Part shown: positions 1 through 64,000 of the stretch, in pieces
How positions within the stretch are numbered: the stretch's first letter is position 1
How the letters are laid out: each line of letters begins with the position of its first letter
Assembly: GCA_963810275.1 (NCBI GenBank)
Contig: CAWENF010000003.1
Location: forward strand, 96,001 to 160,000
Reading direction: 5' to 3'
Origin: an uncultured archaeon
GTDB lineage: Archaea > Thermoproteota > Bathyarchaeia > Bathyarchaeales > Bathycorpusculaceae
DNA: 64,000 bases
Translations under genes and position numbers: made by a program
The notes under the pieces: generated by a model
Told to the model about the DNA's origin: nothing
Database searches by the model: none
Seen by the model: the letters and a program-made list of their open reading frames with translations, nothing else

Positions 1-228
1 GCCTTTTTGGCGGGCGGTGGCGCGGGTACCCTTGTCCATGATGACGCGTATGTTACCGTACTTTTTGTTAAATTCCTCGATGATTTCAAGCGTGTCGTCA
101 GTGGAGTAGCCGTCAACCACTATAAGCTGAGCGACTGGGATATTTTGGTAGATGGACTCAACGCACCGCTTAAGCATTCGTTGGCTGTTTTTGGTTAAAA
201 GCACGACGTCCACTTTTTCATCCACCAT
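1..228 (-). CDS. Glycosyltransferase family 2 protein, 5' part (runs off window edge)
   Basis: Manual translation from ATG 228: MVDEKVDVVLLTKNSQRMLKRCVESIYQNIPVAQLIVVDGYSTDDTLEII..., a typical GT2 N-terminus (VVDGxSxDxT). Not in the ORF track. Confidence 0.85.
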   Translation of the reverse strand, partial: MVDEKVDVVLLTKNSQRMLKRCVESIYQNIPVAQLIVVDGYSTDDTLEIIEEFNKKYGNIRVIMDKGTRATARQKG

Positions 229-232
229 AACG

Positions 233-883
233 TTACCTCTTTGCCGCTAACCTCACAGTCAACCCGTAAGCTGGAATAGGAAACGACTTAAAAAACAGGT
301 TGCCCCCCAGCCGTAACGGCAAATCATAGTAAACCCCAACCTCCAAACGATCATACCCCAAAATATCCGTGAAAAGTCGCTTCCATGCCCCAGGCGACTT
401 AGCATTTATGTGTGTATCATCATAATCGCCAGTCAAGGTGCGCACAAACTTCTCCACCTTTTTGTTAGGCGTAGTACAAACCAGAACCCCTCTGCAAACC
501 TCAAACATACCCGCCAGCGCCTTCTCGGGGTTAGGCAGATGCTCAAGCACATCAAAGCAGGTAACCAAATCAAAACCACCGCTAACTGGCAACGGTGTTT
601 GGGCGTCACAAACCAAAAAATCACCGCCACACAAGGCTTTCGCCTGTTTAGTGCCCCACGCCGAAATATCCAGGCCCACTGCGTCATATCCTAAGCCCTC
701 CAATACATTAGTAGAGTAACCACACGCGCAGCCCACATCCAAAGCCCGCTTGCCCACCCCCGACAGGAGGTTAACTTGGAGTTTATTATTTGCCCAATGT
801 AAAACTTCCAGTACATGCCGCTCCAGCAGCCGCTGCTTATACGTGTACATACGGTCTGCAAAGTAGTCTTGTGTGTACCCCAA
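233..883 (-). CDS. Class I SAM-dependent methyltransferase
   Basis: ALDVGCACG motif I and FDLVTCFDVLEHL motif. Confidence 0.85.
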   Translation of the reverse strand: MGYTQDYFADRMYTYKQRLLERHVLEVLHWANNKLQVNLLSGVGKRALDVGCACGYSTNVLEGLGYDAVGLDISAWGTKQAKALCGGDFLVCDAQTPLPVSGGFDLVTCFDVLEHLPNPEKALAGMFEVCRGVLVCTTPNKKVEKFVRTLTGDYDDTHINAKSPGAWKRLFTDILGYDRLEVGVYYDLPLRLGGNLFFKSFPIPAYGLTVRLAAKR

Positions 884-1006
884 ATATGTCGCCTAAAAGT
901 AGAGTGTAACTGTTCTCTTTTATACTCACGCCAAAAAACGTTTAAGCCCACAACATCAACGTTTCGATAAAGCCGTAGAGTTGAAGATAGTTTTTATATT
1001 GCCAAC

Positions 1007-2086
1007 TTGAATACAATTAAACAACAATTAATCCGGCTAGTGACGAATGATTTGACTTCAGGTCTGAAGAAAGCTACATCTTTAGCAGCACGCTCCATGA
1101 AATCAGGTAAACCCCACCATGCACAGTGGCTGGTTACCCGCAAATGCAATTACCGATGCGTAGGATGCAATGTCTGGAAAGAACAAGACCAAAACGAGTT
1201 ATCCACCGAAGAAATAAAACGAGGTCTAGACTGCCTAAAAAAAGCAGGAATAATCGAGCTGGTTCTTTCAGGCGGCGACCCCCTGCTCAGACCTGACATC
1301 GGCGAAATCATCGACTACGCCTCTGAGCGCTTCGTCACCACTGTCTATGACAACGGAAGCATGGCAGCAAAAAAAGTTGAGTTGCTGCATAAAGTGGATT
1401 TCGTGGCATTATCCATCGACAGCCTTGACGAGGCAAAAAACGACGCCATCAAAGCGATGCCCGGCGCATGGAAAAACGCTATGAACTCAGTGGAGGTCCT
1501 TCAGAAAGCTGGAGTCAAGGTAGCGGTTACGCCAACGATTTCTCAGAAAAACCTCTACGAAATCATAGACTTAACAAATTACTTTACGGGCAGGGGCATC
1601 CCAGTTTGGTACTGCCTCTATACCTATGACACTTCAGAGGATTCAAAGCAGCTTTTCCGGATCGGCAAAGCAAACGACGAGTTTATCATAACCGACAAAA
1701 AAGCCGTGGTGGAGCTTTTTAACCAGCTTATGGAGCTAAGAAAGAAAAACGACAAAGTCCTAATGACCACAAAGCTACTTAAAACTCTACGCAGCCTCTT
1801 TGACGAGGAAAAGCGCACCTGGAAATGTCAGGCGCTCACCAACTTTTTGGTGGTAGACCATTTGGGCAGGATTGCGGGTTGTCACAGCCAAAACTTTGTG
1901 GGAACCGTGTTTGATTTGCCCCAGAAATGGAATAGTGAGGAATTCAAGGAGTTACGCAAAAGCTATAACGACTGTGAACGCTGTAATTACCTTTGTTACG
2001 TGTTCTATTCGCTTTACGGAAGTCCAAGCGGGCACCTCTCGCTGGCAAGAGAGCAGTGGAAAAACGCAAAGTTACTCCTTAAATAG
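1007..2086 (+). CDS. Radical SAM protein with C-terminal SPASM/twitch-like Cys cluster
   Basis: CNYRCVGC (CxxxCxxC), SGGDPLLR, C-terminal C..GC..CERCNYLC; exact start uncertain. Confidence 0.85.
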   Translation: MNTIKQQLIRLVTNDLTSGLKKATSLAARSMKSGKPHHAQWLVTRKCNYRCVGCNVWKEQDQNELSTEEIKRGLDCLKKAGIIELVLSGGDPLLRPDIGEIIDYASERFVTTVYDNGSMAAKKVELLHKVDFVALSIDSLDEAKNDAIKAMPGAWKNAMNSVEVLQKAGVKVAVTPTISQKNLYEIIDLTNYFTGRGIPVWYCLYTYDTSEDSKQLFRIGKANDEFIITDKKAVVELFNQLMELRKKNDKVLMTTKLLKTLRSLFDEEKRTWKCQALTNFLVVDHLGRIAGCHSQNFVGTVFDLPQKWNSEEFKELRKSYNDCERCNYLCYVFYSLYGSPSGHLSLAREQWKNAKLLLK

Positions 2087-2324
2087 TCTCAGTTTCTAAA
2101 CTTGGAAGCACATCCAGAAATCCCACAGGTAAAAAAAAGGGGTTATTTGTGCATTCTTCTATATTGACTACTCGGGAGAACTTTGTGACTTCATTGCATC
2201 CACTTATGAAGCGCGGACCAGCATCTTTGGGATATCTGAGTTCTATGATGGCAGGTAGAAACATTATGACTACGGTTAAAGCGGCAGTTCCCACGATCAA
2301 AGCTAAAAGCGATTCTAATCCCAA
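2079..2324 (-). CDS. Small membrane-anchored hypothetical protein
   Basis: N-terminal TM helix; overlaps the stop of the GT2 gene (coupled). Confidence 0.55.
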   Translation of the reverse strand: MGLESLLALIVGTAALTVVIMFLPAIIELRYPKDAGPRFISGCNEVTKFSRVVNIEECTNNPFFLPVGFLDVLPSLETETI

Positions 2325-3652
2325 ATCGAGTTTACCTCCAATGTTAAATCACCATCTGCAACCAAATCGCCGTTTCCCGAATGGGGAGTTTTAGCCCAGA
2401 CCAAAACATCTTTCCGGATTATCTTTTCCCGAAGCACCGCTAAAGAAGCAAAGATACATATGAAAAGGTTGTAAAAGAAAGTAACGATAGAGAGAGGGAT
2501 TAGCCACTGAGTTCTTTTGCGGTTATCCAAGTATAAACCTACACCAACTTCGAAGAAGGGGGCAAAGTTACCGATAAAGCTGTAGAAGGAAATGGGTAAG
2601 ATAATACAGAAGGCGGGTACAATCAGCGGCGATATGTTGAAAATACTGGTTCCACAGGCAATCAGCCCCAATCCGACCATGAAAGAAAAAAACACGATAA
2701 TGGGCATGAAGTATAGGTTTAAAAGTAGCAACCCGTCAATTTTCTGTTTAAGGTTCAGTTTACTAGAGGCTATAACAGGCAAGAAATGTTTGCAGAAGCA
2801 CTGCATGTGACCTTTGGCCCAACGGTACCTTTGCCTGTAGTAAGCGCCCCAATTATCCACCGCCTCCTCGTAGCATTCAGCATCGACATCATACTTTATT
2901 TTGTAACCAGCAAGGTAGATGCGGAAAGTCAAATCGGTGTCCTCAGCTAAAACCGATTCATCCCAGCCTCCGAGCTGCCTAAGTATACCGCTTCTAAAAC
3001 CACCAACAGTACCGCCAAATTGAGTAATCAACCCCAAAATGTCACGCGCTTCTTGGTCTACGCGGTACCCGCCTACACGCTCCAGAGCCACCAACCGTGT
3101 CAAAAAGTTTTTCGATTCATTTTGAACAACAACTCTTCCCTGAACAGCCCCTACTTTGGGGTCTGCAAAGGCGCTTACAAGCCGTCCCAGAAGATTTTTG
3201 GGCGGAAAATAGTCAGCGTCAAAGCATAATGTTACTTCGCCAGTAGCCCTTTGAAAGCCGTCGTTCATAGCTGCGGATTTACCTTTACCGCCGACATCAC
3301 TATTTCGGTTAACCACAGATATATAGGGGTATTTGGCAGCGTATTCAGATGCTATTTTTTCAGTTTTATCAACGGAGGCATCGTTTATCACAATTACTTG
3401 AAGCTTGTTTTTAGGGTAAGCTGTCGCTGTTAGCCGTTGAAGGATTCGCCCGATTACTTTTTCTTCATTGCATGCTGGGATTAGAACCGTAACTGAAGGA
3501 TCATACTTTATGTTTTCTGAAGTCTCTTTTACAGCGGCGGGTTTATTGGATTTTCTCAGTACTGTCAGGGTGAAAATGTAGTGTCTGACAAGGTAAGCTA
3601 ACGTCAAAGCGATTGAGCTCAGGAAGAACACTTCAAGCAGTTCAATAATCAC
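2315..3652 (-). CDS. Processive membrane GT2 glycosyltransferase (cellulose synthase-like)
   Basis: D,D,D,QxxRW signature: INDAS, FDADY, AEDT, QRYRW; N- and C-terminal TM helices. Confidence 0.9.
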   Translation of the reverse strand: MIIELLEVFFLSSIALTLAYLVRHYIFTLTVLRKSNKPAAVKETSENIKYDPSVTVLIPACNEEKVIGRILQRLTATAYPKNKLQVIVINDASVDKTEKIASEYAAKYPYISVVNRNSDVGGKGKSAAMNDGFQRATGEVTLCFDADYFPPKNLLGRLVSAFADPKVGAVQGRVVVQNESKNFLTRLVALERVGGYRVDQEARDILGLITQFGGTVGGFRSGILRQLGGWDESVLAEDTDLTFRIYLAGYKIKYDVDAECYEEAVDNWGAYYRQRYRWAKGHMQCFCKHFLPVIASSKLNLKQKIDGLLLLNLYFMPIIVFFSFMVGLGLIACGTSIFNISPLIVPAFCIILPISFYSFIGNFAPFFEVGVGLYLDNRKRTQWLIPLSIVTFFYNLFICIFASLAVLREKIIRKDVLVWAKTPHSGNGDLVADGDLTLEVNSIWD

Positions 3653-4044
3653 TTTTTAGCGACTCCTTCAACAGCATCAATCGTAGTGAGCTTAGTTAAA
3701 CTGAAAGACCAGAACGTTATTACCCAGAAAATGTTGAGGAAAGGGTAAGCGACAGTATAGAACAGACTTAGCCAAACCGGCTGAACGTCTTGGGTAATTG
3801 CCACTTGCACTGCCAAAAGATGAAAAGCGCAGTTCCAAATCATGCCCAAAACGTTTCCTGCGAATAGGAGGGCGAGTTTGGCAAATTTGCCCCCCTTTAG
3901 TTGGGTGAAGAGGATTATGAAGATAATATCAAAAATCAGCAGTGTAGCAAAAGATTGGAGGTCAATCCAACGATAAGTTATTGTTAGACAAATCGCCAGA
4001 AGCGCACAGAGTAAAATAAGAGTTAGTTTAGTAATTATCTTCAC
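3649..4044 (-). CDS. Hypothetical membrane protein (about 4 TM)
   Basis: Hydrophobic ORF with 4-nt overlap onto the GT2 start. Confidence 0.65.
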   Translation of the reverse strand: MKIITKLTLILLCALLAICLTITYRWIDLQSFATLLIFDIIFIILFTQLKGGKFAKLALLFAGNVLGMIWNCAFHLLAVQVAITQDVQPVWLSLFYTVAYPFLNIFWVITFWSFSLTKLTTIDAVEGVAKK

Positions 4045-4162
4045 TCGTTCCCTTCTCTCCAGTCTCCCTACATAGCTGAGAAATTTGATTTACATAATTT
4101 AATTTTTAAATTATAAGTAACAAAATTATAGAAGAAAGTTCTACTGGGCGCAGAATGTTTAA

Positions 4163-4774
4163 TCAAGTCGGAGGAATCGAGAAAACAACGTTGTCAATCA
4201 CGTGGCACAGAACCTCAAACACTTCGTTAGCTGACAAGTTATCCGTATCTAAAACAAAATCAAACGGCGTCAAATCTTCTCCAAGTAAAAACCCGTAAAG
4301 CGACTTGTATATCATTTTGGTATGCCCTTCTTTTTCACCGAGAACCTGCACCGCTTCCTGATATGACAGACGATCTCGTTCAGCTACTCTTTGCGCTCGC
4401 TTCTCAAAAGAAGCTTCCAACCAAATTTTGAATCCACCCTTAAGCAGCCAGGGCATAGTCCAACTGTCCAAAAGCACGTTGCCTTGCTTGGCAAACTCTA
4501 AGAGTTTATCGTCCACCGCCTTGTCAAATTTTGGGTCTGTTTTACGTTTAGCCAAAAAAGATAGACCAACGGGGCTTTCCCACCATCCCTGAACAGAGAT
4601 ATCGTAGCCTTCCTGCTTTGCTAACTCTTTTAATGCATCGCCGCCCGAGTAATAACGTAAACCGTATTTATGCGCCAGTTTTTTGGCAAGAGTGCTTTTT
4701 CCCGTGCCAGCCATGCCGGAGATGCAGATTACTTGCTGCTCGGTAGCTTGAAGGTTTTTTTGTGGGTCAGCCAT
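4163..4774 (-). CDS. cmk: Cytidylate kinase (archaeal type)
   Basis: ISGMAGTGKST P-loop, IWLEAS..KRAQR; conserved position downstream of secY/DUF106. Confidence 0.85.
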   Translation of the reverse strand: MADPQKNLQATEQQVICISGMAGTGKSTLAKKLAHKYGLRYYSGGDALKELAKQEGYDISVQGWWESPVGLSFLAKRKTDPKFDKAVDDKLLEFAKQGNVLLDSWTMPWLLKGGFKIWLEASFEKRAQRVAERDRLSYQEAVQVLGEKEGHTKMIYKSLYGFLLGEDLTPFDFVLDTDNLSANEVFEVLCHVIDNVVFSIPPT

Positions 4775-4798
4775 TTTACTTTACGTCTCACGAGATTA

Positions 4799-5719
4799 TT
4801 ACTGAGTGTTGTCTATGGGCATGATACCGATGATGCGGGAAGCGATTAAACCCAAGAACAGAGAGCAGATGGGGTATAGCCAGACAACTGCAATCGGACC
4901 AAAGCCGGGCAGGTAAGCTAGACTTGTGTTTCCGAAAGTAGGAATCAAAACCAGGAACCAAACAATGAGGTACAAAAAGGATATACCTATTTGAAGCATC
5001 TGTGGCTTCATCATTTTAGATTGCATATTGTTGATTTGGGACTGTTTGCGTTTAAGCTTCTCCATCTGTTTCTTGTCGTTCGCTCTTGCTGCAGCCATCT
5101 GTTCGGAACGGAATTCAGCCATCTCTTTTTGCATTACACGATACTGTTCCCAGCCGATGAAGTAGTTGATTAGGATCCGGTTGATGCCACTGTTGAGAAA
5201 GGCGATGCCGACTGCAATGCCTAAAATCGCCAGCACGGGCAGAAATGATGTGATTTGAAGTTTATAAGAGGAATTTATCGTTGAGGTTGCGCCGCCGGCT
5301 GAAATAACTTTAGTTGCCCAAGTGTAGTCGCCGGCTACCTGAGCGTTATGAGCTTCGAAAGTCAAAGTGACGCTTTGCCCGTTAGATAAGCCGCTACCAG
5401 AGGTTTCTGCCAAGATTACTCCATCAGCAGTGTCCACGTTCCAGTTTCCTGATACAGGTTGTTGGCTAACTTGCAAATTAGAAATTCCAAGATACTCAGC
5501 AGGCATGGTTATATTTGCACCAGTTATGCTGTCTGCACCGGTATTAGTCAGAGTAAACGTGTAAGACGATTCGGAGTTGACGGTTGGATCGGAGGCAGAT
5601 ATGGAGGTCTCAAAATTCAATGTGGATTGCGCTTCTGCAGTGCATACATAGGCGGTGAAAGCGGAAACGGCCAGCAGGGTTACCAGCGTTATCAGCAAGA
5701 GTTTTTTGTGTGTGTTCAT
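4799..5719 (-). CDS. EMC3/TMCO1 (DUF106, Oxa1 superfamily) insertase with extra N-terminal extracellular beta-rich domain
   Basis: C-terminal TM, coiled coil (MQKEMAEFR..KQMEKLKRKQ), TM, TM with WLY motif; syntenic with cmk; signal peptide plus about 130 aa Ser/Thr-rich domain in front. Confidence 0.8.
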   Translation of the reverse strand: MNTHKKLLLITLVTLLAVSAFTAYVCTAEAQSTLNFETSISASDPTVNSESSYTFTLTNTGADSITGANITMPAEYLGISNLQVSQQPVSGNWNVDTADGVILAETSGSGLSNGQSVTLTFEAHNAQVAGDYTWATKVISAGGATSTINSSYKLQITSFLPVLAILGIAVGIAFLNSGINRILINYFIGWEQYRVMQKEMAEFRSEQMAAARANDKKQMEKLKRKQSQINNMQSKMMKPQMLQIGISFLYLIVWFLVLIPTFGNTSLAYLPGFGPIAVVWLYPICSLFLGLIASRIIGIMPIDNTQ

Positions 5720-5844
5720 GCCACTGTGCCTCACGAATTTACTTACTATTTAGTTATTATTATGCTTAGCCTACATTGTCCTTGTTAATAACTATTTCAC
5801 TTGTTTACAAACAAGACAACCGCAAGTAAAACAAATAAAAGATG

Positions 5845-6384
5845 CTAGTTTTGGGCAAGTTTAGCGACTTCATGTCCCCAAGCTTCAATGGCTATCCAGT
5901 CTCGTGTGTCATGAACCCTGGCGGTATCCAAGCCGTTTTTGCGCAAGTTCCTTCGGTTAACTCTAACGATAATATCAACTATCAAACCGTGACTGTAACT
6001 AAAATCCATCAAGCACCCAAAGTAACCAACCGCAATTGGAGATAACCCATATTTCTCTGCAGTGTCCGTGAGGTAACGTTTTTTGCCTACATCGTAGCCT
6101 TCGTCTTTGCGGTCAGCCATTGAGCAACTAACGAACAACGCCATTTTTTTGCTTTTCAATGAAGACAGGTTGTTCTCTATGAATGCAATGGATTCTTTAG
6201 TCCATTTGTCAGAACTCAAACCGCTCCCGATAAGTACTAAATCATAATCCTCGATGCTGGCGGTGGCTTTTTTTGCGTCAACAACTTCTACAGTAAAGCC
6301 ATCGTCTTGGAGGGCTTTGGCGATTGTTTTGGCAACTTTTTCTGTGCCGCCCCATCTGGTTCCGTAAACAATTAACGTATTCAA
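5845..6384 (-). CDS. Flavodoxin-domain protein (Flavodoxin_5/HemG-like)
   Basis: IVYGTRWGGTEKVA FMN loop; ends DTRDWIAIEAW. Confidence 0.8.
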   Translation of the reverse strand: MNTLIVYGTRWGGTEKVAKTIAKALQDDGFTVEVVDAKKATASIEDYDLVLIGSGLSSDKWTKESIAFIENNLSSLKSKKMALFVSCSMADRKDEGYDVGKKRYLTDTAEKYGLSPIAVGYFGCLMDFSYSHGLIVDIIVRVNRRNLRKNGLDTARVHDTRDWIAIEAWGHEVAKLAQN

Positions 6385-6529
6385 CTTTCTTTGTTCTTCC
6401 CATTATAGATTAAGCAAAACGTTTTCGGATGCTTATTAATTCATCCGTGTAAACCAGCAAATATCAATAGCTTAAAATCTAGCACAAGTGATCTATATTA
6501 GAAATAAAAAAAGAAATGGAAGGGGTTGT

Positions 6530-9190
6530 TTAGTGCTTTCTCAACAGGAGCAGAGTCGCTATTGCAACTGCGATTATTATGGCTATACCCATTCCAAGGG
6601 TGTACAATTCGTATGGTGGCATCTGTACTGTTTGTTCTGTTATGCTTGGTGCTGGTGTTGCGCCCATCACTGCAAAAGAAGATTCAGCTGATGATGGGTA
6701 GTAGGATTCGGAACCTGGAAACTGCGCTGTAACAATGTATGAGCCTTCAATGTCGGGTGTCCACGTGTAGGTGAACATGCCGCTTGCGTCAGTGGAGGTG
6801 CTGCCTATGCTTCTGTAGTTGCCGTTTTGGTCCCAAACGAACAGGTTAACTGGTACACCAGTGACGTCGGTTGGTTTGGGTTTTTGCATATAGACGTACT
6901 CCATCCAAGCACTTTGGCTTTCATCTGAGACTGCTGGTACTCCGTTGGGGAATCTTGCTGCTTGCTCTTGTTGCTGGGTTCCTGCTGCAATGTCGCTTAC
7001 TGTTCCGCGTATCACGACAGGTGTGCCAAATGAAGCGGCTATGTCTGGTGCAGACACGGTGATTTGACTTGGTCCTTTACCGAAGCAGTAGATGCGGCTA
7101 TCATATGAGTTGAGTGTTGTCAAGTATCCGTCTGCTACTGGAGCTTGGCCACCGTACATTTGGTTGCCATAGTCCATAATTGTCCAGATTTCTTCGCCTG
7201 TGGTTGCGTTGATGCATCTATACTGTGCGCCCTTGTATAGTGGCGAGTTAGGTGAGTGCTCTGTGGTGTCTAAGTAGACTTTGCCGTCCGCGATGGTGCT
7301 GATGAAGATTGGGTAACGTCCGTATACAGTGTTGAAGTTACTAAGGGTGCTGTTGCCCTCGCCGCCATTGCCGTAAGTCCAGAGCAAGTCGCCGTTGTTA
7401 ACATCATATGCGTAGACGATGCCTCCATAGCCTGTAAAGTAGAGTTTGCCGTATGCAACTCTTTCTAAGCCGAGAGCCAAGTAGTTGTAGTCAGCTGTAT
7501 AGTCGTCAGGTACTCCACTTGGTCCCCAAACGTGACTACCGTCAGATAGACTCCAACCATCATGAGTAATGGATTCTTTGTCGCATGTCGTAAAGATGCC
7601 TGCATCTGGATCCCAGTCAGTAATAATTCGGCTGTTGTTGCCTGGTGCTGGGTCGTAGCTCTTTGTCCATAGAATTGAACCTCGATTGTTAGTTTGGAGG
7701 CTGACGCAAGTAATGTTACCACCGTCCACAGATATCGTTGTACCAAAGTCACCTGGACGTCCACCGAGGCTTCCTTCCATCAGTAGGATTTTGTCTTCCT
7801 CACGGACTAGGGGTAGATTGCTTAGTGATGCTTGTGCAATTGACCAAGTGCCTTTAAGCGTTGAAAGAGAAATGTTCCAGTCATAGCATGCTGATGTGCT
7901 TGCATCCACGGTACCTGAATACCAATTAGCTACACCAAAAGCACCGTTACCACCAAACACACGTGAAGAGTTCCACTGTGCTAGATAGTAGTTTGGATTT
8001 GTTGCAGTTCCTTTGTTCGTTAGGATGTATGTTAGAACTTCGCCCGATGGTCCGCCGATGCTTACGCCTGAAGGAACATTCTGTATTTCCATGTCAGTTA
8101 AGTCGCCTGTTAATGCGTCGTACGCTGCCCAGTAGGTGTTACCACCCATCAGCCCATACGGAGTTGGGATGCCGCCCACTGAGTGGGGTGCAATGAGTAT
8201 ACCGTTGGGTAATACGCCGTGTTGGTTAGGGTTTTCGAAGCTGTATAAGTAGCCAAATGTCGGAACGAGTGCTGTACCTGTTGCTGAGCAATTTATGCGC
8301 CAGAGTTCTTCGCCTGTCTGCAGGTTTACTGCAACGTAGTCGCCGCCTGTGCTGGACATTCCACCTACACCACCGGAGTTACCGAGTGGTTCTTGGTAGT
8401 AAAGAACGCCCTGCATAATGATTGGGTTGCTGAATCTTGTTGCGTATGATAAGCCATTGTAGAACATTTCACCTAGAACTGCAGTGTCGTTTCCGCCGAC
8501 AACTCCTCCGTGCTGGATTGATTTAGCCCACATTATGTGTGCGCTATTGGGGGCTGTTCCGTCTGGTTGGTATGCACCCGGGATACCGTAAGCCGCTCCG
8601 GCTCCAGTGATGAAAGGTGCACCTAGCCAGTTTGATGAGATTGAATACCAATAGCTGTTTTGACCCTCAATTGGGCGTGACCAGTATTCGTCTGGTAAGG
8701 GATAGCTGTCGATTACTCCAGCAATCGGTTCGTCCTGCACAGTTAAGTAAATGGTTTTTTCTGCAGCTGTAAATATGTCGCCAGTGTAGGCAGAACCAGT
8801 CCAAGTGTATTCTTGTTCTGGATATTTGAATTCAATTGTGTAGTTTCCGACCTTCTCTGGTGTGTACTGGTAGAATTGTACTGAGGTTGTGTCGCTGACT
8901 AAGGGCCAAGTCTTTGTTTCGACGTGACCGTCTGGGTCTGTGATTGTTAATGAATAGTCGTGTCGTCTAACGTCGTTGCCAATCGCTGCACCTGGAAGAC
9001 CACCGTCAATCCAAAAAACGATTGAGACCGTTTGACCGACGCCTACTGGGCTGGGTGCAGCTACCAGGTAGGGGTACGATTTCCAAGTCCATGACGGATC
9101 ATGGGCTGTTGTTGATGGAGCTATTGCAATAGTGGTTGTTATTGCTATTAGCAGAACTATGGTCGATATACTAGCGATTTTTTTGTTCAA
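6530..9190 (-). CDS. Large cell-surface PQQ-like beta-propeller repeat protein with Ig-like domains and C-terminal TM anchor
   Basis: Signal peptide; repeats AVNLQTGEELW, AYDVNNGDLLW, CINATTGEEIW; C-terminal TM followed by RKH. Confidence 0.85.
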   Translation of the reverse strand: MNKKIASISTIVLLIAITTTIAIAPSTTAHDPSWTWKSYPYLVAAPSPVGVGQTVSIVFWIDGGLPGAAIGNDVRRHDYSLTITDPDGHVETKTWPLVSDTTSVQFYQYTPEKVGNYTIEFKYPEQEYTWTGSAYTGDIFTAAEKTIYLTVQDEPIAGVIDSYPLPDEYWSRPIEGQNSYWYSISSNWLGAPFITGAGAAYGIPGAYQPDGTAPNSAHIMWAKSIQHGGVVGGNDTAVLGEMFYNGLSYATRFSNPIIMQGVLYYQEPLGNSGGVGGMSSTGGDYVAVNLQTGEELWRINCSATGTALVPTFGYLYSFENPNQHGVLPNGILIAPHSVGGIPTPYGLMGGNTYWAAYDALTGDLTDMEIQNVPSGVSIGGPSGEVLTYILTNKGTATNPNYYLAQWNSSRVFGGNGAFGVANWYSGTVDASTSACYDWNISLSTLKGTWSIAQASLSNLPLVREEDKILLMEGSLGGRPGDFGTTISVDGGNITCVSLQTNNRGSILWTKSYDPAPGNNSRIITDWDPDAGIFTTCDKESITHDGWSLSDGSHVWGPSGVPDDYTADYNYLALGLERVAYGKLYFTGYGGIVYAYDVNNGDLLWTYGNGGEGNSTLSNFNTVYGRYPIFISTIADGKVYLDTTEHSPNSPLYKGAQYRCINATTGEEIWTIMDYGNQMYGGQAPVADGYLTTLNSYDSRIYCFGKGPSQITVSAPDIAASFGTPVVIRGTVSDIAAGTQQQEQAARFPNGVPAVSDESQSAWMEYVYMQKPKPTDVTGVPVNLFVWDQNGNYRSIGSTSTDASGMFTYTWTPDIEGSYIVTAQFPGSESYYPSSAESSFAVMGATPAPSITEQTVQMPPYELYTLGMGIAIIIAVAIATLLLLRKH

Positions 9191-9377
9191 GTTTTTTTCT
9201 CCTTTTTAAGAGTATGTTTCTTGTAAAGACTTGGTATTGGATGTCTCAGTTTATAAAGAGAAGTGGAAAGTGGGCACTGACGACAAGAATTAAAAATTTT
9301 TAAGAAATCTCGAAATACAGAGTATCTGAACAGTTTAAACAGAAACTAACAAAGTTAGATTTAAAATAGAGAGGGGA

Positions 9378-10817
9378 TTATTCGCCCAATATTCTTCTAA
9401 ACGCTGGGAACATTTCCGCAGCACGTTCACGCATCAAAAGTTCGTAGTACTGGTAGATGATACCCACTGTCAGCAGGATACCAGTACCCGTTCCGAACGC
9501 TCCTAAGCAGTCGGAGAGACCAGCCAGCAAACCTACAAAGATGCCTCCTAAGACGGTGACAACTGGAATGTAGCGTTTGAGTATGGCTTCTATTGGGCGT
9601 TCGCTGCGTCTGTAACCTGGAATCTGCATACCGCTGTCCATGAGTTGCTTAGCGACTTTCTTGGGCCCAAGTCCACCGACTTCGAGCCAAATTAGCGAAA
9701 ACACAGCACAGAACGCAACCAATATGGCGACGTACACAGCTGCTTGGAGCGGGGCATCAAGGACGTACCATATGTTTCGGGGTGCAGTTACCAGCCACGC
9801 CAAACCACCGACGGGCACAACAGATCCAGAGGCAGTGGCGTTATAGTCACCGACTATTTGGAAGAATAGGTTTGTGCCTGGGGCTGGTTGTCCAAATTGG
9901 CTCCACAGTAGCTGTGTGAAGAAGTACACGTTGGCAAATAGTGCTGAAGCGAATATGACGGGCAAGTTGCTGACGTAGAGTAGTTTGATTGGATATCTGC
10001 TACGGAAGCCTTTGTAGCCTGCGTAACTCATTGGCAACTCGACTCTTACACCTTGCAGATATATGACGACTAGGAACACTACAATTGTTCCGATGAAACC
10101 AAGAAGTGACGGGTAGACGGCGTTTATGCTGCCAAACGCCCATTGGAAGGCTGTTTGTCCGCCGTTAAGGAGTTGGGAGAGTGAACCGACGAAAAGGCCA
10201 GTTGGAGGTGCGAACATTGACCATATGATGGTCTGGGCGACACCAGCCATGATGAAGAGACTAATACCACTGCCTAGACCCCAGCCTTTCTGCACAAGTT
10301 CATCCATTAACATAACGATTATTCCTGCGGATAGCAACTGTATGAAAATTACTACCACGGTGACTCCCGTAATACCACCTGTCGCAGGATCCCCGAAGGG
10401 CACGCCGTACATACCACTGAAGATGTAAGCACCGCCCTGGACGGCGGTTAATACTATGCTGAAGACTTTACTTGCAGAGGTAAAGAGACCTCGGTCTTCA
10501 GGGTTAGATAAGTCGCATTTGATGATGTTGGAACCTGCCAAGAGCTGGAGAATTAAACCAGCGGTGACAATTGGCCCGATACCAAGCTCCATCAGGGTGC
10601 CCTGATTTGAGGCGAAGATGACCCTGAGTGAACCAAAACGGTCTGCAGCGGTGGAGCTGACACCGTAAAGCGGAACCTGGGTCATCACGAGGAAAATTAC
10701 TAGAACAATGGCGGTCCAGAAGATTTTTTCGTTAAAGCTTACTTTGCGTGTGGGCTTTTTAATTTCAGGTAAAACTCTGCCTATGGGTTTGAACAGGCTG
10801 AGAAATCTTCCGGCCAT
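9378..10817 (-). CDS. secY: Preprotein translocase subunit SecY
   Basis: GTLMELGIGPIVTAG, GWGLGSGISLFI, YPIKLLYVSNLPVIF, GMQIPGYR. Confidence 0.98.
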   Translation of the reverse strand: MAGRFLSLFKPIGRVLPEIKKPTRKVSFNEKIFWTAIVLVIFLVMTQVPLYGVSSTAADRFGSLRVIFASNQGTLMELGIGPIVTAGLILQLLAGSNIIKCDLSNPEDRGLFTSASKVFSIVLTAVQGGAYIFSGMYGVPFGDPATGGITGVTVVVIFIQLLSAGIIVMLMDELVQKGWGLGSGISLFIMAGVAQTIIWSMFAPPTGLFVGSLSQLLNGGQTAFQWAFGSINAVYPSLLGFIGTIVVFLVVIYLQGVRVELPMSYAGYKGFRSRYPIKLLYVSNLPVIFASALFANVYFFTQLLWSQFGQPAPGTNLFFQIVGDYNATASGSVVPVGGLAWLVTAPRNIWYVLDAPLQAAVYVAILVAFCAVFSLIWLEVGGLGPKKVAKQLMDSGMQIPGYRRSERPIEAILKRYIPVVTVLGGIFVGLLAGLSDCLGAFGTGTGILLTVGIIYQYYELLMRERAAEMFPAFRRILGE

Positions 10818-10825
10818 TCAGCAGT

Positions 10826-11248
10826 TTACTCCTCGGAGGCGTCTACTTCTGCTTCTGGGAGGATGAGTTTTCCGCCTGCAGCTTCTATTTTTTGTTGAGC
10901 GGATTTTGATGCTGCTGCTACTTGAACTGTTATGGCTTTGGTGACTTTGCCTGTGCCGAGTAGTTTGGTGTAGCCGAGCGCGGTTAGGTTGATTTCCTTT
11001 CCTGCTGGTATTTGATCGAGTTTTTGCAGGTTTATTGTGCTTTCTACACGGTTTTTGCTCCGTGGAGATGTGAAGCCAGTTTTTCCGAAGTAATTTTTAT
11101 CTGAGGTTACGACTTTGCTCCAGAGGTGCTTGTGGCGTCCGACTTTTCGGTTGCCTTTGCTTCCGCTGTCACGGTGTTGTCCGATTCTTCCGTAACCTTG
11201 AGTTCGTGAGCCTCTAAATTTCCTGATTTTCCTAAGTTTATGGGGCAT
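10826..11248 (-). CDS. rpl15: 50S ribosomal protein uL15
   Basis: RKFRGSRTQGYG, KLLGTG, KIEAAGG. Confidence 0.97.
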   Translation of the reverse strand: MPHKLRKIRKFRGSRTQGYGRIGQHRDSGSKGNRKVGRHKHLWSKVVTSDKNYFGKTGFTSPRSKNRVESTINLQKLDQIPAGKEINLTALGYTKLLGTGKVTKAITVQVAAASKSAQQKIEAAGGKLILPEAEVDASEE

Positions 11249-11561
11249 GATGATCTGCGTTTCCTAATGCTGTTGATTCTGCTTTTTTTAACTTTATCTC
11301 AAGCACGCCGTTCTTGTATTTCGTGTGCGTTTCGTCTGGAATGACTACCTTCGGTAAATTTAAACTTTTATAGTATCTGCGTTCCTTTGACTTGGCGGAC
11401 AGTGTTATTTTTTGATCTTTTACGTTTATTTTGAAGGTGTCCTTGTTGAAGCCCGCTATCTCGGCGACTATGGTTATATTGTTGTTATCTTGGAAGATGT
11501 CGATTAAGGGCTTTTGATCATGTTTTTTTGCGTATTTACTGGATGGTCGGAAGTTGGGCAT
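11238..11561 (-). CDS. Small heat-shock protein (Hsp20/alpha-crystallin); may start upstream at ATC 11681
   Basis: PLIDIF..VAEIAG..YKNGVLEIKLKK alpha-crystallin domain; 3' end overlaps the rpl15 start. Confidence 0.85.
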   Translation of the reverse strand: MPNFRPSSKYAKKHDQKPLIDIFQDNNNITIVAEIAGFNKDTFKINVKDQKITLSAKSKERRYYKSLNLPKVVIPDETHTKYKNGVLEIKLKKAESTALGNADHHAP

Positions 11562-11973
11562 TACGGGGTTAGCTTTTAAATTACCCTGTGACCTTTTGGC
11601 AGTTTTGGATGTTGAAGTTAAATCTTTAATGTCTAACCATCTACGATTCTTGTTGGATCTTCTCCATCTTGCGCTCGTGATTTCCCCCTCCGAATTAACT
11701 ACCGATTTCTATGAGGACATTATAAAACGTATCGCACAAAAAGGATTAGAAAACAGCTGAATTGCAATTGGGAGTTACTTGCCAGTTTTGACGGTTGTTA
11801 AGCTGATCAGGGCAACATCTTTTCTAATTTCCATACGCTGGTCTAGGGAGCTAGTCACCCGTTTAGCGCTGCTCGCTTACTGATAGCATTTATACAGTTT
11901 ACGGATGTGTTTCTTTGCGTTTGTAGAGGTACTTGCGTAAATTATAAAAGACGCCGCAATTACATACTATAAT

Positions 11974-12125
11974 GAGGAAAAGAGTCACTCGCAGCTAAGC
12001 ACCAAAGCCCATGCGAGTGCAACGCAAGCAAAAGAACGAAATCCTAATAACACAAACATAACATTGAGAACTTTGCTATCACGAGGGAGAAAAAACCGAC
12101 TCTTTTCCTCTCCCTCCTTTTTCTC
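11974..12125 (+). ncRNA. Candidate structured non-coding RNA of unknown family
   Basis: TATA-like TTATAAAA at 11942-11949; 13-bp terminal helix 11974-11986/12098-12110; internal helices; competing hairpin followed by a T-tract. Confidence 0.45.
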
Positions 12126-12238
12126 ATAAAGCGTAAGATGAGAGGCCATTTTGCAAGACACCTCAGTACTAAATAGCATCAAAACTTTTTGAGCATTAAG
12201 TTTCACAAAGGATTCTTCGCTTGAAGCTTAAGCCCTCA

Positions 12239-12907
12239 TCACGGATTTGTTGAAGTAATTGACGCATAAATAATACCCGCAACCACTTCTCCGCCTTCAT
12301 AAGTCAAGTGAACACCATCGGTTGAGTACTCTGAGTGCCCAACCATCTGCGAGTAAACGTCAATTATCGGCACACCTGTTTCGTCTGCCGCCTGCTCTAT
12401 GTAGGGGATTAGTGTTTGGGCAAAGAACGCGGGGTTCATTTTGCCACCTTGACTGTCAAAGATGGGCGGAGGAAGCACGACATAAATGTCGGGTTTTTCA
12501 GGCAGTGCTTGAAAGCTTTTTATAATCACCTTATAGTCGGCGACAAAAGTCTCGTTGTAGGGTACGAGGCTGGGCTGAGCATCGTTTGTGCCAAGCATAA
12601 TTATGACAATGTCGGCTTTGTAGTCCAATGCATCTTGGTAGACAGTAGTGTCCATGTATGGCGTATCCGAAGCAAAATTTACCGTTGTGGCACCAGCCCC
12701 GAAGTTGCGTAGGTCGTAGGTTTGGTTGCCCAGCAGGTTCCAAAGCGTGTAGGGGTAAGAAGTGGACTGAGTTAGGCTATCGCCGACGCAAGCCACGCTG
12801 ATTCGCGGGTCCTGCGCAGCCAAAAGAAAGTAAACTGCAAAGCTTGCAACAATAATAATAATGACTAATCCGGCAGATAACACCAGTTTTGTATTCATCG
12901 CAGTCAC
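12239..12907 (-). CDS. Membrane-anchored SGNH/GDSL hydrolase
   Basis: Catalytic blocks GDSLT, NFGAGA, LGTND, DGVH; N-terminal TM. Confidence 0.9.
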   Translation of the reverse strand: MTAMNTKLVLSAGLVIIIIVASFAVYFLLAAQDPRISVACVGDSLTQSTSYPYTLWNLLGNQTYDLRNFGAGATTVNFASDTPYMDTTVYQDALDYKADIVIIMLGTNDAQPSLVPYNETFVADYKVIIKSFQALPEKPDIYVVLPPPIFDSQGGKMNPAFFAQTLIPYIEQAADETGVPIIDVYSQMVGHSEYSTDGVHLTYEGGEVVAGIIYASITSTNP

Positions 12908-12977
12908 TTACACCTTAAGTATCGCTCTATACTGAAAAGATTTTGAAATATAAAAAATTGCCATTCCTTGCCAACAT

Positions 12978-14279
12978 CTAAATAGTGCTAGAAGGCTTTC
13001 TGTTGAATTTGAACACAGCCACAACCGCTATGACAACCATGACGGCGACACCTAAAGAAACCATAATCACAAACGGCTCGTTATCATAGCTAGAAATGTT
13101 TGGCGGGTCAACGGTATTGTTCCATGCGATTACATTTCGATAGCCGACATTGTCTTGGTTGGGCGAGGGGTAGATAAGGTCGAGGCTGCCACCGTAAATT
13201 TCCAGCAGGTCAAGCACACTGGCGCTAATATTTACAGTTAATTCGTCGGGCGGCCACAGTCCCCAGACACGGTCGCTTGGCCCTCGGAAGCTGTAAGCAT
13301 AATCCTCAGGTAAGACGGCAGCCGTGCGCACTCCGATTGCGTTTTGGGGACGAGGATGGTTTTGGGCGTAGGTCCAGAACCGCTGCATTGCATCGAGATG
13401 TTCCTGCGTAAACACATTTTCGGTCCAGCCTTCGTTGGTGTCAAACACTAAGATGTATTTGGCGCCGTTCTGGTAAGCCAGCACCATGTCGTCGTAGAGT
13501 TTAGCGCCGGATTCCATGTAAGGAGGGTCAATGTAGGACCAGGTAATCATTATGCCCCAATCTTTGTTGTGAAGGGTAGCGGCGCCGCGGCATAAAGCAA
13601 CGTTAAGTTGGCGACTGTAAGACCAGTTTCCGCCCCGTTCACCAAACTCGGCGAACACAGTGTCGTAGCCGGCTTGGTAGTCCCACCAGTAAAGGGCATA
13701 GTCAGATGTGAAGAAAAGGTAATCAGAGCTAAAGAGCGGAAGGTCACTTTTGTTAACAAAACTTAAACCAGGAATGAAGGTGTCGTTACCCAGCCACCAA
13801 CTCATCATCTCCACGTAATGCTCTGCGGCGTCAGTATAGCTATCAGCTTCTAAAACAGCGGGGTATTTGGCTTGATCAATCTGTTTGCCTCCAGCTTCAT
13901 CAAAAAAATAGATGCCCATGAAGTGGTCTCCGTAGGTTTGGTTAGCGTAATCAAACCACTGCCGTGTAGGGTAACGGGGATCGTCAGTATAAACTAAAAA
14001 GTTTAAACCTTTGCTGTAGACGTAGTCGCTAATGTCAGTAAGCTGTGTTGTATTGTAGTCGTAGCTACATCCGATTATGAAAAAGTTGGTGTAAGCAGAG
14101 ATGCTGTCGATTAAGTGTTTTGTCTGCTCGATGTCTCCGATGGCAACGTCTACTCCAAAGTAGAGGGGAAGTGCGTCTGTATTCTGCGCTGCTGTATTCG
14201 AAGTTGAGAAGCAGACGCCTGCAAATACTGAAGCCAGCAATAGTAGAATCAGTAGAATGACGCTGGAGGTATTGTTCAT
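12978..14279 (-). CDS. Secreted, C-terminally anchored hypothetical protein, possibly glycoside-hydrolase-like barrel
   Basis: Signal peptide, GIYFFDEAGG motif, aromatic-rich, C-terminal TM; fold is inferred. Confidence 0.6.
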   Translation of the reverse strand: MNNTSSVILLILLLLASVFAGVCFSTSNTAAQNTDALPLYFGVDVAIGDIEQTKHLIDSISAYTNFFIIGCSYDYNTTQLTDISDYVYSKGLNFLVYTDDPRYPTRQWFDYANQTYGDHFMGIYFFDEAGGKQIDQAKYPAVLEADSYTDAAEHYVEMMSWWLGNDTFIPGLSFVNKSDLPLFSSDYLFFTSDYALYWWDYQAGYDTVFAEFGERGGNWSYSRQLNVALCRGAATLHNKDWGIMITWSYIDPPYMESGAKLYDDMVLAYQNGAKYILVFDTNEGWTENVFTQEHLDAMQRFWTYAQNHPRPQNAIGVRTAAVLPEDYAYSFRGPSDRVWGLWPPDELTVNISASVLDLLEIYGGSLDLIYPSPNQDNVGYRNVIAWNNTVDPPNISSYDNEPFVIMVSLGVAVMVVIAVVAVFKFNRKPSSTI

Positions 14280-14359
14280 TAGTTATACTGGAGAGTTCAA
14301 CCGCTAATAAAATTTACTTAAATTCCCACAAAACCCCAAATACCGCCGAGAGTAGCAGT

Positions 14360-15460
14360 TTAGCCTATGAGGCTCTTAAGGTAAGGCACCTTCTTTAGCG
14401 CCCAAACAATCGCCAACGACACAAACAGTACAATCACTGTTATGAGAGGTATCTCCACGATGGGGTCAAGCAGAGTACGGTTTAATGTGAAGCCCAAGTA
14501 GCCGTTTTGGATCGATTCAAGGATAATCACGTGTAAGAAGAAAATTGCCAGCGTGTTTTCTCCGAAGAGTTTGATGAGACGGTTCTTTACGGAATGCACC
14601 TGCTTTGCCTTGGGAGGTTTCACAGTTAAGAGCAGCAGAAACAGCATCACGGAGGCAAAGATAACGGTTGGGCTGATGTATTCTTGGAAGAAGTACATAT
14701 TGACAAGTTTAGGTGCCTCACCGTAAGCATAGTCTGCGGCGGCTAAAGCGTAGGTGGCCAGCGCCGTCAACGCCAAACCCAGTACAACGAAAGCTGCCAA
14801 TTTCTTACGATCCATCTTCACCGTAAACAAGTAAGTACCCAAAACAAAGTACCCCACGTAACCTGTCATGACAAAAACGTTGGCGTTAAGAGCAAACGGA
14901 GTTATCAGCAGAAAACAGGGTAAAACAGCCACGCCAATTGCCCAAATAATTATGAAATACTTCACCAACACATGTTCGGCGTTAGCCATAAAAACTCTAA
15001 GAATCGGCGTCAACAAATACAAGCCGATAAGGACGTACATGTACCAGAACTGTGAGTAAGGACCGTTAAGGATACCTTGCAGAATTGTCCAACCAGAAAA
15101 CGGCAGCTCCTGAACTAAAAAGTCCCAAAGGAAGTAGATGGCCCCCCAGAAAATAAACGGCAACCCAATACGCACCCAACGTTTTCGGAAAAACACGCTA
15201 AGTGACTCCTTTTTATAGGGTTCGAGCAGTAATGCGCCTGTCATCATCAAAAACAGAGGCACACCAGTGGTTACTGCTATGCTCTGGTAGACTGACACAA
15301 CTCCCCAGCTTGCCAGCTGTGACGGTGTTAAACTGCCCAGCTGTGCGGCTGTTAGGATGTATTGCCCTGAAGCGTGTAGCAACACAACGCCAACTATCGC
15401 GACAGTACGGATTAGGTTGACGTCTACTGGACAACCTCGAATTAGGTTGAATTTTTCCAT
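14360..15460 (-). CDS. Acyltransferase family 3 (WecH/OafA-like O-acetyltransferase)
   Basis: NLIRTVAIVGVVLLHA, GVPLFLMMTGALLL, KRWVRIGLPF, QFWYMY; about 10 TM. Confidence 0.9.
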   Translation of the reverse strand: MEKFNLIRGCPVDVNLIRTVAIVGVVLLHASGQYILTAAQLGSLTPSQLASWGVVSVYQSIAVTTGVPLFLMMTGALLLEPYKKESLSVFFRKRWVRIGLPFIFWGAIYFLWDFLVQELPFSGWTILQGILNGPYSQFWYMYVLIGLYLLTPILRVFMANAEHVLVKYFIIIWAIGVAVLPCFLLITPFALNANVFVMTGYVGYFVLGTYLFTVKMDRKKLAAFVVLGLALTALATYALAAADYAYGEAPKLVNMYFFQEYISPTVIFASVMLFLLLLTVKPPKAKQVHSVKNRLIKLFGENTLAIFFLHVIILESIQNGYLGFTLNRTLLDPIVEIPLITVIVLFVSLAIVWALKKVPYLKSLIG

Positions 15461-15542
15461 CCTAAAACAATAGTTGACTTAAAACAAATTAAAGGCTTAT
15501 CGTATATCTTGATGCCGAGCAGCATGATTATTAGAGCTAAAA

Positions 15543-15848
15543 TTAAATCTCAGGTACATTGTCAAACTGGTCACTGGCAACAACCTCACTGTCTGTACGC
15601 AGGTAATCTTCACCGTCAACTATAACCAGATGAACGTCCTCGCCTTTACGCCACTTCCCCATAGGCGTGCGGAAAACCGTACTGAAAGTCAAACCTTTCT
15701 TCAAATGATCAACTACGTCTGATCGGGAGAAAGATTTTGTTTCGCAGACCATACAGCCGAAATCCGAGTGTACTTCGACTGTTTTGACTTGGTTGCTGTT
15801 GGAGTCGGTTTTAACACCTGAAATAAGGTAGTCAGCCCATTTCTGCAA
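15543..15848 (-). CDS. DUF3892-like small protein
   Basis: WADYLISGV...VHLVIVDGEDYLRTD...DNVPE pattern; probable TTG start at 15848. Confidence 0.65.
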   Translation of the reverse strand: MQKWADYLISGVKTDSNSNQVKTVEVHSDFGCMVCETKSFSRSDVVDHLKKGLTFSTVFRTPMGKWRKGEDVHLVIVDGEDYLRTDSEVVASDQFDNVPEI

Positions 15849-16059
15849 AGATTCACACCTGCGCCAGTCTGTCTTTAAACTATTATTTAACGGTTGTTGC
15901 ATCACTCATTGACAAAGAAAAAGCAGATTTAAGACCTCACTGAACAAATATACAGCATCGTACAACCTCAATTACTAACGCCTGAAAACCTTGAACGCCT
16001 GCAATAGCATTTAACAATGAGGGCACATCCGAAGAGGCGGGAAAGGAGAGAGAAAAAAG

Positions 16060-16583
16060 TTGCGGAGAAAACAAACCGCACTAGCTGTTGCGCTAGTTAT
16101 TGGAATAGTATTGATACTTTACGGAATCTACATCGGTGTTATGATTGGAGCTGACTGGTACGGAAAAGACGCTACCTTTCCCTGGCATATGAACAACTAT
16201 ATCGTCATGGAAGCTCAATATGCCTAAAGTATATTCGGTTTAGCAAATATTGCAATCGGCGGCTTAACCTCAGGCGTTGCCTTATCGGTGTTCTTCATAA
16301 GGCACAAAAATACGAAAATCACAGTCGCATTGATGGTAACTTTTTTTGTTGCAATCGTAACCAGCAGCTTAGGATTTAACACGCTTGACTCATGATAGGA
16401 TGCTCCTACTGGACCAACCAAACCTACCCTCCGCCAATACAAATTGCGTTTTTCTCTGTGGATGTTTGGAACTTTTACTTCTTTTTCTTCGTGGTCCCAC
16501 TCTGGGTGGGAGGCTTAATAGTCGGCTCGGCTCCGCAACTGCATACATTAACTTGGTCCACACACACCATTATAACCTCATGA
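16060..16583 (+). pseudogene. Disrupted multi-TM membrane protein gene
   Basis: TTG start after a purine-rich RBS; in-frame TAA 16225-16227 with hydrophobic coding continuing; frameshift near 16391 into ORF 16392-16583. Confidence 0.6.
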
Positions 16584-16766
16584 AATACGTAGCTAAAAAG
16601 AATATTCCAGAAATAATGCCGTCCCGACAAGACAAAGGCTATCTAACCCAACATAAAAAACATCGCTCACCATCATGTACTGTTTGAAGATAACTTGGAA
16701 GGTACAAAATAAGTTCAGCTAAATCCGAAAAAAAACTTTAAAAAATAAAAATTTGGACGCAGGTGC

Positions 16767-17258
16767 TTAGACCATGCGTTTGACAAGTTCGTTTATTGCT
16801 TCACCGCGGTAGCCTGATTCACCGCCTGCACGGAAAGACTTCTTGGTGTTTCCATGGTAGCCTTTACTTGGCGGATGAAGCTTGAAACGTGGTTCGATAG
16901 CTGGGAGGTTTTTGTATGCGACTTTGCAACTTAAGACTGCATCTGCGAGTTCTTCGATGGATTTGTAACCTTGCTCCTGCAGATACTCAGTATTAATTTT
17001 CTTGCTGCCTTCCAAGCGTCCGCGTTTCGTCAGCATTTCGACGACGGTTCCTTTTGTGGGTTCGCCCCAAGTAACGTAGTTGTTGACACGTTGTAGCATG
17101 CCTTTGTAGGCGGGACGACTGTCAATGAGGATTGCATGGTTAGTGTGGGTTAAGCGGAGCAGTTCGAGAGTTTCGCGGGCTTCCCTGAGTGCATTGATTG
17201 TGCCTCGGACACGAACCACTACGAGGCATTTACATTCTTCAGTTTTCTGTTGTGACAT
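16767..17258 (-). CDS. rpl30: 50S ribosomal protein uL30
   Basis: VVRVRG..TLELLRL, YVTWGEP, FKLHPP, GYRGEAINELV. Confidence 0.97.
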   Translation of the reverse strand: MSQQKTEECKCLVVVRVRGTINALREARETLELLRLTHTNHAILIDSRPAYKGMLQRVNNYVTWGEPTKGTVVEMLTKRGRLEGSKKINTEYLQEQGYKSIEELADAVLSCKVAYKNLPAIEPRFKLHPPSKGYHGNTKKSFRAGGESGYRGEAINELVKRMV

Positions 17259-17260
17259 TT

Positions 17261-17929
17261 TTACTTCACCCAATCAGTTGTGGTAATCAAGTTGTAGGTT
17301 TTCTTTAGCCCGTCAAATATGGCGCATGCATAGGATGGAACGGTTCGGGTTGAACCATAGCTGCGCATCCAGAGGTCTTTAACACCTGCAAGCCCAAGAA
17401 TAACTTTGGCGACTTCGCTTGAAACTAACCCTAAGCCTCTTGGCCCGGGGATAATAACTGCACGGACACCACCGCATTTGCCTTCTACCTGGAAGGGTAT
17501 GCTGTGGGGTTTTCCGCAGCTACATTCCCAACTTCCGCATCCACGTTTAACGGGGACAATATTGAGGCGTGCGTTGGCTGCTGCTTTTTCGATGGCGTTA
17601 CGGACTTGACTAGCTTTGCCTTGCCCTAAGCCGATGTAGCCGTCTCTGTTACCGACTGCGACGATTGCTTTGAAGCGTGATTTTTCGCCTGCATCAGTCT
17701 GTTTCTGGACTAAGTTAACGTTGATGACTTCTTCCTGTAAGTCTGGAATCAGGGAGTCGACGATTTGGGATTCGCTGATTTTTATTCCACTCAGGAATAC
17801 TTCTTCGATTGTCGTGATTTTGCCTTCTTGAACCATTTTCCCTAAGCGGGTTCGTGGAACCCACTGTTCTAGGCTGGCTTGGCGTCTTTCGGCGTCTCTA
17901 CTTCTATCTCTTTGACCTCTGTGACTCAT
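17261..17929 (-). CDS. rps5: 30S ribosomal protein uS5
   Basis: WVPRTRLG, VQKQTDAG, RGCGSWEC, PGPRGLGLV. Confidence 0.98.
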   Translation of the reverse strand: MSHRGQRDRSRDAERRQASLEQWVPRTRLGKMVQEGKITTIEEVFLSGIKISESQIVDSLIPDLQEEVINVNLVQKQTDAGEKSRFKAIVAVGNRDGYIGLGQGKASQVRNAIEKAAANARLNIVPVKRGCGSWECSCGKPHSIPFQVEGKCGGVRAVIIPGPRGLGLVSSEVAKVILGLAGVKDLWMRSYGSTRTVPSYACAIFDGLKKTYNLITTTDWVK

Positions 17930-18876
17930 TCTTCATTTTCACCCTTCTTGGTTACCTTTTTGGCTGGTACATTCTCTTTAGGGGGAACTGCCTTTTCTTT
18001 GGCCTCTGCAATTGGAGCTTCTACTTTTACTGGCTTTTCAGCTTTCTCGGGTTTTGGAGTTACTGAAGAAGCCACTCTAATTGATGCTTCAGTTGCCTTG
18101 GCTTTTGAAGCTGTCTCCTTAGCTTCAGGCGCTTTCTCTTTAACTGGAGCAGCAGATGCTTTTTCCTTTCCTGGAACAACATTCTCTGATGCTGGCTTAG
18201 CTTTCTCCTTAGGAGGAGCCGTTTTAGCTGGAGGCGGAGCCTTAGCTTTGGGCTTCACTTTTACCTCAACTTCGGGGGCAACCTCCATACCCTTAAAGGA
18301 GGCAACAATTGCTGCGCGAACCTTGCTGAAGTGCTCAGGAAGCGTCTCGGGGGCAACCTTTTGCTTGAGGAACATACTGAATTGAGCTTTGTATTCGTCG
18401 CTATCCACACCGAGTTCTTCAGCATAGTTTGCTATATGGTGACCTTTGGTGCGTTCTTTAACAAGTTTATCTTCGCTGTAGGGGATTTCTATACCTGCAT
18501 CGACAACGCCGTGCAGAACTGCAAATACCTTATTGCCTTTGGTTGGGATAGCCATACCGAGGTCAAGGATTGCTTCGTCTACGTTTGCTGCTTTGGCTTT
18601 AAGTCCACAAATCAAACCAGTGAGGTATGCTGCGGGGATATTCCCGGCGGGTGCTTTCCAACCGTACTTTTTGATAAGTTCACGACTGTTGGCTGACGCA
18701 AGGGTCATATCACCTATTGGTTTAGCGATGATTATTTGTGCAGTTACGTTTTTGAGTGAGGGACGAACGACGAGTCGGTGTCTTCCCGAAATAACCATGG
18801 CTTTACGGGCTTGGTAATCGGTTTTGCCTGAACGTCTGCGTCTAAGTTGTACTCGGTAGTTTGCGCTTTTTGCCAT
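17926..18876 (-). CDS. rpl18: 50S ribosomal protein uL18 with long Lys/Ala/Pro/Glu C-terminal tail
   Basis: RRRRSGKTDYQAR, GNIPAAYLTG; about 110 aa low-complexity tail. Confidence 0.95.
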   Translation of the reverse strand: MAKSANYRVQLRRRRSGKTDYQARKAMVISGRHRLVVRPSLKNVTAQIIIAKPIGDMTLASANSRELIKKYGWKAPAGNIPAAYLTGLICGLKAKAANVDEAILDLGMAIPTKGNKVFAVLHGVVDAGIEIPYSEDKLVKERTKGHHIANYAEELGVDSDEYKAQFSMFLKQKVAPETLPEHFSKVRAAIVASFKGMEVAPEVEVKVKPKAKAPPPAKTAPPKEKAKPASENVVPGKEKASAAPVKEKAPEAKETASKAKATEASIRVASSVTPKPEKAEKPVKVEAPIAEAKEKAVPPKENVPAKKVTKKGENEE

Positions 18877-18877
18877 C

Positions 18878-19333
18878 TTAACGTTTCCTCCATTGTTCGT
18901 TTGATTTTAGGTGTCGCTCCATTTCGGCGATGGATTGGAATCTTCCACTGCCTGCCATACGGTAATACTGGGTGTAAGTAGATTCTGTGATTACTCGGCT
19001 TGCTTTAAGCTCGCGGAGTTTACGTCTTAAGGAGCGAATTCGAATCATCCAAGCCTGTTTCTTGGTTACTTTAGCATAGCCTGCACCTGTAAAGCTGCCA
19101 GCTCCGCTGCGTCTGCCTAAGCGTTTCTTTGCGCGTATGGTTTTTGCGCGTGAACGGCTAACCCCTTTCTCAGGCAGGGAAACAATAATTTTCTCATGAA
19201 TCATTTTGCGTACTTCTTCACGTGTAATTGCGCCTTCAACGTCGTCAACACGTTCAGGATCTATCCAAACTCTGTTTTGACCGATTTTGAGGATTTCCGC
19301 AGCTAAACGTCTTTGACCACTTAGGTTAGTCAT
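18878..19333 (-). CDS. rpl19e: 50S ribosomal protein eL19
   Basis: QRRLAAEILKIGQNRVWIDP, WMIRIRSLRR. Confidence 0.98.
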   Translation of the reverse strand: MTNLSGQRRLAAEILKIGQNRVWIDPERVDDVEGAITREEVRKMIHEKIIVSLPEKGVSRSRAKTIRAKKRLGRRSGAGSFTGAGYAKVTKKQAWMIRIRSLRRKLRELKASRVITESTYTQYYRMAGSGRFQSIAEMERHLKSNEQWRKR

Positions 19334-19941
19334 TACTTCTTCTCCTCCTTCATTTCAGCTACTTTCTTTTCTTTATCTTTCTTTTTAGCAGCAGCTTTTT
19401 TCTTCTTCTGGAGATCTTTCTTCTTCTTTTCTATCTCCTTGGCTTTCTCTTTCTGAGATTTTTCTTCTTTCTTAGCTGTTTCTTTCTGCTCTGCCTCGGT
19501 TTCAGCTTCAGTTTCTTCGACTGCTTCAGTTTGTTCTTCAGCAGATACTTTGACGTTTAAGATTTTAATGTCAAGTTGCTTTGCTTCCTCGATGATGAGG
19601 GCTCGTTTGCGTTTGCCGACAGTATGTCCGATTCTTGCCGCTTCAGTAGCTGGGTCTATTGCCGCTAAGTCGGCGACGTTGTAAACGATGACTTCTTTGT
19701 AACCTGATGGATGCAGGAAACGGGCAACTTTGGGGCCTTTGTAGCCTGTGCTTGGTCCTGGAGGCCAGCCTTTGATTTTTCGGCGGATTTTGTTGTCTAA
19801 CCCGCGTGGTCTACGCCAGCTTTCGCTGAAACGGTCAAACCGCCAGCTTTCCGCCCGGACGAACTTCGGCTTTTTGTTTCTGGCGCGTGCCCGAACTCTT
19901 AGTGCACTACGTGAGGGTGACTGTTTCTTTTCTTCTGTCAT
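19333..19941 (-). CDS. rpl32e: 50S ribosomal protein eL32 with Glu/Lys-rich tail
   Basis: KPKFVR, WRRPRGLDNK, LHPSG. Confidence 0.96.
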   Translation of the reverse strand: MTEEKKQSPSRSALRVRARARNKKPKFVRAESWRFDRFSESWRRPRGLDNKIRRKIKGWPPGPSTGYKGPKVARFLHPSGYKEVIVYNVADLAAIDPATEAARIGHTVGKRKRALIIEEAKQLDIKILNVKVSAEEQTEAVEETEAETEAEQKETAKKEEKSQKEKAKEIEKKKKDLQKKKKAAAKKKDKEKKVAEMKEEKK

Positions 19942-20486
19942 TATGCCATTCCTTCGTTTCTTTCATAGGTGTAAATACCGTCAAGGAAGACACGGGGGTC
20001 TTTTCCTCGCACCTTAGTCATCTGCTCAATGTTCGCTGCGGTTTGGCTGACCAACTCAAGATCAGTACCTTGCAGGATGATGTCATCTGGTTCGAGTTTA
20101 ACCTTGACGTTTTCGAGGATTTTGATTTTGCGGGGCCTACGTTCGCCTGTAAAGTTTTCGATCAGCAATGCTTTGTCTTCGAGTTTCACAGTAATTGGGA
20201 AGTGCGAGAAAACTATTTTCATTTTGTATGTGTAGCCTTTGGTGACGCCAGTTATCATGTTTTTGATGTGTGAATGGATGGTTCCTACTAGAGCGGCTTC
20301 TTTTTTACGTGGCCACTTAGCTGAGATGACCACGTTTTTGTCTTGGCCTTCTATTGAGATCTGGGCATAAGAAAAGTCGCGGGAGAGGGAGCCTTTTTCG
20401 CCTTTAACGTTGATTTTTTTACCCACTACACTTAAAGTTACGTCATCTGGAACTTCAATGGTTCTTGATACTTCTGGAAGCCGCAT
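19941..20486 (-). CDS. rpl6: 50S ribosomal protein uL6
   Basis: SHIKNMITGV, SHFPI, KDPRVFLDGIY. Confidence 0.98.
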   Translation of the reverse strand: MRLPEVSRTIEVPDDVTLSVVGKKINVKGEKGSLSRDFSYAQISIEGQDKNVVISAKWPRKKEAALVGTIHSHIKNMITGVTKGYTYKMKIVFSHFPITVKLEDKALLIENFTGERRPRKIKILENVKVKLEPDDIILQGTDLELVSQTAANIEQMTKVRGKDPRVFLDGIYTYERNEGMA

Positions 20487-20499
20487 GAGTTTTATCTCC

Positions 20500-20883
20500 T
20501 TAATACACGAAGGCTAAGAGCCTTCCTCCGATTTTCTTTTCTTCTGCATCTTTGTGAGCTATTACGCCGTTGGAGGTTGAAACAACCATTATGCCTACAT
20601 CTCTGGAGGGCAAGTAGGTTTTCTCCCAAGCTTCATACTCGTCGGCTTTAACTGCAAAGCGGGGTTTAACTGGGCCGCACTTGTTGATTCTGCCTAGGAG
20701 TTGAACCTTGAATTTTCCTTGGCGCCCATCGTCTATGAATTCGAACTCGCCAATGTAGCCGTTAAGTTGCATGATGCGTAGAACGCGTCCCAAGAGTTTA
20801 GATGCTGGGCTAATGATGCATTCTCGTTTGTTCCGTGTTTCGTTATTGAATATGGTTACGAGACCGTTAGTTAAAGTGTCCAT
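20500..20883 (-). CDS. rps8: 30S ribosomal protein uS8
   Basis: [29 protein letters not shown]. Confidence 0.98.
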
Positions 20884-20899
20884 TTTCTTTCATTAGCTC

Positions 20900-21064
20900 C
20901 TATTCATATTTCTTGAAACCTAATTTGGGGGCAGCCTCTCTAAAACATGTCCTGCATAAATATAAATCGTAACGTCTGATGACTGGACCGAACGAGCCGC
21001 ATCTTACGCATGGACGTGAGCCTTTGCCGTATTTTCTTTGTTTCTTAACTTGCTGTTTTCCCAT
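20900..21064 (-). CDS. rps14: 30S ribosomal protein uS14 (zinc-binding; below the ORF-track cutoff)
   Basis: Manual translation: [54 protein letters not shown]. Confidence 0.97.
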
Positions 21065-21080
21065 ACAATCACTCTCAGTT

Positions 21081-21623
21081 TTAGACGAGTTCTACTCCTA
21101 CAGTTTGTTTTATGAAGAGCATGGACTCTTCAGGGGTTAAGACGTGTTTTGGACCAATCGGTTTGCTTTGGCGTTTCCGGGTCGTGACACGGTGGCCTGG
21201 GCGGTTGACGGTGACGCAGATATCCATACCGAAGATGCCAATTTCAGGGTCATATTTGACACCGGGAATCTCTATGTGCTCTTTGAGACCGAAGCTAAAG
21301 TTTCCGCGAACATCAAACGAGCGCTTGGACAGTTTATTATCAACCACTGGGAAGACCTTCTTTAAGAAGTCAATTGCTTCTTCCCCGCGCAATGTGACAA
21401 CGACTGCTATGGCTTCTCCTTCTCTGATGCCGAAGTCACGGATGGATTTCTTTGCACGCTTCTTAACCGGAACTTTGCCAGTAATTTCTTCAAGTACCTT
21501 GTTTGCTTTTTCGAGCGGTTCGCCGGATTTGCCAACGTTGAGGTTTACAACGACTTTCTCGATGCGGGGTTTACGCATCGGGTGATCTTCCCAAGTTTGG
21601 AATATTTGTTCATCAGACAACAC
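21081..21623 (-). CDS. rpl5: 50S ribosomal protein uL5
   Basis: [30 protein letters not shown]. Confidence 0.98.
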
Positions 21624-22377
21624 TAAATTCCTCCAACGTGTTAATCATGGGTGAGGTTTCGCCTATTGAGAAAACAAAGTCCATGATAGTTTGGTACCGT
21701 GCGCCTTTGGCGTCTTCGATGAGGACAAGAGCATGTCGGCGTTTCTTATCTTCAGCTTTTTCGATTTCAACGATTTTACCCATAACACCGATGTTTTTGC
21801 CGCCGGTGATTATGGCTAAGTTGCCTTCTTTTGCTTTAAGGGTTGCAACCACCTGTTTTTCAGGATAGGTTACTTTGAGGGTGTCAAACGTGTCATATGT
21901 GACTCCGGTTGGATTTTTAGGGTCTGCGACTTTGACGAGCATTACGGAGCCATCGTGAACTATCACTTGGACTCCGCCTCTAACTGTATGTTTGTTTTCA
22001 ACCCGCAAAAGCGAGAAAGTGGATTCTTCCTTGCTAATTGGTGCAGTGTAGAGCCCTTTGTGTGAAGGCATGACGCGGTAGTGTTTGTCGCTTCCTTGCA
22101 GTGAAATAACATCCATTAAACCGACGGGTATGTCGTCTTTTTTGTAAACTTTTCCGTTTACTATGACATTGCCTTGGTCGATGATTATTTTGCCTTCTTT
22201 TCTTGTATCTGCAACACCTAGCATGTCACGTAGAACAAGAGTCAGTGGGACACATTTATGTAATGAATGTGAACCTGAAGAGGGCTTCACAACCCACGGT
22301 GCCTCTTTTCTGTGAATAGGCCAGAATGCTGGCGCTGGCTTTCGTTTCAGCCTTGCAGTCTTTCCTTTTCTACCCAA
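21613..22377 (-). CDS. rps4e: 30S ribosomal protein eS4
   Basis: LKRKPAPAFWPI, PVGLMDVI, ITGGKNIG. Confidence 0.97.
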   Translation of the reverse strand: MGRKGKTARLKRKPAPAFWPIHRKEAPWVVKPSSGSHSLHKCVPLTLVLRDMLGVADTRKEGKIIIDQGNVIVNGKVYKKDDIPVGLMDVISLQGSDKHYRVMPSHKGLYTAPISKEESTFSLLRVENKHTVRGGVQVIVHDGSVMLVKVADPKNPTGVTYDTFDTLKVTYPEKQVVATLKAKEGNLAIITGGKNIGVMGKIVEIEKAEDKKRRHALVLIEDAKGARYQTIMDFVFSIGETSPMINTLEEFSVV

Positions 22378-22379
22378 AC

Positions 22380-22886
22380 TTATTGTCCTCCTTCTTCAGA
22401 GGTTTCAGCCTCTGTTTCTTCTGCCGTTTTTTTGACGGCTTTTTTAGCGATCGTCTTCTTTGCTGGTTCTTCAGTCTTAGCTGCCGTCGCTTTTGGTTTT
22501 TCTTTCTTTTTCCTCTCTGGAGCAACTTTCCGTCCGAGAATGGTTTCCTTGCGGTATTTGTCGTCAAGGACTAAGTTGCGGATCTGAACTTTGGATGGAT
22601 GAACAGCTAAGAAGATGTTGGTTCCATCAACTTTTTCACGGGTTAACCCTTCAAGGTAGATTCTGTATGCTTTTAGGTCAACACGTGAAACCTTTCCTTC
22701 AAAGCCTTTGTTGTCGCCTCGTAGAATGCGCACCGTGTCGCCCTTGCGGACAGGCAGGGTTTTTGCGCCTTTGGAAACGGCAAGTTCACGTGAGAGCGGT
22801 GCAGCCATGCTTTTGTGACGTATGTGAGCTGGAGCGTTGAAGTGCTTCTTTCTCTGTTTTCCGGGGTCTTTAACTGATTTCTGCAT
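22380..22886 (-). CDS. rpl24: 50S ribosomal protein uL24 with charged tail
   Basis: PGKQRK..NAP, PVRKGDTVRILRG, VHPSKV. Confidence 0.97.
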   Translation of the reverse strand: MQKSVKDPGKQRKKHFNAPAHIRHKSMAAPLSRELAVSKGAKTLPVRKGDTVRILRGDNKGFEGKVSRVDLKAYRIYLEGLTREKVDGTNIFLAVHPSKVQIRNLVLDDKYRKETILGRKVAPERKKKEKPKATAAKTEEPAKKTIAKKAVKKTAEETEAETSEEGGQ

Positions 22887-22898
22887 TCTTTTTCTCTC

Positions 22899-23342
22899 CT
22901 AAACGATTATGCTTGAGGCGCTGGCTATTCTTGGCCATCTCTCAGCTGCTTCTCTTGCTACGGGGCCTCTAATTTCGGAGCCTTTCATGTCTCCTTCTGG
23001 AGTTATAATAACGGCTGCGTTGTCTTCGAATTGTACCCAGACGCCGTCGATTCTTCGGAATGTTTTGCGTTGGCGAACGATGACTGCTTGGAAGATTTTT
23101 TTGCGCATATCAGGTGAGCCTTGGCGTACTGAGACTGTAACTTTGTCCCCGACTGTGGCTGAAGGGTAACGTCTTAGGCGCCCCTTGTAGCCCATGGCTT
23201 GAATGAGACGTAGAACACGTGCACCTGTGTTATCGGCGCATTTCATTTCTGAGCCTGCCAGTAGGCCACGGCTGAGTTTTTGTCCGTGAGACATCATACC
23301 CTTAGCAGTTAGACCTCTTCCTTTTGCTTTAGCTGCACACAT
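22899..23342 (-). CDS. rpl14: 50S ribosomal protein uL14
   Basis: CADNTGA, FEDNAAVI, GPVAREAAERWPRI. Confidence 0.98.
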   Translation of the reverse strand: MCAAKAKGRGLTAKGMMSHGQKLSRGLLAGSEMKCADNTGARVLRLIQAMGYKGRLRRYPSATVGDKVTVSVRQGSPDMRKKIFQAVIVRQRKTFRRIDGVWVQFEDNAAVIITPEGDMKGSEIRGPVAREAAERWPRIASASSIIV

Positions 23343-23343
23343 A

Positions 23344-23664
23344 TTATCGTTCCTCTCCTACTTTTTCTACTACAACGAAGCTGACCGTTTTGCTGAGTGG
23401 TCTGCACTCGGCAATTCTTACACGGTCGCCTTCTTTAACGTCTAAGCATGGAGGATTGTGTGATGGGATATGCCCGTGTCTGCGTTCGTAACGCACGAAT
23501 TTTGAGGAGAATTGCGTGAATTCTCTGTCAACGATAACGGTTTTGTCCATCTTTGCTGTGTGGACGACGCCTTCTAGGACGCGACCTCTAATTGAGAGAG
23601 TGCCGTGAAAGGGGCAGTTGGGGTCGTCACATGTTTTTTTGGGTTGCTTGAAAGTCATTGACAT
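23344..23664 (-). CDS. rps17: 30S ribosomal protein uS17
   Basis: CDDPNCPFHG, ECRPLSKT. Confidence 0.98.
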   Translation of the reverse strand: MSMTFKQPKKTCDDPNCPFHGTLSIRGRVLEGVVHTAKMDKTVIVDREFTQFSSKFVRYERRHGHIPSHNPPCLDVKEGDRVRIAECRPLSKTVSFVVVEKVGEER

Positions 23665-23665
23665 A

Positions 23666-23947
23666 TTACCATAACCTCTTAACAGTTTTCTTAAGCCGAT
23701 CTTCTGAGCGGCCGACTAAGAGTTTACCGTCAACTTGAACGACTGTACCGTCGCTGAAAGTGAAATCAAATGCCGCAGCATCTTTTATGACGCTACGAGT
23801 TCTGCCTCCGTTCTGAAGTTGGAGAGTGTTTCTGGTTTCACCTACAACTAATCCGCCTACGCCAACGTAGTCTTCGTTGAGGCTTTGGGCGACTACGGCT
23901 TGTGCGCCGATAAATTCGTAGCGGATAATGTCAGGAGTTATTTTCAT
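23666..23947 (-). CDS. rnp1: Ribonuclease P protein component 1 (Rpp29/Pop4)
   Basis: EFIG..GLVVGETRNT..VDGKLLVGRSEDRLK; conserved position between rpl29 and rps17. Confidence 0.92.
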   Translation of the reverse strand: MKITPDIIRYEFIGAQAVVAQSLNEDYVGVGGLVVGETRNTLQLQNGGRTRSVIKDAAAFDFTFSDGTVVQVDGKLLVGRSEDRLKKTVKRLW

Positions 23948-24228
23948 TAGGAAGATTTCTCCTCAGATTTTGCTTGTTTTTTGGGTTTAATAGCTTTCTT
24001 TTCGGGGGCTGGCGCTTTGCGTAGCCCGATGTTTTGTTCGTTTTGAACAGTCAGGATGCGGGCGATGGTTTTACGGATTTGGCGGATACGTGTTGGATTT
24101 TCAACAGCACCACCTGCATTGACCATGGTGCGTATACGTGCAAGTTCAGCTCTTAAGTCGATGAGCCGCTGTTCTCTTGTTTCAGGGGTCATTTCAGCGA
24201 TTTCTTTCATACGCATAATTGGTGCCAT
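23947..24228 (-). CDS. rpl29: 50S ribosomal protein uL29
   Basis: ENPTRIRQIRKTIARILT. Confidence 0.96.
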   Translation of the reverse strand: MAPIMRMKEIAEMTPETREQRLIDLRAELARIRTMVNAGGAVENPTRIRQIRKTIARILTVQNEQNIGLRKAPAPEKKAIKPKKQAKSEEKSS

Positions 24229-25097
24229 TACTGTGTTTCCTCCGCTGGTTTAGCTTCGGCTTTTGGAATTTCTTCAGCTTTGGGTTCCTCTTTGGGTTTT
24301 TCTTGTGTGGCTGGCGCTTCTGGTTCGAGATTTGGTTCTGATTTAGCTGCTGGGGCTGCTGGGGGTTCTTCTGCTGGAGAGGGCGGGGATGAAGCTGGTG
24401 CTTGCTCTGGTGTTGGAGTAGGAATTGGTTCTGGCGCTGGAGCAGCGGCTGGTGCTGGTGTTGGGGCTGATTCTGCTACAATTTCAATTTCTTCCGGAGT
24501 CTCAGGTTCAATAATTTGGACTTTGTCTGGGAAATAGGCGTCCGGAGGCATAATTTTGACGCGAACACCAATCATTCCTGGTTTAAGTTGAACGTGTGCC
24601 TCAGCGGTTTTCATAGCGCGCAACGCTGGTTCACCACATCGGGGGAAGTCGCCTGCGCGAAACTTCTCAAAACGAGCTCGCTCGGTTGTTAGTTTGCCGC
24701 TGATAACGATTTCTGCGCCTAATGCGCCTGCTTCCATAACTTGGTTTAGTGCCCAGAATCCTGCACGCCTGAAGTGGACACCTCGCTCAAGAGCAGATGT
24801 TACTCGGTTTGCGACGACATGTGCATTGTACTCGGGGACCTCGATTTCTGAGACGCTAATTTGCGGGTTGGCAACTTTGAAGTTGCGTTCTAGTGAAGAG
24901 GCGAGTTCTTTAATAGTTTCTCCGCCTCTGCCGATAACGATTCCGGGGCGCATAGCGTAGATGACTACGTGGGTGCCAAGCGGAGTTTTTGAGAGGTTGA
25001 CTCCGCCATATCCGGCTCTTTCAAGTTTTTTCTGTAAAAACTCGTCGATTTCGGTACGTTTGATTGATTCTGTTATGAAACGTTTGACTATGCTCAT
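24228..25097 (-). CDS. rps3: 30S ribosomal protein uS3 with Pro/Ala/Glu-rich tail
   Basis: RPGIVIGRGG KH domain, GAEIVISGKL, GVRVKIM. Confidence 0.97.
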   Translation of the reverse strand: MSIVKRFITESIKRTEIDEFLQKKLERAGYGGVNLSKTPLGTHVVIYAMRPGIVIGRGGETIKELASSLERNFKVANPQISVSEIEVPEYNAHVVANRVTSALERGVHFRRAGFWALNQVMEAGALGAEIVISGKLTTERARFEKFRAGDFPRCGEPALRAMKTAEAHVQLKPGMIGVRVKIMPPDAYFPDKVQIIEPETPEEIEIVAESAPTPAPAAAPAPEPIPTPTPEQAPASSPPSPAEEPPAAPAAKSEPNLEPEAPATQEKPKEEPKAEEIPKAEAKPAEETQ

Positions 25098-25583
25098 TTA
25101 CTGCTCTCCTGCGGTGGATTTCTCTTCGAGCACGATTTCCACATGGGTTAAAATATTGTATTTCGGTGATGCTCTGCCGTGTGCTCGGGGGGTATAACGT
25201 TTGAGTTTCATGCCCTGATATGCGACTGAGTGCATGATTCTTAGGCGGTCCACATCTAAGCCTTTGTTTTCTGCGTTTGCTTGTGCTGCTTGCAGAACAC
25301 GTAAGATGGCTTGGGCGGTTTTTACTGGGTACCTGCCGACGCAGTTTTTCTGCATACCGCCTTTGTGGCCGAGTTTCTTGGTATATCTTGTGTATGGAAT
25401 CGGTTTCCTCTTCGCGATTACTTCTCGAAGGTATTCTTTTGCTTTAACTAGATCCATGCTTTTTATGGCTTTAGCGACTTCCCGTGCGGCTTTGTGGGAT
25501 ACTTTTAATTCTCGGCCGCTGGCTTTCGCTGTTTTATCTGGATTAAGCATTTCTTCGATTATTGAGTATCCCCATTTGGGCAT
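25098..25583 (-). CDS. rpl22: 50S ribosomal protein uL22
   Basis: GRYPVK, NAENKGLD, PRAHGRA, HVEIVL. Confidence 0.98.
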   Translation of the reverse strand: MPKWGYSIIEEMLNPDKTAKASGRELKVSHKAAREVAKAIKSMDLVKAKEYLREVIAKRKPIPYTRYTKKLGHKGGMQKNCVGRYPVKTAQAILRVLQAAQANAENKGLDVDRLRIMHSVAYQGMKLKRYTPRAHGRASPKYNILTHVEIVLEEKSTAGEQ

Positions 25584-25621
25584 TTTTTATTTCTCCGATG
25601 CGCAATCAAACACGTAAAAGC

Positions 25622-25638
25622 AATTTATATGGCTTTCC
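25622..25638 (-). promoter_or_regulatory. Probable BRE/TATA promoter of the rpl22 operon
   Basis: Minus strand GGAAAGCCATATAAATT about 40 nt upstream of the rpl22 ATG. Confidence 0.5.
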
Positions 25639-25898
25639 GTATCAGAACTAAGATTTGACTCTTAACTGACTAAGTGGTGTCCCGGCGAAGGAACTATTCG
25701 AACGCGTGAGGTGTGTACAGTTTCACGATTACGTTTACTCTTTTATAGTTTGCCCAAAAAAAACCGTATAGCCAAGCACTCTTAAACTGGGTACCCCAAG
25801 GTGGAAGCCAAAGCTAAAAAGATAGCTGTATGAATTGTAGCTGACATGGGTCTACCACAATCGCCTATAAACAACCGTACCCGAGTTTCGTTGGAGAC

Positions 25899-26270
25899 TT
25901 GTGTTTGATAAACAACCAAGAAAAAAATGAAGCAGAACCCAAAACTATCCTTCGTACTCTGCCATATGAAAGTGGTTTCCATTTTAACACAGAAAAAGGT
26001 ATCTATATCGGCCAAACCGCTAACAGCCTCGAAGACTTCGGTGCAAAACTTAAAACTATAGACTCAGGATCGATTGCTTATCACTATTACAGAGGAGATT
26101 TCCAGAGATGGATAAGCACAACTTTGGGCGACCAAAAGTTTGCGGATAAGTTATGCTTTATTAAAACAGATATCTCTCCTGAGCAGCTTCGAACGGAACT
26201 TTTGAAAATGCTGGACAGCCGAATTATTGAATTAAAGAGTTTGGATTGGGTAGAAAACAAGGGCATATAA
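25899..26270 (+). CDS. DUF5752-like protein
   Basis: GFHFNTEKGIYIGQTANSLEDF...SIAYHYYRGDFQRWI pattern; start uncertain. Confidence 0.7.
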   Translation: MCLINNQEKNEAEPKTILRTLPYESGFHFNTEKGIYIGQTANSLEDFGAKLKTIDSGSIAYHYYRGDFQRWISTTLGDQKFADKLCFIKTDISPEQLRTELLKMLDSRIIELKSLDWVENKGI

Positions 26271-26416
26271 GTTAGGTTTTGATTTTTTCCATTATTTAGA
26301 CAGGCTTTTTTAGTTTAAAATCCAAAAGAAAAAATGAGCCATGTTTGCGTCAGCAGCGATTTAGGCATAACTTAAAGAGCAAGCGCACTCCAAACAGGAG
26401 TAGAAGGAACCCACCA

Positions 26417-26707
26417 ATGAAAACTTTAAAAATCGTGAAAAAAATAGCACTCTTTACTGCCGCTGTATCTTTTGTTTTTGCTGCTGTTGAAGCAATCTTA
26501 ACCTATTTCGCAATAATAATCATCAATCAAACCACAGAAATCCCCAGTGAATACTTGATCATCAACGCTTTGCCCTCGGCGTTGCCATACCTGTTTATCG
26601 GAGTAATCGCAGTCGTCGTTGTGGCTTTAACCAGAGAACCCGAAGAACTATCAGATGAAGGTCCTCAAGAAGAAGCATTGCCACCAGCTGAAGAGGTTAA
26701 TGCTTAA
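26417..26707 (+). CDS. Small 2-TM membrane protein with acidic tail
   Basis: ATG 26417 after AGGA; two hydrophobic helices; followed by a T8 tract. Confidence 0.6.
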   Translation: MKTLKIVKKIALFTAAVSFVFAAVEAILTYFAIIIINQTTEIPSEYLIINALPSALPYLFIGVIAVVVVALTREPEELSDEGPQEEALPPAEEVNA

Positions 26708-26829
26708 CAACTCTTTTTTTTAAGCAATTAATCTCTGCCGATTAAGGAAAGGTAGGAAGTTTTTGGTGTTTTAGGTAGGCTATTTGGATTAAAAAAGGCA
26801 AAAGCCGAGTCTTTCCTTGGGAAAAGAGG

Positions 26830-27285
26830 TTAGGATGGGAGTTGTTTGCCGCATTTTGGGCAGTACTGTGCTTCTCCCCCGACGGGATTGCCGCATTGAG
26901 GACAGTATTTGGTGGTGGCTTCGTCGACAGGCTGGGAATATGGGGGTTGTTGATAGGTGGGTTGGTTTTGGGGATAGATAGGTTGGTATTGGGGTGTGGC
27001 TTGAACCGGTTGGTGTGTAAGGGCGAGTATTCCACCGATCAGCGTGATGACGTTCAGGAGGCTAAGCACAGATAGGACTATAATGTAGATGCCGTACTTC
27101 TGGTGCTCCTCAGGTTGAGCCATTAGACGTTGAGCAAACATAATCATCAGTGCGTTGGCGACAATTATCCAGATGCCTATTAAAACGAAGATCAGGACGA
27201 CACCTAAGAGTATGCCAAGTATGCCGCCGATTAGGGTGCAGTAGTATGCTGCTGAGGGCTTGTCAACTGATTGCTGGTTATACAT
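26830..27285 (-). CDS. Membrane protein with Gln/Pro linker and C-terminal zinc ribbon
   Basis: TM helices, QPxY-rich linker, YCPQCG..YCPKCG. Confidence 0.75.
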   Translation of the reverse strand: MYNQQSVDKPSAAYYCTLIGGILGILLGVVLIFVLIGIWIIVANALMIMFAQRLMAQPEEHQKYGIYIIVLSVLSLLNVITLIGGILALTHQPVQATPQYQPIYPQNQPTYQQPPYSQPVDEATTKYCPQCGNPVGGEAQYCPKCGKQLPS

Positions 27286-27433
27286 GTAAGTTAACCTTGT
27301 TGCATTCATTATCCAAGCGCTATGTATAAAAAAATAATGCTTACAAAAATCGCATGTATACATACGAGTTTGTTTTGCGATTTGTTTATGTTGCACAAAG
27401 CCTCATCCATAAACAGCACGGAGTGTACACTCG

Positions 27434-28498
27434 TTGGCATCCAAAAACGAAAAAATTACTATGATGCACGGCGCAGGCGGCACTGTCATGCATGACCTCG
27501 TCAAAAACTACGTCGTCAAAGCCTTCGGAGGCATCGGCAACGCAGAAGTCCCCATAGAAGCCATGGATGACGCAGCCGTCGTAGGCGACATAGTCATCAA
27601 AAGCGACAGCCATGCTGTGAAACCGATCTTTTTCTCTGGAGGCGACATCGGACGCATCGCCATCTCAGGTACAGTGAATGACATCAGCTGCCTAGGAGCT
27701 AAACCATTCGCACTCGCCTGCGGGTTAGTCTTGGAAGAAGGTCTGTTGATATCAGATTTAGAGCTGGTTCTGGCGAGCATGCGTGAAGCCTGCATCGAAG
27801 CCGATGTCGGCATAGTTACAGGAGATACAAAAGTCGTCGAAAAAGGCTCCCTCGGCGGAATGATCATGAATGTGTCAGGCGTTGGCAAACGCACTCCAGC
27901 GCTGGAAAGCAACCTAGCCGTAGTTGAGAAAACACGCAAACTCAAAGCTCGCTGGACTCTGGATTCGAACTTGGCAGTAGGTGACAAAATTATACTTACA
28001 GGCGCAATCGGCGACCATGGCATTGCTGTACTCTCAGCTCAGCAAGGACTAAAGTTCGGCAGTGAAATTAAATCCGACGTCAAACCCCTCAATGTGATGG
28101 TTCAGAAGATGCTGGGTGAAGTCGGAGGGATAGTAGCTATGAAGGACCCCACGCGAGGCGGCTTGGCAGATGCCCTCAACGAGTGGACAGAAAAAAGCAA
28201 AGTGGGAATCCTAACTTACGAAGACAAAATCCCAATCCACAGCGACGTACAGACCGCATGCGAGATGCTTGGCTTAGACCCTCTCGAAATCGGCAATGAA
28301 GGTAAACTAATCATCGGCGTCGTTCCCGACAAGACGGAGGAGACACTGGAGTTTTTGAGGCAAACCCCCCAGGGGAAAGAAGCAGAAATAATCGGTGAAG
28401 TTACTTCGGCGTTTAATGGTGTTGCTATGCAGACAGTTGTGGGCGGGAAACGTATTATTGCACGTCCTGTAGGCGACCCTGTGCCTCGCATCTGTTAA
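27434..28498 (+). CDS. hypE: Hydrogenase maturation protein HypE
   Basis: HGAGG, PIFFSGGDIG, GDTKVV, MKDPTRGG, C-terminal PRIC. Confidence 0.97.
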   Translation: MASKNEKITMMHGAGGTVMHDLVKNYVVKAFGGIGNAEVPIEAMDDAAVVGDIVIKSDSHAVKPIFFSGGDIGRIAISGTVNDISCLGAKPFALACGLVLEEGLLISDLELVLASMREACIEADVGIVTGDTKVVEKGSLGGMIMNVSGVGKRTPALESNLAVVEKTRKLKARWTLDSNLAVGDKIILTGAIGDHGIAVLSAQQGLKFGSEIKSDVKPLNVMVQKMLGEVGGIVAMKDPTRGGLADALNEWTEKSKVGILTYEDKIPIHSDVQTACEMLGLDPLEIGNEGKLIIGVVPDKTEETLEFLRQTPQGKEAEIIGEVTSAFNGVAMQTVVGGKRIIARPVGDPVPRIC

Positions 28499-28837
28499 AT
28501 ACTAATTCCAGTCTTTTTTAGGCATTATTCAATGATATAGCTATTCTTGGGAGCAATAATAAAAAATATAAGCGTTTTTATCCAAATTGCTTTTGTTATT
28601 ATAAAAGTGCAGATACATCGTTATTTATTCAACGTATAGCAGTAGATAGCCTCAAGGATAGCTTAGACGCGGTGGTTCTCTCTTCTATCTTCCTGATTCT
28701 CTTTCCTTTCGTTTAAGCCATCTTTTTCATTACTTTGCATTATTTTTACATTTTTTTTAATTTCAACCGCTAAGTCGACACTAACAATATAATCTTTTGT
28801 GCAGTGTGTAAATCTACTTTGGAGAGGGGAAAAAAGT

Positions 28838-29014
28838 ATGGGCGAATATGAACCTTTACAAGAAATTCCATTAAAAGACAAAAACTACCGAATCGACATA
28901 GGGGCATATGGGAGTATCTCTGTGGAGGCACCCACTAAAGAGGAGTGTTTGGAACTTTTTCGGGAAGTTACCAGCACCCGCAAAGATACACGCCTCGCTC
29001 AAGCCATAAGATAA
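28838..29014 (+). CDS. Small hypothetical protein (58 aa)
   Basis: GGAGAGGGG RBS then ATG; MGEYEPLQEIPLKDKNYRIDIGAYGSISVEAPTKEECLELF... Confidence 0.55.
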   Translation: MGEYEPLQEIPLKDKNYRIDIGAYGSISVEAPTKEECLELFREVTSTRKDTRLAQAIR

Positions 29015-29022
29015 AAAGAAAG

Positions 29023-30114
29023 TTAAGTTGCATTAACAACGGCGTTTTTAGCCCAAACCCGGCAGGTTCCTTCGCTGCTCACCATGCAGGCACCAACGGG
29101 TTTAGCGGGGGTACAGGCGTTAAGGAACAGAGGGCACTGGTTGGGTTTTATTTTTCCGACGATCACGTTATGGCATTGACAACCTGCTTGGATGTCTTTG
29201 CCCTGTGCCTCTTTTAAGCCGTATTTTTTGCGTGAATCAAACTTTGAAAGGTTGGGTTTGAGTTGATAGGCGGAGTTTTCAAGTTTGCCTATGCCACGCC
29301 AGCCACCCGCAGAGACATTAAAAGCTTTTTCCATGGCATCAAGGGCTTTTTTGTTGCCTTCAGCTTTGACTACACGACTGTATTCGTTTTCCAACTTAAT
29401 ATTGCCAGTGCTGCATTGCTTTAGAATCATGTAAATAGACATTAACACGTCATTGGGTTCGAAGCCTGCCACGACGGTGGGCATGCGGTATCCCTTTGTG
29501 AAGAGTTCATAGGGTTTGGTGCCGATTATAGCGCTGACATGCCCGGGGGCGATGAAACCGTCGATTTGCAGGTCCTCCACACCCAAAAGCAACTCCATTG
29601 CAGGTGGAATAAGGCGATGAGATACGAGAAAGCTAAAGTTTTCAGGTAAGTCGCCAAGCACTTCAATCGCTGTTATGGGGGCGGTTGTTTCAAATCCTAC
29701 CGCGTGGAATACAAACTCCTTCTGAGGTTCTTGCCGCGCCATTTCCACGGCGTCACTGAGTGCGTAAACGACCCGGACATCTGCACCGCCTGCTTTAGCT
29801 TCAATAAGCGAAGACTCACTACCAGGTACACGTAGCAAATCACCAAAACAAGTAAGAACCTTACCTTTTTTGGCTAGCTGCACCGCCTCGTCAATTTCAG
29901 AGGCAGGTACAATGCAAACTGGGCAGCCGGGTCCAGCGATGACCTCCACGTTTTTAGGCAGTAAACTGCGCAGACCAAAATGTGTTATAGTCCACTCGTG
30001 TGTACCGCATACATGACAAATTTTAATTCCTCCCGTTTTCGGGGCAACCTGACTGATTTTCTTAGCGATTTCACGGGCGGTTTCGGGGTTTCTAAAACGC
30101 ATAGACTCAGACAT
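29023..30114 (-). CDS. hypD: Hydrogenase formation protein HypD
   Basis: VCGTHE, GPGCPVC, GFETTAP, PGHVS, GACMVSSEGTC. Confidence 0.97.
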   Translation of the reverse strand: MSESMRFRNPETAREIAKKISQVAPKTGGIKICHVCGTHEWTITHFGLRSLLPKNVEVIAGPGCPVCIVPASEIDEAVQLAKKGKVLTCFGDLLRVPGSESSLIEAKAGGADVRVVYALSDAVEMARQEPQKEFVFHAVGFETTAPITAIEVLGDLPENFSFLVSHRLIPPAMELLLGVEDLQIDGFIAPGHVSAIIGTKPYELFTKGYRMPTVVAGFEPNDVLMSIYMILKQCSTGNIKLENEYSRVVKAEGNKKALDAMEKAFNVSAGGWRGIGKLENSAYQLKPNLSKFDSRKKYGLKEAQGKDIQAGCQCHNVIVGKIKPNQCPLFLNACTPAKPVGACMVSSEGTCRVWAKNAVVNAT

Positions 30115-30126
30115 AACAAGCCCCGC

Positions 30127-30354
30127 TTATTCTTCTCCTGCGGAAGCTAAAACGTCATTCCAGAGGCTCAGAGTTTCGAGTGCCTCTTTCTCTTCAAGAA
30201 CCTGTATTGCGTAGCCTGCATGGACAAGCACGTAGTCACCGAGGTTAGCGTCCACAAGCGACACGTTAACGTCTCGCAGCACGCCCCTGCCGAAATCGAC
30301 TTGGGCTTTTTCACCCTGCAGGGACATGATTTTTGCTGGAATTGCCAGACACAT
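30127..30354 (-). CDS. hypC: Hydrogenase assembly chaperone HypC
   Basis: MCLAIP N-terminus (start placed to give Cys2), GDYVLVHAGYAI. Confidence 0.97.
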   Translation of the reverse strand: MCLAIPAKIMSLQGEKAQVDFGRGVLRDVNVSLVDANLGDYVLVHAGYAIQVLEEKEALETLSLWNDVLASAGEE

Positions 30355-30403
30355 AAACATCAACCTCTAAAAAAGGGTGTTGGGGCGATAAAAACAGATT
30401 GGT

Positions 30404-32686
30404 CTAAATATTGGAAATTGATGCTACGACTGCTTGACCAAAAGAGACGCCCCCATCACCCGGCGGAACCTGCTCATGCATAAAGAAACATAGCCGACTT
30501 GCTTCGACGGTTTTGCGCATTAGGGTGACGAGAAGCTGGTTACATGCCGCTCCGCCTGTGAAACCCACGTTTTTTGCTCCGATTTGCCTGGCTTTTTCGA
30601 CCGCTATTTCTGCTAAACCCTCTGCAATGTAGGCATGAACAGAGTAAGCTAAATCCATAGGAGAATAATTCTTCAAGTTAGTGTAAAGCTCTGACAGTAA
30701 AAACGTTGTGTCCAGAATGCCACCGCTGATTTTTGGCTCCAGTTTTAAGGTGTCTTTGCCTTGCAGGGCCGCCGACTCCAGCTTCATCGCAGGTTCGCCC
30801 TCGTAGGTACGTTGGAAACAGATGCCTAAAACCGCAGCCGCAGCATCCAAGACTCGACCGCAACTCGATGTTAGCATTGCGCTTGTACCGCTCCGCAACT
30901 GTTGAGCCAGGAGGTTGGCTTCTAAGTCGCCGTGCTGCAGGCACATACTATTTTGAAGCAACCAAGGGTACACGTTAACGCCTGCCTTATGCAGCATACC
31001 CGCAGCCATCCGCAGGGGATAACGGCTAGCCAAGTCTCCACCCAAAAGAGGCTGCAACTCGAGATGCCCCAGCCGCTCAAAACCCCGCCTGTCCGATTTA
31101 CAGAGGAGCACTTCGCCGCCCCATGCCTCGCTGCCGAGCCCGTAGCCATAGCCGTCGCAGGCAACCGCCAAAACCTCATCCAATTCATGCTCAGCCATCA
31201 AAGCAGCCGCATGCGCATGATGATGCTGCACCTGCACCAACTCCAAACCGCTAGTCTCCGCCATCTCTTGAGCGAGGTGGGTAGTATTGAATTTTGGGTG
31301 TAAATCGCAGGCGACCATGCTGGGTTGACAGTTGGTTAGGTGCTGGAGGTGCTGGATGGCTTTCTGGAGGAAGGTTTGGGTTTCGATGTTTTTGACATCA
31401 CCGATGTGCTGTGTGATAAAGGCTTTGTTGCCTGTTAGGATGGTTGCGGTGTCGTTGAGTTCACCGCCTAAAGCCACTACGCAGCGATCCGTTTTGCTTT
31501 TGAGCCTAATGGGGACTGGAGCATAGCCTCGGCTTCTGCGGATGAAAACTTGCCGTGTGCCGTGGACGCGCATGACTGAGTCGTCGCATCGGTGGGCAAT
31601 TCTACGATTATGAAACAGGAAGTAGTCAACCGTTTCGCCGAGGATTTTAAGAGCTTCGGCATTATCGTTGACTATGGGTTGGTTAGCTGGATTGGCGCTG
31701 GTCATAACAAATCCTTGGTCGGTGATTTGGTCGAAGAGCATGTAATGAAGCGCCGTGTAGGGGAGCATGACACCGATGTTGTGTAGGTTGGGCGCAACCA
31801 ATGCTGAAAGCTGGTATTGTGGGTTTTTGTTTAGCAGAACAATGGGGCGCTGAGGCGAAGTGAGCAGCTCCCGCTCTTTTGCGTTGATATATGCGAAACT
31901 TTCCGCTGCCTCTAAGCTGCGCGCCATAACTGCAAACGGTTTCTCTTTGCGATGTTTGGTTTCGCGCAGCTGCAGCAGAGGTTCTTCGAGCATTGTGGAA
32001 GCGGCGATGTGGAAGCCCCCATAGCCCTTTACGGCGAGGATTTTACCCTCAGAAAGCAGTTTGCCCGCCAATCTGACGGGGTCAGCAGTTTCGATTGGGT
32101 CGCCGTGGCTGTTGGTTAGGTATGCTTTGGGTCCGCAGGTCGGGTCCGCCACGGTTTCCGCGTGAAATCGGCGATTTGCTGGGTCTTCATACTCGCCCTG
32201 ACAGAAGCGGCAGAGGGGGAAGTCACGCACAGTTGTGTTGTCGCGGTCGTAGGGGAGATGCTCGATTATGGTGAAGCGGGGTCCGCAGTCTGTGCAGGTT
32301 ATGAAGAAGTAGTTGTGGCGGGTGTTTTTGGGATCTCGGAGTTCTTTGAGGCATGTGTTACAGATGGCTATATCTGGGGGTATTACTGAACCGGAGAGTT
32401 CGGCGGTTTGGCTGCTCTGTGTAATTGTGAAGTTCCTGTACTGATTTTCACCCGAAAGCTCGGCTCGAGTTAGATTATAGATCTGTGCAAGCGGAGGCTT
32501 CTCTGCATACAACACCGCCGTGAACTCCTCAATAGCCACCTCTGCACCTTCCAAAACTATTTCGACCCCTGCATCACCCATGTTCCGCACATACCCTGCC
32601 AACCCGTTTCTGACAGCTATGCGGTAGATGAAGGGGCGGAACCCGACGCCCTGTACGATACCTGAGACAATGAGTTTGACACGCAA
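30404..32686 (-). CDS. hypF: Carbamoyltransferase HypF
   Basis: GIVQGVGFRPF acylphosphatase domain, CTDCGPR zinc finger, VQHHHAH, PGDGGVSFGQ; probable TTG start 32686. Confidence 0.97.
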   Translation of the reverse strand: MRVKLIVSGIVQGVGFRPFIYRIAVRNGLAGYVRNMGDAGVEIVLEGAEVAIEEFTAVLYAEKPPLAQIYNLTRAELSGENQYRNFTITQSSQTAELSGSVIPPDIAICNTCLKELRDPKNTRHNYFFITCTDCGPRFTIIEHLPYDRDNTTVRDFPLCRFCQGEYEDPANRRFHAETVADPTCGPKAYLTNSHGDPIETADPVRLAGKLLSEGKILAVKGYGGFHIAASTMLEEPLLQLRETKHRKEKPFAVMARSLEAAESFAYINAKERELLTSPQRPIVLLNKNPQYQLSALVAPNLHNIGVMLPYTALHYMLFDQITDQGFVMTSANPANQPIVNDNAEALKILGETVDYFLFHNRRIAHRCDDSVMRVHGTRQVFIRRSRGYAPVPIRLKSKTDRCVVALGGELNDTATILTGNKAFITQHIGDVKNIETQTFLQKAIQHLQHLTNCQPSMVACDLHPKFNTTHLAQEMAETSGLELVQVQHHHAHAAALMAEHELDEVLAVACDGYGYGLGSEAWGGEVLLCKSDRRGFERLGHLELQPLLGGDLASRYPLRMAAGMLHKAGVNVYPWLLQNSMCLQHGDLEANLLAQQLRSGTSAMLTSSCGRVLDAAAAVLGICFQRTYEGEPAMKLESAALQGKDTLKLEPKISGGILDTTFLLSELYTNLKNYSPMDLAYSVHAYIAEGLAEIAVEKARQIGAKNVGFTGGAACNQLLVTLMRKTVEASRLCFFMHEQVPPGDGGVSFGQAVVASISNI

Positions 32687-32824
32687 CCTTGAATCCTTCA
32701 CATTTTTAGAATCCTGTTTTTCTCTTATACGTTTCCCAAAAAGCCTCCAAACCGTCAAGAATCGGCGACAAAGATGTTAAATATCCTTAAAACAAATAGC
32801 TAACCTGATTAAAGAGGAGTAAAC

Positions 32825-33156
32825 ATGGCCATATTTGAAGACTTAATCAGCTTCATAACCCAAGGAAGCATATAGGCGGCTTGCCACCTATCGTTCTAAT
32901 GATCATTCCCCTAATCATCGGGTTAGTCATCGGGTTCTTGGTGAATAAGTTCCTCAAGTTCGCCCTAATAACTGCAGTCATCGTGATAATCGGTGCATAC
33001 CTGGGCTTCTACACCCTAAACCTCGACTCTATGGTTAACCTCGCAAAAGAGTACGGACCTCTCGCAGTACAGTACGGCACAATACTCGTTGGGATGCTGC
33101 CGCTGGGCATCGATTTAGTGGTCGGTTTCATCGTTAGTTTCCTTGTAGCCCGATAA
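32825..33156 (+). pseudogene. FUN14-like small membrane protein gene with a 2-nt duplication frameshift
   Basis: GAGGAG RBS then ATG 32825 (MAIFEDLISFITQGSI), followed by ATATAGGCGGC; removing one TA joins it to ORF 32881-33156. Confidence 0.55.
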
Positions 33157-33374
33157 GGCGCTGACCGCTTAGGGTTTGGGGCGGCGGGTTTTCCCATTTT
33201 ACTTTGTAGATAGCTGCTTTTTCTACTCTGAGCCACCTTGGATCGCACAGATAATTTGTGACAAGAAATGATAGTACAGCAGAAAACGCTTAATTTACAA
33301 ATAAGAAAAGCTCACAGAAGATGTTTTCCGCCCTCATTTTCAATCAATAAGGTAGATAATATAATTAAGTTTCA

Positions 33375-34019
33375 TTGCAGCTAGACAAACATATGGATTT
33401 AATGGATCAATTTAGGTGTCCAATGGGCAGACAGGGTAAAATCGTAGCCAGTTTAATGAACCGCGCGCACAAGCCGCTCACCACGTGGGGACTCACACAC
33501 GCCACCATCCAGCTCGATTACACCATTTTGGATGTAGGCTGCGGGGGCGGCAAAACCATAAATCGCTTAGCCGAGATGACGCCGCAGGGCAAAGTCTTTG
33601 GCGTAGACTACTCAGCCGATATGGTGGAGTACGCCAAAAAACTGAACCGAAAACTTGTTGAGCATGGCAGGGTTGAAATCGTGGAGGGCTCAGCAGATAA
33701 AACGGGGCAACCTGATGGCTTTTTTGATTTGGTAACGGCGTGTGAAACGTACTATTTCTGGCCCAGTCTACCAGCGGCATTTGAGGAAATTCTTCGGGTG
33801 CTTAAGCCAAACGGCACGTTCCTGATAATTAGCGAGATGGTAAAAGACGGCGTCAGTGATGTGAAAAGAGCGGATTTGATTAAGAAGACACATGTGCAAC
33901 TCGTCAAACTGGACGACATAGTCAGCATGTTAGGTTCGGCAGGGTTTGTAGACGTGGAAGTTGACCGAAAACCAAATTCGGCATGGAACACAGTTACCGC
34001 CAAGAAGCCACCAGCTTAG
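33375..34019 (+). CDS. Class I SAM-dependent methyltransferase
   Basis: ILDVGCGGG, GVDYS, ETYYFWP, RVLKPNG. Confidence 0.9.
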   Translation: MQLDKHMDLMDQFRCPMGRQGKIVASLMNRAHKPLTTWGLTHATIQLDYTILDVGCGGGKTINRLAEMTPQGKVFGVDYSADMVEYAKKLNRKLVEHGRVEIVEGSADKTGQPDGFFDLVTACETYYFWPSLPAAFEEILRVLKPNGTFLIISEMVKDGVSDVKRADLIKKTHVQLVKLDDIVSMLGSAGFVDVEVDRKPNSAWNTVTAKKPPA

Positions 34020-35554
34020 AGCAACTCTTTGAGGGCTCGTTTTAGCACTTTCCCCGCTGGACTAAGCGGCAAATCCGCCATAAACTGGACTTCATGGATT
34101 GCTTTGTATGGCGCTACCTTTTGGTTAATGTACGCTTTGATTTCTTCTTCGGACGCTGAAGCACCGGTTTTGAGAACAACGTAGGCTTTTGGGACTTCGC
34201 CCGCTTTAGGGTCTAATTTGCCAACAACGGCACAGAGCTTAACGGCGGGATGCTCATAGAGAACGTCTTCGAGTTCACGGGGGTAGATGCTGTAACCGTG
34301 GTGTTTGATGAGTTCTTTTTTGCGGTCTACGATGTAGTAGTAGCCGTCGCCGTCGACTCTTGCTACGTCGCCTGTTAAGAGCCAGCCGCCGCGCAGGGCA
34401 ACAGTGGTTTCTTCGGTGCGTTTCCAGTACCCTTGCATAATCTGGGGTCCTCGAACAGCCAGTTCCCCGACTTCGCCTACGCCAAGCGTCACCTCACCCG
34501 TTTCCAGATCGACGATTCTGGCTTCCGTTTCGGGTAGCGGCAACCCAATTGAGCCCACCCGCAACTTCAGAGACCTGTCAACTGGCGAGCAATGCGTAAC
34601 AGGAGAAGCCTCCGACAAACCATACCCCTCCGCCAAAAAACCACCTGACACAGCCATGAAATCACGCTGAACCTGAGGTGGCAACGACGAGGCACCCGAA
34701 ATGCAGACCCGAACTGAAGACAAATCATGCATTTTGAGGTCTGGCTGGGTGAGCAGCATCTGGTACATGGTGGGTACGCCGCAGAAAACGGTGACTTTGT
34801 GGCGGTCGATGGCTTTGAGGGCTTCTGTTGGAGTGAATTTGGGCAGGAGCACCATGGTTGCGCCCACGGCTATGGGTAAGGTCATGCTGGTGGTTAAGCC
34901 GTAGATGTGGAAAAGCGGCAGAGCTGTGAGGAAGATGTCTGTTGGTTGGGCGTTTATGGCGGCTGCGAATTGTTGGGCGTTGGCGGCGAGGTTTTGGTGG
35001 GTTAGCATGGCGGCTTTTGCTGTGCCTGTTGTTCCGCCTGTGTACTGCAGCGCGGCCAAATCGTTTGAAGCCACCTCTTGAGCGGCTAAGGAAACTGGAG
35101 ATAGTTCGGGGAGCCCTGAGAAAGTGGTTGACTCCAACTTTGTGGTTACTACCTGTTTGAGTGCGGTTTTCTCTTTAACGGCATCGACCAAGGGTTTTAG
35201 GCTATCGAGCGTGACAACTACGTGGGTTTCTGAGTCTACGAGTTGGAACTGGACTTCGCGTTCTCGATGCTGGGGGCTGATAGCGGTGACGGTTGCGCCT
35301 GCTTTTAGGATACCAAAGTAGGCGATTATGAATTGGGGGATGTTTGGGAGGTAAAGGGCTACCCGGGCGCCTTTCGCTACGCCTAAGCGTCGAAGTGCTT
35401 TTGAGAACTGAATGCACAGCGAATCCAAATCCGAATACGAAAGGGTTTGGTCGCCGTAAACAACCGCCGCCTTGAGCGGGTACCTCTTGGCGCTCTCCTC
35501 AAGCAACCCATAAAGAGACGCTGTTGATAAAGCAAGTGACGTTTTTCCTGTCAA
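34016..35554 (-). CDS. Long-chain-fatty-acid--CoA ligase (ANL family)
   Basis: QYTGGTTGTAK, EGYGLSE, WLLTGD, GKVLKR. Confidence 0.92.
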   Translation of the reverse strand: MTGKTSLALSTASLYGLLEESAKRYPLKAAVVYGDQTLSYSDLDSLCIQFSKALRRLGVAKGARVALYLPNIPQFIIAYFGILKAGATVTAISPQHREREVQFQLVDSETHVVVTLDSLKPLVDAVKEKTALKQVVTTKLESTTFSGLPELSPVSLAAQEVASNDLAALQYTGGTTGTAKAAMLTHQNLAANAQQFAAAINAQPTDIFLTALPLFHIYGLTTSMTLPIAVGATMVLLPKFTPTEALKAIDRHKVTVFCGVPTMYQMLLTQPDLKMHDLSSVRVCISGASSLPPQVQRDFMAVSGGFLAEGYGLSEASPVTHCSPVDRSLKLRVGSIGLPLPETEARIVDLETGEVTLGVGEVGELAVRGPQIMQGYWKRTEETTVALRGGWLLTGDVARVDGDGYYYIVDRKKELIKHHGYSIYPRELEDVLYEHPAVKLCAVVGKLDPKAGEVPKAYVVLKTGASASEEEIKAYINQKVAPYKAIHEVQFMADLPLSPAGKVLKRALKELL

Positions 35555-35667
35555 AGCAACTCAGCAGGCATAAAATGTGCTGTTCAACTAAAAACCTTCC
35601 CCATCGCCCCATGCAATTAGCAACAGTTAAATAAACCGCAGAGAAAAAAATAAGCGGTGAATTTTTC

Positions 35668-36123
35668 GTGACATCTTCAGATAGCAAGGCTGTTATCCGC
35701 AGGTTTATTGAAGCCTACAACAACCGAAACCTCGACGTTTTCGACGAATTAGTCGCCCCCGACTACGTTGACCACACCCATCAGCAGAAAGGGCGGGAGG
35801 CGTTTAGGAAGCTGTTCACGTTGGCGTTCGAAGGGTTTCCCGACTGGCATGAGAGCATCCAAGACATCATCGCCGAGGGGGAAAACGTGTGGGTTAAAGT
35901 TAGAGCCACGGGAACACACAGTGGGGACTGGACACTTTTCGGAGTTTCTTTACCGGCGACGGGTAACAAGGTGGTTATGGATATGGTTTTCATGTTCCGC
36001 GTGGTGGACGGCAAATTGGTTGAAGGTGGAGAAGTGGATGACCAAGTGGACTTTTTCAAGCAGTTGGGGCTGATTGAATACACCGAAAAAGGCAAGAAAC
36101 TCTTCGCAGAAGCCCAGGGTTAG
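35668..36123 (+). CDS. SnoaL-like ester cyclase (NTF2 fold)
   Basis: GFPDWHESIQDIIAEG, GTHSG, PATGNKV. Confidence 0.88.
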   Translation: MTSSDSKAVIRRFIEAYNNRNLDVFDELVAPDYVDHTHQQKGREAFRKLFTLAFEGFPDWHESIQDIIAEGENVWVKVRATGTHSGDWTLFGVSLPATGNKVVMDMVFMFRVVDGKLVEGGEVDDQVDFFKQLGLIEYTEKGKKLFAEAQG

Positions 36124-36542
36124 GTTTCGGATTCGGGTTCAATTACCACGGCGGTCCCTGTAGCTGAAAACAGCACCACACCGTTTTGCAAACCCAAATC
36201 CGAAGTCTCCACATCTAGCCCTACAATGCCGTTTGCACCCAGAGCAAGCGCACGTGCCTTTGCGCGTTCTATGGCCTCCCAACGGGCTTTCTCCATCTCC
36301 GACGTAAACGCCGTAACTTCACCGCCAGCCATAGACTCAAACCCAGCAATAAACTTGCCAAACAACCCACGTGTGCGTGGAGTTAAACCCGTAACTATCC
36401 CCAAAACCTTCTTAATTTTGTAACCCGCAACAGTTGGCGTAGTCACCATTAGAAAATCGTTTAAGGGTGCGCCACATTTTTGGCAGAAACGAGAACCTTC
36501 TGGAACAGTATTTCCACACCGGGGGCAAATCAAAATTTTCAC
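36120..36542 (-). CDS. Zinc ribbon fused to YbjQ/UPF0145 domain
   Basis: CPRCG..FCQKCG, then VTTPTVAGY..ALGANGIVG..ATGTAV. Confidence 0.88.
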   Translation of the reverse strand: MKILICPRCGNTVPEGSRFCQKCGAPLNDFLMVTTPTVAGYKIKKVLGIVTGLTPRTRGLFGKFIAGFESMAGGEVTAFTSEMEKARWEAIERAKARALALGANGIVGLDVETSDLGLQNGVVLFSATGTAVVIEPESET

Positions 36543-36619
36543 CTAAATAACGATTTTTTAGATTTCTTTACAAGTTGGCGGTCGCCATCTTTAAGGTTGC
36601 TGTAGGCAAGATAGAACTC

Positions 36620-37004
36620 TTAGAGATTTTCCATCTCTTTAGTGTAAGTGAAGGGGTAAGCCACTACGTCTTTAAGGTTGAAGTTGAGTTTTACCTCGCC
36701 TTCGGTTTGACTGAAGAGTTGGCTTTGAGGCTGGTCGGTTAAGATGACTATGACTATGTCGCCGACTTGCAGTTTGTCGCCCAATGTTTCGCCGCTGCCG
36801 AACTCTTCGCTCAGGTCTACTGCGCCGCCGTACTCGAACACTAGGTATGGATGTCCGTTGCGGGCTATGGGGTGGCAGGTGAGTTTGGGCACTTGAGTTT
36901 CAAAGCGTGCTTTAAGCGCATCAAAAGTCTGTTTGGGGTAGTTGCACGATTAGGTAGTTGTGCCAAGTTTTGGATTCCTCATCTCGCATCCGGAAGTACT
37001 GCAT
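36620..37004 (-). pseudogene. Hypothetical protein gene with probable +1 frameshift
   Basis: ATG 37004 reads MQYFRMRDEESKTWHNYLIVQLP; removing one C from CCCC (36935-36938) joins it to KQTFDALK...VPKLTCHP. Confidence 0.45.
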
Positions 37005-37113
37005 CTTAACCACACATATACCGTCTATGATGGCGATAAATATCATTCCCTGCATTGAGACGCTGGAAAATCATTTAAGTCAATAAACAGAACACATTTT
37101 TGAGGGCAATTTT

Positions 37114-38122
37114 TTGGATAACTGGAAAAACGTGCTCAAAGCTGACCCAACCGAGTGGCTTCTTGAGAAAGATAATCCTTCAGTACGCTACTTTACGCTA
37201 AGAGATATTTTAGAAAAACCAGAAGCCAACGTTGATGGTGCAGAGTCAAAAAAGGCTATCATGGAAACAGGCAGTGTCCCTAAAATACTCGCTAAAATGC
37301 AGGTTGACGGCTACTGGGAAACTCCAGCATCGTTTTACACCGCAAAATACAAAGGCACCATTTGGCAGCTACTCATTTTGGCAGAACTCGGCGCAGACCC
37401 AACTGATGAACGCGTTAAGGAAGCCTGTGAGTTCATTCTGGAAAACAGCCAGCACTCTGATAGCGGCGGGTTCGCTATGGCGCGTTCAGAGCGGATGGGC
37501 GGCGGCAGAGAAAGCAGCGTCATACCCTGCTTGACAGGAAACATGGTCTACAGCCTAATCAGGTTGGGTTACCTCAACGACCCCAGAGTGTAGGCGGGTA
37601 AACATAAACTGGATAGCCAACTACCAGCGCTTCGACGACGGAGAAGGCAAACCGAAAGGGAAATTCTATGACCGCTATACGGCTTGCTTTGGCAAACACA
37701 CCTGCCACATGGGCGCCGCTAAAGCCTTAAAGGCACTCGCCGAAATACCCGAACCTCAAAGAAATCCAGAAGTGAAAGCAACCATTGGTGCTGGTGCTGA
37801 GTACTTTCTAAAACATCACATCTACAAAAAAAGCCACAACCTCCAAGAAGTGTCCAAGCCCGGGTGGCTTAAATTCGGATTTCCCCTGATGTACCAAACG
37901 GATGCTTTAGAGATTCTGGAAATCCTAACAAAACTCGGCTACAAAGACACGCGAATGCAGGAAGCCGTAGATCACGTAGTTTCCAAGCAAACAAACGAGG
38001 GCAAATGGTTCCTGGAGAACAGTTTTAACGGTAAATTCCAGACAAATATTGAACGCAAAGGTGAAGAGAGCAAATGGGTAACCCTAAAGGCCTTATCAGC
38101 GTTGAAACATTACTATTCATGA
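37114..38122 (+). pseudogene. Prenyltransferase/squalene-cyclase-like barrel protein gene, disrupted
   Basis: Two ORFs of one family (WLLEKDNPSVRY..., GKWFLE..SKWVT) split by TAG 37591-37593 plus an extra AAAC before ATA AAC TGG (INWIANYQRFDDG). Confidence 0.75.
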
Positions 38123-38132
38123 GGGCGCTAAT

Positions 38133-38591
38133 TTGAGAACTCTTTTAGTTGTTTATTCATATCATCACAATAACACCCTAAAGGTCGCGGAAGTTTTCGC
38201 TAAAGTCTTTGATACAGAGATAGTTACGCCTCAGCAAACCGACCCTAATGGGCTCACGGATTATGATTTAGTCGGCTTCGGTGCAGGGATAGACAGCGGC
38301 AAACACTACAAGCCCCTACTGGACTTCGCGGACCAACTCCCAAACGCGGCAGGTAAGAAGGCATTTATCTTCTCCACCAGCGGCGTATCAAACCCCAAGT
38401 ACCAAACAAAAATTCACACACCACTTCGCGAGACGCTACAGGCTAAGGGCTACGTGATTGTCAACGAGTTTAACTGCCACGGCTTTAACACGAATAGCTT
38501 TCTCAAGTTCTTGGGCGGCATGAACAAAGGCAAACCAGACGAGCAAGACCTTAAAGCAGCCGTCGAGTTCGCAGAAAACCTGAAAAAATAA
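38133..38591 (+). CDS. Flavodoxin family protein
   Basis: YSYHHNNTLKVA, GFGAGI, AFIFSTSG, EFNCHGF. Confidence 0.88.
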   Translation: MRTLLVVYSYHHNNTLKVAEVFAKVFDTEIVTPQQTDPNGLTDYDLVGFGAGIDSGKHYKPLLDFADQLPNAAGKKAFIFSTSGVSNPKYQTKIHTPLRETLQAKGYVIVNEFNCHGFNTNSFLKFLGGMNKGKPDEQDLKAAVEFAENLKK

Positions 38592-38594
38592 ATT

Positions 38595-38701
38595 TGGTGC
38601 CGGGGGCGGGATTCGAGCCCGCGACTTCTGGCAGTGGGCGTGTGGCCCTGTTGTCTCCAGATTATGAGTCTGGCGCCCTAGCCAGGCTAGGCTACCCCGG
38701 C
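38595..38701 (-). tRNA. tRNA-Met(CAU), elongator type, with 29-nt intron at position 45/46
   Basis: GCCGGGG/CCCCGGC acceptor stem plus ACCA; CCAGA-CTCATAA-TCTGG anticodon arm; intron 38626-38654 with CTGG/CCAG central helix and two 3-nt bulges. Confidence 0.92.
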
Positions 38702-38877
38702 AAACGCCGACACTTCTGCGGCGTCGTGGATGTTTAGTCATAATTGTATGATTTAAACTTTTAAGGTACATAAACCACTTTGGAGCAGTCAGAGCCAAAA
38801 CGCAAAAACCTTCTATAAAGATTTTCAACAATAAATTTATTGGATAGTAAAAACCGTTCCTATGCAGGTGAATTTGT

Positions 38878-39474
38878 TTGTCTTCAGACAACGATGATTT
38901 CCCCGAATGGTACAAAAAACGCCAACGACCAACCAAAGACCCGTTCTTCGGCAACATGGACAACATGTTCAAAGAGATGGAGAAAATGATGGATGAAGGT
39001 CTCAAGAACTTCACTGAAAAAGTACCTAAAGAATATGTAAAGGAACGTAAGATGCCTGATGGCAGCACCGTGAAAGAGCTTGGACCGTTTGTTTACGGTT
39101 GCAGTATGAAAATTGGAGCTGACGGCAAACCTGAAGTCCAAGAGTTCGGCAACATTAAAAAGGGTTTAAAGGGTCCGCCAGAGGTTAAGGAGGAGCGAGA
39201 GCCGCTTGTGGATGTTGTGCAAACCGACACAGATGTGCATGTGGTCGCCGAGTTGCCGGGCGTGGAGAAAACCGACATTAAACTGCACGGCACCGACGAA
39301 TCAATCGACATCTGCGTGGATACCCCCCAGTACAAATACTACAAAGAAGTGCAGTTACCCGTTAAAGTCCGTGTAAAAGAAGCTGCCTCCACCTACAAAA
39401 ACGGCGTGCTAGAAGTGGTTATACCCAAGCTTGAGCTTTCCAAAGACCGCGGGGAACCAATCAGTGTAGGCTAA
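38878..39474 (+). CDS. Archaeal small heat-shock protein Hsp20
   Basis: GPFVYG..GKPEVQEFGN..EREPLVDV..YKNGVLEV. Confidence 0.93.
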   Translation: MSSDNDDFPEWYKKRQRPTKDPFFGNMDNMFKEMEKMMDEGLKNFTEKVPKEYVKERKMPDGSTVKELGPFVYGCSMKIGADGKPEVQEFGNIKKGLKGPPEVKEEREPLVDVVQTDTDVHVVAELPGVEKTDIKLHGTDESIDICVDTPQYKYYKEVQLPVKVRVKEAASTYKNGVLEVVIPKLELSKDRGEPISVG

Positions 39475-39516
39475 AAACCTAAATGCACCTCCTTTCTTAA
39501 GTTAGCATGTGTACCG

Positions 39517-39927
39517 ATGACTGAGCATTCGGAAAACGAAACCCTCAATAGGGTATGCATTGAAGCTAAAGCTGCGGGTAAACTGTCAGGTGAAAATCTA
39601 AATCAGCTTTACGAATTATTTGGGCAACGCTTCACCAAAGCCTTGGATGCGGTGACGGAAGGAAGGGTGAAAAAGTACATTTTCAAGCCGTCCGGACGTA
39701 TTGTTTGGATAGTTGTTGGGCGTGAACGGGACTACTTGATTATGCCGGAGGCGGAGTTCTGTACCTGTGATGACTTCTACTTCCGTGTTTTAGACAAGAA
39801 AGTGCATATGTGTTATCATTTGTTGACGCAGAAGATTGCACAGAATCTCGGTTGGTTTAAAACTTACGAGGAAAGTGACGAATGTTTTAAAATGCTTATG
39901 AATGAATGGAAAAAAGCGAATCCTTAA
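39517..39927 (+). CDS. SWIM zinc-finger protein
   Basis: FCTCDDF...CYH motif (CxC..CxH). Confidence 0.82.
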   Translation: MTEHSENETLNRVCIEAKAAGKLSGENLNQLYELFGQRFTKALDAVTEGRVKKYIFKPSGRIVWIVVGRERDYLIMPEAEFCTCDDFYFRVLDKKVHMCYHLLTQKIAQNLGWFKTYEESDECFKMLMNEWKKANP

Positions 39928-39975
39928 TTATGTAAAAGTACAAGAATAAGGAATAAACACACTGAGGAAATAACT

Positions 39976-40095
39976 ATGGACGTTGGCGCATACTTCATAA
40001 CTCTTCAATATGTCCTTATGGGTTCAGTCGCAGTTGCGTTGGCACTTATTTTCCTGTACGCATACTACGGCAAAGACGAAGAACCCGAAAAATAA
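39976..40095 (+). CDS. Small single-TM protein (39 aa; not in ORF track)
   Basis: GAGG RBS; MDVGAYFITLQYVLMGSVAVALALIFLYAYYGKDEEPEK. Confidence 0.55.
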   Translation: MDVGAYFITLQYVLMGSVAVALALIFLYAYYGKDEEPEK

Positions 40096-40119
40096 CCTAA
40101 GGTTTAATTTTCCTCTCTT

Positions 40120-40428
40120 TTAACGTCGTCTATTCAATATTATAAACGCAATTATGCTGATTACGGAGATGGCTAAGCTTATAGCTATCAGCCAAGGTAG
40201 GTTTGGTCCCGAGCCGAAAACTATGGGTATGGGACCGATGAATATGATTCCGCCCACACTTCCGCCGCCGAGAAAAACGGAAGCCAAAACAATGACGACG
40301 AAGCCAACAAAAACCAAGGCGATCCCCAACATGATTATTGTCCAGATTTTGCCAGAAAAAGCAAAGCCCGTTTCGTCTTCGTCATCGTAATCGTTAAGGT
40401 CATCACTCATACCAGTTGTTACCTCCAC
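40120..40428 (-). CDS. DUF131/TIGR00304-like membrane protein
   Basis: GGIIFIGPIPIVFGS motif. Confidence 0.8.
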   Translation of the reverse strand: MEVTTGMSDDLNDYDDEDETGFAFSGKIWTIIMLGIALVFVGFVVIVLASVFLGGGSVGGIIFIGPIPIVFGSGPNLPWLIAISLAISVISIIAFIILNRRR

Positions 40429-40682
40429 AGCAGGTAATAAATCACTAACATAACAATCACCAATGACAATGCTAGAATCAGAATTTGTTTAACGGCTTTT
40501 TTATCTGTGCCAAAAATTATGGGTATGGGGCCAATCATGATGACGCCTGCAGCGTGGGTTTCTGTTTTGGTTTTGCATTTGCTCTGACGAGAATAGAGGA
40601 TAACCATAGCAATTATCACAATTACGATGCCCACAACGACTAAACCTAAACCCAGTGTATAGAGGACGTCTAAATTTGCCAT
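40419..40682 (-). CDS. DUF131/TIGR00304-like membrane protein (tandem paralog)
   Basis: AGVIMIGPIPIIFGTD motif. Confidence 0.8.
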   Translation of the reverse strand: MANLDVLYTLGLGLVVVGIVIVIIAMVILYSRQSKCKTKTETHAAGVIMIGPIPIIFGTDKKAVKQILILALSLVIVMLVIYYLLWR

Positions 40683-40789
40683 CCAAACCCTCAAGCAGAT
40701 TTGAGCCGCCAACTGTTATAAACGTAGCCAACCCAAAAGATACACAAAAAATTAAAAGCGCAAAATCGCTTTAAGGGTGTCGGCGCAAC

Positions 40790-41632
40790 ATGACCACAGA
40801 AACCCTCATATATGAAATCCAAGCCAAAAACCCCAAAATTAGCAAAGAAGACATTATGACACGTTTAGAGGCAGAGAGAGCCAAATGCGGGGAGCTCTTA
40901 GGCGACGAAACTTTGTTGCGGTTGATTGCAGCTAAACTCGGCATAAAGTTGCAGCAAAACACTTTTGTTAACTGCGGCTCAGGCTCCATCTCGTCTGGAC
41001 GCCTGTTTGCGGGACTCTATGATGTTAACGTCTCAGGGCGTTTGATGGCGGTTTTTGCTTCGAAAACTTTTCAGGGGCAGGAAAAATCAGGCAAATTCGC
41101 CACGCTCATGCTAGGCGACAGCGACGGATTACTACGGGTGGTGTTATGGAATGAGAAGGCAGAGTTGGTTGAGCGGGGCGAGTTAAAGGCAGGGCAGAAT
41201 GTGCGGTTTGTGCATTGTTACACACGCAACGACCGCTATGGTAAAACCGAATTGCACCTGAGTGACAAGTCCCAAGTTGAAATGCTGCCAGAAGAAAAAA
41301 GCCAAAGTTCACCCATTGAGAAGTTCACACAAAAAATCGACAGCTTAAACCCTAACTCAGGCAGCGTCCACTTAGTGGGGACAGTTAAGGCGGTTTTGGG
41401 CAAAACAGGCTTCACCAGAGGCGATAGCGACGGCGTAGTGATGCGCTTGGCATTTAGAGATGATTCGGGTGAAGCGGTGGTGGTTGTTTGGAACGAGAAG
41501 GTAGATGAGGCGGAAAAGAAGCTTCGAGACGGCAGCAAGCTGCTACTTGTTAATGCGCGAGTTAAAGAGGGCAGAAATGGCGGGTTAGAGGTGCATGTGG
41601 ACTCTAATACTGCTATAGAAGTTCAAAAATAG
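40790..41632 (+). CDS. Replication protein A-like ssDNA-binding protein (two OB folds)
   Basis: LGDSDGLLRVVLWNEKA and RDDSGEAVVVVWNEKV. Confidence 0.85.
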   Translation: MTTETLIYEIQAKNPKISKEDIMTRLEAERAKCGELLGDETLLRLIAAKLGIKLQQNTFVNCGSGSISSGRLFAGLYDVNVSGRLMAVFASKTFQGQEKSGKFATLMLGDSDGLLRVVLWNEKAELVERGELKAGQNVRFVHCYTRNDRYGKTELHLSDKSQVEMLPEEKSQSSPIEKFTQKIDSLNPNSGSVHLVGTVKAVLGKTGFTRGDSDGVVMRLAFRDDSGEAVVVVWNEKVDEAEKKLRDGSKLLLVNARVKEGRNGGLEVHVDSNTAIEVQK

Positions 41633-41806
41633 GATGAAAACAGATTTTATTGGATTTTCGAACATGCCTCGGGTATAGATATCACCTTTTGGTCGCAGGA
41701 AGATATTTTCACGTTGCATCGCCAGTTTGGAAAACTAAATGCGCTATCTTGCAGGGAGGATTTTTCTTATAATTTTAAGCACACATAATTAGTACAATGG
41801 AACGAG

Positions 41807-42334
41807 TCAGACCTTGTTTTGCTGGTCCTCTTCAAGGTACAGTTTACGTTTACGCTCATACGGCGGAGGTGCTTCACATTTGGGCTTATAGAGGCGGCGT
41901 AAGGTAGCAGCATTGTTTTTCACGCGCTCAAGACGACGTTTAGCGTTCTTAATTTTTTCTAGTTTTACTAGGTCAGATACTTTACCGAATTTCTCCACCG
42001 TCCCATTATCGAGTGTACGTTCGACTTTTATGCAGTCGTCCACCATGCAGTTAGCCACGCAGGCGCCGCAGTATACGCAAAGGTCCTCGATTAAGCCGAC
42101 TTCGCCTGTGCCCCAGTACAACGCGTTTGTGGGGCATTTGTCTATGCAGAGCTTGCACTGTGCGCCGACACAGGTGAATTTATTGATGCTGATTTTGCCG
42201 TCTTTGTAGTGTTCCTTGATTCCAGTGGGTTCAAGAAGTTCTTTACGTCTTTTTTTTCGTTCTTCTTCCTCGCTTACCGCTTCCTCTTCTTCGTTCATTA
42301 AGTCGAAAATGGAAGGCGGATTGGACGACGGCAT
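41807..42334 (-). CDS. 4Fe-4S dicluster ferredoxin-domain protein
   Basis: CVGAQCKLCIDKCP and CVYCGACVANC. Confidence 0.85.
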   Translation of the reverse strand: MPSSNPPSIFDLMNEEEEAVSEEEERKKRRKELLEPTGIKEHYKDGKISINKFTCVGAQCKLCIDKCPTNALYWGTGEVGLIEDLCVYCGACVANCMVDDCIKVERTLDNGTVEKFGKVSDLVKLEKIKNAKRRLERVKNNAATLRRLYKPKCEAPPPYERKRKLYLEEDQQNKV

Positions 42335-42518
42335 AGATTAGGCTCCAAAGTAGTTGTGGAATTAAATGCAGTTTTGAATTATAATTACCTTATCCATTCA
42401 GTCGGAGTTTTTGAATAGTTAACTGCGGTTTTAGCTTTGCTAAACGCTTGTCTAAAGTTTATTAAAGCCTGCACATTTCATGGAATTAGTGCTAATTCTA
42501 TTTTTTTGAGGAAGATGG

Positions 42519-43961
42519 ATGAGTGTATCTGGCTCAAAGGCGATTTTGCCCCACAACCGAATCATTTTAGCCACGATCGTTTTAGGCACCCTCATGGGAG
42601 CGCTGGACAGCACCATCGTACTTTTAGCGTTTCCAGTCATAAACGACAGTCTCCACTCCGACCTCGCCACCTCCATCTGGATAATCTTATCCTACATGCT
42701 GGTACTCGCCGTCGCCACCACCCAGATGGGTAGAATCGGCGACAGCTACGGACGCAGCAAAATCTTCAACTTAGGCTTCATAATCTTCACCGTCGGCTCC
42801 CTTCTATGCGGCTTATCCACCCACATTTACCTGCTCATCGCGTTCCGGGTTTTACAGGGAACAGGTGGCGCCATTTTGCAGGCGACAAGCGGAGCCATAA
42901 TCGCGGACGTTTTTCCTCCTAAAACGCGGGGTAGAGCGTACGGGTTTAACGCGTTGGGGTACACGGCGGGCGCCATGCTTGGCATCATTTTAGGCGGCGT
43001 TTTAGCGACTTTTGTGGGGTGGGAGTTTATTTTCTTCATAAACGTCCCCATCGGCGTGGTCGCAATTGCCATCGGGTTGAAGTACCTAAAGGACGCAGAG
43101 AAGACCTACAAAAAGCTGGATTTGGCTGGTATGGGGCTGCTTGCGGCGGCTCTGGTGCTGCTTACTTTGGGGTTGGTGAATTTTGCTGCTCAGGGCGCAA
43201 GCGTCTACAACGTGGCCACGGTGGTGGTGGGTGCTTTGCTGACTCCGGTTTTTGTGCTCTACGACCGGCGGCTTGAGAATCCCCTCATTGACTTTGAAGC
43301 CTTAAAAATTCGGGTGCTGCGTAACGCCATCGCTGCGGCGTTCTTTTTGAGTGTCGGCTACTTTAGTGTGGTGTTTTTGCTTATCATGTATTTGCAGGGG
43401 ATACGAGGGTTGTCGCCGCTTGACGCTGCGCTTCTGCTGGTTCCCGGCTACATGGCAGGCAGCTTTCTAGGACCCATTATGGGCAGACTAAGCGACAGGT
43501 ACGGCTCACGCGAAATAGCTACGTTAGGCGTGTTCTTTTTGGCTCTTGCCATACTGGTTTACTTGACTATGACGCCTACTTCTTCGTTCTACATTGTGCT
43601 TTTGGGTTCGGCGGTTTCGGGGTTGGGTACGTCGATGTTTTTCCCCGCCAACAACAGTGCTGTCATGGCTAATGCTCGGGCGGGGTCGTTTGGCAGCATC
43701 TCGGGTTTGCTGCGCACAGTGCAAAATATTGGGTTGGTGAGTAGTTTTGTGTTGGCGATTTCGGTTGCTGCTGCTTCTGTTCCCCGTCAGGTGGCGTTTG
43801 AGATTTTTGTGGGCACGTCCATCTTGACGGGTGGAGTGAGTAAAGAGTTTTTGCTGGGCATCCACAACGCCTTCTATGTGTCCATTGCTATACTGACGGT
43901 TGCGGGGGTAATGTCGCTTATCAGGGGTAAAGAAGTGCGCAGCAGACTAGCTAAAGCCTAA
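42519..43961 (+). CDS. MFS transporter, DHA2 (14-TM) family
   Basis: LDSTIV, GRIGDSYGR, FRVLQGTGGA, WEFIFFINVPIG. Confidence 0.92.
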   Translation: MSVSGSKAILPHNRIILATIVLGTLMGALDSTIVLLAFPVINDSLHSDLATSIWIILSYMLVLAVATTQMGRIGDSYGRSKIFNLGFIIFTVGSLLCGLSTHIYLLIAFRVLQGTGGAILQATSGAIIADVFPPKTRGRAYGFNALGYTAGAMLGIILGGVLATFVGWEFIFFINVPIGVVAIAIGLKYLKDAEKTYKKLDLAGMGLLAAALVLLTLGLVNFAAQGASVYNVATVVVGALLTPVFVLYDRRLENPLIDFEALKIRVLRNAIAAAFFLSVGYFSVVFLLIMYLQGIRGLSPLDAALLLVPGYMAGSFLGPIMGRLSDRYGSREIATLGVFFLALAILVYLTMTPTSSFYIVLLGSAVSGLGTSMFFPANNSAVMANARAGSFGSISGLLRTVQNIGLVSSFVLAISVAAASVPRQVAFEIFVGTSILTGGVSKEFLLGIHNAFYVSIAILTVAGVMSLIRGKEVRSRLAKA

Positions 43962-43996
43962 ATTTGGCATCCGCCTAAATGTGTACCAATCGGTGC

Positions 43997-44950
43997 ATGA
44001 AAGTGGGTAAAGCTAAATTCGGAGTGTTCCTGCCCTTCTATGCCTTCCAAGGCAACCCCAACCAGCAGTATCAGCAGCTAAGAAACGTGGTTTTGGAGTG
44101 TGAACGACTCGGCTACGACTCGGTTTGGCTGGACGACCACCTCATGTACAGGGACGCATCGATTTTGGAGTGCTGGACCACCCTGTCCGCGCTTGCCGCA
44201 GCCACCAGCAGGATAAGGTTGGGCACGATGGTTTTATGCAGTGCACACCGCAACCCCGCATTGCTTGCAAAGGCGGCGGCGACGCTAGATGTGATTTCGG
44301 GCGGTAGGCTGGAGTTCGGGTTAGGCGCAGGCGTGCAGGAGGCGGAGCATCAAGCGTACGGTTTTGGGTTCCATAGTGGGGAGCGTAGGGTTTCGGAGTT
44401 GGGGGAGGCGTTGGAAGTGGTTAGGCGGCTGTGGACGTATCCCAAGGCATCATATCAGGGCAGGTACTTCCAGTTGAGGGATGCTGTTTGTGAGCCTAAG
44501 CCGTTTCAGAAGCCTCATCCGCCCGTCATTGTGGGTGGTGGAGGAGAAAAGCACACGCTTAAGGTGGCGGCGAAGTACGCTGACCGCTGTGACTGGGGCT
44601 TTCTGCCGCTTGATGTGTACAGGCATAAGCAGACGGTGCTACATCAGCATTGCGAGGCGCTTGGCAGGAACTATCGGAGTATCATGCAGTCTGCTTGGCC
44701 CGGCGGACAAATCCTTATGGCAGCTAACCAGTCGGAGTTGGAAGAAAAAATCGCCAAGTACAAGCCAGAGGGTACCTCGCTTGAATCGTTTAAACAGTAC
44801 ACGCTACTCGGCACACCAAAAGAGTGCCTTCATGGATTTCAAGTCTACGCAGATCTTGGGGCATCATACTATATGTTGTACTTTGCGGATTTGCCCAGCG
44901 TCGAAGGCTTACGGCTATTCAAAGAAGAGGGCGCGTGCTTGCTCGGCTAA
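43997..44950 (+). CDS. LLM-class (probably F420-dependent) oxidoreductase
   Basis: GYDSVWLDDH, RNPALLAKAAATLDVISGGRLEFGLGAG, PKPFQKPHPP. Confidence 0.9.
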   Translation: MKVGKAKFGVFLPFYAFQGNPNQQYQQLRNVVLECERLGYDSVWLDDHLMYRDASILECWTTLSALAAATSRIRLGTMVLCSAHRNPALLAKAAATLDVISGGRLEFGLGAGVQEAEHQAYGFGFHSGERRVSELGEALEVVRRLWTYPKASYQGRYFQLRDAVCEPKPFQKPHPPVIVGGGGEKHTLKVAAKYADRCDWGFLPLDVYRHKQTVLHQHCEALGRNYRSIMQSAWPGGQILMAANQSELEEKIAKYKPEGTSLESFKQYTLLGTPKECLHGFQVYADLGASYYMLYFADLPSVEGLRLFKEEGACLLG

Positions 44951-45298
44951 AGGTCCCCTCGCAGAATATGCGCTAACTCGTGAAGCAAGATTTCCTCAAA
45001 TGTGTGGTAGGGATTTTGGCGAATCAAGAATAATGTAGTCCGCGTCGTCGCTTTCGTCGCCGTTGAAGATGCAGGCATCCGTCCCCTCAAAAGAGAGAAC
45101 ATACCCCCACTCCTCAATCTCACGAAGTTGGTCTTCTATACAGTCGCGACTCCGTAGAACATCGTTGAAGTCGCCATCGCTGAGTAGAAGTGCCTTAACC
45201 CGTGGGAGGGGTTTGCTACTGATTCTATGCCAAATCTCATACAGCTGCCATTGTGGAACCTGAGCAGCCTGCAACCTTAACCCTTCAAGCATAACCAT
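44947..45298 (-). pseudogene. HExxH zinc-metallopeptidase-like gene with +1 frameshift
   Basis: After YII, the shifted frame reads LIRQNPYHTFEEILLHELAHILRGDL* ending at 44947. Confidence 0.6.
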
Positions 45299-45443
45299 AA
45301 AAAACCGACCGAAAAGCAGATAGGCCTCCAGCTAAGGCAAGACAAATAATAAAGCAGCTGTTTATGTAGTAAAAGCATTTGCAGTAAACACTACACAACC
45401 ACAAAAAACTTCAATATATAATTCTAAAAAACAAACATAGTGA

Positions 45444-46055
45444 CTAATGATGTTTTAGCCAGTCCGCCAGCGTCACCTGATTTGTGTTTCCAGTTTTCTC
45501 CAACGAAACAATCCCACGCTCAGAGAGACGTGCAAGAATGCGGTGAGTCTGGAGTCTGCTCAAGCCTGCTTCGGCTTTTATATATTTTTGCAGATACCGT
45601 CCGTCATGAGCTTTTAAGGAGTCTATGACTTTTCGTTCGTCTTTGGTTAGGGTTTTGGAAATGGATTCGTAGACGTCAACGGCGGGGGCTTGGTGTGCTG
45701 AAGCTGCTTCGATTTGGGCTGCGTCTGGTCCGCTTCGGATTTGCGGGTAAACCAGGTAGTAGCTTATGCCAATTACACCTACAATGGCTATGACGATTAG
45801 CACTGCGAACGCAACGCCAAACATGGGCAGCAGGGCATCGGTTGCGGGTGTCGGCGTAGGGGTTTGTCCCATCATGCCGCCCATTCCACCCATTCCATAT
45901 CCGGTGTCTCCGTCTCCGCCCCAAATTTGGCTCATCCAACTGTTTGGGTCACTTTGGCTGGTTTGGGCAAAAACGGCGAAACCTATAGTTGTTGCCGCAA
46001 TTAAGGCGGCTGCGGCTGTTAATAGAAGGATTAGAAAAAGGTTTACACGCTTCAT
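45444..46055 (-). CDS. Membrane-anchored winged-helix transcriptional regulator
   Basis: Two TM helices, GMGGMGGMMG loop, C-terminal LTKDERKV..LSRLQTHRILARLSERGIV HTH. Confidence 0.8.
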   Translation of the reverse strand: MKRVNLFLILLLTAAAALIAATTIGFAVFAQTSQSDPNSWMSQIWGGDGDTGYGMGGMGGMMGQTPTPTPATDALLPMFGVAFAVLIVIAIVGVIGISYYLVYPQIRSGPDAAQIEAASAHQAPAVDVYESISKTLTKDERKVIDSLKAHDGRYLQKYIKAEAGLSRLQTHRILARLSERGIVSLEKTGNTNQVTLADWLKHH

Positions 46056-46213
46056 TTTATATCTAAATTAGACTTATCCCGCATGGATTTAAGGTTTGCA
46101 AGAAAAACAACAAAAACTGACCAAAGAAACATATCAAAAAACTGTTTCACACCGGTTTTAGCCAACATCCAAACAACCCCAACAATATAATACTTTTTGA
46201 GGTGAAGACCAAC

Positions 46214-46527
46214 ATGAACACAAACCTAATCCTCGCAATACCCGCAATCGCAGAAGTCGCTGCCACACTCGTAAGAGTCGGAGCAGTACAACTCGACCAA
46301 ACGACGACTTTCACGTCTGCATCCACCCAATACACAGGTTCTACCACCTAGCGACGCGGGCAACTACCGCAAAATACCAACCAATTGGTGTATATAACGA
46401 CACATACGCCGATCCAACATAGAGTGATGGACCAGATTGCTACGGTTATGGTTAAGGCGCAAAAAGCCAGAATCAATCGAACCCCTGCAATTGGGACACC
46501 GGATATGGATTTAGAGGCTGCTGGTAA
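46214..46527 (+). pseudogene. Degraded small secreted-protein gene divergent from the regulator
   Basis: GAGGTGA RBS, signal-peptide-like start MNTNLILAIPAIA, internal stops, end reads GYGFRGCW*. Confidence 0.4.
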
Positions 46528-46560
46528 AAAAGCAGACTAAATTGTTTTTGTTTTCCAGTT

Positions 46561-48189
46561 TTATTCTGTGGAGGTTGGCTTGTAACGAGATAAAATGCCT
46601 TTGCTAATTTTTGGTGCACGGGGCTTCCAAGCAGCCAAACGCGCTGCCAACTCTTCGTCGCTTAATTCGACCTTTAGCGTCCGCTTGTGGATGTCGATGG
46701 TTATTGTATCGCCATTTTGAATTGCCGCTATTGGTCCGCCTTCGAAGGCTTCTGGCGCAACGTGACCGATGCTGCCACCTCTGGTTGCTCCACTGAATCT
46801 GCCATCAGTGATGAGAGCGACTGATTCGGAAAGTCCCATACCAGCGATGGTTGCGGTGGGGAATAACATTTCAGGCATGCCGGGGCCGCCTCTGGGTCCC
46901 TCATAGCGGATGACGACGACGTCGCCTGCGACTACTTTGCCATCACGGATAGCGGTTAAGGCTTCGGCTTCGGAGTCGTAGACCTTTGCGGGTCCGGTGT
47001 GGTGCATCATTTTCTCCGATACACCTGCTGATTTGATGACTGAGCCTTTTGGCGCCAAGTTGCCGGTTAGGATTGCAATACCACCTTCTTTGTGGACAGG
47101 ATCATCAAATGGACGTATGACTTGTCTGTCCAGCACTTGTGCGTTTTTGATATTTTCGTCAACTGTTTTCAGAGTAACGGTGAGCAAGTCCAAGGCGAGG
47201 TTAACTTTAATTTCAGACAAAACAGCAGGAACTCCTCCTGCTGCATCCAAGTCTTCCATTGCGTTCACGCCGCTTGGAATCATACTGCATATATGCGGGG
47301 TTTTCCTGCCCATCTCGTCGAATGCTGAGAGCGGAAGGGTTACGCCTGCTTCTTTTGCTATTGCGGGCAAGTGCAGAGTGGTGTTGGTTGAGCCGCCCAA
47401 TGCCATGTCAAGAGCAATTGCGTTTTCGAATGCTTGTTTGGTCAGAATTTGGCTGGGTTTAAGGTCAGCTTGGACGAGTTTTATGATTTGTTTGCCTGTG
47501 GCTCTGGCGAGGCGGTGTTTGTATGCACTTGTTGCCAGCGAAGTTGCACAGTACGGCAGTGAAAGGCCGAGGGCTTCGGTCATACAGGCCATTGTATTAG
47601 CGGTGAACATGCCGCTGCAGCTTCCGCATGTTGGGCAAGCTTCTGCTTCGAGCTCTTGGAGTTCAGCTGGGGTCATTTTGCCTGCAACTGCTTGTCCAAG
47701 TGCCTCAGGCATGTTGGCGTAGCTGACTTTTCTGCCGCGGTGTCGTCCGGCTGCCATGGGTCCGCCTGTAACCATTATGGATGGGATGTCGACGCGTGCG
47801 GCCGCCATGAGCATGCCCGGGGTGATTTTGTCGCAGTTTGAGATCATGACGAGACCGTCTAGGCTATGAGCTTGCAGCATGATTTCTACTGAGTCGGCGA
47901 TGATTTCTCTTGATGGTAGGCTGTAACGCATGCCCATGTGGCCCATTGCAATGCCGTCGCAAACAGCTATTGTGTTGAATTCGAAGGGGGTTCCGCCGGC
48001 GGCTAGGATGCCTTCTTTGACGGCTTCGCCGATTTGGCGAAGATGTACGTGTCCCGGGACGATGTTGGTGTAGCTGTTCGCTATGCCGATAAGGGGCTTA
48101 GCTAAATCGTCGTCATCTAAACCCAAAGATTTCAAAAGAGCACGATGGGGAGCTTTCTCGGTTCCAGTTTTAACATTGTCGCTTCTCAA
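46561..48189 (-). CDS. ilvD: Dihydroxy-acid dehydratase
   Basis: [38 protein letters not shown]. Confidence 0.98.
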
Positions 48190-48481
48190 ACTAAGTTACC
48201 TTCGTAAATGGTTAATCTGAAAATTATTTAGCGGCTGTGACTGTTAAGTTTTGCTTACCATGCTTTAGGTGCGGTTTGCAGTATTTGGTTTTTTCTTTAT
48301 ATGGATATGATGAATTCTACGGCACCAAAACACTGCAAATGAAGGACGTTGCTTTTCAGGTTCAAGTCACCTTCCAACGTCTGATGCTGTGTGACGTCGG
48401 GTTCTCTTGCCCACGCAAACATACATCCATGTTAAATTCTCCGTCATGCGAGTCTGGGAGCATTGCGAGAAAACAAAAAAA

Positions 48482-48937
48482 CTAATTCGGTTTTAATGTC
48501 TCAGCAAACGCCGCCGCAGCTTTAAGGTCGTCTTCGTTTGGGTGCCCTTTCTGCAATCCGCCCACTAACTTGAAGGGACCAAAAGTATCAAACCCCGTGC
48601 AGTTAAACTCGCCCACAACCATGTAGCCTTTAGCTTGAAGTTTTTCCCGCAGGCTGCGGTGGAATTTCTCTCCGTTGTTCGGTTGCCCGCTGGTGGAAAA
48701 AATAAATGCTTTACCATTCTGAGTTTGGGGCATGTTATCTGCAAACGCTAACAGGTCTTTGTGAGGTTTACTCATGTAGATGCCTGAGCCGAAACCTACC
48801 AAATCGTAGTCTTTGAGATCTGATGGATTTGTCTGCTTGGGCGTCTTCACCTCTGCGCCTATTACACCAGCGATTGTTTGTGCGACTTTCTGAGTGTTGT
48901 TGTGGTGATAAGAGTAACAGACAATGAGCGTTTTCAT
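48482..48937 (-). CDS. Flavodoxin family protein (paralog of 38133-38591)
   Basis: YSYHHNNTQKVA, GFGSGIY, AFIFSTSG. Confidence 0.88.
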   Translation of the reverse strand: MKTLIVCYSYHHNNTQKVAQTIAGVIGAEVKTPKQTNPSDLKDYDLVGFGSGIYMSKPHKDLLAFADNMPQTQNGKAFIFSTSGQPNNGEKFHRSLREKLQAKGYMVVGEFNCTGFDTFGPFKLVGGLQKGHPNEDDLKAAAAFAETLKPN

Positions 48938-49150
48938 GAGACTCAGTCCTAATTCATTTGGGAAGCTGCCGCCTTAAAAATGCTATCATTAATGGATAGG
49001 ATTCGTAGCTGCTTTCCAAAAGGTTAGCAGGTGTTTTCTGCATTTTTAGACGAGTTCGCTTGGATAAAGCAGGCGGTTAACAGGGTTATGCGTAAATATT
49101 ATATGCGTGCTTTTGCTTCTTCGGTTTGCATTAAGGGTCTGTGGCTTAAT

Positions 49151-50656
49151 TTGTCTAAAGACGGCACTCGCACCATTGAAGAGATTAATGATAAGATACG
49201 AAAAGGCGACGCTCAAGTTTTAACTGCTGAGGAAATGAAAAAACTAGTCGAAAGCAGCGGCGTAGAAGTCGCCTTCAAAGAAGTAGATGTAGTTACAACT
49301 GGCACTTTCGGCGCTATGTGTAGCAGTGGTGCACTTATCAACGTGGGGCACTCAGATCCACCCATCAAAATCGACCGCGCATGGCTAAACGACGTCGCCG
49401 TCACACACCCCGGAGCGGCAGTCGACCTTTTTATCGGTGCCACCAACATGACCGATAAGCACAACTATGACTACGGTGGAGGACACGTCATATCTGACCT
49501 TGTGTCAGGCAAAGAAGTTGATTTCCGAGCTACAGGGGTAGGCACAGACTGCTATCCACGAACCAGCGTCCACACAACCATAACCAAAGACGACCTCAAC
49601 CAGTTCCAACTCATCAACTTCCGCAACTGCTACCAAAAATACAACTGTGCAGTAAACGGGAGTGACGAAATCATCTATACGTATATGAGCAAGCTTTTGC
49701 CCCGATTCCGCAACGCTACTTTTAGTGGCGCAGGCGAACTCAATCCCTTAATGAACGACCCAGACTATGAAACCATTGGGCTGGGCACACGCATTTTTCT
49801 TGGAGGCGGACAAGGCTACATCATCGGGGAAGGAACGCAGCACAGCCCCCAAAGCCAAGATGGAACACTAATGGTGAAAGGCGACGCTAAGAAGATGTCC
49901 TCCGAGTTTTTGCAAGGAGCCAGCTTCACTAAGTACGGCACCAGCATGTATGTCGGACTGGGCATCCCAATCCCTATCCTAAACATGGGAATAGCAAGGA
50001 AAACAGCGATTCGAGACAGCGAAATCTTCACCAACATCGTCGACTACAGTGTTCCCAGACGGGACCGACCTAAATACGGGAAAGTCAGCTATCAAGAACT
50101 CAAATCAGGCACCATAAACGTCAACGGAAAAAAAGTCCGCGTTAGCTCACTGAGCAGCATTAAAATGGCGAAACAAGTCTCCAAAACCCTCAAACAATGG
50201 ATTGAAGAAGGTAAATTCACCCTTACAGCACCCATCGAGCGGCTCCCCACCAACACCACATTCAAACCAATGCGACAAACCGAGGAAATCCCGTTCGTCG
50301 TCAGTGTCATGCATGCCGCCGTCACCTGCACCGAAAACGAGGAAATCCGAGCCATCGCAGAACGAATAGTCACCAAATCTGTCAACCACATTGTCGTCAT
50401 AGATGATGTAGGCAAAATCCGAGGCATCGTCACCTCGTGGGACATCACCCGAGCCATGGCGGAAGGCAAAAAAGCACTCGCTGACATTGAATCCAAAAAC
50501 GTGGTGACAGCCAAACCTGATGAGCCATTGGAAATCGCGTCTAAACGAATGGCACAGCACAGCATTTCCGCCCTGCCTGTTATAGATATAGAAAAGAAGG
50601 TTCTCGGAATCATCACATCTGAAGACGTGTCTAGACTATTGGGGAGAGGAAACTAA
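49151..50656 (+). CDS. L-aspartate semialdehyde sulfurtransferase (DUF39 + CBS pair; homocysteine biosynthesis, MA1821/MJ0100 family)
   Basis: RTIEEINDKI, DVVTTGTFGAMCSSG, NDPDYETIGLGTRIFLGG, tandem CBS domains; probable TTG start 49151. Confidence 0.9.
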   Translation: MSKDGTRTIEEINDKIRKGDAQVLTAEEMKKLVESSGVEVAFKEVDVVTTGTFGAMCSSGALINVGHSDPPIKIDRAWLNDVAVTHPGAAVDLFIGATNMTDKHNYDYGGGHVISDLVSGKEVDFRATGVGTDCYPRTSVHTTITKDDLNQFQLINFRNCYQKYNCAVNGSDEIIYTYMSKLLPRFRNATFSGAGELNPLMNDPDYETIGLGTRIFLGGGQGYIIGEGTQHSPQSQDGTLMVKGDAKKMSSEFLQGASFTKYGTSMYVGLGIPIPILNMGIARKTAIRDSEIFTNIVDYSVPRRDRPKYGKVSYQELKSGTINVNGKKVRVSSLSSIKMAKQVSKTLKQWIEEGKFTLTAPIERLPTNTTFKPMRQTEEIPFVVSVMHAAVTCTENEEIRAIAERIVTKSVNHIVVIDDVGKIRGIVTSWDITRAMAEGKKALADIESKNVVTAKPDEPLEIASKRMAQHSISALPVIDIEKKVLGIITSEDVSRLLGRGN

Positions 50657-51087
50657 TGGGACGACTATATCTCCGCATGAATGAAGAGCAGGTTTCTGAG
50701 CCTATAGCCTCGCAAATCATCATCGAGTATAAGGTGCCCATGGCGATTCTTTCAGCGCATATTAACTCAAAGGGCGGCGAAATTCTCGTTGAAGTGCCAG
50801 ATGAAATCGAGGACAAAATCGTGGAGGCTTTTCGCAGCCGAGGGGTCATCGTTACCGTTCCCAAACTCATCGAAGTGGACAGCGAAAAATGCTTTAGCTG
50901 CGGCAGCTGTGTCGCGCTTTGCCCAGTGGAAGCGATCAAAACAACCCGAGACGGCTCCGTCGAATTTGATAAAGAACGCTGTTTGGGAAACACATGTGGG
51001 ATTTGTGTTGATGCCTGCCCAGCGCGGGCCATCAAGTCGCTTAAGCCCAACGGCAATGGGAATGCTAACAGGGACAAAAAAAGTTGA
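50656..51087 (+). CDS. NIL-domain ferredoxin partner of the sulfurtransferase (MA1822-like)
   Basis: EPIASQII..ILSAHI NIL domain; CFSCGSCVALCP and CGICVDACP; coupled to the upstream gene. Confidence 0.88.
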   Translation: MGRLYLRMNEEQVSEPIASQIIIEYKVPMAILSAHINSKGGEILVEVPDEIEDKIVEAFRSRGVIVTVPKLIEVDSEKCFSCGSCVALCPVEAIKTTRDGSVEFDKERCLGNTCGICVDACPARAIKSLKPNGNGNANRDKKS

Positions 51088-51785
51088 ACCCCAAACTATT
51101 AAGAGAAGCGTTCACCCTAAAGGAAAGCCAATGTACCTTTGTTTCTGACAGCCCAGAAGCCCTCGAAGTCGCCAAACAATCCATCCATTGCAGCCGCCTT
51201 GACCTTGAACTCTACGTGCGAATGAACCCAAAATTCGAGCACACCCTCACGCCCGTAGATGTTCCTGAAAAGCCGCTTGTCGCCAAACTCATGGCTGAAG
51301 CAGCTGTTTTGGCTAAGGTAGGTCCTATGGCGGCAGTGGCGGGCGCTATAGCGGACATAGCTGTAGCGGATATGCTCAGAATTGGATGCAAGGTGGCGGT
51401 GGTGGAGAACGGCGGCGAAATCATGGCACAAGCCAACCAGCCTGTGGATGTAGCAGTAGCTGCAGGGGAGGAGCCGCTTTCCAAATGCTTCGGTTTTAGA
51501 TTAGCAGATTTTCCAATCGCTGTCGCCACTAGTTCCGGTAGGTTTAGCCACGCTTTCAGCTTCGGCGACGCAGAAGCAGCCATCGTCTTCGGCAAAAACG
51601 CATCTTTAGCGGATGCTGCGGCGACTGCGGTGGGTAACGAGGTGAAGGGCGAGGACGTGCAGGAGGCGATTCAAGAGGGCATAAAAAGAGCCTTAAGTAT
51701 TGAAGGAGTCGAGGGGGTAATGATCATCTACCGCGGCGAAGTAGGCACCGCAGGCAAAATTCCCAAACTTATCAAACTCAGCTAA
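51084..51785 (+). CDS. UPF0280/ApbE-like protein (COG2122, sulfide assimilation)
   Basis: VGPMAAVAGAIAD, VENGGEI, ATSSG..HAFSFG, ADAAATA. Confidence 0.88.
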   Translation: MNPKLLREAFTLKESQCTFVSDSPEALEVAKQSIHCSRLDLELYVRMNPKFEHTLTPVDVPEKPLVAKLMAEAAVLAKVGPMAAVAGAIADIAVADMLRIGCKVAVVENGGEIMAQANQPVDVAVAAGEEPLSKCFGFRLADFPIAVATSSGRFSHAFSFGDAEAAIVFGKNASLADAAATAVGNEVKGEDVQEAIQEGIKRALSIEGVEGVMIIYRGEVGTAGKIPKLIKLS

Positions 51786-52072
51786 GCTGCCCGCTTTGCT
51801 CTGCGCCGGTTCTGAGACGCGCCAACCCATTTCCCTAATAGCAGCGTATTTTGTGTTGTCTTGCCTCAGTAACTACGAACGTAGGTCTCATTAACGGATT
51901 CCCTAACTCAAACGCCAAACTACAGCGCGGATTAGCATGGAGGAAATCTGAATCCTTCCAATCTGCGGACAGCTACATAGCCCGAATCGACAAACTATTT
52001 AATGAAGGAAAAAACAACATCAATAGAGGCACACAAATACCTTGCCGCTGAGTAGTACCGCAAACTTGACTC

Positions 52073-52088
52073 CGAAACGCTTATATTT
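52073..52088 (+). promoter_or_regulatory. BRE/TATA promoter of the aromatic amino-acid operon
   Basis: CGAAACG-CTTATATTT; predicted start site near 52110, just before the leader ATG. Confidence 0.6.
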
Positions 52089-52120
52089 TTTGTAAGGTGA
52101 CTCATTTGCGGGTCGAAGCA

Positions 52121-52207
52121 ATGATATACACATTAGTAATAAGCAGTAACGCACTGCAATTTGGCAGCTTCGACTATGGCTTTTATTATTTCGGTTATTT
52201 TCCTTAA
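52121..52207 (+). CDS. Putative Phe/Tyr-sensing leader peptide (28 aa)
   Basis: ATG..TAA reads MIYTLVISSNALQFGSFDYGFYYFGYFP; 9 of the last 15 codons are Phe/Tyr; ends 56 nt before the operon's first ATG. Confidence 0.72.
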   Translation: MIYTLVISSNALQFGSFDYGFYYFGYFP

Positions 52208-52245
52208 GCCCAGAACGGTCAAAATTTTTGAGTAAAGTTCTGGGC
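52208..52245 (+). promoter_or_regulatory. Leader hairpin (attenuator/antiterminator candidate)
   Basis: GCCCAGAAC/GTTCTGGGC perfect 9 bp plus inner TCAAA/TTTGA; begins at the base right after the leader stop. Confidence 0.6.
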
Positions 52246-52263
52246 AACAAACGGGTGTAGCAA

Positions 52264-53508
52264 ATGACGAAACAACTCTCTAAACGTAAACTAGTAGTAA
52301 AATTCGGCGGCTCCAGCTTATCTGACCACGAACGCATGCTAAAAGCAGTTATGGCAGTTGTAAAAGAAGCACAGAAGGGCACGAAACTCGCCGTGGTAGT
52401 ATCAGCTATGGGCAAAACAACCGATGTGCTTCTAGCCACGGCTAAGAGCACTTCAAATGGTAAACTCCAAAAACATGAACTCGATGAAATCCTTTCCATG
52501 GGCGAACGCACTAGCATGCGCATCTTCGCCACCGCCTTACGCAACAACGGCGTGGACGCCTGCTACTTCGACCCTATTGATAATAAGTGGCCAATCATCA
52601 GTGACGAGGCTTTCCAAAATGCCAATCCAGACCTTAAAGAATGTAGCAAGAAAATCAAAGAATACATCCAGCCCTTGGTTGAGGCAGGCACTATACCGGT
52701 AATTGCGGGTTTCGTCGGGAAAACTGAGGATGGAAAAATCACCACAATGGGCAGGGGCGGAAGCGACACCACCGCCTTCATTTTAGCAGAAGGCATAGGT
52801 GCAGACCAAGTGGTGCTTGTAACTGACGCAGATGGCATCATGAGCAGTGACCCTAAAATCATAAAGAACCCGAGGCTTCTGCAAACAATCGACGTTAACA
52901 CGCTGGTGGGTTTGGCTGATTCAGGAGCGAAATTTATTCACGCCAAGGCGCTTAAATACAAACCTAAAGCTATCGATGTGAAAGTCATCAGCAACAAGCA
53001 CGGCGACTTAAGCAAAGACGGCACAATCATCACCGGCGCGTTGGCGTGGGAATTGAATGCGGAAATAGCTAATCCCTCTTCCGTAGCGGAGATAACCGTT
53101 ATTGGTAAAGGCTTGTCAGCAAATCCTCAAGTCATAACCGAAATTGTTCAGAAAGTAAAGCAGAACAGCAGATTACTGGGCATGTCAATGAACACTAACT
53201 CCATAATACTCTACGTGCCCCAAACCGACATCATCGACGAACTCTTCGACCAGATTCACCAAATCACAATAAACAACAAAGAAACCATCGCCATGGCAGT
53301 CAAAAAAGACTTAGTGCTCATCAAAACCAGCGGTGTTGGCTTAGAGGAAACCCAGGGTCTCATCGGCAAAATCAGCGAGGACCTGCGCGTAAAGGGGATA
53401 AACATCAGCGGCATCTTAACCATCACATCCAGTATTTTGCTATTTGTTGATTGGAATGAGAAAGAGAAAGCGCTAAAGTTAATTAAAAACGCTCTCAGAA
53501 ATCATTAG
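52264..53508 (+). CDS. lysC: Aspartate kinase with ACT domains
   Basis: VVKFGGSS, VVSAMGKTTD, GRGGSDTTA, TDADGIMSSDP. Confidence 0.93.
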   Translation: MTKQLSKRKLVVKFGGSSLSDHERMLKAVMAVVKEAQKGTKLAVVVSAMGKTTDVLLATAKSTSNGKLQKHELDEILSMGERTSMRIFATALRNNGVDACYFDPIDNKWPIISDEAFQNANPDLKECSKKIKEYIQPLVEAGTIPVIAGFVGKTEDGKITTMGRGGSDTTAFILAEGIGADQVVLVTDADGIMSSDPKIIKNPRLLQTIDVNTLVGLADSGAKFIHAKALKYKPKAIDVKVISNKHGDLSKDGTIITGALAWELNAEIANPSSVAEITVIGKGLSANPQVITEIVQKVKQNSRLLGMSMNTNSIILYVPQTDIIDELFDQIHQITINNKETIAMAVKKDLVLIKTSGVGLEETQGLIGKISEDLRVKGINISGILTITSSILLFVDWNEKEKALKLIKNALRNH

Positions 53509-53521
53509 GGTGGATGCACAA

Positions 53522-54313
53522 ATGAACGAGGGAAAAATTCGCAGACTTAAAAAAATCATTCAGAAAGATAACCGCACCGTAATTGTACCCATGGATCACG
53601 GTGTCACCATTGGACCCGTCACTGGCATAGTGAACATGCAAAAAATCACCGACCAACTAGTCAAAGGAAAAGCCGACGCAATCCTTGTGCATAAAGGCAT
53701 TGCACGCCGCATCGACGTTGACGGAGCAGGCTTAATCGTTATGCTTTCAGGTGCATCCAGCCTCGGACCAAACCCCAACGGCAAAGTTCAAGTCTGCAGC
53801 GTTCAAGAAGCAGTTCGGTTGGGCGCGGAGGCAGTTTCTGTTCACATTAACGTAGGCGCCCAAGATGAAGACAAGATGCTCTGCACTTTGGGTAAGGTGG
53901 CAGAGGAATGCGAAGTCTTCGGCATGCCACTTCTGGCTATGATGTACCCGAGGGGACCCCGAATCACCAACGAACACGCTCCCGAAGTCGTGGCTCACGC
54001 AGCCCGCATTGGTGCAGAACTCGGAGCAGATATAATAAAAACCAACTTCACAGGCAACATAGAAACATTCAAGACAGTAGTAGAAAGCTGTCCCGCCCCA
54101 GTAGTCATCGCAGGCGGACCGAAATGCAAAAGCGTCGAAGAAATCTTGCAAACCACACATGACGCAATCCAAGCAGGCGCTGCGGGGCTTAGCATCGGCA
54201 GAAACATTTTCCAATGCGAAACGCCCACTAATATTACAAGGGCGCTTGCCGCCATCGTTCATGAGAAAGCCACCGTGGCGGATGCGCAAAAGTTTTTGGG
54301 TGAAAAACTTTGA
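53522..54313 (+). CDS. aroA': 2-amino-3,7-dideoxy-D-threo-hept-6-ulosonate (ADH) synthase
   Basis: Class I aldolase motifs VPMDHG, MMYPRG, GADIIKT, VIAGG, GRNIFQ; adjacent to DHQ synthase II. Confidence 0.9.
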   Translation: MNEGKIRRLKKIIQKDNRTVIVPMDHGVTIGPVTGIVNMQKITDQLVKGKADAILVHKGIARRIDVDGAGLIVMLSGASSLGPNPNGKVQVCSVQEAVRLGAEAVSVHINVGAQDEDKMLCTLGKVAEECEVFGMPLLAMMYPRGPRITNEHAPEVVAHAARIGAELGADIIKTNFTGNIETFKTVVESCPAPVVIAGGPKCKSVEEILQTTHDAIQAGAAGLSIGRNIFQCETPTNITRALAAIVHEKATVADAQKFLGEKL

Positions 54314-55332
54314 AGGAACTCTGGGTAGAAATATTAAAAGAAGACCAGAAAGGCTCAATGCAAGAGGCAGCTGCACAATTCAGCGACGCTGTTATCGAAG
54401 AGAACTCTGTTGTTTTTGTAGCAGCCGACGAACACGTAGCCCTATCGCCGCTTACCAAAGAGACCCTTAACGAGCAAAACACAACTGAAAAAATCTTCCG
54501 CATAACCATAAGCGATAAAGAATCAGAGAACCTAACAGTTGAAGCTGCACAATTAGGCGCTAACTACATAATTATCGGATGCGCAAACTGGCGCGTCATC
54601 CCACTGGAAAACTTGATTGCCCGAATCAAGGGCAAAAGCAAACTCATCGCTGAAGTTGCCAGCGCTGAAGAAGCAAAAGTCGCAGTTGAAACCCTAGAAT
54701 TGGGAACCGACGGCGTACTCCTCAGAACATCAAGCCCCGACGAGCTGATGAAAACCGTTTCCATCGTCAAACCCGAAGCGCTCAAACTACAGATGGCAAC
54801 AGCCAAAATCGTATCTTCCAAACCCATCGGCACAGGTGCACGCGTCTGCGTTGACACATGCGACCTAATGACTCAAGGCGAAGGCATGCTGTCAGGCAGC
54901 CAAAGCGCCGGGCTCTTCCTAGTCGAAGCTGAAGTAAACGAAAATCCCTATGTCGCATCACGGCCTTTCCGCGTGAACGCAGGTTCATGCTCTATGTACA
55001 CGTTAGGGAACCTGCAGACGACAAGGTACCTGCAAGAGTTCAAAGCAGGAGACGAAGTCATACTCGTTAACCGAGAAGGTAAAACCCGCAAAGCAAACGT
55101 GGGTCGCATAAAAATCGAAATCCGTCCCCTCATCCTAATCGAAGCCCAAGCAGAAGGCAAAATCATCAAGGTTATTCTGCAGAACGCTGAAACCATCCGC
55201 GTCGTTACCCCGTCAGGCTCTAAACCCGTTACTGACCTTAAAGCAGGTGACGAAGTCATCGTGCATTTAGCCGCCAAAGGCGGACGCCACTTCGGAATAT
55301 CTGTGCCTGACGAAACGGTGATAGAGAAGTGA
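54310..55332 (+). CDS. aroB': 3-dehydroquinate synthase II
   Basis: WRVIPLEN, RVCVDTC, RPFRVNAG, ILQNAETI, GRHFG. Confidence 0.95.
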   Translation: MKELWVEILKEDQKGSMQEAAAQFSDAVIEENSVVFVAADEHVALSPLTKETLNEQNTTEKIFRITISDKESENLTVEAAQLGANYIIIGCANWRVIPLENLIARIKGKSKLIAEVASAEEAKVAVETLELGTDGVLLRTSSPDELMKTVSIVKPEALKLQMATAKIVSSKPIGTGARVCVDTCDLMTQGEGMLSGSQSAGLFLVEAEVNENPYVASRPFRVNAGSCSMYTLGNLQTTRYLQEFKAGDEVILVNREGKTRKANVGRIKIEIRPLILIEAQAEGKIIKVILQNAETIRVVTPSGSKPVTDLKAGDEVIVHLAAKGGRHFGISVPDETVIEK

Positions 55333-56012
55333 TTCCCCAAATCTGCGTCTCGATTCTACCTAAAAACACAAACGAAGCATTAGAGTTAATTGTGAAAGCT
55401 GAAGCGGAAGGGGCAAACTTTGTTGAGGTACGCATGGACTGCCTAGAAGTAATAGGTGAACTTGCGAATTTACCTAAAAGCACAAGATGCCCTTTAATTG
55501 CTACTAACAAGCTCCCGGATGAAGGTGGCTTCTTTTCAGGTTCCGAAGCAGACCGTAAACAAATCTTACTTAACGCTGTTAAAAGCGGCTTCCAATATGT
55601 GGATGTAGACTTTTGCAGTCCTAACCCAGCGGAAGCAGTTGCATTGTTTAAATCTTCGGGCGCAAAGGTGGTGGTATCGTACCATAAACCGGACGGCACT
55701 CTGCCACATTACGCATTGGAGAAGGTACTAAAAAACCAGCTTGACTCCGGAGCAGATGTCTGCAAAATCATCACAACCGCCAAAAAAACCGAAGACAACC
55801 TGGTAGTTCTACGCTTCATCTCGGAAAACGCAGCAAAAACAAAACTAGTTTGCTTCTGTATGGGTGAAGCAGGCAAAACCTCAAGGCTGCTCTCACCAGT
55901 TTTCGGTGCATTCTTCACTTTCGCCGCGTTGTACACAGCCGCACAAACTGCACCGGGACAGATGAATATAAAAGAAATGTCCACTGCATACAGAATATTA
56001 GGGATAATTTGA
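55329..56012 (+). CDS. aroD: Type I 3-dehydroquinate dehydratase
   Basis: VEVRMD, EGG, VSYH, ADVCKI, FCMGEAGKTSR, APGQ. Confidence 0.93.
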   Translation: MIPQICVSILPKNTNEALELIVKAEAEGANFVEVRMDCLEVIGELANLPKSTRCPLIATNKLPDEGGFFSGSEADRKQILLNAVKSGFQYVDVDFCSPNPAEAVALFKSSGAKVVVSYHKPDGTLPHYALEKVLKNQLDSGADVCKIITTAKKTEDNLVVLRFISENAAKTKLVCFCMGEAGKTSRLLSPVFGAFFTFAALYTAAQTAPGQMNIKEMSTAYRILGII

Positions 56013-56869
56013 TGACGATTTCGGGCAAGACACGGGTATGTGGAGTTATAGGAGATCCCATTGAGCACTCGCTTAGCCCCATCATGCATAACGCAGCGTT
56101 TGAAGCGATGGGACTAAACTACGTGTTTTTAGCGTTTAGGGTGAAGCCTTCCCGCGTAGCCGAAGCAGTAGACGGCATGCGAGCACTCAACATCCGTGGC
56201 TTAAACGTGACTATGCCTCATAAAAAGTTGGTTATGAAGAGCCTTGACCGCATCGACCTCGCCGCCCAGATAATTCAATCCGTAAACACAATCTTAAACC
56301 AGGGAAAACTGCTGTTTGGCTTCAACACTGACGGCGTCGGCGCAGTTAAAGCACTCAAAGAAAACGGTGTTGGATTAAAGGGACATAAAGTGCTGCTTTT
56401 AGGTGCAGGCGGCGCTGCCAGAGCAATCGCTTATTTAGTAGCCAAAGAAGCAGACGAACTCGCTGTGCTTAACCGAACAGCCAAACCCGCTCAGGAACTA
56501 TCTAAGCTTCTGGAGAAGTCTGTGAACAAAAAAATCGCCTACGGCACCCTCTCCCAAGCCGACATAGAGCACAACCTACAGGACAGCGACATCTTAATCA
56601 ACGCCACCTCTGTGGGAATGAAGCCGAAACCAACCGAAAGTCCCGTGCCCGCCGATTTGCTGCGCAGAAACCTCGCGGTTATGGATATAGTCTACAACCC
56701 GCTGGAAACCCAACTCTTAAAAGACGCAAAAGAAGCAGGCGCACACGTAGTGAACGGGGTGGAGATGCTGATTTATCAGGGCGCAGCATCCTTTGAAATC
56801 TGGACTGGCAAATCCGCGCCCGTTGAAGTTATGAGGAAGGCAGTGGTAACTCACTTACAGAAGGTGTAA
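56009..56869 (+). CDS. aroE: Shikimate dehydrogenase
   Basis: HSLSPIMHN, NVTMPHK, NTDG, GAGGAA, DIVYNP. Confidence 0.97.
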   Translation: MMTISGKTRVCGVIGDPIEHSLSPIMHNAAFEAMGLNYVFLAFRVKPSRVAEAVDGMRALNIRGLNVTMPHKKLVMKSLDRIDLAAQIIQSVNTILNQGKLLFGFNTDGVGAVKALKENGVGLKGHKVLLLGAGGAARAIAYLVAKEADELAVLNRTAKPAQELSKLLEKSVNKKIAYGTLSQADIEHNLQDSDILINATSVGMKPKPTESPVPADLLRRNLAVMDIVYNPLETQLLKDAKEAGAHVVNGVEMLIYQGAASFEIWTGKSAPVEVMRKAVVTHLQKV

Positions 56870-56873
56870 CAGG

Positions 56874-57743
56874 ATGGCGGGTGAAGCTGTGGCGGTGGCG
56901 CATGGCGCAGCAACAATCGTAAACGCTATAGCCTTGGGTAGGGGTGCAGCGTTCGGAGTTGACTTGTATACAAAAGCCGAAGTCAAACTAACAGGGGAAT
57001 CAGGCGTTTTTGAAGTGGAAATCACTTCCGACCCCAACGAGAGCACTTTGCTAGTTGAACGTACTGTTGCCCGAGTTCTGGAACACTTCAAAGCCCAAGA
57101 ACAATACGGTGCCAAAGTCAAAACCACCTCAAACATCCCAGCCGCCCGCGGACTCAAAAGCAGCAGTGTTGCCGCAAACGCAACAGCCCTTGCTACAATC
57201 GCCGCGCTGGAGAAGTCGCTGGACGACATTGAAATCGTCAGAATCGGCGTAGAAGCCGCATTTGACGCCAAATGCACAATCACAGGCGCCTTTGACGACG
57301 CATGCGCATCTTACTTCGGCGGAGCAGTCATAACCGACAACACACGTCGCCAGATTCTCAAGCAGCTCAGGCTTCCAAAAAACCTCTCAGTGCTGTTTTG
57401 GGTACCCGCCCAGAAAGCATACACTATCAACTCTGACGTTGATCGCCTTCAGACAGTTAAGCCACTGGTTGAGTTGGCGTTCGAGAAGGCAATGATGGGC
57501 AGCGTCTGGGATGCCCTAACACTCAACGGACTTGTTTACTCGGCGGCTTCGGGTCAGAACCCCGCCATCGCCATCGATGCACTACAGGCAGGCGCAGTCG
57601 CTGCTGGATTATGCGGTAAAGGACCCGCAGTTACCGCCGTCGTCCACTCCGACACAGCCGACAAAGTCAAAGCTGCACTCCAAAACTACGAAGGCAACGT
57701 TATCGAAGCACAGCTTAACGGCGAAAAAGCCAAGGTGTTCTAA
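56874..57743 (+). CDS. aroK: Archaeal (GHMP-family) shikimate kinase
   Basis: IVNAIALGRGAAFG, GLKSSS, ITGAFDDACAS. Confidence 0.95.
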   Translation: MAGEAVAVAHGAATIVNAIALGRGAAFGVDLYTKAEVKLTGESGVFEVEITSDPNESTLLVERTVARVLEHFKAQEQYGAKVKTTSNIPAARGLKSSSVAANATALATIAALEKSLDDIEIVRIGVEAAFDAKCTITGAFDDACASYFGGAVITDNTRRQILKQLRLPKNLSVLFWVPAQKAYTINSDVDRLQTVKPLVELAFEKAMMGSVWDALTLNGLVYSAASGQNPAIAIDALQAGAVAAGLCGKGPAVTAVVHSDTADKVKAALQNYEGNVIEAQLNGEKAKVF

Positions 57744-57744
57744 A

Positions 57745-59040
57745 ATGACATCAGTAACCGTCAAAAAAACGGATTGCATCTCTGGCGAAGTGCAAGCTCC
57801 TGCCTCAAAGGCTTACACTCAACGCATGGTTATCGCGTCAGCCTTATCCAACGGAACCTCCAAAGTGGAGAAACCACTGTTTTCCAAAGACACCGAAGCC
57901 GCCCTACGCGCAGTAACGGGGTTGGGCGCCAAAGTTGAAGCGGGAGACGGACAATGGACGATAACGGGAGTAGCCCAACTGGAAGCCCCCAGCGAACCCA
58001 TTGATTGCGGCGAATCAGGAGCCACGCTAAGGTTTATAGTACCAGTCGCGGCTTTGGCAGACGGTGTCTCCACGCTGCTTTTCCATGGCTCAATTGCTCG
58101 TCGCCCCATAGAGCCCCTGCTAAACAGCCTCCATGACTTGAATGCAGAGGCATTTGTTGGCAAGCACTGTGAGGTGGATGCGGTGTTTGTGCAGGGCGGA
58201 GGCATTGCAGGTGGAAGAACCGAGATTGCTGGGGATGTTAGTTCACAGTTTATTTCTGGTTTGACGTTTGCGTGTCCCTTGGCAAAGGCGGATTCTGAGA
58301 TTGTGCTTACGTCGCCATTAGAGTCGGCCGATTATGTGAAGATGACTCAGACAGTACTCAGCCAGCACGGCGTCAAAGTTGAAATTGAAGAAAGGCGTCT
58401 GCTAATTTCGGGAAATCAACGCTACAAACCCGCAGACGCAACTGTACCTGGAGATTTCTCTTCAGCAGCTTTTCTCCTTGCAGCAGCTGCAGTCACTAAA
58501 TCCAAAGTAAAAGTGGGCAACCTCGATTACGAGGCAGTGCAGGGCGACAAAGCCATCGTGGAAATCCTAAAAGAAATGGGTGTAAAAGTTATGGTCACAA
58601 GCGACAGCATTGAAGTGGAAGGCACGGGTGAAAAGCTCAGGCACTTCGATATAGACGCAAAAAATGTCCCTGACCTTGTCCCCGTACTTGCAGCCCTTGC
58701 ATGCTACGCAGACGGCACCAGCCACATAACAGGCGCCAAACGGCTTCGCCTCAAAGAATCCGATCGACTCGCCTCAACGCACTCCGAACTCACCAAAATG
58801 GGCGCACAAATCACCATAACCGAAGACGGTTTAACCATCAAAGGCACCAAACTCCACAGCGCAGTCATAGACCCTCATAACGACCACCGCATAGCAATGG
58901 CAGCCGCCGTCGCCGCAATCGGAGCAAAAGGCGAAACCACAATAGAGCACGCAGAGTGTATCAGAAAGTCTTATCCGCAGTTCTTCCATCACTTAAAGCA
59001 ATTAGGAGTTGAAGTGGTTGGCGGGAAACTCGATAGGTAA
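57745..59040 (+). CDS. aroA: EPSP synthase
   Basis: PASKA, CGESGATLRF, SSQFISG, RLKESDR, DHRIAM, KSYP; ATG start at 57745. Confidence 0.97.
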   Translation: MTSVTVKKTDCISGEVQAPASKAYTQRMVIASALSNGTSKVEKPLFSKDTEAALRAVTGLGAKVEAGDGQWTITGVAQLEAPSEPIDCGESGATLRFIVPVAALADGVSTLLFHGSIARRPIEPLLNSLHDLNAEAFVGKHCEVDAVFVQGGGIAGGRTEIAGDVSSQFISGLTFACPLAKADSEIVLTSPLESADYVKMTQTVLSQHGVKVEIEERRLLISGNQRYKPADATVPGDFSSAAFLLAAAAVTKSKVKVGNLDYEAVQGDKAIVEILKEMGVKVMVTSDSIEVEGTGEKLRHFDIDAKNVPDLVPVLAALACYADGTSHITGAKRLRLKESDRLASTHSELTKMGAQITITEDGLTIKGTKLHSAVIDPHNDHRIAMAAAVAAIGAKGETTIEHAECIRKSYPQFFHHLKQLGVEVVGGKLDR

Positions 59041-60121
59041 AGAATTCACTGTTACAACGTTTGGGGAAAGCCATGGAAGAGTTGTCGGTGTAGTGGTTGA
59101 CGGCTGCCCCGCAGGTTTGCCCTTAAAAAAAGAAGATTTCCAAGAAGAGCTGGATAGGCGCATACCGAACCAGCCTAAAATCGTATCTGCCCGCGTGGAA
59201 AAGGACATGGCGCAGATTTTAAGCGGAGTCTTTAACGGCTACACGACGGGCGCACCCATCACATTGATGGTGGAAAATAAGGAGACTCAGTCCAGCGACT
59301 ACGACGCCGTCAAAAACACGCCCCGACCAGCCCACTCTGACTACCCTGCAAGCATCCGCTATGGCGGGTTTAATGACCATCGAGGCGGCGGTCGCTTCTC
59401 AGGCCGCGTTACAGTCACATTAATCATGGCGGGGGTTGTCGCCAAGAAGCTGCTAGCAAGATACAACATGGACGTTCTTGCATACACTCAAGCTATCGGA
59501 CCCGTTAAAAGCCACAAAGAGTTCCTCGCATCAGAAATTCGCAAGAACCGCAACGCGGCAGCCACCCGTTGCCCCGACTTGGAGTGTGCAGAGAAGATGG
59601 AGGAAGCCATCGTTGCCGCAAAAGAAGCAGGCGACAGCCTCGGCGGAGTCGTAGAATGCGTTGCACTTAACATTCCTGCTGGTGTTGGTGAACCGCTGTT
59701 TGACGCTTTGGATGCGGATTTGGCGAAGGCACTGTTTTGTGTGTCTGCGGTGAAGGGCGTAGAGTTTGGCGCCGGCTTCAAAGCTGCCGAAATGTGTGGC
59801 TCGGAAAACAACGACGCTTTCCTTATGAAAGGTGGCAAGGTAGTGACCGCAACCGAGAACGCGGGCGGCATCTTAGGCGGTTTGTCAAGCGGCATGCCCA
59901 TAGTCATCCGCGTCGCCATAAAACCCACACCCTCCATTGCGAAAGAGCAGAAAACCGTGGATTTAACCTCTATGCAAGATACCTGCATAACCGTCAAAGG
60001 CCGCCATGACCCATGCATTGTACCAAAAGCGGTGCCAGCTATAGAAGCCGCAGTAGCAGTAACCTTAGTTGACCACTTAATTCGAGTGGGAGAAATCCCC
60101 AAAACCCTAAAGGTGTACTAA
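59018..60121 (+). CDS. aroC: Chorismate synthase
   Basis: TFGESHG, RPAHSD, RGGGRFSGR, KPTPSI, GRHDPCI. Confidence 0.98.
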   Translation: MAGNSIGKEFTVTTFGESHGRVVGVVVDGCPAGLPLKKEDFQEELDRRIPNQPKIVSARVEKDMAQILSGVFNGYTTGAPITLMVENKETQSSDYDAVKNTPRPAHSDYPASIRYGGFNDHRGGGRFSGRVTVTLIMAGVVAKKLLARYNMDVLAYTQAIGPVKSHKEFLASEIRKNRNAAATRCPDLECAEKMEEAIVAAKEAGDSLGGVVECVALNIPAGVGEPLFDALDADLAKALFCVSAVKGVEFGAGFKAAEMCGSENNDAFLMKGGKVVTATENAGGILGGLSSGMPIVIRVAIKPTPSIAKEQKTVDLTSMQDTCITVKGRHDPCIVPKAVPAIEAAVAVTLVDHLIRVGEIPKTLKVY

Positions 60122-60122
60122 A

Positions 60123-60383
60123 ATGAGCGAGTTAGATTCGTTACGTGAAAAAATCGACGCAGTCGACGACCAAATCCTCCACGACTTCTTGCAACGTGTG
60201 AAAATTGCTCGCGCCATCGGCGAACTCAAGAGAAAAGAAGGCAGACCGGTGCATGACATCCACCGTGAAACCGAAGTTTTCAAGCGCGCCAGAGAGCGGG
60301 CGGAGCTTTTGAAGCTTGACCCTGAAAGAATTGAGCGTATCTACCACGAAATAGTTAATATGTGCAGCACCGTTCAACAGTAA
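60123..60383 (+). CDS. Monofunctional chorismate mutase (AroQ type)
   Basis: LDSLREKIDAVD..R..IGELK..RE. Confidence 0.92.
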   Translation: MSELDSLREKIDAVDDQILHDFLQRVKIARAIGELKRKEGRPVHDIHRETEVFKRARERAELLKLDPERIERIYHEIVNMCSTVQQ

Positions 60384-60413
60384 CGTTATCTCTCAACGGG
60401 GAGATGTTCCCAG

Positions 60414-61493
60414 ATGCTATATGAAATAAACGAGAAAGCACTCAAACTTGAAAGTGAAGGTAAAAAAATCGTCCGATTAAATCTTGGCGATCCCGATATG
60501 GCTACTCCGCCTGAAATCGTGGAAGCCGCTTATGCTGCAATGAAAGCAGGCAAAACCAAGTACAGCAGCAGCTATGGCGAGTTGAGGCTGCGGCAGAAAA
60601 TCGCTGATATCCATGGTGTTAAGGCAGAAAACGTGGTTATTACACCGGGCTCGAAGTGGGCTATTTTTTCCACCATGTTTCTCACTCTTAAAAACGGCGG
60701 CAACATCATCATCCCAACTCCGTACTGGACCGCTTACGACTTGATTGCGAAGAGTTTTGGCGCAAAAGTAAAGTTGCTACCAACAAAGATGGAGGATGGC
60801 TGGAAAATTGACCCCGCCAAACTTGAGGAACTCATCGACAGCGAGACAAAAATGATTCTTCTCAATAACCCAAACAACCCCACCAGCAAAGCCTTCGATG
60901 ACGCAACACTTGACGCCGTCGTGGAAGTAGCGAAAAGGAAAAAAGTACCCATCCTTTCAGACGAGGTTTACGGCGCAATTGCCTTCAAAAAAGTCAAAAG
61001 CATACTTGACTACGGCGAACTTGACAACAACATCGTCAGCAACGGCTTCTCAAAAACCTTCACAATGACTGGCTGGCGTGTAGGCTACCTTGTCGCAGAC
61101 AAAGCCCACATAGACAAAGTCACCAAACTCAACCAAATTACCTTCAACAACGTACCCGTCTTCATACAGGAAGCAGCACTCAAAGGCTTAGAACTCCACG
61201 CCCAAATCGCAGCCAACATCAAAGCAAAATACAAAACCCGCGCAGACCTCGCATCCAAGAAACTCAAAGAAGCAGGTTTCCAATTTACTGAACCAGATGC
61301 ACCCTTCTACGTGTTCCCCAAAAAAACCGGCTTGGATGGTACCAAATTCACTTTGGATTTGCTCGACAGCGGCGTTGCAGTTGCTCCTGGCTCAAGCTTC
61401 GGTGACCATCCAGAGCACTTCCGCATCAGCTTAACCGCTCCAGACGACCAAATCGAGTGGGCGATGAATAAAATCTGCGAGGCGGCTCAATGA
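60414..61493 (+). CDS. PLP-dependent class I/II aminotransferase (probable aromatic aminotransferase)
   Basis: NNPNNPT, SDEVY, GFSKTFTMTGWRVG; operon context. Confidence 0.92.
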   Translation: MLYEINEKALKLESEGKKIVRLNLGDPDMATPPEIVEAAYAAMKAGKTKYSSSYGELRLRQKIADIHGVKAENVVITPGSKWAIFSTMFLTLKNGGNIIIPTPYWTAYDLIAKSFGAKVKLLPTKMEDGWKIDPAKLEELIDSETKMILLNNPNNPTSKAFDDATLDAVVEVAKRKKVPILSDEVYGAIAFKKVKSILDYGELDNNIVSNGFSKTFTMTGWRVGYLVADKAHIDKVTKLNQITFNNVPVFIQEAALKGLELHAQIAANIKAKYKTRADLASKKLKEAGFQFTEPDAPFYVFPKKTGLDGTKFTLDLLDSGVAVAPGSSFGDHPEHFRISLTAPDDQIEWAMNKICEAAQ

Positions 61494-62362
61494 GGACAGC
61501 CGTTCTTGGCGCAGGAAAAATGGGCGTTTGGTTTGCCCGTTTCTGCAAAGAGAAAGGCGACACCGTAGTTTTAGCTGACCGCAAGCCTGAAAAGCTGGCG
61601 AAGTTGAAGGACGAGTTGGGCGTCGAAGTTGCTGATTTCCCAGCCGCAGTCAAGGAGGCTGACCGAGTCCTTATCTGCGTATCCATATCCTCTTTTGAGG
61701 AAACCGTCAAGAAAATCGCTGACTCAGTCCATAAAGGACAGCCAGTTATGGATGTGTGCTCCATCAAGGAGTATCCAGTTCAAGTTATGCATGAGTACCT
61801 CAAGGATGCTTTGGTTTTGGGTACACACCCTGTGTTTGGTCCGGGCAGCAACGGCGTTGCGCATAAAGCCTACGTGCTAACTCCCACTATGCCTGAAGAA
61901 GAAACTTACGCATTACAATACCAAAAATGGCTCGAGAAAGAAGGAGCCAACGTCTTTGTCATGACCCCAGCCAAGCACGACGAGCTCATGTCCATCATTT
62001 TGGGCTTCGCGCACTTCGTGGGGTTAGCTGCCTGCGAAACCCTGCTTGAACAGCCCGGCTTCGTGGAATCCAAAAAACTCGCTGGAACGACATACCGCAT
62101 GCTATTCACTCTTGCCGAAGCCGTAGCTATGGAAACCCCTGACTTGTACGCCAATGTGCAGACCAAGCTGGCGGGTATGGATAAAATCGAGGAAAAATTC
62201 ATCTCAAACGCCCAAGCTTGGGTGAACCTTATGAAACAAAAGGACTCTGCTGCCATCATGCAACGCATGGACAAGCTCCGAGCTAAACTCGAGAAAGCCG
62301 ACAAAGAATACGGTAAAAGCTACGAAGTAATGTACAAAATGTTACAGTCAACCGAGGAATAA
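61490..62362 (+). CDS. tyrA: Prephenate/arogenate dehydrogenase
   Basis: GAGKMG, DVCSIK, GTHPVFGP, HDELMS..HF. Confidence 0.93.
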   Translation: MRTAVLGAGKMGVWFARFCKEKGDTVVLADRKPEKLAKLKDELGVEVADFPAAVKEADRVLICVSISSFEETVKKIADSVHKGQPVMDVCSIKEYPVQVMHEYLKDALVLGTHPVFGPGSNGVAHKAYVLTPTMPEEETYALQYQKWLEKEGANVFVMTPAKHDELMSIILGFAHFVGLAACETLLEQPGFVESKKLAGTTYRMLFTLAEAVAMETPDLYANVQTKLAGMDKIEEKFISNAQAWVNLMKQKDSAAIMQRMDKLRAKLEKADKEYGKSYEVMYKMLQSTEE

Positions 62363-62366
62363 GTAA

Positions 62367-62999
62367 ATGGTTAAAACCTTACTTGTAAACTGCTACCAGA
62401 ACCCCAACGAAATCAACGAACTCAACAACGCCCTAAGCCAGTTTGCCGTATGCAAAATCGTGCCCTACACCAAAATCGACGCAGACTACCAGATTGGCGA
62501 AGACATCGCCGCGGTAGTCATAAGTGGCTCGTACGCTCGAATAACTAATCCAGAAGACAAATCCCAATACGACGCTATCGAAGAGCTGATCCGTGCCTGT
62601 AAGGTGCCGCTTTTGGGGATATGTTTTGGGCATCAGTTGCTTTGCAGGGCTTTTGGCGCAGAAACCGCAGCGATGCAGACGACTGTCCCTAAAAAATTCG
62701 GGCAGGTCAACATCGTACAGACAGGCGACATCTTAAGCCGCTTCCGCAGAGGACAGGGGGTGCCGTTGGCGCAGGAACACAAAGATTACGTGATGAAGGG
62801 CAGCCTCGAAAAAGCCGGATTTAATCTAATCGCTGACTCGGCAAGCTGTGAGGTGGAGGCAGTTAAACACAAAGACCACTTGTTCTTTGGCGTGCAGTTT
62901 CACCCCGAATGCATCACCATTAACGGCGAAACCCACCCCGAAGGATACCAAATCATAGATAATTTCTTTTGCAACAACGTAAAGCGGCTAGGCATCTAA
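62367..62999 (+). CDS. Type 1 glutamine amidotransferase
   Basis: GICFGHQ and GVQFHPE catalytic triad motifs. Confidence 0.88.
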   Translation: MVKTLLVNCYQNPNEINELNNALSQFAVCKIVPYTKIDADYQIGEDIAAVVISGSYARITNPEDKSQYDAIEELIRACKVPLLGICFGHQLLCRAFGAETAAMQTTVPKKFGQVNIVQTGDILSRFRRGQGVPLAQEHKDYVMKGSLEKAGFNLIADSASCEVEAVKHKDHLFFGVQFHPECITINGETHPEGYQIIDNFFCNNVKRLGI

Positions 63000-63273
63000 C
63001 CGCTTTTCTATTTCTTTCTTTATGCGGGTGTGGCGGCTTTTATGTCACCACAAGACTGAGTTTGATTGCGGTTGCTTTTTGGGGTCAGGTTGCATTTCAA
63101 CGTCTGACGTGGTGTGGTGGCTGGTTTTCTTGCATGCCAACATAGCTATGTTGAATCCGCCGCAGTGTGGTCTGGCGACATGTTAACCGTTCTGTAAGTT
63201 GGCACCATTTCTTTTCAGTGAATTTGGTAAATTATATAACCGTACAACCGCACCTGTCACAGGGTAACTTAAC

Positions 63274-63951
63274 TTGCCACCGAAACTACATCATTTTAAC
63301 ATAGTAATTGTAGGCGGTGCGGCATTCGCCATTTTAGGCGGACTTTTAAAAGAGAAACCAAGTTTACTTGTAACGACTGAAATGTTCTATTGCGAAACCG
63401 GCAAAGTGGCAACATTGGATTTTGAAATATCAAACTTTGGAGGTGACGCCAGCGGCGTAGTCATCAGGGCGTCTTCAGATGCCTTCTCTGAAGCGTCCAC
63501 CGACAAGTTTGATGTTACAGCAGGCAACACAGTCACACCGTCTCCTGCCAAGTAACAGTAAACGACCTAGAAAACAAAGACTACTCAAATCACTTTAACG
63601 TACACCGCCGACGGCAACATCTTTAATGGGTTCCAAGGCGACGTGGCAGTTAACGCAGTATTCCACGTGGCGCCATCCTTTGAGCTAGTTGATATTCACT
63701 GGAAAAACAATGTTAACTGGTTTGAGCACATAGGCAACTTTACGCTACTGTACTTTAGCATCCAGAGCAACTCTAACTTTGCTGCTGAAGATGCTGAAGT
63801 TAAGCTGTCTTTTACGCCAGCAGTCGCTGAGTTAGTAATTAATCCGAGCAGTACACTGATAGCGCGCATAGACCCCAAAGCTACTTCGGGTCCAATTTCA
63901 ACTGCTGTAGCAGTCCAATGTCAACTGGGCCAGCAGCTTACGGTGCGATAG
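63274..63951 (+). pseudogene. Fragmented membrane-anchored Ig-like (CARDB/S-layer-like) protein gene
   Basis: TM plus FEISNFGGDA segment; stop at 63555 with VTVNDLENK continuing in another frame; second fragment 63643-63951. Confidence 0.5.
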
Positions 63952-64000
63952 TTGGAGAACATCTTATTCAAATAGAACTCTCAATAGAAGGCTACGTGGT

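Follow-up and report, generated by a model that had tools for sequence, protein, structure and literature searches.

In bacteria, attenuation by leader peptides is a textbook mechanism for which transcription and translation must be coupled; such coupling, like polarity, is documented in archaea as well. In the trp and pheL-pheA attenuators of E. coli, as described in an excerpt of PMC3082878, the biosynthetic operon is immediately preceded by a short leader ORF with a run of cognate codons, a helix (the 1:2 pause structure) covers the early leader, a Pro codon often precedes the stop codon, and the position of the ribosome decides which RNA folds. The mycobacterial polycysteine short ORFs, according to bioRxiv 10.1101/834739, combine (i) a sensory ORF at or near the mRNA 5' end, (ii) the absence of a Shine-Dalgarno sequence, (iii) tandem cognate codons, and (iv) the absence of a classical terminator; in that system, the downstream ribosome-binding site is masked by a duplex whose formation a stalled ribosome blocks. 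In tnaC-type and Rho-dependent attenuation, a ribosome at or near the leader stop codon, which Pro precedes, gates access of the termination factor, and in tna itself the stalled ribosome blocks the factor, so that a catabolic operon is induced (excerpts of PMC3082878 and PMC8429421). As regards archaeal termination, excerpts of PMC7515710 and PMC13681488 describe 3' ends as marked by U-rich tracts that require no upstream hairpin and that are used by aCPSF1/FttA; this factor uses nascent RNA that is rich in U, and polarity on RNA that is not translated is attributed to it (the same excerpts and one of PMC12548453). In the full-text literature searched, in which subscription journals were thinly covered, we found no archaeal amino acid leader peptide or attenuator with regulatory helices, and no paper on a regulated use of archaeal oligo-U/FttA signals in a leader.

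The locus that we compare with these systems lies on the + strand of a 64,000-nt stretch of archaeal DNA (the window), from a genome with a G+C content of 44.9%. A short leader ORF and its RNA helices, contained within a 335-nt stretch that has no long ORF, are situated directly upstream of an aromatic amino acid (shikimate, aro) operon, which was identified by Pfam matches on the same strand. This operon (52264-60121, with further same-strand genes up to 62999) is the archaeal route to aromatic amino acids. Its first gene encodes an aspartate kinase-type protein (AA_kinase plus ACT; 52264-53508), which presumably feeds aspartate semialdehyde into the aromatic route, and is followed by a gene for a DeoC-type aldolase (ADH-synthase-like); the same interval encodes 3-dehydroquinate synthase II, a type I dehydroquinase (DHQase I), shikimate dehydrogenase, a GHMP-type kinase, EPSP synthase, and chorismate synthase, and genes for an aminotransferase, prephenate dehydrogenase, and a glutamine amidotransferase (GATase) are found up to 62999. 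A small share of shared words in one metatranscriptome run led to two 151-nt contigs, both of which lie inside the kinase gene and neither of which reaches the leader.

For comparison, we gathered kinase orthologs in 24 congeners as well as in named public assemblies, and removal of duplicates left 72 distinct leaders of the genus. An ADH-synthase-like gene stands beside the kinase at all 72 loci, and a DHQ synthase II gene is present within the fetched flank at 68 of them. Upstream of the leader in the window is the motif CGAAACGCTTATATTT (52072-52088, + strand), which, from general archaeal promoter geometry, we take to be a BRE/TATA-type promoter; GCTTATAT or a one-base variant of it occurs upstream of the leader at every genus locus that reaches that far (L005 is cut by a contig end). 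Across the genus leaders, the distance from the TATA motif to GGTTCGAAG, in the 5' arm of the helix that we call A, is 29 to 33 nt (mode, 31), and the distance from GGTTCGAAG to the leader ATG is 10 to 14 nt. Given the usual archaeal TATA-to-start spacing, transcription is predicted to begin at 52110-52112, approximately 10 nt before the leader ATG, which would make helix A a 5'-terminal stem whose 5' arm opens the mRNA. The ATG of the leader ORF would follow an untranslated stretch of only 10 to 14 nt that has no Shine-Dalgarno sequence. The first structural gene is preceded by a Shine-Dalgarno-like GGGTGT (52253-52258), of which GGGTG is almost invariant in the genus alignment and unpaired in the consensus structure.

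The leader ORF is predicted to comprise 28 codons (MIYTLVISSNALQFGSFDYGFYYFGYFP; ATG at 52121, stop codon TAA at 52205-52207) and, in the window, contains eight Phe or Tyr residues among its final 13. All 72 distinct genus leaders end in ..SF[DEG]Y.FYY.., and their final 13 residues include 6 to 10 Phe, Tyr, or Trp residues. In 71 of these leaders the frame contains the conserved ATG, whereas L090 uses another one, and the N-terminal half is variable in sequence and changes in length by whole codons. Moreover, an aromatic-rich leader ORF is also found in seven further genera and in family f5. On the 3' side of helix A, the Phe/Tyr codon block (codons 19-27; 52175-52201) is U-rich: TTT accounts for 92% of the Phe codons there versus 49% genome-wide, and TAT for 75% of the Tyr codons versus 35% genome-wide. 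This bias makes the end of the ORF rich in U too, slower to decode by wobble, or both. The final residue is Pro in 45 of the 72 leaders and T, N, Y, S, or another residue in the other 27, and the stop codon abuts the second helix, B, in 69 (no intervening nucleotide in 63, a 1-nt overlap in 6). Tandem codons for the end products in a short leader upstream of the operon, which are also what defines the trp and pheL leaders, are therefore present here in a frame whose translation is predicted.

In helix A, the 5' arm GTCGAAGC (52112-52119), whose form in the genus is GGTTCGAAGC, pairs perfectly with the 3' arm GCTTCGAC (52167-52174), which lies within codons 16-18 (Ser-Phe-Asp). In helix B, the 5' arm GCCCAGAAC (52208-52216), whose first base directly follows the stop codon, pairs perfectly with the 3' arm GTTCTGGGC (52237-52245). 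Direct reading and a repeat finder bear out every coordinate given in an earlier note on this DNA, as well as its description of helix B as starting at the base after the stop codon, containing a T5 tract, and having no U-tail behind it. On the single sequence the two helices are unremarkable, because perfect inverted repeats of 7 to 9 nt number five within the same 301 bases, and it is the comparison among relatives that sets them apart.

Helix A is kept in all 72 distinct leaders, with 89.9% of its cells paired (alignment A3), and its 7-bp core is almost invariant. Its outermost pair (columns 21 and 89) covaries, being U-A in 12 leaders, G-C in 5 (the window included), and an unpaired U/C in 55. 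The Phe codon inside the 3' arm is TTC in 71 of 72 leaders, whereas Phe codons further downstream are TTT in 145 cases and TTC in 12, which speaks for a constraint on this arm at the nucleotide level. Helix B is likewise kept in 72 of 72 leaders, with 99.8% of its cells paired in the same alignment; when the partners in the two helices were slid by 1 to 3 columns as a control, only 20.6 to 48.4% of cells were paired. All 25 one-sided changes in helix B result in G.U or U.G pairs, compensatory cells occur in L006 (A-U to G-C) and L070 (C-G to U-A), and L049, in which one cell is unpaired in the alignment register, nonetheless has an extended stem.

The substitutions in helix B were further placed on a FastTree phylogeny of the aspartate kinase proteins, some of which are truncated by contig ends. 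The 5' arm shows at least 22 substitution events, all of them A>G or C>U and all keeping wobble pairing; the 3' arm shows three events, two of them compensatory, and is otherwise invariant, and transitions at seven of its nine positions would break pairs. This asymmetry between the arms therefore points to selection on a helix in the + strand RNA and not on a DNA palindrome. In an alignment of 92 distinct sequences from eight genera (A5), which is fitted to the structure of the covariance model and includes two spurious opposite-strand rows (L019 and L100), helix B is 98.9% paired with 11 doubly changed cells (for example, AAC/GUU to GCG/CGU in g18), and its covariation score was reached by none of 500 shuffles. 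Compensatory or wobble-preserving changes across families f1 and f7 thus mark the helices as a structured cis-regulatory RNA, and the helices, proposed by the earlier note from one sequence, prove to be conserved with RNA-type substitutions, both within the genus and outside it, contrary to the absence of conservation or covariation that the note had named as refuting its proposal.

The MFE fold of 52095-52275 comprises helix A, helix B, and a small hairpin (-48.9 kcal/mol; z = -3.19 against 200 shuffles). This small hairpin (GCAGT/ACTGC, 52143-52157), which the earlier note had drawn within helix A, is present in the window but is not conserved, as it is 28.4% paired in the leaders, no better than shuffles, and we regard it as a chance feature. 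A repeat pairing 52102-52109 with 52260-52267 would take in the kinase ATG; part of it precedes the predicted transcription start, and it is 36.9% paired, again no better than shuffles. Three further perfect inverted repeats (I2, I3, and I5) were treated as chance. An alternative pairing of GGCUU (52179-52183) with AAGCC (52206-52210), seen in co-transcriptional folds, needs a Gly codon that is missing from many leaders, and is lost where Tyr or Cys occupies that position. No mutually exclusive helices were found in the consensus, constrained, or co-transcriptional folds of the genus, and the consensus consists of helices A and B only.

Folding under ribosome footprints gave two distinct states. 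With a 28-nt footprint and the A site on codons 21-23, the 3' arm of helix A is covered, helix A melts, and helix B remains intact, whereas with the stop codon in the A site, the whole 5' arm of helix B is covered, helix B melts, and helix A re-forms behind the ribosome. These constrained folds agree with the proposal of the earlier note that a ribosome at the stop codon opens helix B and that one stalled on the Phe/Tyr codons leaves it in place; its term "RNA switch" is thus apt as regards ribosome occupancy, but not as regards a pair of mutually exclusive helices. It is here that the locus departs from the trp and pheL attenuators, whose short cognate-codon ORF, helix over the early leader, frequent Pro codon before the stop codon, and dependence on ribosome position it otherwise resembles. 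The archaeal leader contains neither a 2:3 antiterminator alternative nor a hairpin-plus-U-run terminator, its oligo-U stretch is inside a loop, its stop codon abuts the hairpin, and its host polymerase is archaeal, terminating at oligo-U or by FttA. Because it lacks both mutually exclusive helices and a hairpin-plus-U-run terminator, we do not assign it to the trp/pheL class; unlike the 3:4 terminator, its hairpin would have to act positively for the regulation to have the right sign.

The T5 tract in the window (52225-52229, + strand, read from the sequence) lies in the loop of helix B. Among the 72 genus leaders, this loop carries a run of at least five T in 57, at least four in 64, and fewer than four in 8, and these 8 still keep helix B perfectly; the U-rich tract accordingly stands 18 to 22 nt after the stop codon in 57 to 64 of the 72 leaders. 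No T run follows helix B (AACAAACGGGTG), the longest within the next 20 nt being 1 or 2 in all 72 leaders. Genome-wide, runs of at least five T occur at 8.11 per kb in the 60 nt after stop codons, at 3.46 per kb in antisense, and at 1.24 per kb in the coding sense. Oligo-T, being enriched after stop codons and depleted in the coding sense, thus looks like a termination signal in this genome, in line with what the earlier note states for archaea in general. In this enrichment after genes, the locus follows the expectation for archaeal oligo-U/aCPSF1 signals; unlike those, its tract is in a 5' leader, where a conserved helix surrounds it and a leader ORF is coupled to it.

The more specific suggestion of the earlier note, namely that the U-tract in helix B is the terminator site, suits the 57 leaders with five or more T. 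It does not extend to the lineages as a whole: because 8 of 72 leaders have a short tract or none, the hairpins of family f5 lack one, and L084 and L127 (Bathyarchaeum-type) have a T5 run after the hairpin and not inside it, a U-tract hidden in helix B cannot be the general output. Further, the view that helix B acts on intrinsic termination at the T5 tract fails, since its 3' arm (52237-52245) is transcribed after the tract. With this arm absent when the polymerase is at T5, the mechanism can work only through a factor that reaches the nascent RNA at a later point, and such a version, involving FttA/aCPSF1, is plausible.

To follow the element across the order, a covariance model (R1) extending from the Ser-Phe-Asp codons to just past helix B was run on 151 genomes. 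It gave one match per genome in 42 genomes and in 8 of 63 genera, with matches in all 12 genomes of the genus, in 12 of 13 genomes of five further genera of the family, in 16 of 19 genomes of g16 (which includes Bathyarchaeum tardum), and in one genome of g61. The 5' untranslated region in g16 holds a copy of the core of the helix B 3' arm, which might allow a genuine alternative pairing in that genus. In family f5 and in L094, a Phe/Tyr-rich ORF precedes the kinase and is followed, 0 to 6 nt after its stop codon, by a long hairpin that is unrelated to helix B in sequence and equal to it in position. The end of the hairpin is 2 to 12 nt from the Shine-Dalgarno motif in every lineage. As the T tract is not general, what all lineages share is an aromatic leader, a hairpin that adjoins its stop codon, and a Shine-Dalgarno motif 2 to 12 nt further on.

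Within the window's own genome, the helix B motif is found at a single place. An Rfam cmscan of 50000-54000 (E <= 10) returned no family, and its one match, to a vertebrate lncRNA, was at chance level (12.8 bits versus a gathering threshold of 45). A crude whole-genome screen for other cognate leader ORFs before amino acid operons (ORFs of at least 150 aa preceded by short ORFs of 8 to 45 aa, with a TATA-like hexamer in one version), which is blind to leaders with GTG or TTG starts or with few cognate codons, found none besides the aro leader. Short ORFs rich in Trp, Cys, Thr, or Ile that looked promising were seen, by eye, to precede unrelated genes. As no further operon with a cognate leader emerged from this screen, the organism shows no general use of this leader logic.

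Taken as a whole, the element is real and conserved, and it is almost certainly regulatory. We give an even chance to its being a cis-regulatory 5' leader of the archaeal aro operon that is worked by a ribosome reading the Phe/Tyr-rich short frame, and we judge the case for ribosome-dependent folding of helix B as the switch to be about evenly balanced. On this reading, helix A would tie the 5' end of the mRNA to codons 16-18, and the start site would close once these had been transcribed, unless a ribosome had already loaded; helix A would thereby limit leader translation to a ribosome close behind RNA polymerase. When charged tRNA is scarce, a ribosome stalled on the Phe/Tyr codons would allow helix B to fold as soon as its 3' arm had been made. 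A ribosome at the stop codon would instead hold the 5' arm of helix B in its channel, leaving the helix and its oligo-U loop single-stranded, and, by lingering there, it would keep the U tract and the 3' arm open while the polymerase moves on. Folded helix B is assigned to the "on" state, because a biosynthetic operon must rise on starvation, and this is the same sign as in the earlier note. As helix B refolds after release of the ribosome, the model requires ribosome and polymerase to be closely timed.

Under the same reading, the most likely "off" event would be premature termination by FttA/aCPSF1 at the exposed U-rich RNA, which would be unmasked by a terminating ribosome, often on a Pro-stop sequence; Pro before a stop codon slows termination, according to an excerpt of PMC3082878. 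This FttA-type output at exposed U-rich RNA is tentative, and the fuller proposal, of a ribosome-sensed amino acid attenuator native to Archaea whose stop-abutting hairpin serves as an anti-terminator hiding U-rich RNA from FttA/aCPSF1, is for now a possibility that we would put forward with some doubt. The genomic distribution of oligo-T, the runs of five or more T in loop B of 57 of 72 leaders, and the TTT/TAT bias all fit this picture, and none of them proves it. The proposal resembles tnaC and Rho-dependent attenuation, in that a ribosome at the leader stop codon would gate a termination factor, with Pro frequently before the stop codon. In contrast to tna, however, the archaeal ribosome at the stop codon would expose the site of the factor and turn a biosynthetic operon off, and the factor would be FttA/aCPSF1 and not Rho.

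The hairpin and the leader ORF could also act on initiation at the aspartate kinase start and not on termination, which we consider unlikely. The U-rich codons, brought near by the clamp of helix B, would in that case pair loosely with the purine-rich Shine-Dalgarno/AUG region, a stalled ribosome would free this region, and the loss of translation could then cause FttA-type polarity. The closeness of the hairpin to the Shine-Dalgarno motif in every lineage would suit such an arrangement, as would the hairpins of f5 and L094, whose 3' arm is pyrimidine-rich and ends 2 nt from GGAGG or GGGGG, and the mycobacterial polycysteine short ORFs offer a precedent (bioRxiv 10.1101/834739). Consistent with it, the free MFE fold from the predicted transcription start pairs 52181-52203 with 52253-52272, and a ribosome placed on codons -8 to -4 raises the predicted accessibility of the kinase start in 49 to 62 of 72 species, from 0.45 in the free RNA to 0.54-0.59. 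Yet the pairing of the codons with the start does not exceed that of composition-matched shuffles (7.67 versus 7.53 paired bases, and above the control in 39 of 72 leaders), barely depends on U-ending codons (7.23 bases with C-ending synonyms), and is absent from the consensus fold. Moreover, a ribosome at the stop codon is predicted to open the start about equally (0.54), and in f5 it does so far more (0.26 to 0.60), which would be the wrong sign. Sequestration of the start region thus appears to be weak or driven by composition. With the mycobacterial system the archaeal leader has in common a predicted, nearly leaderless sensory ORF that lacks a Shine-Dalgarno sequence, tandem cognate codons, and no classical terminator; unlike in that system, we found no conserved pairing with the start region, and the conserved hairpin stands between the stop codon and the Shine-Dalgarno motif.

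Three other roles are conceivable. Helix B could be a site at which a trans-acting protein or RNA, such as an aromatic-responsive RNA-binding regulator, reads its sequence, with the ORF modulating access only. In eight genera with kinase identities of 57-86%, both of its arms hardly change, in contrast to the loop and flanks, and this near-invariance, which in f1 and f7 exceeds purely structural need, may reflect a factor that reads the sequence. The idea is nevertheless improbable, given that the changes that do occur in helix B preserve pairing and not sequence, that f5 and L094 have unrelated hairpins at the equal position, that a motif present once in the genome leaves no regulon, and that the Pfam matches of neighboring genes include no candidate regulator gene adjoining the locus. 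Alternatively, helix B might be a stabilizer or processing barrier which, as a 5'-terminal hairpin after cleavage near a stalled ribosome, would block 5'-3' exonucleases, and helix A would give equivalent protection to the primary 5' end. Both helices would indeed lie at the 5' end of an RNA or close to it, as the TATA spacing suggests for helix A, and a stable hairpin between the leader and the first gene is common to all lineages, but this role, which leaves the stop codon abutting helix B in 69 of 72 leaders unexplained, seems to us very improbable. Least probable of all is a TnaC-like nascent-peptide sensor of free Phe/Tyr, in which SF[DE]Y.FYY..P would arrest the ribosome at the stop codon in times of plenty and helix B would be held open. 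The conserved C-terminal peptide motif, the stop codon next to helix B, and the final Pro of 45 leaders, in view of the slowed termination at Pro-stop (excerpt of PMC3082878), would all be in keeping with such a sensor; however, the final residue varies in 27 of 72 leaders and is N in other genera, the conservation of SFD is accounted for by the helix A nucleotides (TTC in 71 of 72), and runs of 6 to 10 cognate codons are the signature of sensors of tRNA charging.

The reading that we prefer, in which a ribosome on the Phe/Tyr codons governs the folding of helix B, looks like a bacterial-style attenuator set on archaeal machinery, a kind of control that has no archaeal description in the literature searched. 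If the fuller proposal, with FttA/aCPSF1 as the terminating factor, is true, the locus would provide the first regulated FttA-dependent termination, as well as the first archaeal case in which transcription-translation coupling directly serves regulation. The element also yields a seed alignment and a covariance model that can be used to find more such leaders, and it is a caution for annotation, because the short ORF and its RNA were hidden in a stretch without a long ORF. With its defined and conserved parts in the uncultured, widespread Bathyarchaeia, it would make the control of archaeal operons by ribosome position directly testable.

Within the leader ORF, the Phe/Tyr codon block at 52175-52201 (consensus CTTTTATTATTAC..ATTTTCC) is strongly conserved at its third codon positions, position by position, and favours TTT and TAT at a frequency far exceeding that of the genome as a whole. 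A U-rich signal, wobble decoding, or pairing may each account for this combination of third-position conservation and TTT/TAT preference.

Upstream of the leader, at 49031-51087 on the plus strand, lie genes for a homocysteine-biosynthesis enzyme, comprising an HcyBio domain and two CBS domains, and for an NIL-domain 4Fe-4S ferredoxin; these are followed by a 233-amino-acid protein (51084-51785) that has no Pfam match. Further downstream, a gap of 292 nt (60122-60413) separates chorismate synthase from the aminotransferase and prephenate dehydrogenase genes, with all of the flanking genes residing on one strand. Elsewhere in this genome, outside the window, a short ORF on contig C14, MWRVTDAKYLCCCCCTITWA, contains five Cys codons in succession and is located 21 nt ahead of a 399-amino-acid gene (156289-157488, minus strand), which, judged by eye, does not seem to be a cysteine gene.

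Phe/Tyr-rich leader ORFs also precede the orthologous kinase in f5, a more distant family (leaders L026, L132, L027, and L133), and in L094, with peptide stretches such as ..PFFGSFGYFGY... In these leaders, the stop codon is followed, after 0-6 nt, by a long G+C-rich hairpin of a sequence unrelated to helix B, with a spacing of 2 nt between the pyrimidine-rich 3' arm of this hairpin and GGAGG or GGGGG. In addition, either the 5' arm of the hairpin or the Shine-Dalgarno motif has its complement in the 5' untranslated region.

In g16, the genus that includes Bathyarchaeum tardum, two leaders (L084 and L127) carry a T5 run immediately 3' of helix B, an arrangement resembling in appearance a bacterial hairpin plus U-run. 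The 5' untranslated regions of the g16 leaders L084 and L127-L131 contain CUGGGY, ∼5-15 nt ahead of the leader ATG. This motif is a copy of the core of the helix B 3' arm and could pair with the helix B 5' arm (GCCCAG, GCCCGG, or GUCCAG) as a true alternative to helix B.

What the first reader, a model, noticed from the sequence alone, without database searches (positions are those of the whole stretch)
52121..52207. Phe/Tyr-rich leader peptide in front of an archaeal aromatic amino-acid operon: candidate ribosome-mediated attenuation
Seen: a 28-codon ORF, MIYTLVISSNALQFGSFDYGFYYFGYFP*, starts about 33 nt after a BRE/TATA element and ends 56 nt before aspartate kinase, the first gene of the shikimate-chorismate mutase-tyrA operon. 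It has 5 Phe and 5 Tyr codons, 9 of them in the last 15, including the run FYYF, and no Trp. This matches an operon that has Phe/Tyr-branch genes but no trp genes. Established: this is the layout of bacterial attenuator leaders such as pheL, trpL and hisL, and archaea couple transcription and translation. Such leaders are not established in archaea; from memory the nearest case is a proposed Met-Trp mini-ORF before trpY in Methanothermobacter. Inference: ribosome stalling when tRNA-Phe/Tyr is uncharged controls read-through into the operon. Caveat: Phe/Tyr codons are U-rich, so a U-rich tract can mimic this pattern.
Basis: partly seen in the sequence, partly recalled or inferred. Interest (0 to 1): 0.95.

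Follow-up and report, generated by a model that had tools for sequence, protein, structure and literature searches.

The report
Phe/Tyr leader peptide in archaea
A tiny gene packed with phenylalanine and tyrosine codons sits in front of the aromatic amino-acid operon of many Bathyarchaeia, which looks like the ribosome-sensing 'attenuator' switch so far described in bacteria.

Summary
The 28-codon ORF at 52121-52207 is real and is not a chance U-rich tract. An ATG-started ORF of 17-34 codons with an aromatic-rich C-terminus lies at the same place upstream of the aspartate kinase (AK) that opens the shikimate operon. It has at least 6 Phe/Tyr in its last 15 codons in 29 of 30 and 5 of 5 same-genus loci, 49 of 51 loci from other genera and families of the order, and 14 of 37 loci from other orders. 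It also occurs in at least two families of other classes. In the window's own genome, only 2 of 1983 gene upstream regions pass the same positional test, one being this ORF. Peptide sequences diverge between families, but length, position and F/Y content persist. Third codon positions are 91% pyrimidine, with C nearly as common as T. A hairpin starts within 3 nt before to 6 nt after the end of the stop codon in 88 of 89 loci. Two helices show compensatory changes. Seven literature searches found no archaeal leader-peptide attenuator. No data show transcription or translation of the leader. Whether the switch acts on termination or on AK translation is unresolved.

The parts
52072..52091 (+). 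BRE/TATA-like promoter element (CCGAAACG CTTATATTTTTT). It predicts a transcript start about 10 nt before the leader ATG.
   Evidence: Read. CTTATAT-like box found 40-48 nt before the leader ATG in 29 of 30 same-genus loci; the 30th is cut by its contig end. Also visible. The start site itself is inferred, not mapped.
52111..52119 (+). P1 5' arm (GGUCGAAGC), at the predicted 5' end of the mRNA, 2 nt before the ATG.
   Evidence: Present in the MFE fold. The 7-bp core is paired in 43-45 of 45 sequences, with compensatory changes CG>UG>UA, UA>UG>CG and GC/UA/UG.
52121..52207 (+). Leader ORF of 28 codons plus stop: MIYTLVISSNALQFGSFDYGFYYFGYFP*
52166..52204 (+). Regulatory codon tract: S F D Y G F Y Y F G Y F P, with 8 F/Y in 13 codons.
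   Evidence: F/Y codons make up 343 of 536 codons from the S codon to the stop in 46 sequences. F+Y+W is 62.5% of the last 12 residues against 7.2% of the rest, in 89 leaders.
52167..52175 (+). P1 3' arm (GCUUCGACU), lying within the S-F-D-Y codons.
52208..52245 (+). P2 hairpin abutting the stop codon: GCCCAGAAC (52208-52216), a 20-nt loop with a T5 run at 52225-52229, and GUUCUGGGC (52237-52245).
   Evidence: RNAalifold consensus. 98.6% of cells paired, 2 pairs with double changes, covariation 0.120 against 0.080 in shuffles (0 of 500 reach it). The motif is unique in the genome. A hairpin starts within -3..+6 nt of the stop end in 88 of 89 loci.
52253..52257 (+). Shine-Dalgarno-like GGGUG of aspartate kinase.
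   Evidence: G-rich element 7-12 nt before the AK start in the relatives. In the MFE fold, 52253-52255 pair with UCC 52201-52203.
52186..52267 (+). Predicted P3: F/Y codons pair with the AK ribosome-binding site (52186-91 with 52262-67, 52194-98 with 52257-61, 52201-03 with 52253-55), enclosing P2.
   Evidence: MFE -42.9 kcal/mol, z = -2.9. Masking the tract raises predicted RBS access from 0.34 to 0.66. The pairing is generic, not specific.
52264..62362 (+). Controlled operon: aspartate kinase, AroA'-type aldolase, DHQS-II, aroD, aroE, GHMP shikimate kinase, EPSP synthase, chorismate synthase, chorismate mutase, aminotransferase, prephenate dehydrogenase.
   Evidence: Pfam scans. The same AK-first gene order was found in 14 of 14 representative genomes of 13 families.

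Best explanation
The ORF is a cis-acting leader (attenuator) ORF. The operon mRNA starts about 10 nt before the leader ATG. A ribosome translating the leader must read 5-10 Phe/Tyr codons packed into its last ~13 codons. When charged tRNA-Phe or tRNA-Tyr is scarce, the ribosome dwells on this tract. When they are plentiful, it runs to the stop codon, which directly abuts hairpin P2, and leaves. The position and dwell time of that ribosome set the fold of the 56-nt spacer (P2 and what pairs around it), and so set expression of aspartate kinase and the shikimate/Phe-Tyr genes behind it. Shown: the ORF and its conservation, its codon bias, helices P1 and P2, and the operon content. Inferred: that it is translated, that stalling occurs, and the sign and level of the output. 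My committed reading for the window's clade is translational. The U-rich F/Y tract, clamped next to the AK ribosome-binding site by P2, pairs with the AK SD and AUG (P3). A ribosome stalled on the tract frees that site. About 45% of my confidence in attenuation goes to this output. About 35% goes to premature transcription termination, either at the T5-7 run in the P2 loop or, in other families, at P2 followed by a U run. The rest goes to other outputs, such as blocking of termination-factor access or effects on mRNA stability.
For: (1) Conservation at a fixed place. ATG ORFs of 24-29 codons end 44-65 nt before AK in 30 of 30 same-genus loci, 29 with at least 6 F/Y in the last 15. Five more same-genus loci have it, 5 of 5. 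All 51 loci from other genera and families of the order have at least 5 F/Y, and 49 have at least 6. So do 14 of 37 loci from other orders: families f14, f19, f27, f30, f32, f34, f37. Clear cases occur outside the class in f57 and f46. (2) Null. The loose statistic reaches 6 or more in 127 of 1983 regions of the own genome; with the position and ATG rule it does so in 2 of 1983. (3) Composition is conserved, not sequence. Tails such as SFDYGFYYFGYFP, FYSFSYFFYN, FFGSFGYFGY, FFTYFSGYYTTF, FFDFFYYYFYFE and MFGYFYFYYFGP differ, and the N-terminal halves are unalignable. (4) Coding signature in 89 leaders: codon position 1 is 64% T, position 2 is 43% A and 30% T, position 3 is 50% T and 41% C. The +1 and +2 frames carry stops in 63 and 80 of the 89. 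An in-frame ATG lies 12-16 codons before the tract in 46 of 46 sequences, and TAT/TAC and TTT/TTC alternate. (5) The bias matches the pathway. The operon makes chorismate, prephenate and Tyr/Phe precursors. Five other composition-biased short ORFs of the genome that were checked lie before unrelated genes. (6) RNA architecture. A hairpin begins within -3..+6 nt of the stop end in 88 of 89 loci, with mean z about -4 to -5.5. P2 covaries, as does P1. (7) Output. In the MFE fold the F/Y tract pairs with the AK SD and AUG. Masking the tract raises predicted RBS access in 39 of 73 loci and lowers it in 12; an N-terminal mask raises it in 17 and lowers it in 12. At least 9 expected tract:RBS pairs occur in 29 of 43 loci of the window's clade. 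(8) Precedents. Stalling in leaderless poly-Cys short ORFs frees a sequestered RBS in mycobacteria (abstract of 10.1101/834739). In C. glutamicum a Phe-Tyr-Phe leader, aroR, controls aroF (passage in PMC11802643).
Against: There is no experimental sign of transcription, translation or regulation. The window has no bacterial-type terminator: a U run follows the hairpin in only 13 of 89 loci and in 0 of 46 of the window's clade, where T5 or longer sits in the loop in 29 of 46. No conserved antiterminator (2:3-type) alternative was found. P3 is generic: cognate tract:RBS duplexes are no stronger than non-cognate ones (-7.5 against -7.9 kcal/mol; 1872 of 2000 permutations are as good), and 64% of 1998 other gene starts in the genome pair with the tract at least as well. 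In several other families, masking near the stop lowers predicted RBS access, so the sign may differ between lineages. Part of the peptide conservation is driven by RNA: S-F-D/E is the P1 3' arm, and the TTT TAT TAT core is nearly invariant even at synonymous sites (43, 41 and 36 of 46). The leader has no SD and would need leaderless-type initiation, which is unstudied in this lineage. No comparable leader was seen at trpE, hisG or an ilvB-like gene of this genome. Families f26, f35, f17 and f31 carry a different conserved element at this place.
Confidence: 0.75

Rival explanations
1. Arrest-peptide sensor. The nascent aromatic-rich peptide, together with free Phe or Tyr in the exit tunnel, stalls the ribosome at or near the stop codon. 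This would resemble the tryptophan-dependent stalling on TnaC. Sensing would then be of the free amino acid rather than of tRNA charging.
For: Within the window's family the tail S-F-D/E/G-Y-x-F-Y-Y is conserved. Many leaders of the genus end in F-P-stop. The stop codon directly abuts P2. TnaC is a precedent in bacteria (abstract of PMC8429421, listed).
Against: Arrest peptides depend on specific residues. Here the peptide sequence is not conserved between families and only its composition is. Much of the within-family conservation is explained by helix P1. A biosynthetic operon should be switched off, not on, by its product, which would need a different wiring.
Confidence: 0.07
2. A structured RNA or DNA element, such as a site for a regulatory protein, a riboswitch-like sensor or a U-rich pause/termination signal, whose sequence merely happens to be readable as an ORF.
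For: P1 and P2 are conserved helices. The TTTTATTAT core is nearly invariant at synonymous sites. Archaeal RNA polymerase responds to oligo-T (passage in PMC13675443). Sister lineages carry a different conserved motif at the same place.
Against: ATG, frame, stop, length (17-34 codons) and F/Y enrichment persist across families whose nucleotide sequences and helices differ. Position 3 is 41% C and position 2 is 43% A, unlike a U tract. There is no Rfam match: the best E-value is 1.4 and all hits fall far below their gathering scores. One-sided changes in the helices are G-U compatible on the + strand only, so a DNA operator is unlikely.
Confidence: 0.08
3. A functional aromatic micropeptide, for example membrane-active or enzyme-binding, that is co-expressed with the pathway and has no cis-regulatory role.
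For: The small ORF is conserved and is the first cistron of the operon.
Against: Sequence is not conserved between families and the N-terminal half is free to vary. The hairpin abutting the stop and the link to the next gene's SD are conserved. The bias matches the pathway product. The exact peptide is not in a collection of about 15 billion predicted proteins, although at 28 codons most gene callers would miss it anyway.
Confidence: 0.05

Closest known systems
Bacterial leader-peptide (ribosome-mediated) attenuators of amino-acid operons: pheL, trpL, hisL and, closest in content, aroR of Corynebacterium glutamicum
   Same: A short ORF in the 5' leader of a biosynthetic operon, enriched in codons for the end product near its C-terminus and followed by a stable hairpin. 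pheL genes are short with runs of Phe codons (abstract of PMC3082878, listed). aroR encodes a Phe-Tyr-Phe leader before the DAHP-synthase operon and responds to Phe limitation (passage in PMC11802643).
   Different: The host is an archaeon with a BRE/TATA promoter. The leader is nearly leaderless and has no SD. Phe and Tyr codons are mixed, with occasional Trp (17 of 1068 tail residues). The controlled operon starts with aspartate kinase and uses AroA'-type aldolase and DHQS-II enzymes. No 1:2/2:3/3:4 set of alternative helices was found. The hairpin abuts the stop codon and is followed by the next gene's SD rather than, in most loci, by a U run.
Leaderless poly-Cys short ORFs of mycobacteria (translational attenuation; 'ribulon')
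   Same: A leaderless short ORF as first cistron, carrying a tract of codons for the pathway's amino acid. Stalled ribosomes block an mRNA structure that otherwise sequesters the RBS of the next gene (abstract of 10.1101/834739). This matches the predicted P3 in the window's clade.
   Different: That system is bacterial and senses Cys. There the sequestering duplex was proven by mutation. Here the pairing is only predicted and is no more specific than chance complementarity between a U-rich tract and a purine-rich RBS.
Protein regulators of archaeal aromatic amino-acid genes: TrpY (Methanothermobacter) and Tar/TK0271 (Thermococcus)
   Same: The same physiological target, namely aro, tyr-phe and trp operons of archaea (PMC6737238, abstract and passages).
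   Different: Those are DNA-binding proteins acting at promoters. That paper notes that almost no Crenarchaeota have Tar or TrpY homologues, and raises the possibility of 'a third regulator or mechanism' (section 19). A leader ORF would be such a mechanism in a related lineage. I did not search these genomes for Tar or TrpY homologues.

Membership tests
Leader-peptide (ribosome-mediated) attenuator | A short ORF inside the 5' leader, co-oriented with and close to the first gene of a biosynthetic operon | tested here: met
   28 codons, 56 nt before AK. Same layout in 30 of 30 and 51 of 51 loci.
Leader-peptide (ribosome-mediated) attenuator | Enrichment of codons for the amino acid(s) the operon makes | tested here: met
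   9 F/Y in the last 15 residues. Top F+Y hit of 2240 short ORFs. With the positional rule, 2 of 1983 regions reach 6 or more F/Y and only this ORF reaches 7 or more. The operon encodes shikimate, chorismate mutase and TyrA steps.
Leader-peptide (ribosome-mediated) attenuator | Regulatory codons and reading frame are conserved in relatives while the rest of the peptide drifts | tested here: met
Leader-peptide (ribosome-mediated) attenuator | An intrinsic terminator (stable hairpin directly followed by a U run) between the leader and the first gene | tested here: not met
   The window has hairpin P2 followed by AACAAAC, and its T5 run lies in the loop. A U run follows the hairpin in 13 of 89 loci and in 0 of 46 of the window's clade. 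Archaeal polymerase can terminate at oligo-T without a hairpin (passage in PMC13675443), so this bacterial criterion may not apply.
Leader-peptide (ribosome-mediated) attenuator | Mutually exclusive alternative RNA structures chosen by ribosome position | tested here: inconclusive
   P1 and P2 are conserved with covariation. No conserved antiterminator pairing was found. P3 is predicted but generic.
Leader-peptide (ribosome-mediated) attenuator | The leader is transcribed and translated, and operon expression responds to supply of the amino acid | not testable with these tools
   Only metatranscriptome contigs were available, and they do not bear on the leader.
Translational attenuator of the leaderless short-ORF type | An RNA duplex that sequesters the next gene's RBS and is disrupted by a ribosome stalled on the codon tract | tested here: inconclusive
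   Predicted in 29 of 43 loci of the window's clade and in 5 of 30 others (at least 9 expected pairs). There is no cognate advantage.
Arrest-peptide sensor (TnaC-like) | A specific conserved peptide sequence required for stalling | tested here: not met
   Tail sequences differ between families and only composition is shared.
Known cis-regulatory RNA families (Rfam 15) | A match to a covariance model at or above its gathering score | tested here: not met
   Four chance-level hits with E-values from 1.4 to 9.7, all far below their gathering scores.

The most novel reading that the evidence does not exclude
Archaea possess true ribosome-mediated attenuation. In Bathyarchaeia and some neighbouring classes of the phylum, an ancient and widespread Phe/Tyr leader ORF lets the pioneer ribosome, coupled to RNA polymerase, decide between premature termination (at oligo-U, helped by the stop-abutting hairpin) and read-through into the shikimate operon. 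P1 would act as the pause and synchronisation element. This would be the first amino-acid-sensing attenuator, and the first regulatory use of transcription-translation coupling, described in the archaeal domain.
Probability: 0.3. Interest if true: 0.95.

Novelty: new variant of a known kind. Interest (0 to 1): 0.88.

Why it matters
Known regulation of archaeal genes acts almost wholly at promoter recruitment. The abstract of PMC8448881 (listed) calls this the only known target. For aromatic amino-acid genes only two protein regulators are characterised, TrpY and Tar, and they are missing from most Crenarchaeota (PMC6737238). A conserved codon-sensing leader would add a whole regulatory layer to Archaea. 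It would show that the attenuator logic either evolved in both prokaryotic domains or is very old. It would also give a natural handle on transcription-translation coupling, leaderless initiation and termination in an uncultured but ecologically abundant lineage. The finding is directly testable. One carrier, Candidatus Bathyarchaeum tardum M17C-01, has a complete genome record; that it is kept as an enrichment culture is recalled, not shown by any search. The element is about 150 nt long and can be moved into tractable archaea. In practice it also marks the AK-first shikimate operon and could improve annotation of short ORFs in archaeal MAGs.

Tried and rejected
Rfam scan of 51500-52600 at E up to 10 gave four chance hits only. 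The sigma-70 and terminator consensus scan is not applicable to archaea; it gave one promoter-like match inside the ORF and no + strand terminator.

Expression. One search found two salt-marsh metatranscriptome runs with small word shares. Laid on 51800-54300, their contigs cover only 52890-53337 and 53517-53774, inside AK and the AroA'-type gene, at 99% identity or more. Nothing lies on the leader. As these are contigs, that says nothing either way.

Other leaders. Five of the top composition-biased short ORFs were checked: T-rich, T-rich, CCCCC, M-rich and H-rich. They precede RadA, a tRNA-guanine transglycosylase, a glycosyltransferase, V-ATPase subunit I and DUF131. A sixth downstream gene had no Pfam hit. 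I read all of these as chance. Upstream regions of trpE and the two genes before it, of hisG, of the pheA operon and of an ilvB-like gene show no W-, H- or ILV-rich ORF.

P3 specificity. The cognate versus non-cognate duplex test and the test against 1998 other gene starts were both negative. I therefore keep P3 only as a plausible, unproven output.

Terminator idea. A U run after the hairpin was found in only 13 of 89 loci, so I rejected it as the universal output.

RNAalifold missed P1 because MAFFT misaligned its 5' arm, so I scored P1 by anchoring on the motif instead. The per-family table lumps f11, f14 and f19 with 'f1-other' through a string-prefix slip of mine; only its totals and the 'f1-main' row are used. 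The automatic 'first gene of cluster' step misfired for L248, L257 and some others. Outside the class I rely only on the ten loci inspected.

Supplementary files of papers were not opened; the supplements of the mycobacterial preprint and of PMC6737238 might hold details I did not see. That no archaeal leader-peptide attenuator is in print rests on searches of the held library only. The review PMC13675443 has 0 occurrences of 'leader peptide'. The Neshat 2014 paper on aroR was not seen, only its citation in PMC11802643.
Full report
OBSERVATION. Window 52121-52207 (+) translates to MIYTLVISSNALQFGSFDYGFYYFGYFP*. It has 5 Phe, 5 Tyr and no Trp, and 9 of the 10 F/Y lie in the last 15 residues. 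A BRE/TATA-like CCGAAACG-CTTATATTTTTT lies at 52072-52091. The stop ends 56 nt before the ATG of an aspartate kinase (AK) at 52264.

Pfam scans identify the genes behind it. They are AK, a DeoC/LacD aldolase of the AroA' type, DHQS-II, type I dehydroquinase, shikimate dehydrogenase, a GHMP-type kinase, EPSP synthase, chorismate synthase, chorismate mutase, an aminotransferase and prephenate dehydrogenase. This is a shikimate route built on AroA'-type aldolase and DHQS-II, plus the Tyr/Phe branch. AK presumably supplies the aspartate-semialdehyde precursor; that is established pathway knowledge, not tested here.

IS IT CHANCE? I built a crude gene set for the window's genome (2000 ORF-genes) and scanned 1482 upstream regions. 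Among 2240 short ATG ORFs and 23 residue groups, this ORF is the best F+Y hit (8 of 12, p = 4e-6) and third overall. Five of the other top-scoring biased ORFs were checked and lie before unrelated genes: RadA, a tRNA-guanine transglycosylase, a glycosyltransferase, a V-ATPase subunit and DUF131. They serve as a picture of chance.

With the statistic used for relatives (most F/Y in the last 15 residues of any stop-ended frame within 400 nt), 127 of 1983 regions reach 6 and 38 reach 7. Adding the positional rule (ATG ORF of 18-45 codons ending 35-85 nt before the gene) leaves 2 of 1983 at 6 or more. Only this ORF reaches 7 or more.

CONSERVATION. AK orthologues were found in 36 of 36 same-genus genomes drawn, in 163 of 301 genomes of the order and in 161 of 401 of the class. 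The upstream regions give the following.
- Same genus: 30 of 30 loci have an ATG ORF of 24-29 codons. The ATG is 40-48 nt after a CTTATAT box (found in 29; one locus is cut by its contig end). The stop is 44-65 nt before AK. 29 have at least 6 F/Y in the last 15 residues. Five further same-genus loci have it, 5 of 5.
- Other genera and families of the order: 51 of 51 have at least 5 and 49 have at least 6, with the ORF ending 49-78 nt before AK. Of six loci fetched earlier, five are clear and one (family f12) is weak.
- Other orders of the class (38 fetched, one too short to read): 14 of 37 have at least 6. These are f14 (3 of 3), f19 (1), f27 (3 of 3), f30 (4 of 4), f32, f34 and f37. f15 is weak. 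f26 (11), f35 (10) and f39 (1) lack it.
- f17 and f31, whose AK is more divergent, are intermediate or negative. One f10 locus is positive.
- Other classes of the phylum: clear leaders occur in f57 (MSRSLTRQRTMRMFGYFYFYYFGP*) and f46 (…FDSYSFSYFFFYSF*). Shorter aromatic tails occur in f44 (…FFWTYY*). Operons that start with the AroA'-type gene and lack AK (f40, f47, f80, f81) show nothing.

In 14 of 14 representative genomes from 13 families, the AK in question opens a shikimate operon. Record titles identify the relatives as Bathyarchaeia, including Candidatus Bathycorpusculum species and Candidatus Bathyarchaeum tardum.

IS IT CODING, OR ONLY U-RICH? Between families the peptides cannot be aligned. 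What persists is a polar, variable head and an aromatic tail. F+Y+W make up 62.5% of the last 12 residues and 7.2% of the rest.

In those last 12 codons of 89 leaders, position 1 is 64% T. Position 2 is 43% A and 30% T. Position 3 is 50% T, 41% C and only 9% purine. That is the signature of UUY and UAY codons, not of a U tract. The other two frames contain stops in 63 and 80 of the 89.

In 46 aligned sequences of the window's clade, an in-frame ATG lies 12-16 codons before the tract in all 46. Length differences are whole codons. Tyr codons alternate TAT and TAC (13 against 31 at one position). F/Y codons are 343 of 536 from the S codon to the stop.

Two caveats apply. The frame was chosen by my search, so 'open in frame 0' is true by construction. 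And the TTT TAT TAT core is nearly invariant even at synonymous sites, so an RNA- or DNA-level constraint acts on it as well.

RNA ANATOMY. P2 is a 9-bp stem, GCCCAGAAC/GUUCUGGGC, at 52208-16 and 52237-45. It starts at the first base after the stop codon. RNAalifold finds it. 98.6% of 414 cells pair. Two pairs show double compensatory changes and the one-sided changes are G-U compatible. The covariation score exceeds all 500 shuffles and all slid controls. The motif occurs once in the genome.

P1 joins GGUCGAAGC (52111-19, at the predicted mRNA 5' end) with GCUUCGACU (52167-75, the S-F-D-Y codons). Its 7-bp core pairs in 43-45 of 45 sequences. Substitution chains run C-G > U-G > U-A and U-A > U-G > C-G. 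P1 therefore explains why S-F-D/E is conserved.

Across all families, the fold of the segment from stop codon to AK begins with a hairpin within -3..+6 nt of the stop end in 88 of 89 loci. The hairpins are about -14 to -22 kcal/mol, with z about -4 to -5.5. The AK SD follows the hairpin within a few nucleotides to about 15 nt. Other families also pair an upstream segment with the start of the F/Y tract. An example is AGCCACUA/UAGUGGCU inside the leader in one group.

HOW IT MAY WORK. The design fits a sensor of tRNA-Phe and tRNA-Tyr charging that works through ribosome dwell time. A product-matched codon tract sits at the end of a short first cistron. A stable hairpin is jammed against its stop codon. 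The next gene's ribosome-binding site lies just beyond. The output step is not settled.

For the window's clade I favour translational attenuation. The MFE fold (-42.9 kcal/mol, z = -2.9) pairs the F/Y codons with the AK SD and AUG around P2. Forbidding pairing over a 30-nt ribosome footprint on the tract raises predicted RBS access (0.34 to 0.66 in the window). Access rises in 39 of 73 loci and falls in 12, whereas an N-terminal footprint does little (17 up, 12 down). The clade also lacks a U run after P2 (0 of 46).

Against this, the pairing is generic. Cognate tract:RBS pairs are no better than shuffled partners, and 64% of other gene starts in the genome pair as well. The clamp P2 and cis proximity would have to supply the specificity.

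The transcriptional alternative rests on three points. A T5-7 run lies in the P2 loop in 29 of 46 loci. Hairpin-plus-U-run shapes occur in 13 of 89 loci of other families. Archaeal polymerase terminates at oligo-T, with hairpins able to enhance this (passage in PMC13675443 citing Santangelo and Reeve 2006).

P1 would suit a transcriptional mechanism. It could act as a pause or synchronising helix, or as a lock that limits the leader to one pioneer ribosome. That is inference only.

In several other families the hairpin's 5' arm is purine-rich, its 3' arm is pyrimidine-rich, and a short U linker precedes the SD. Masking near the stop lowers predicted RBS access there. The wiring may therefore differ between lineages.

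COMPARISON WITH WHAT IS KNOWN. In function and layout this is a leader-peptide attenuator of the bacterial kind. The closest in content is aroR of C. glutamicum, a Phe-Tyr-Phe leader before the DAHP-synthase operon (passage in PMC11802643). The closest in predicted mechanism and in being (near-)leaderless are the poly-Cys short ORFs of mycobacteria (abstract of 10.1101/834739).

It fails one bacterial membership criterion, the hairpin-plus-U terminator. It is inconclusive on another, the alternative helices. That lowers 'it is a classical attenuator', not 'it works like one'.

In archaea, the regulators described for these pathways are DNA-binding proteins (TrpY, Tar). PMC6737238 notes that Crenarchaeota mostly lack both and may use a third mechanism. 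Seven full-text searches found no archaeal leader-peptide attenuator. A 2026 cross-domain review of termination does not contain the term. The peptide is absent from a collection of about 15 billion predicted proteins.

LIMITS. No transcript ends, ribosome footprints or physiology are available. The two metatranscriptome runs found hold only contigs inside AK and the AroA'-type gene. Relatives are not independent samples; the argument rests on persistence of the feature through sequence turnover across families, not on the raw counts. Start sites are predicted from promoter motifs.

VERDICT. The element is best read as a Phe/Tyr-sensing leader ORF controlling the AK-shikimate operon (confidence 0.75). 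Its output level is undecided. It appears to be undescribed in Archaea and is widespread in Bathyarchaeia and some neighbouring lineages.

Noticed in passing
L107-L117 (f26), L128-L137 (f35), L224-L234 (f17, f31); about 75-135 nt upstream of AK: Lineages that lack the F/Y-rich leader carry another conserved element at the same place. It is a nucleotide motif of the form YTTTTCNGGNG..GTTTAC. It is always readable in one frame as [LV]-F-[GR]-x..[VF]-Y inside a short ORF, for example MGDHLFGDGVY… in f26 and MGGHLYWHKPAPETLIQV* in one genus of f35. It could be a sequence-specific arrest peptide or an RNA motif controlling the same operon.
   Followed up: partly
L210, L212, L215, L216, L218, L220-L223: In 9 of 14 representative operons a gene of about 1 kb lies between AK and the AroA'-type gene. 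Aspartate-semialdehyde dehydrogenase would be the expected product; this was not tested. The window's operon lacks this gene. In 3 of 14 no AroA'-type gene lies between AK and DHQS-II.
   Followed up: no
L252-L254 (family f44, another class): A short ORF ending in FFWTYY*, FFHTYYY* or FSSMFQYY* stops only about 10 nt before the AK SD, with no long hairpin in between. A terminating or stalled ribosome would sit directly on the next gene's ribosome-binding site. This is a more compact variant of the layout.
   Followed up: partly
window 49031-51087 (+): A HcyBio-family gene with CBS domains is followed by a NIL-domain 4Fe-4S ferredoxin, a homocysteine-biosynthesis pair. The next ORF, 51084-51785, has no Pfam match.
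   Followed up: no
G000 contig C3:160055-160867 (-), just beyond the window's end: Prephenate dehydratase (pheA, PDT family) lies on the opposite strand inside another gene cluster. It converges on the leader-controlled operon and is not under the leader.
   Followed up: partly
class-wide searches: One large family of the class (f24) has neither the AK orthologue (0 of 71) nor DHQS-II (0 of 71) among the genomes searched. This suggests the family lacks this shikimate route.
   Followed up: no
window 52890-53337 and 53517-53774: Contigs from two salt-marsh metatranscriptome runs of two studies match AK and the AroA'-type gene at 99% identity or more. A very close relative is therefore present in RNA libraries from that habitat, though DNA carry-over is not excluded.
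   Followed up: partly
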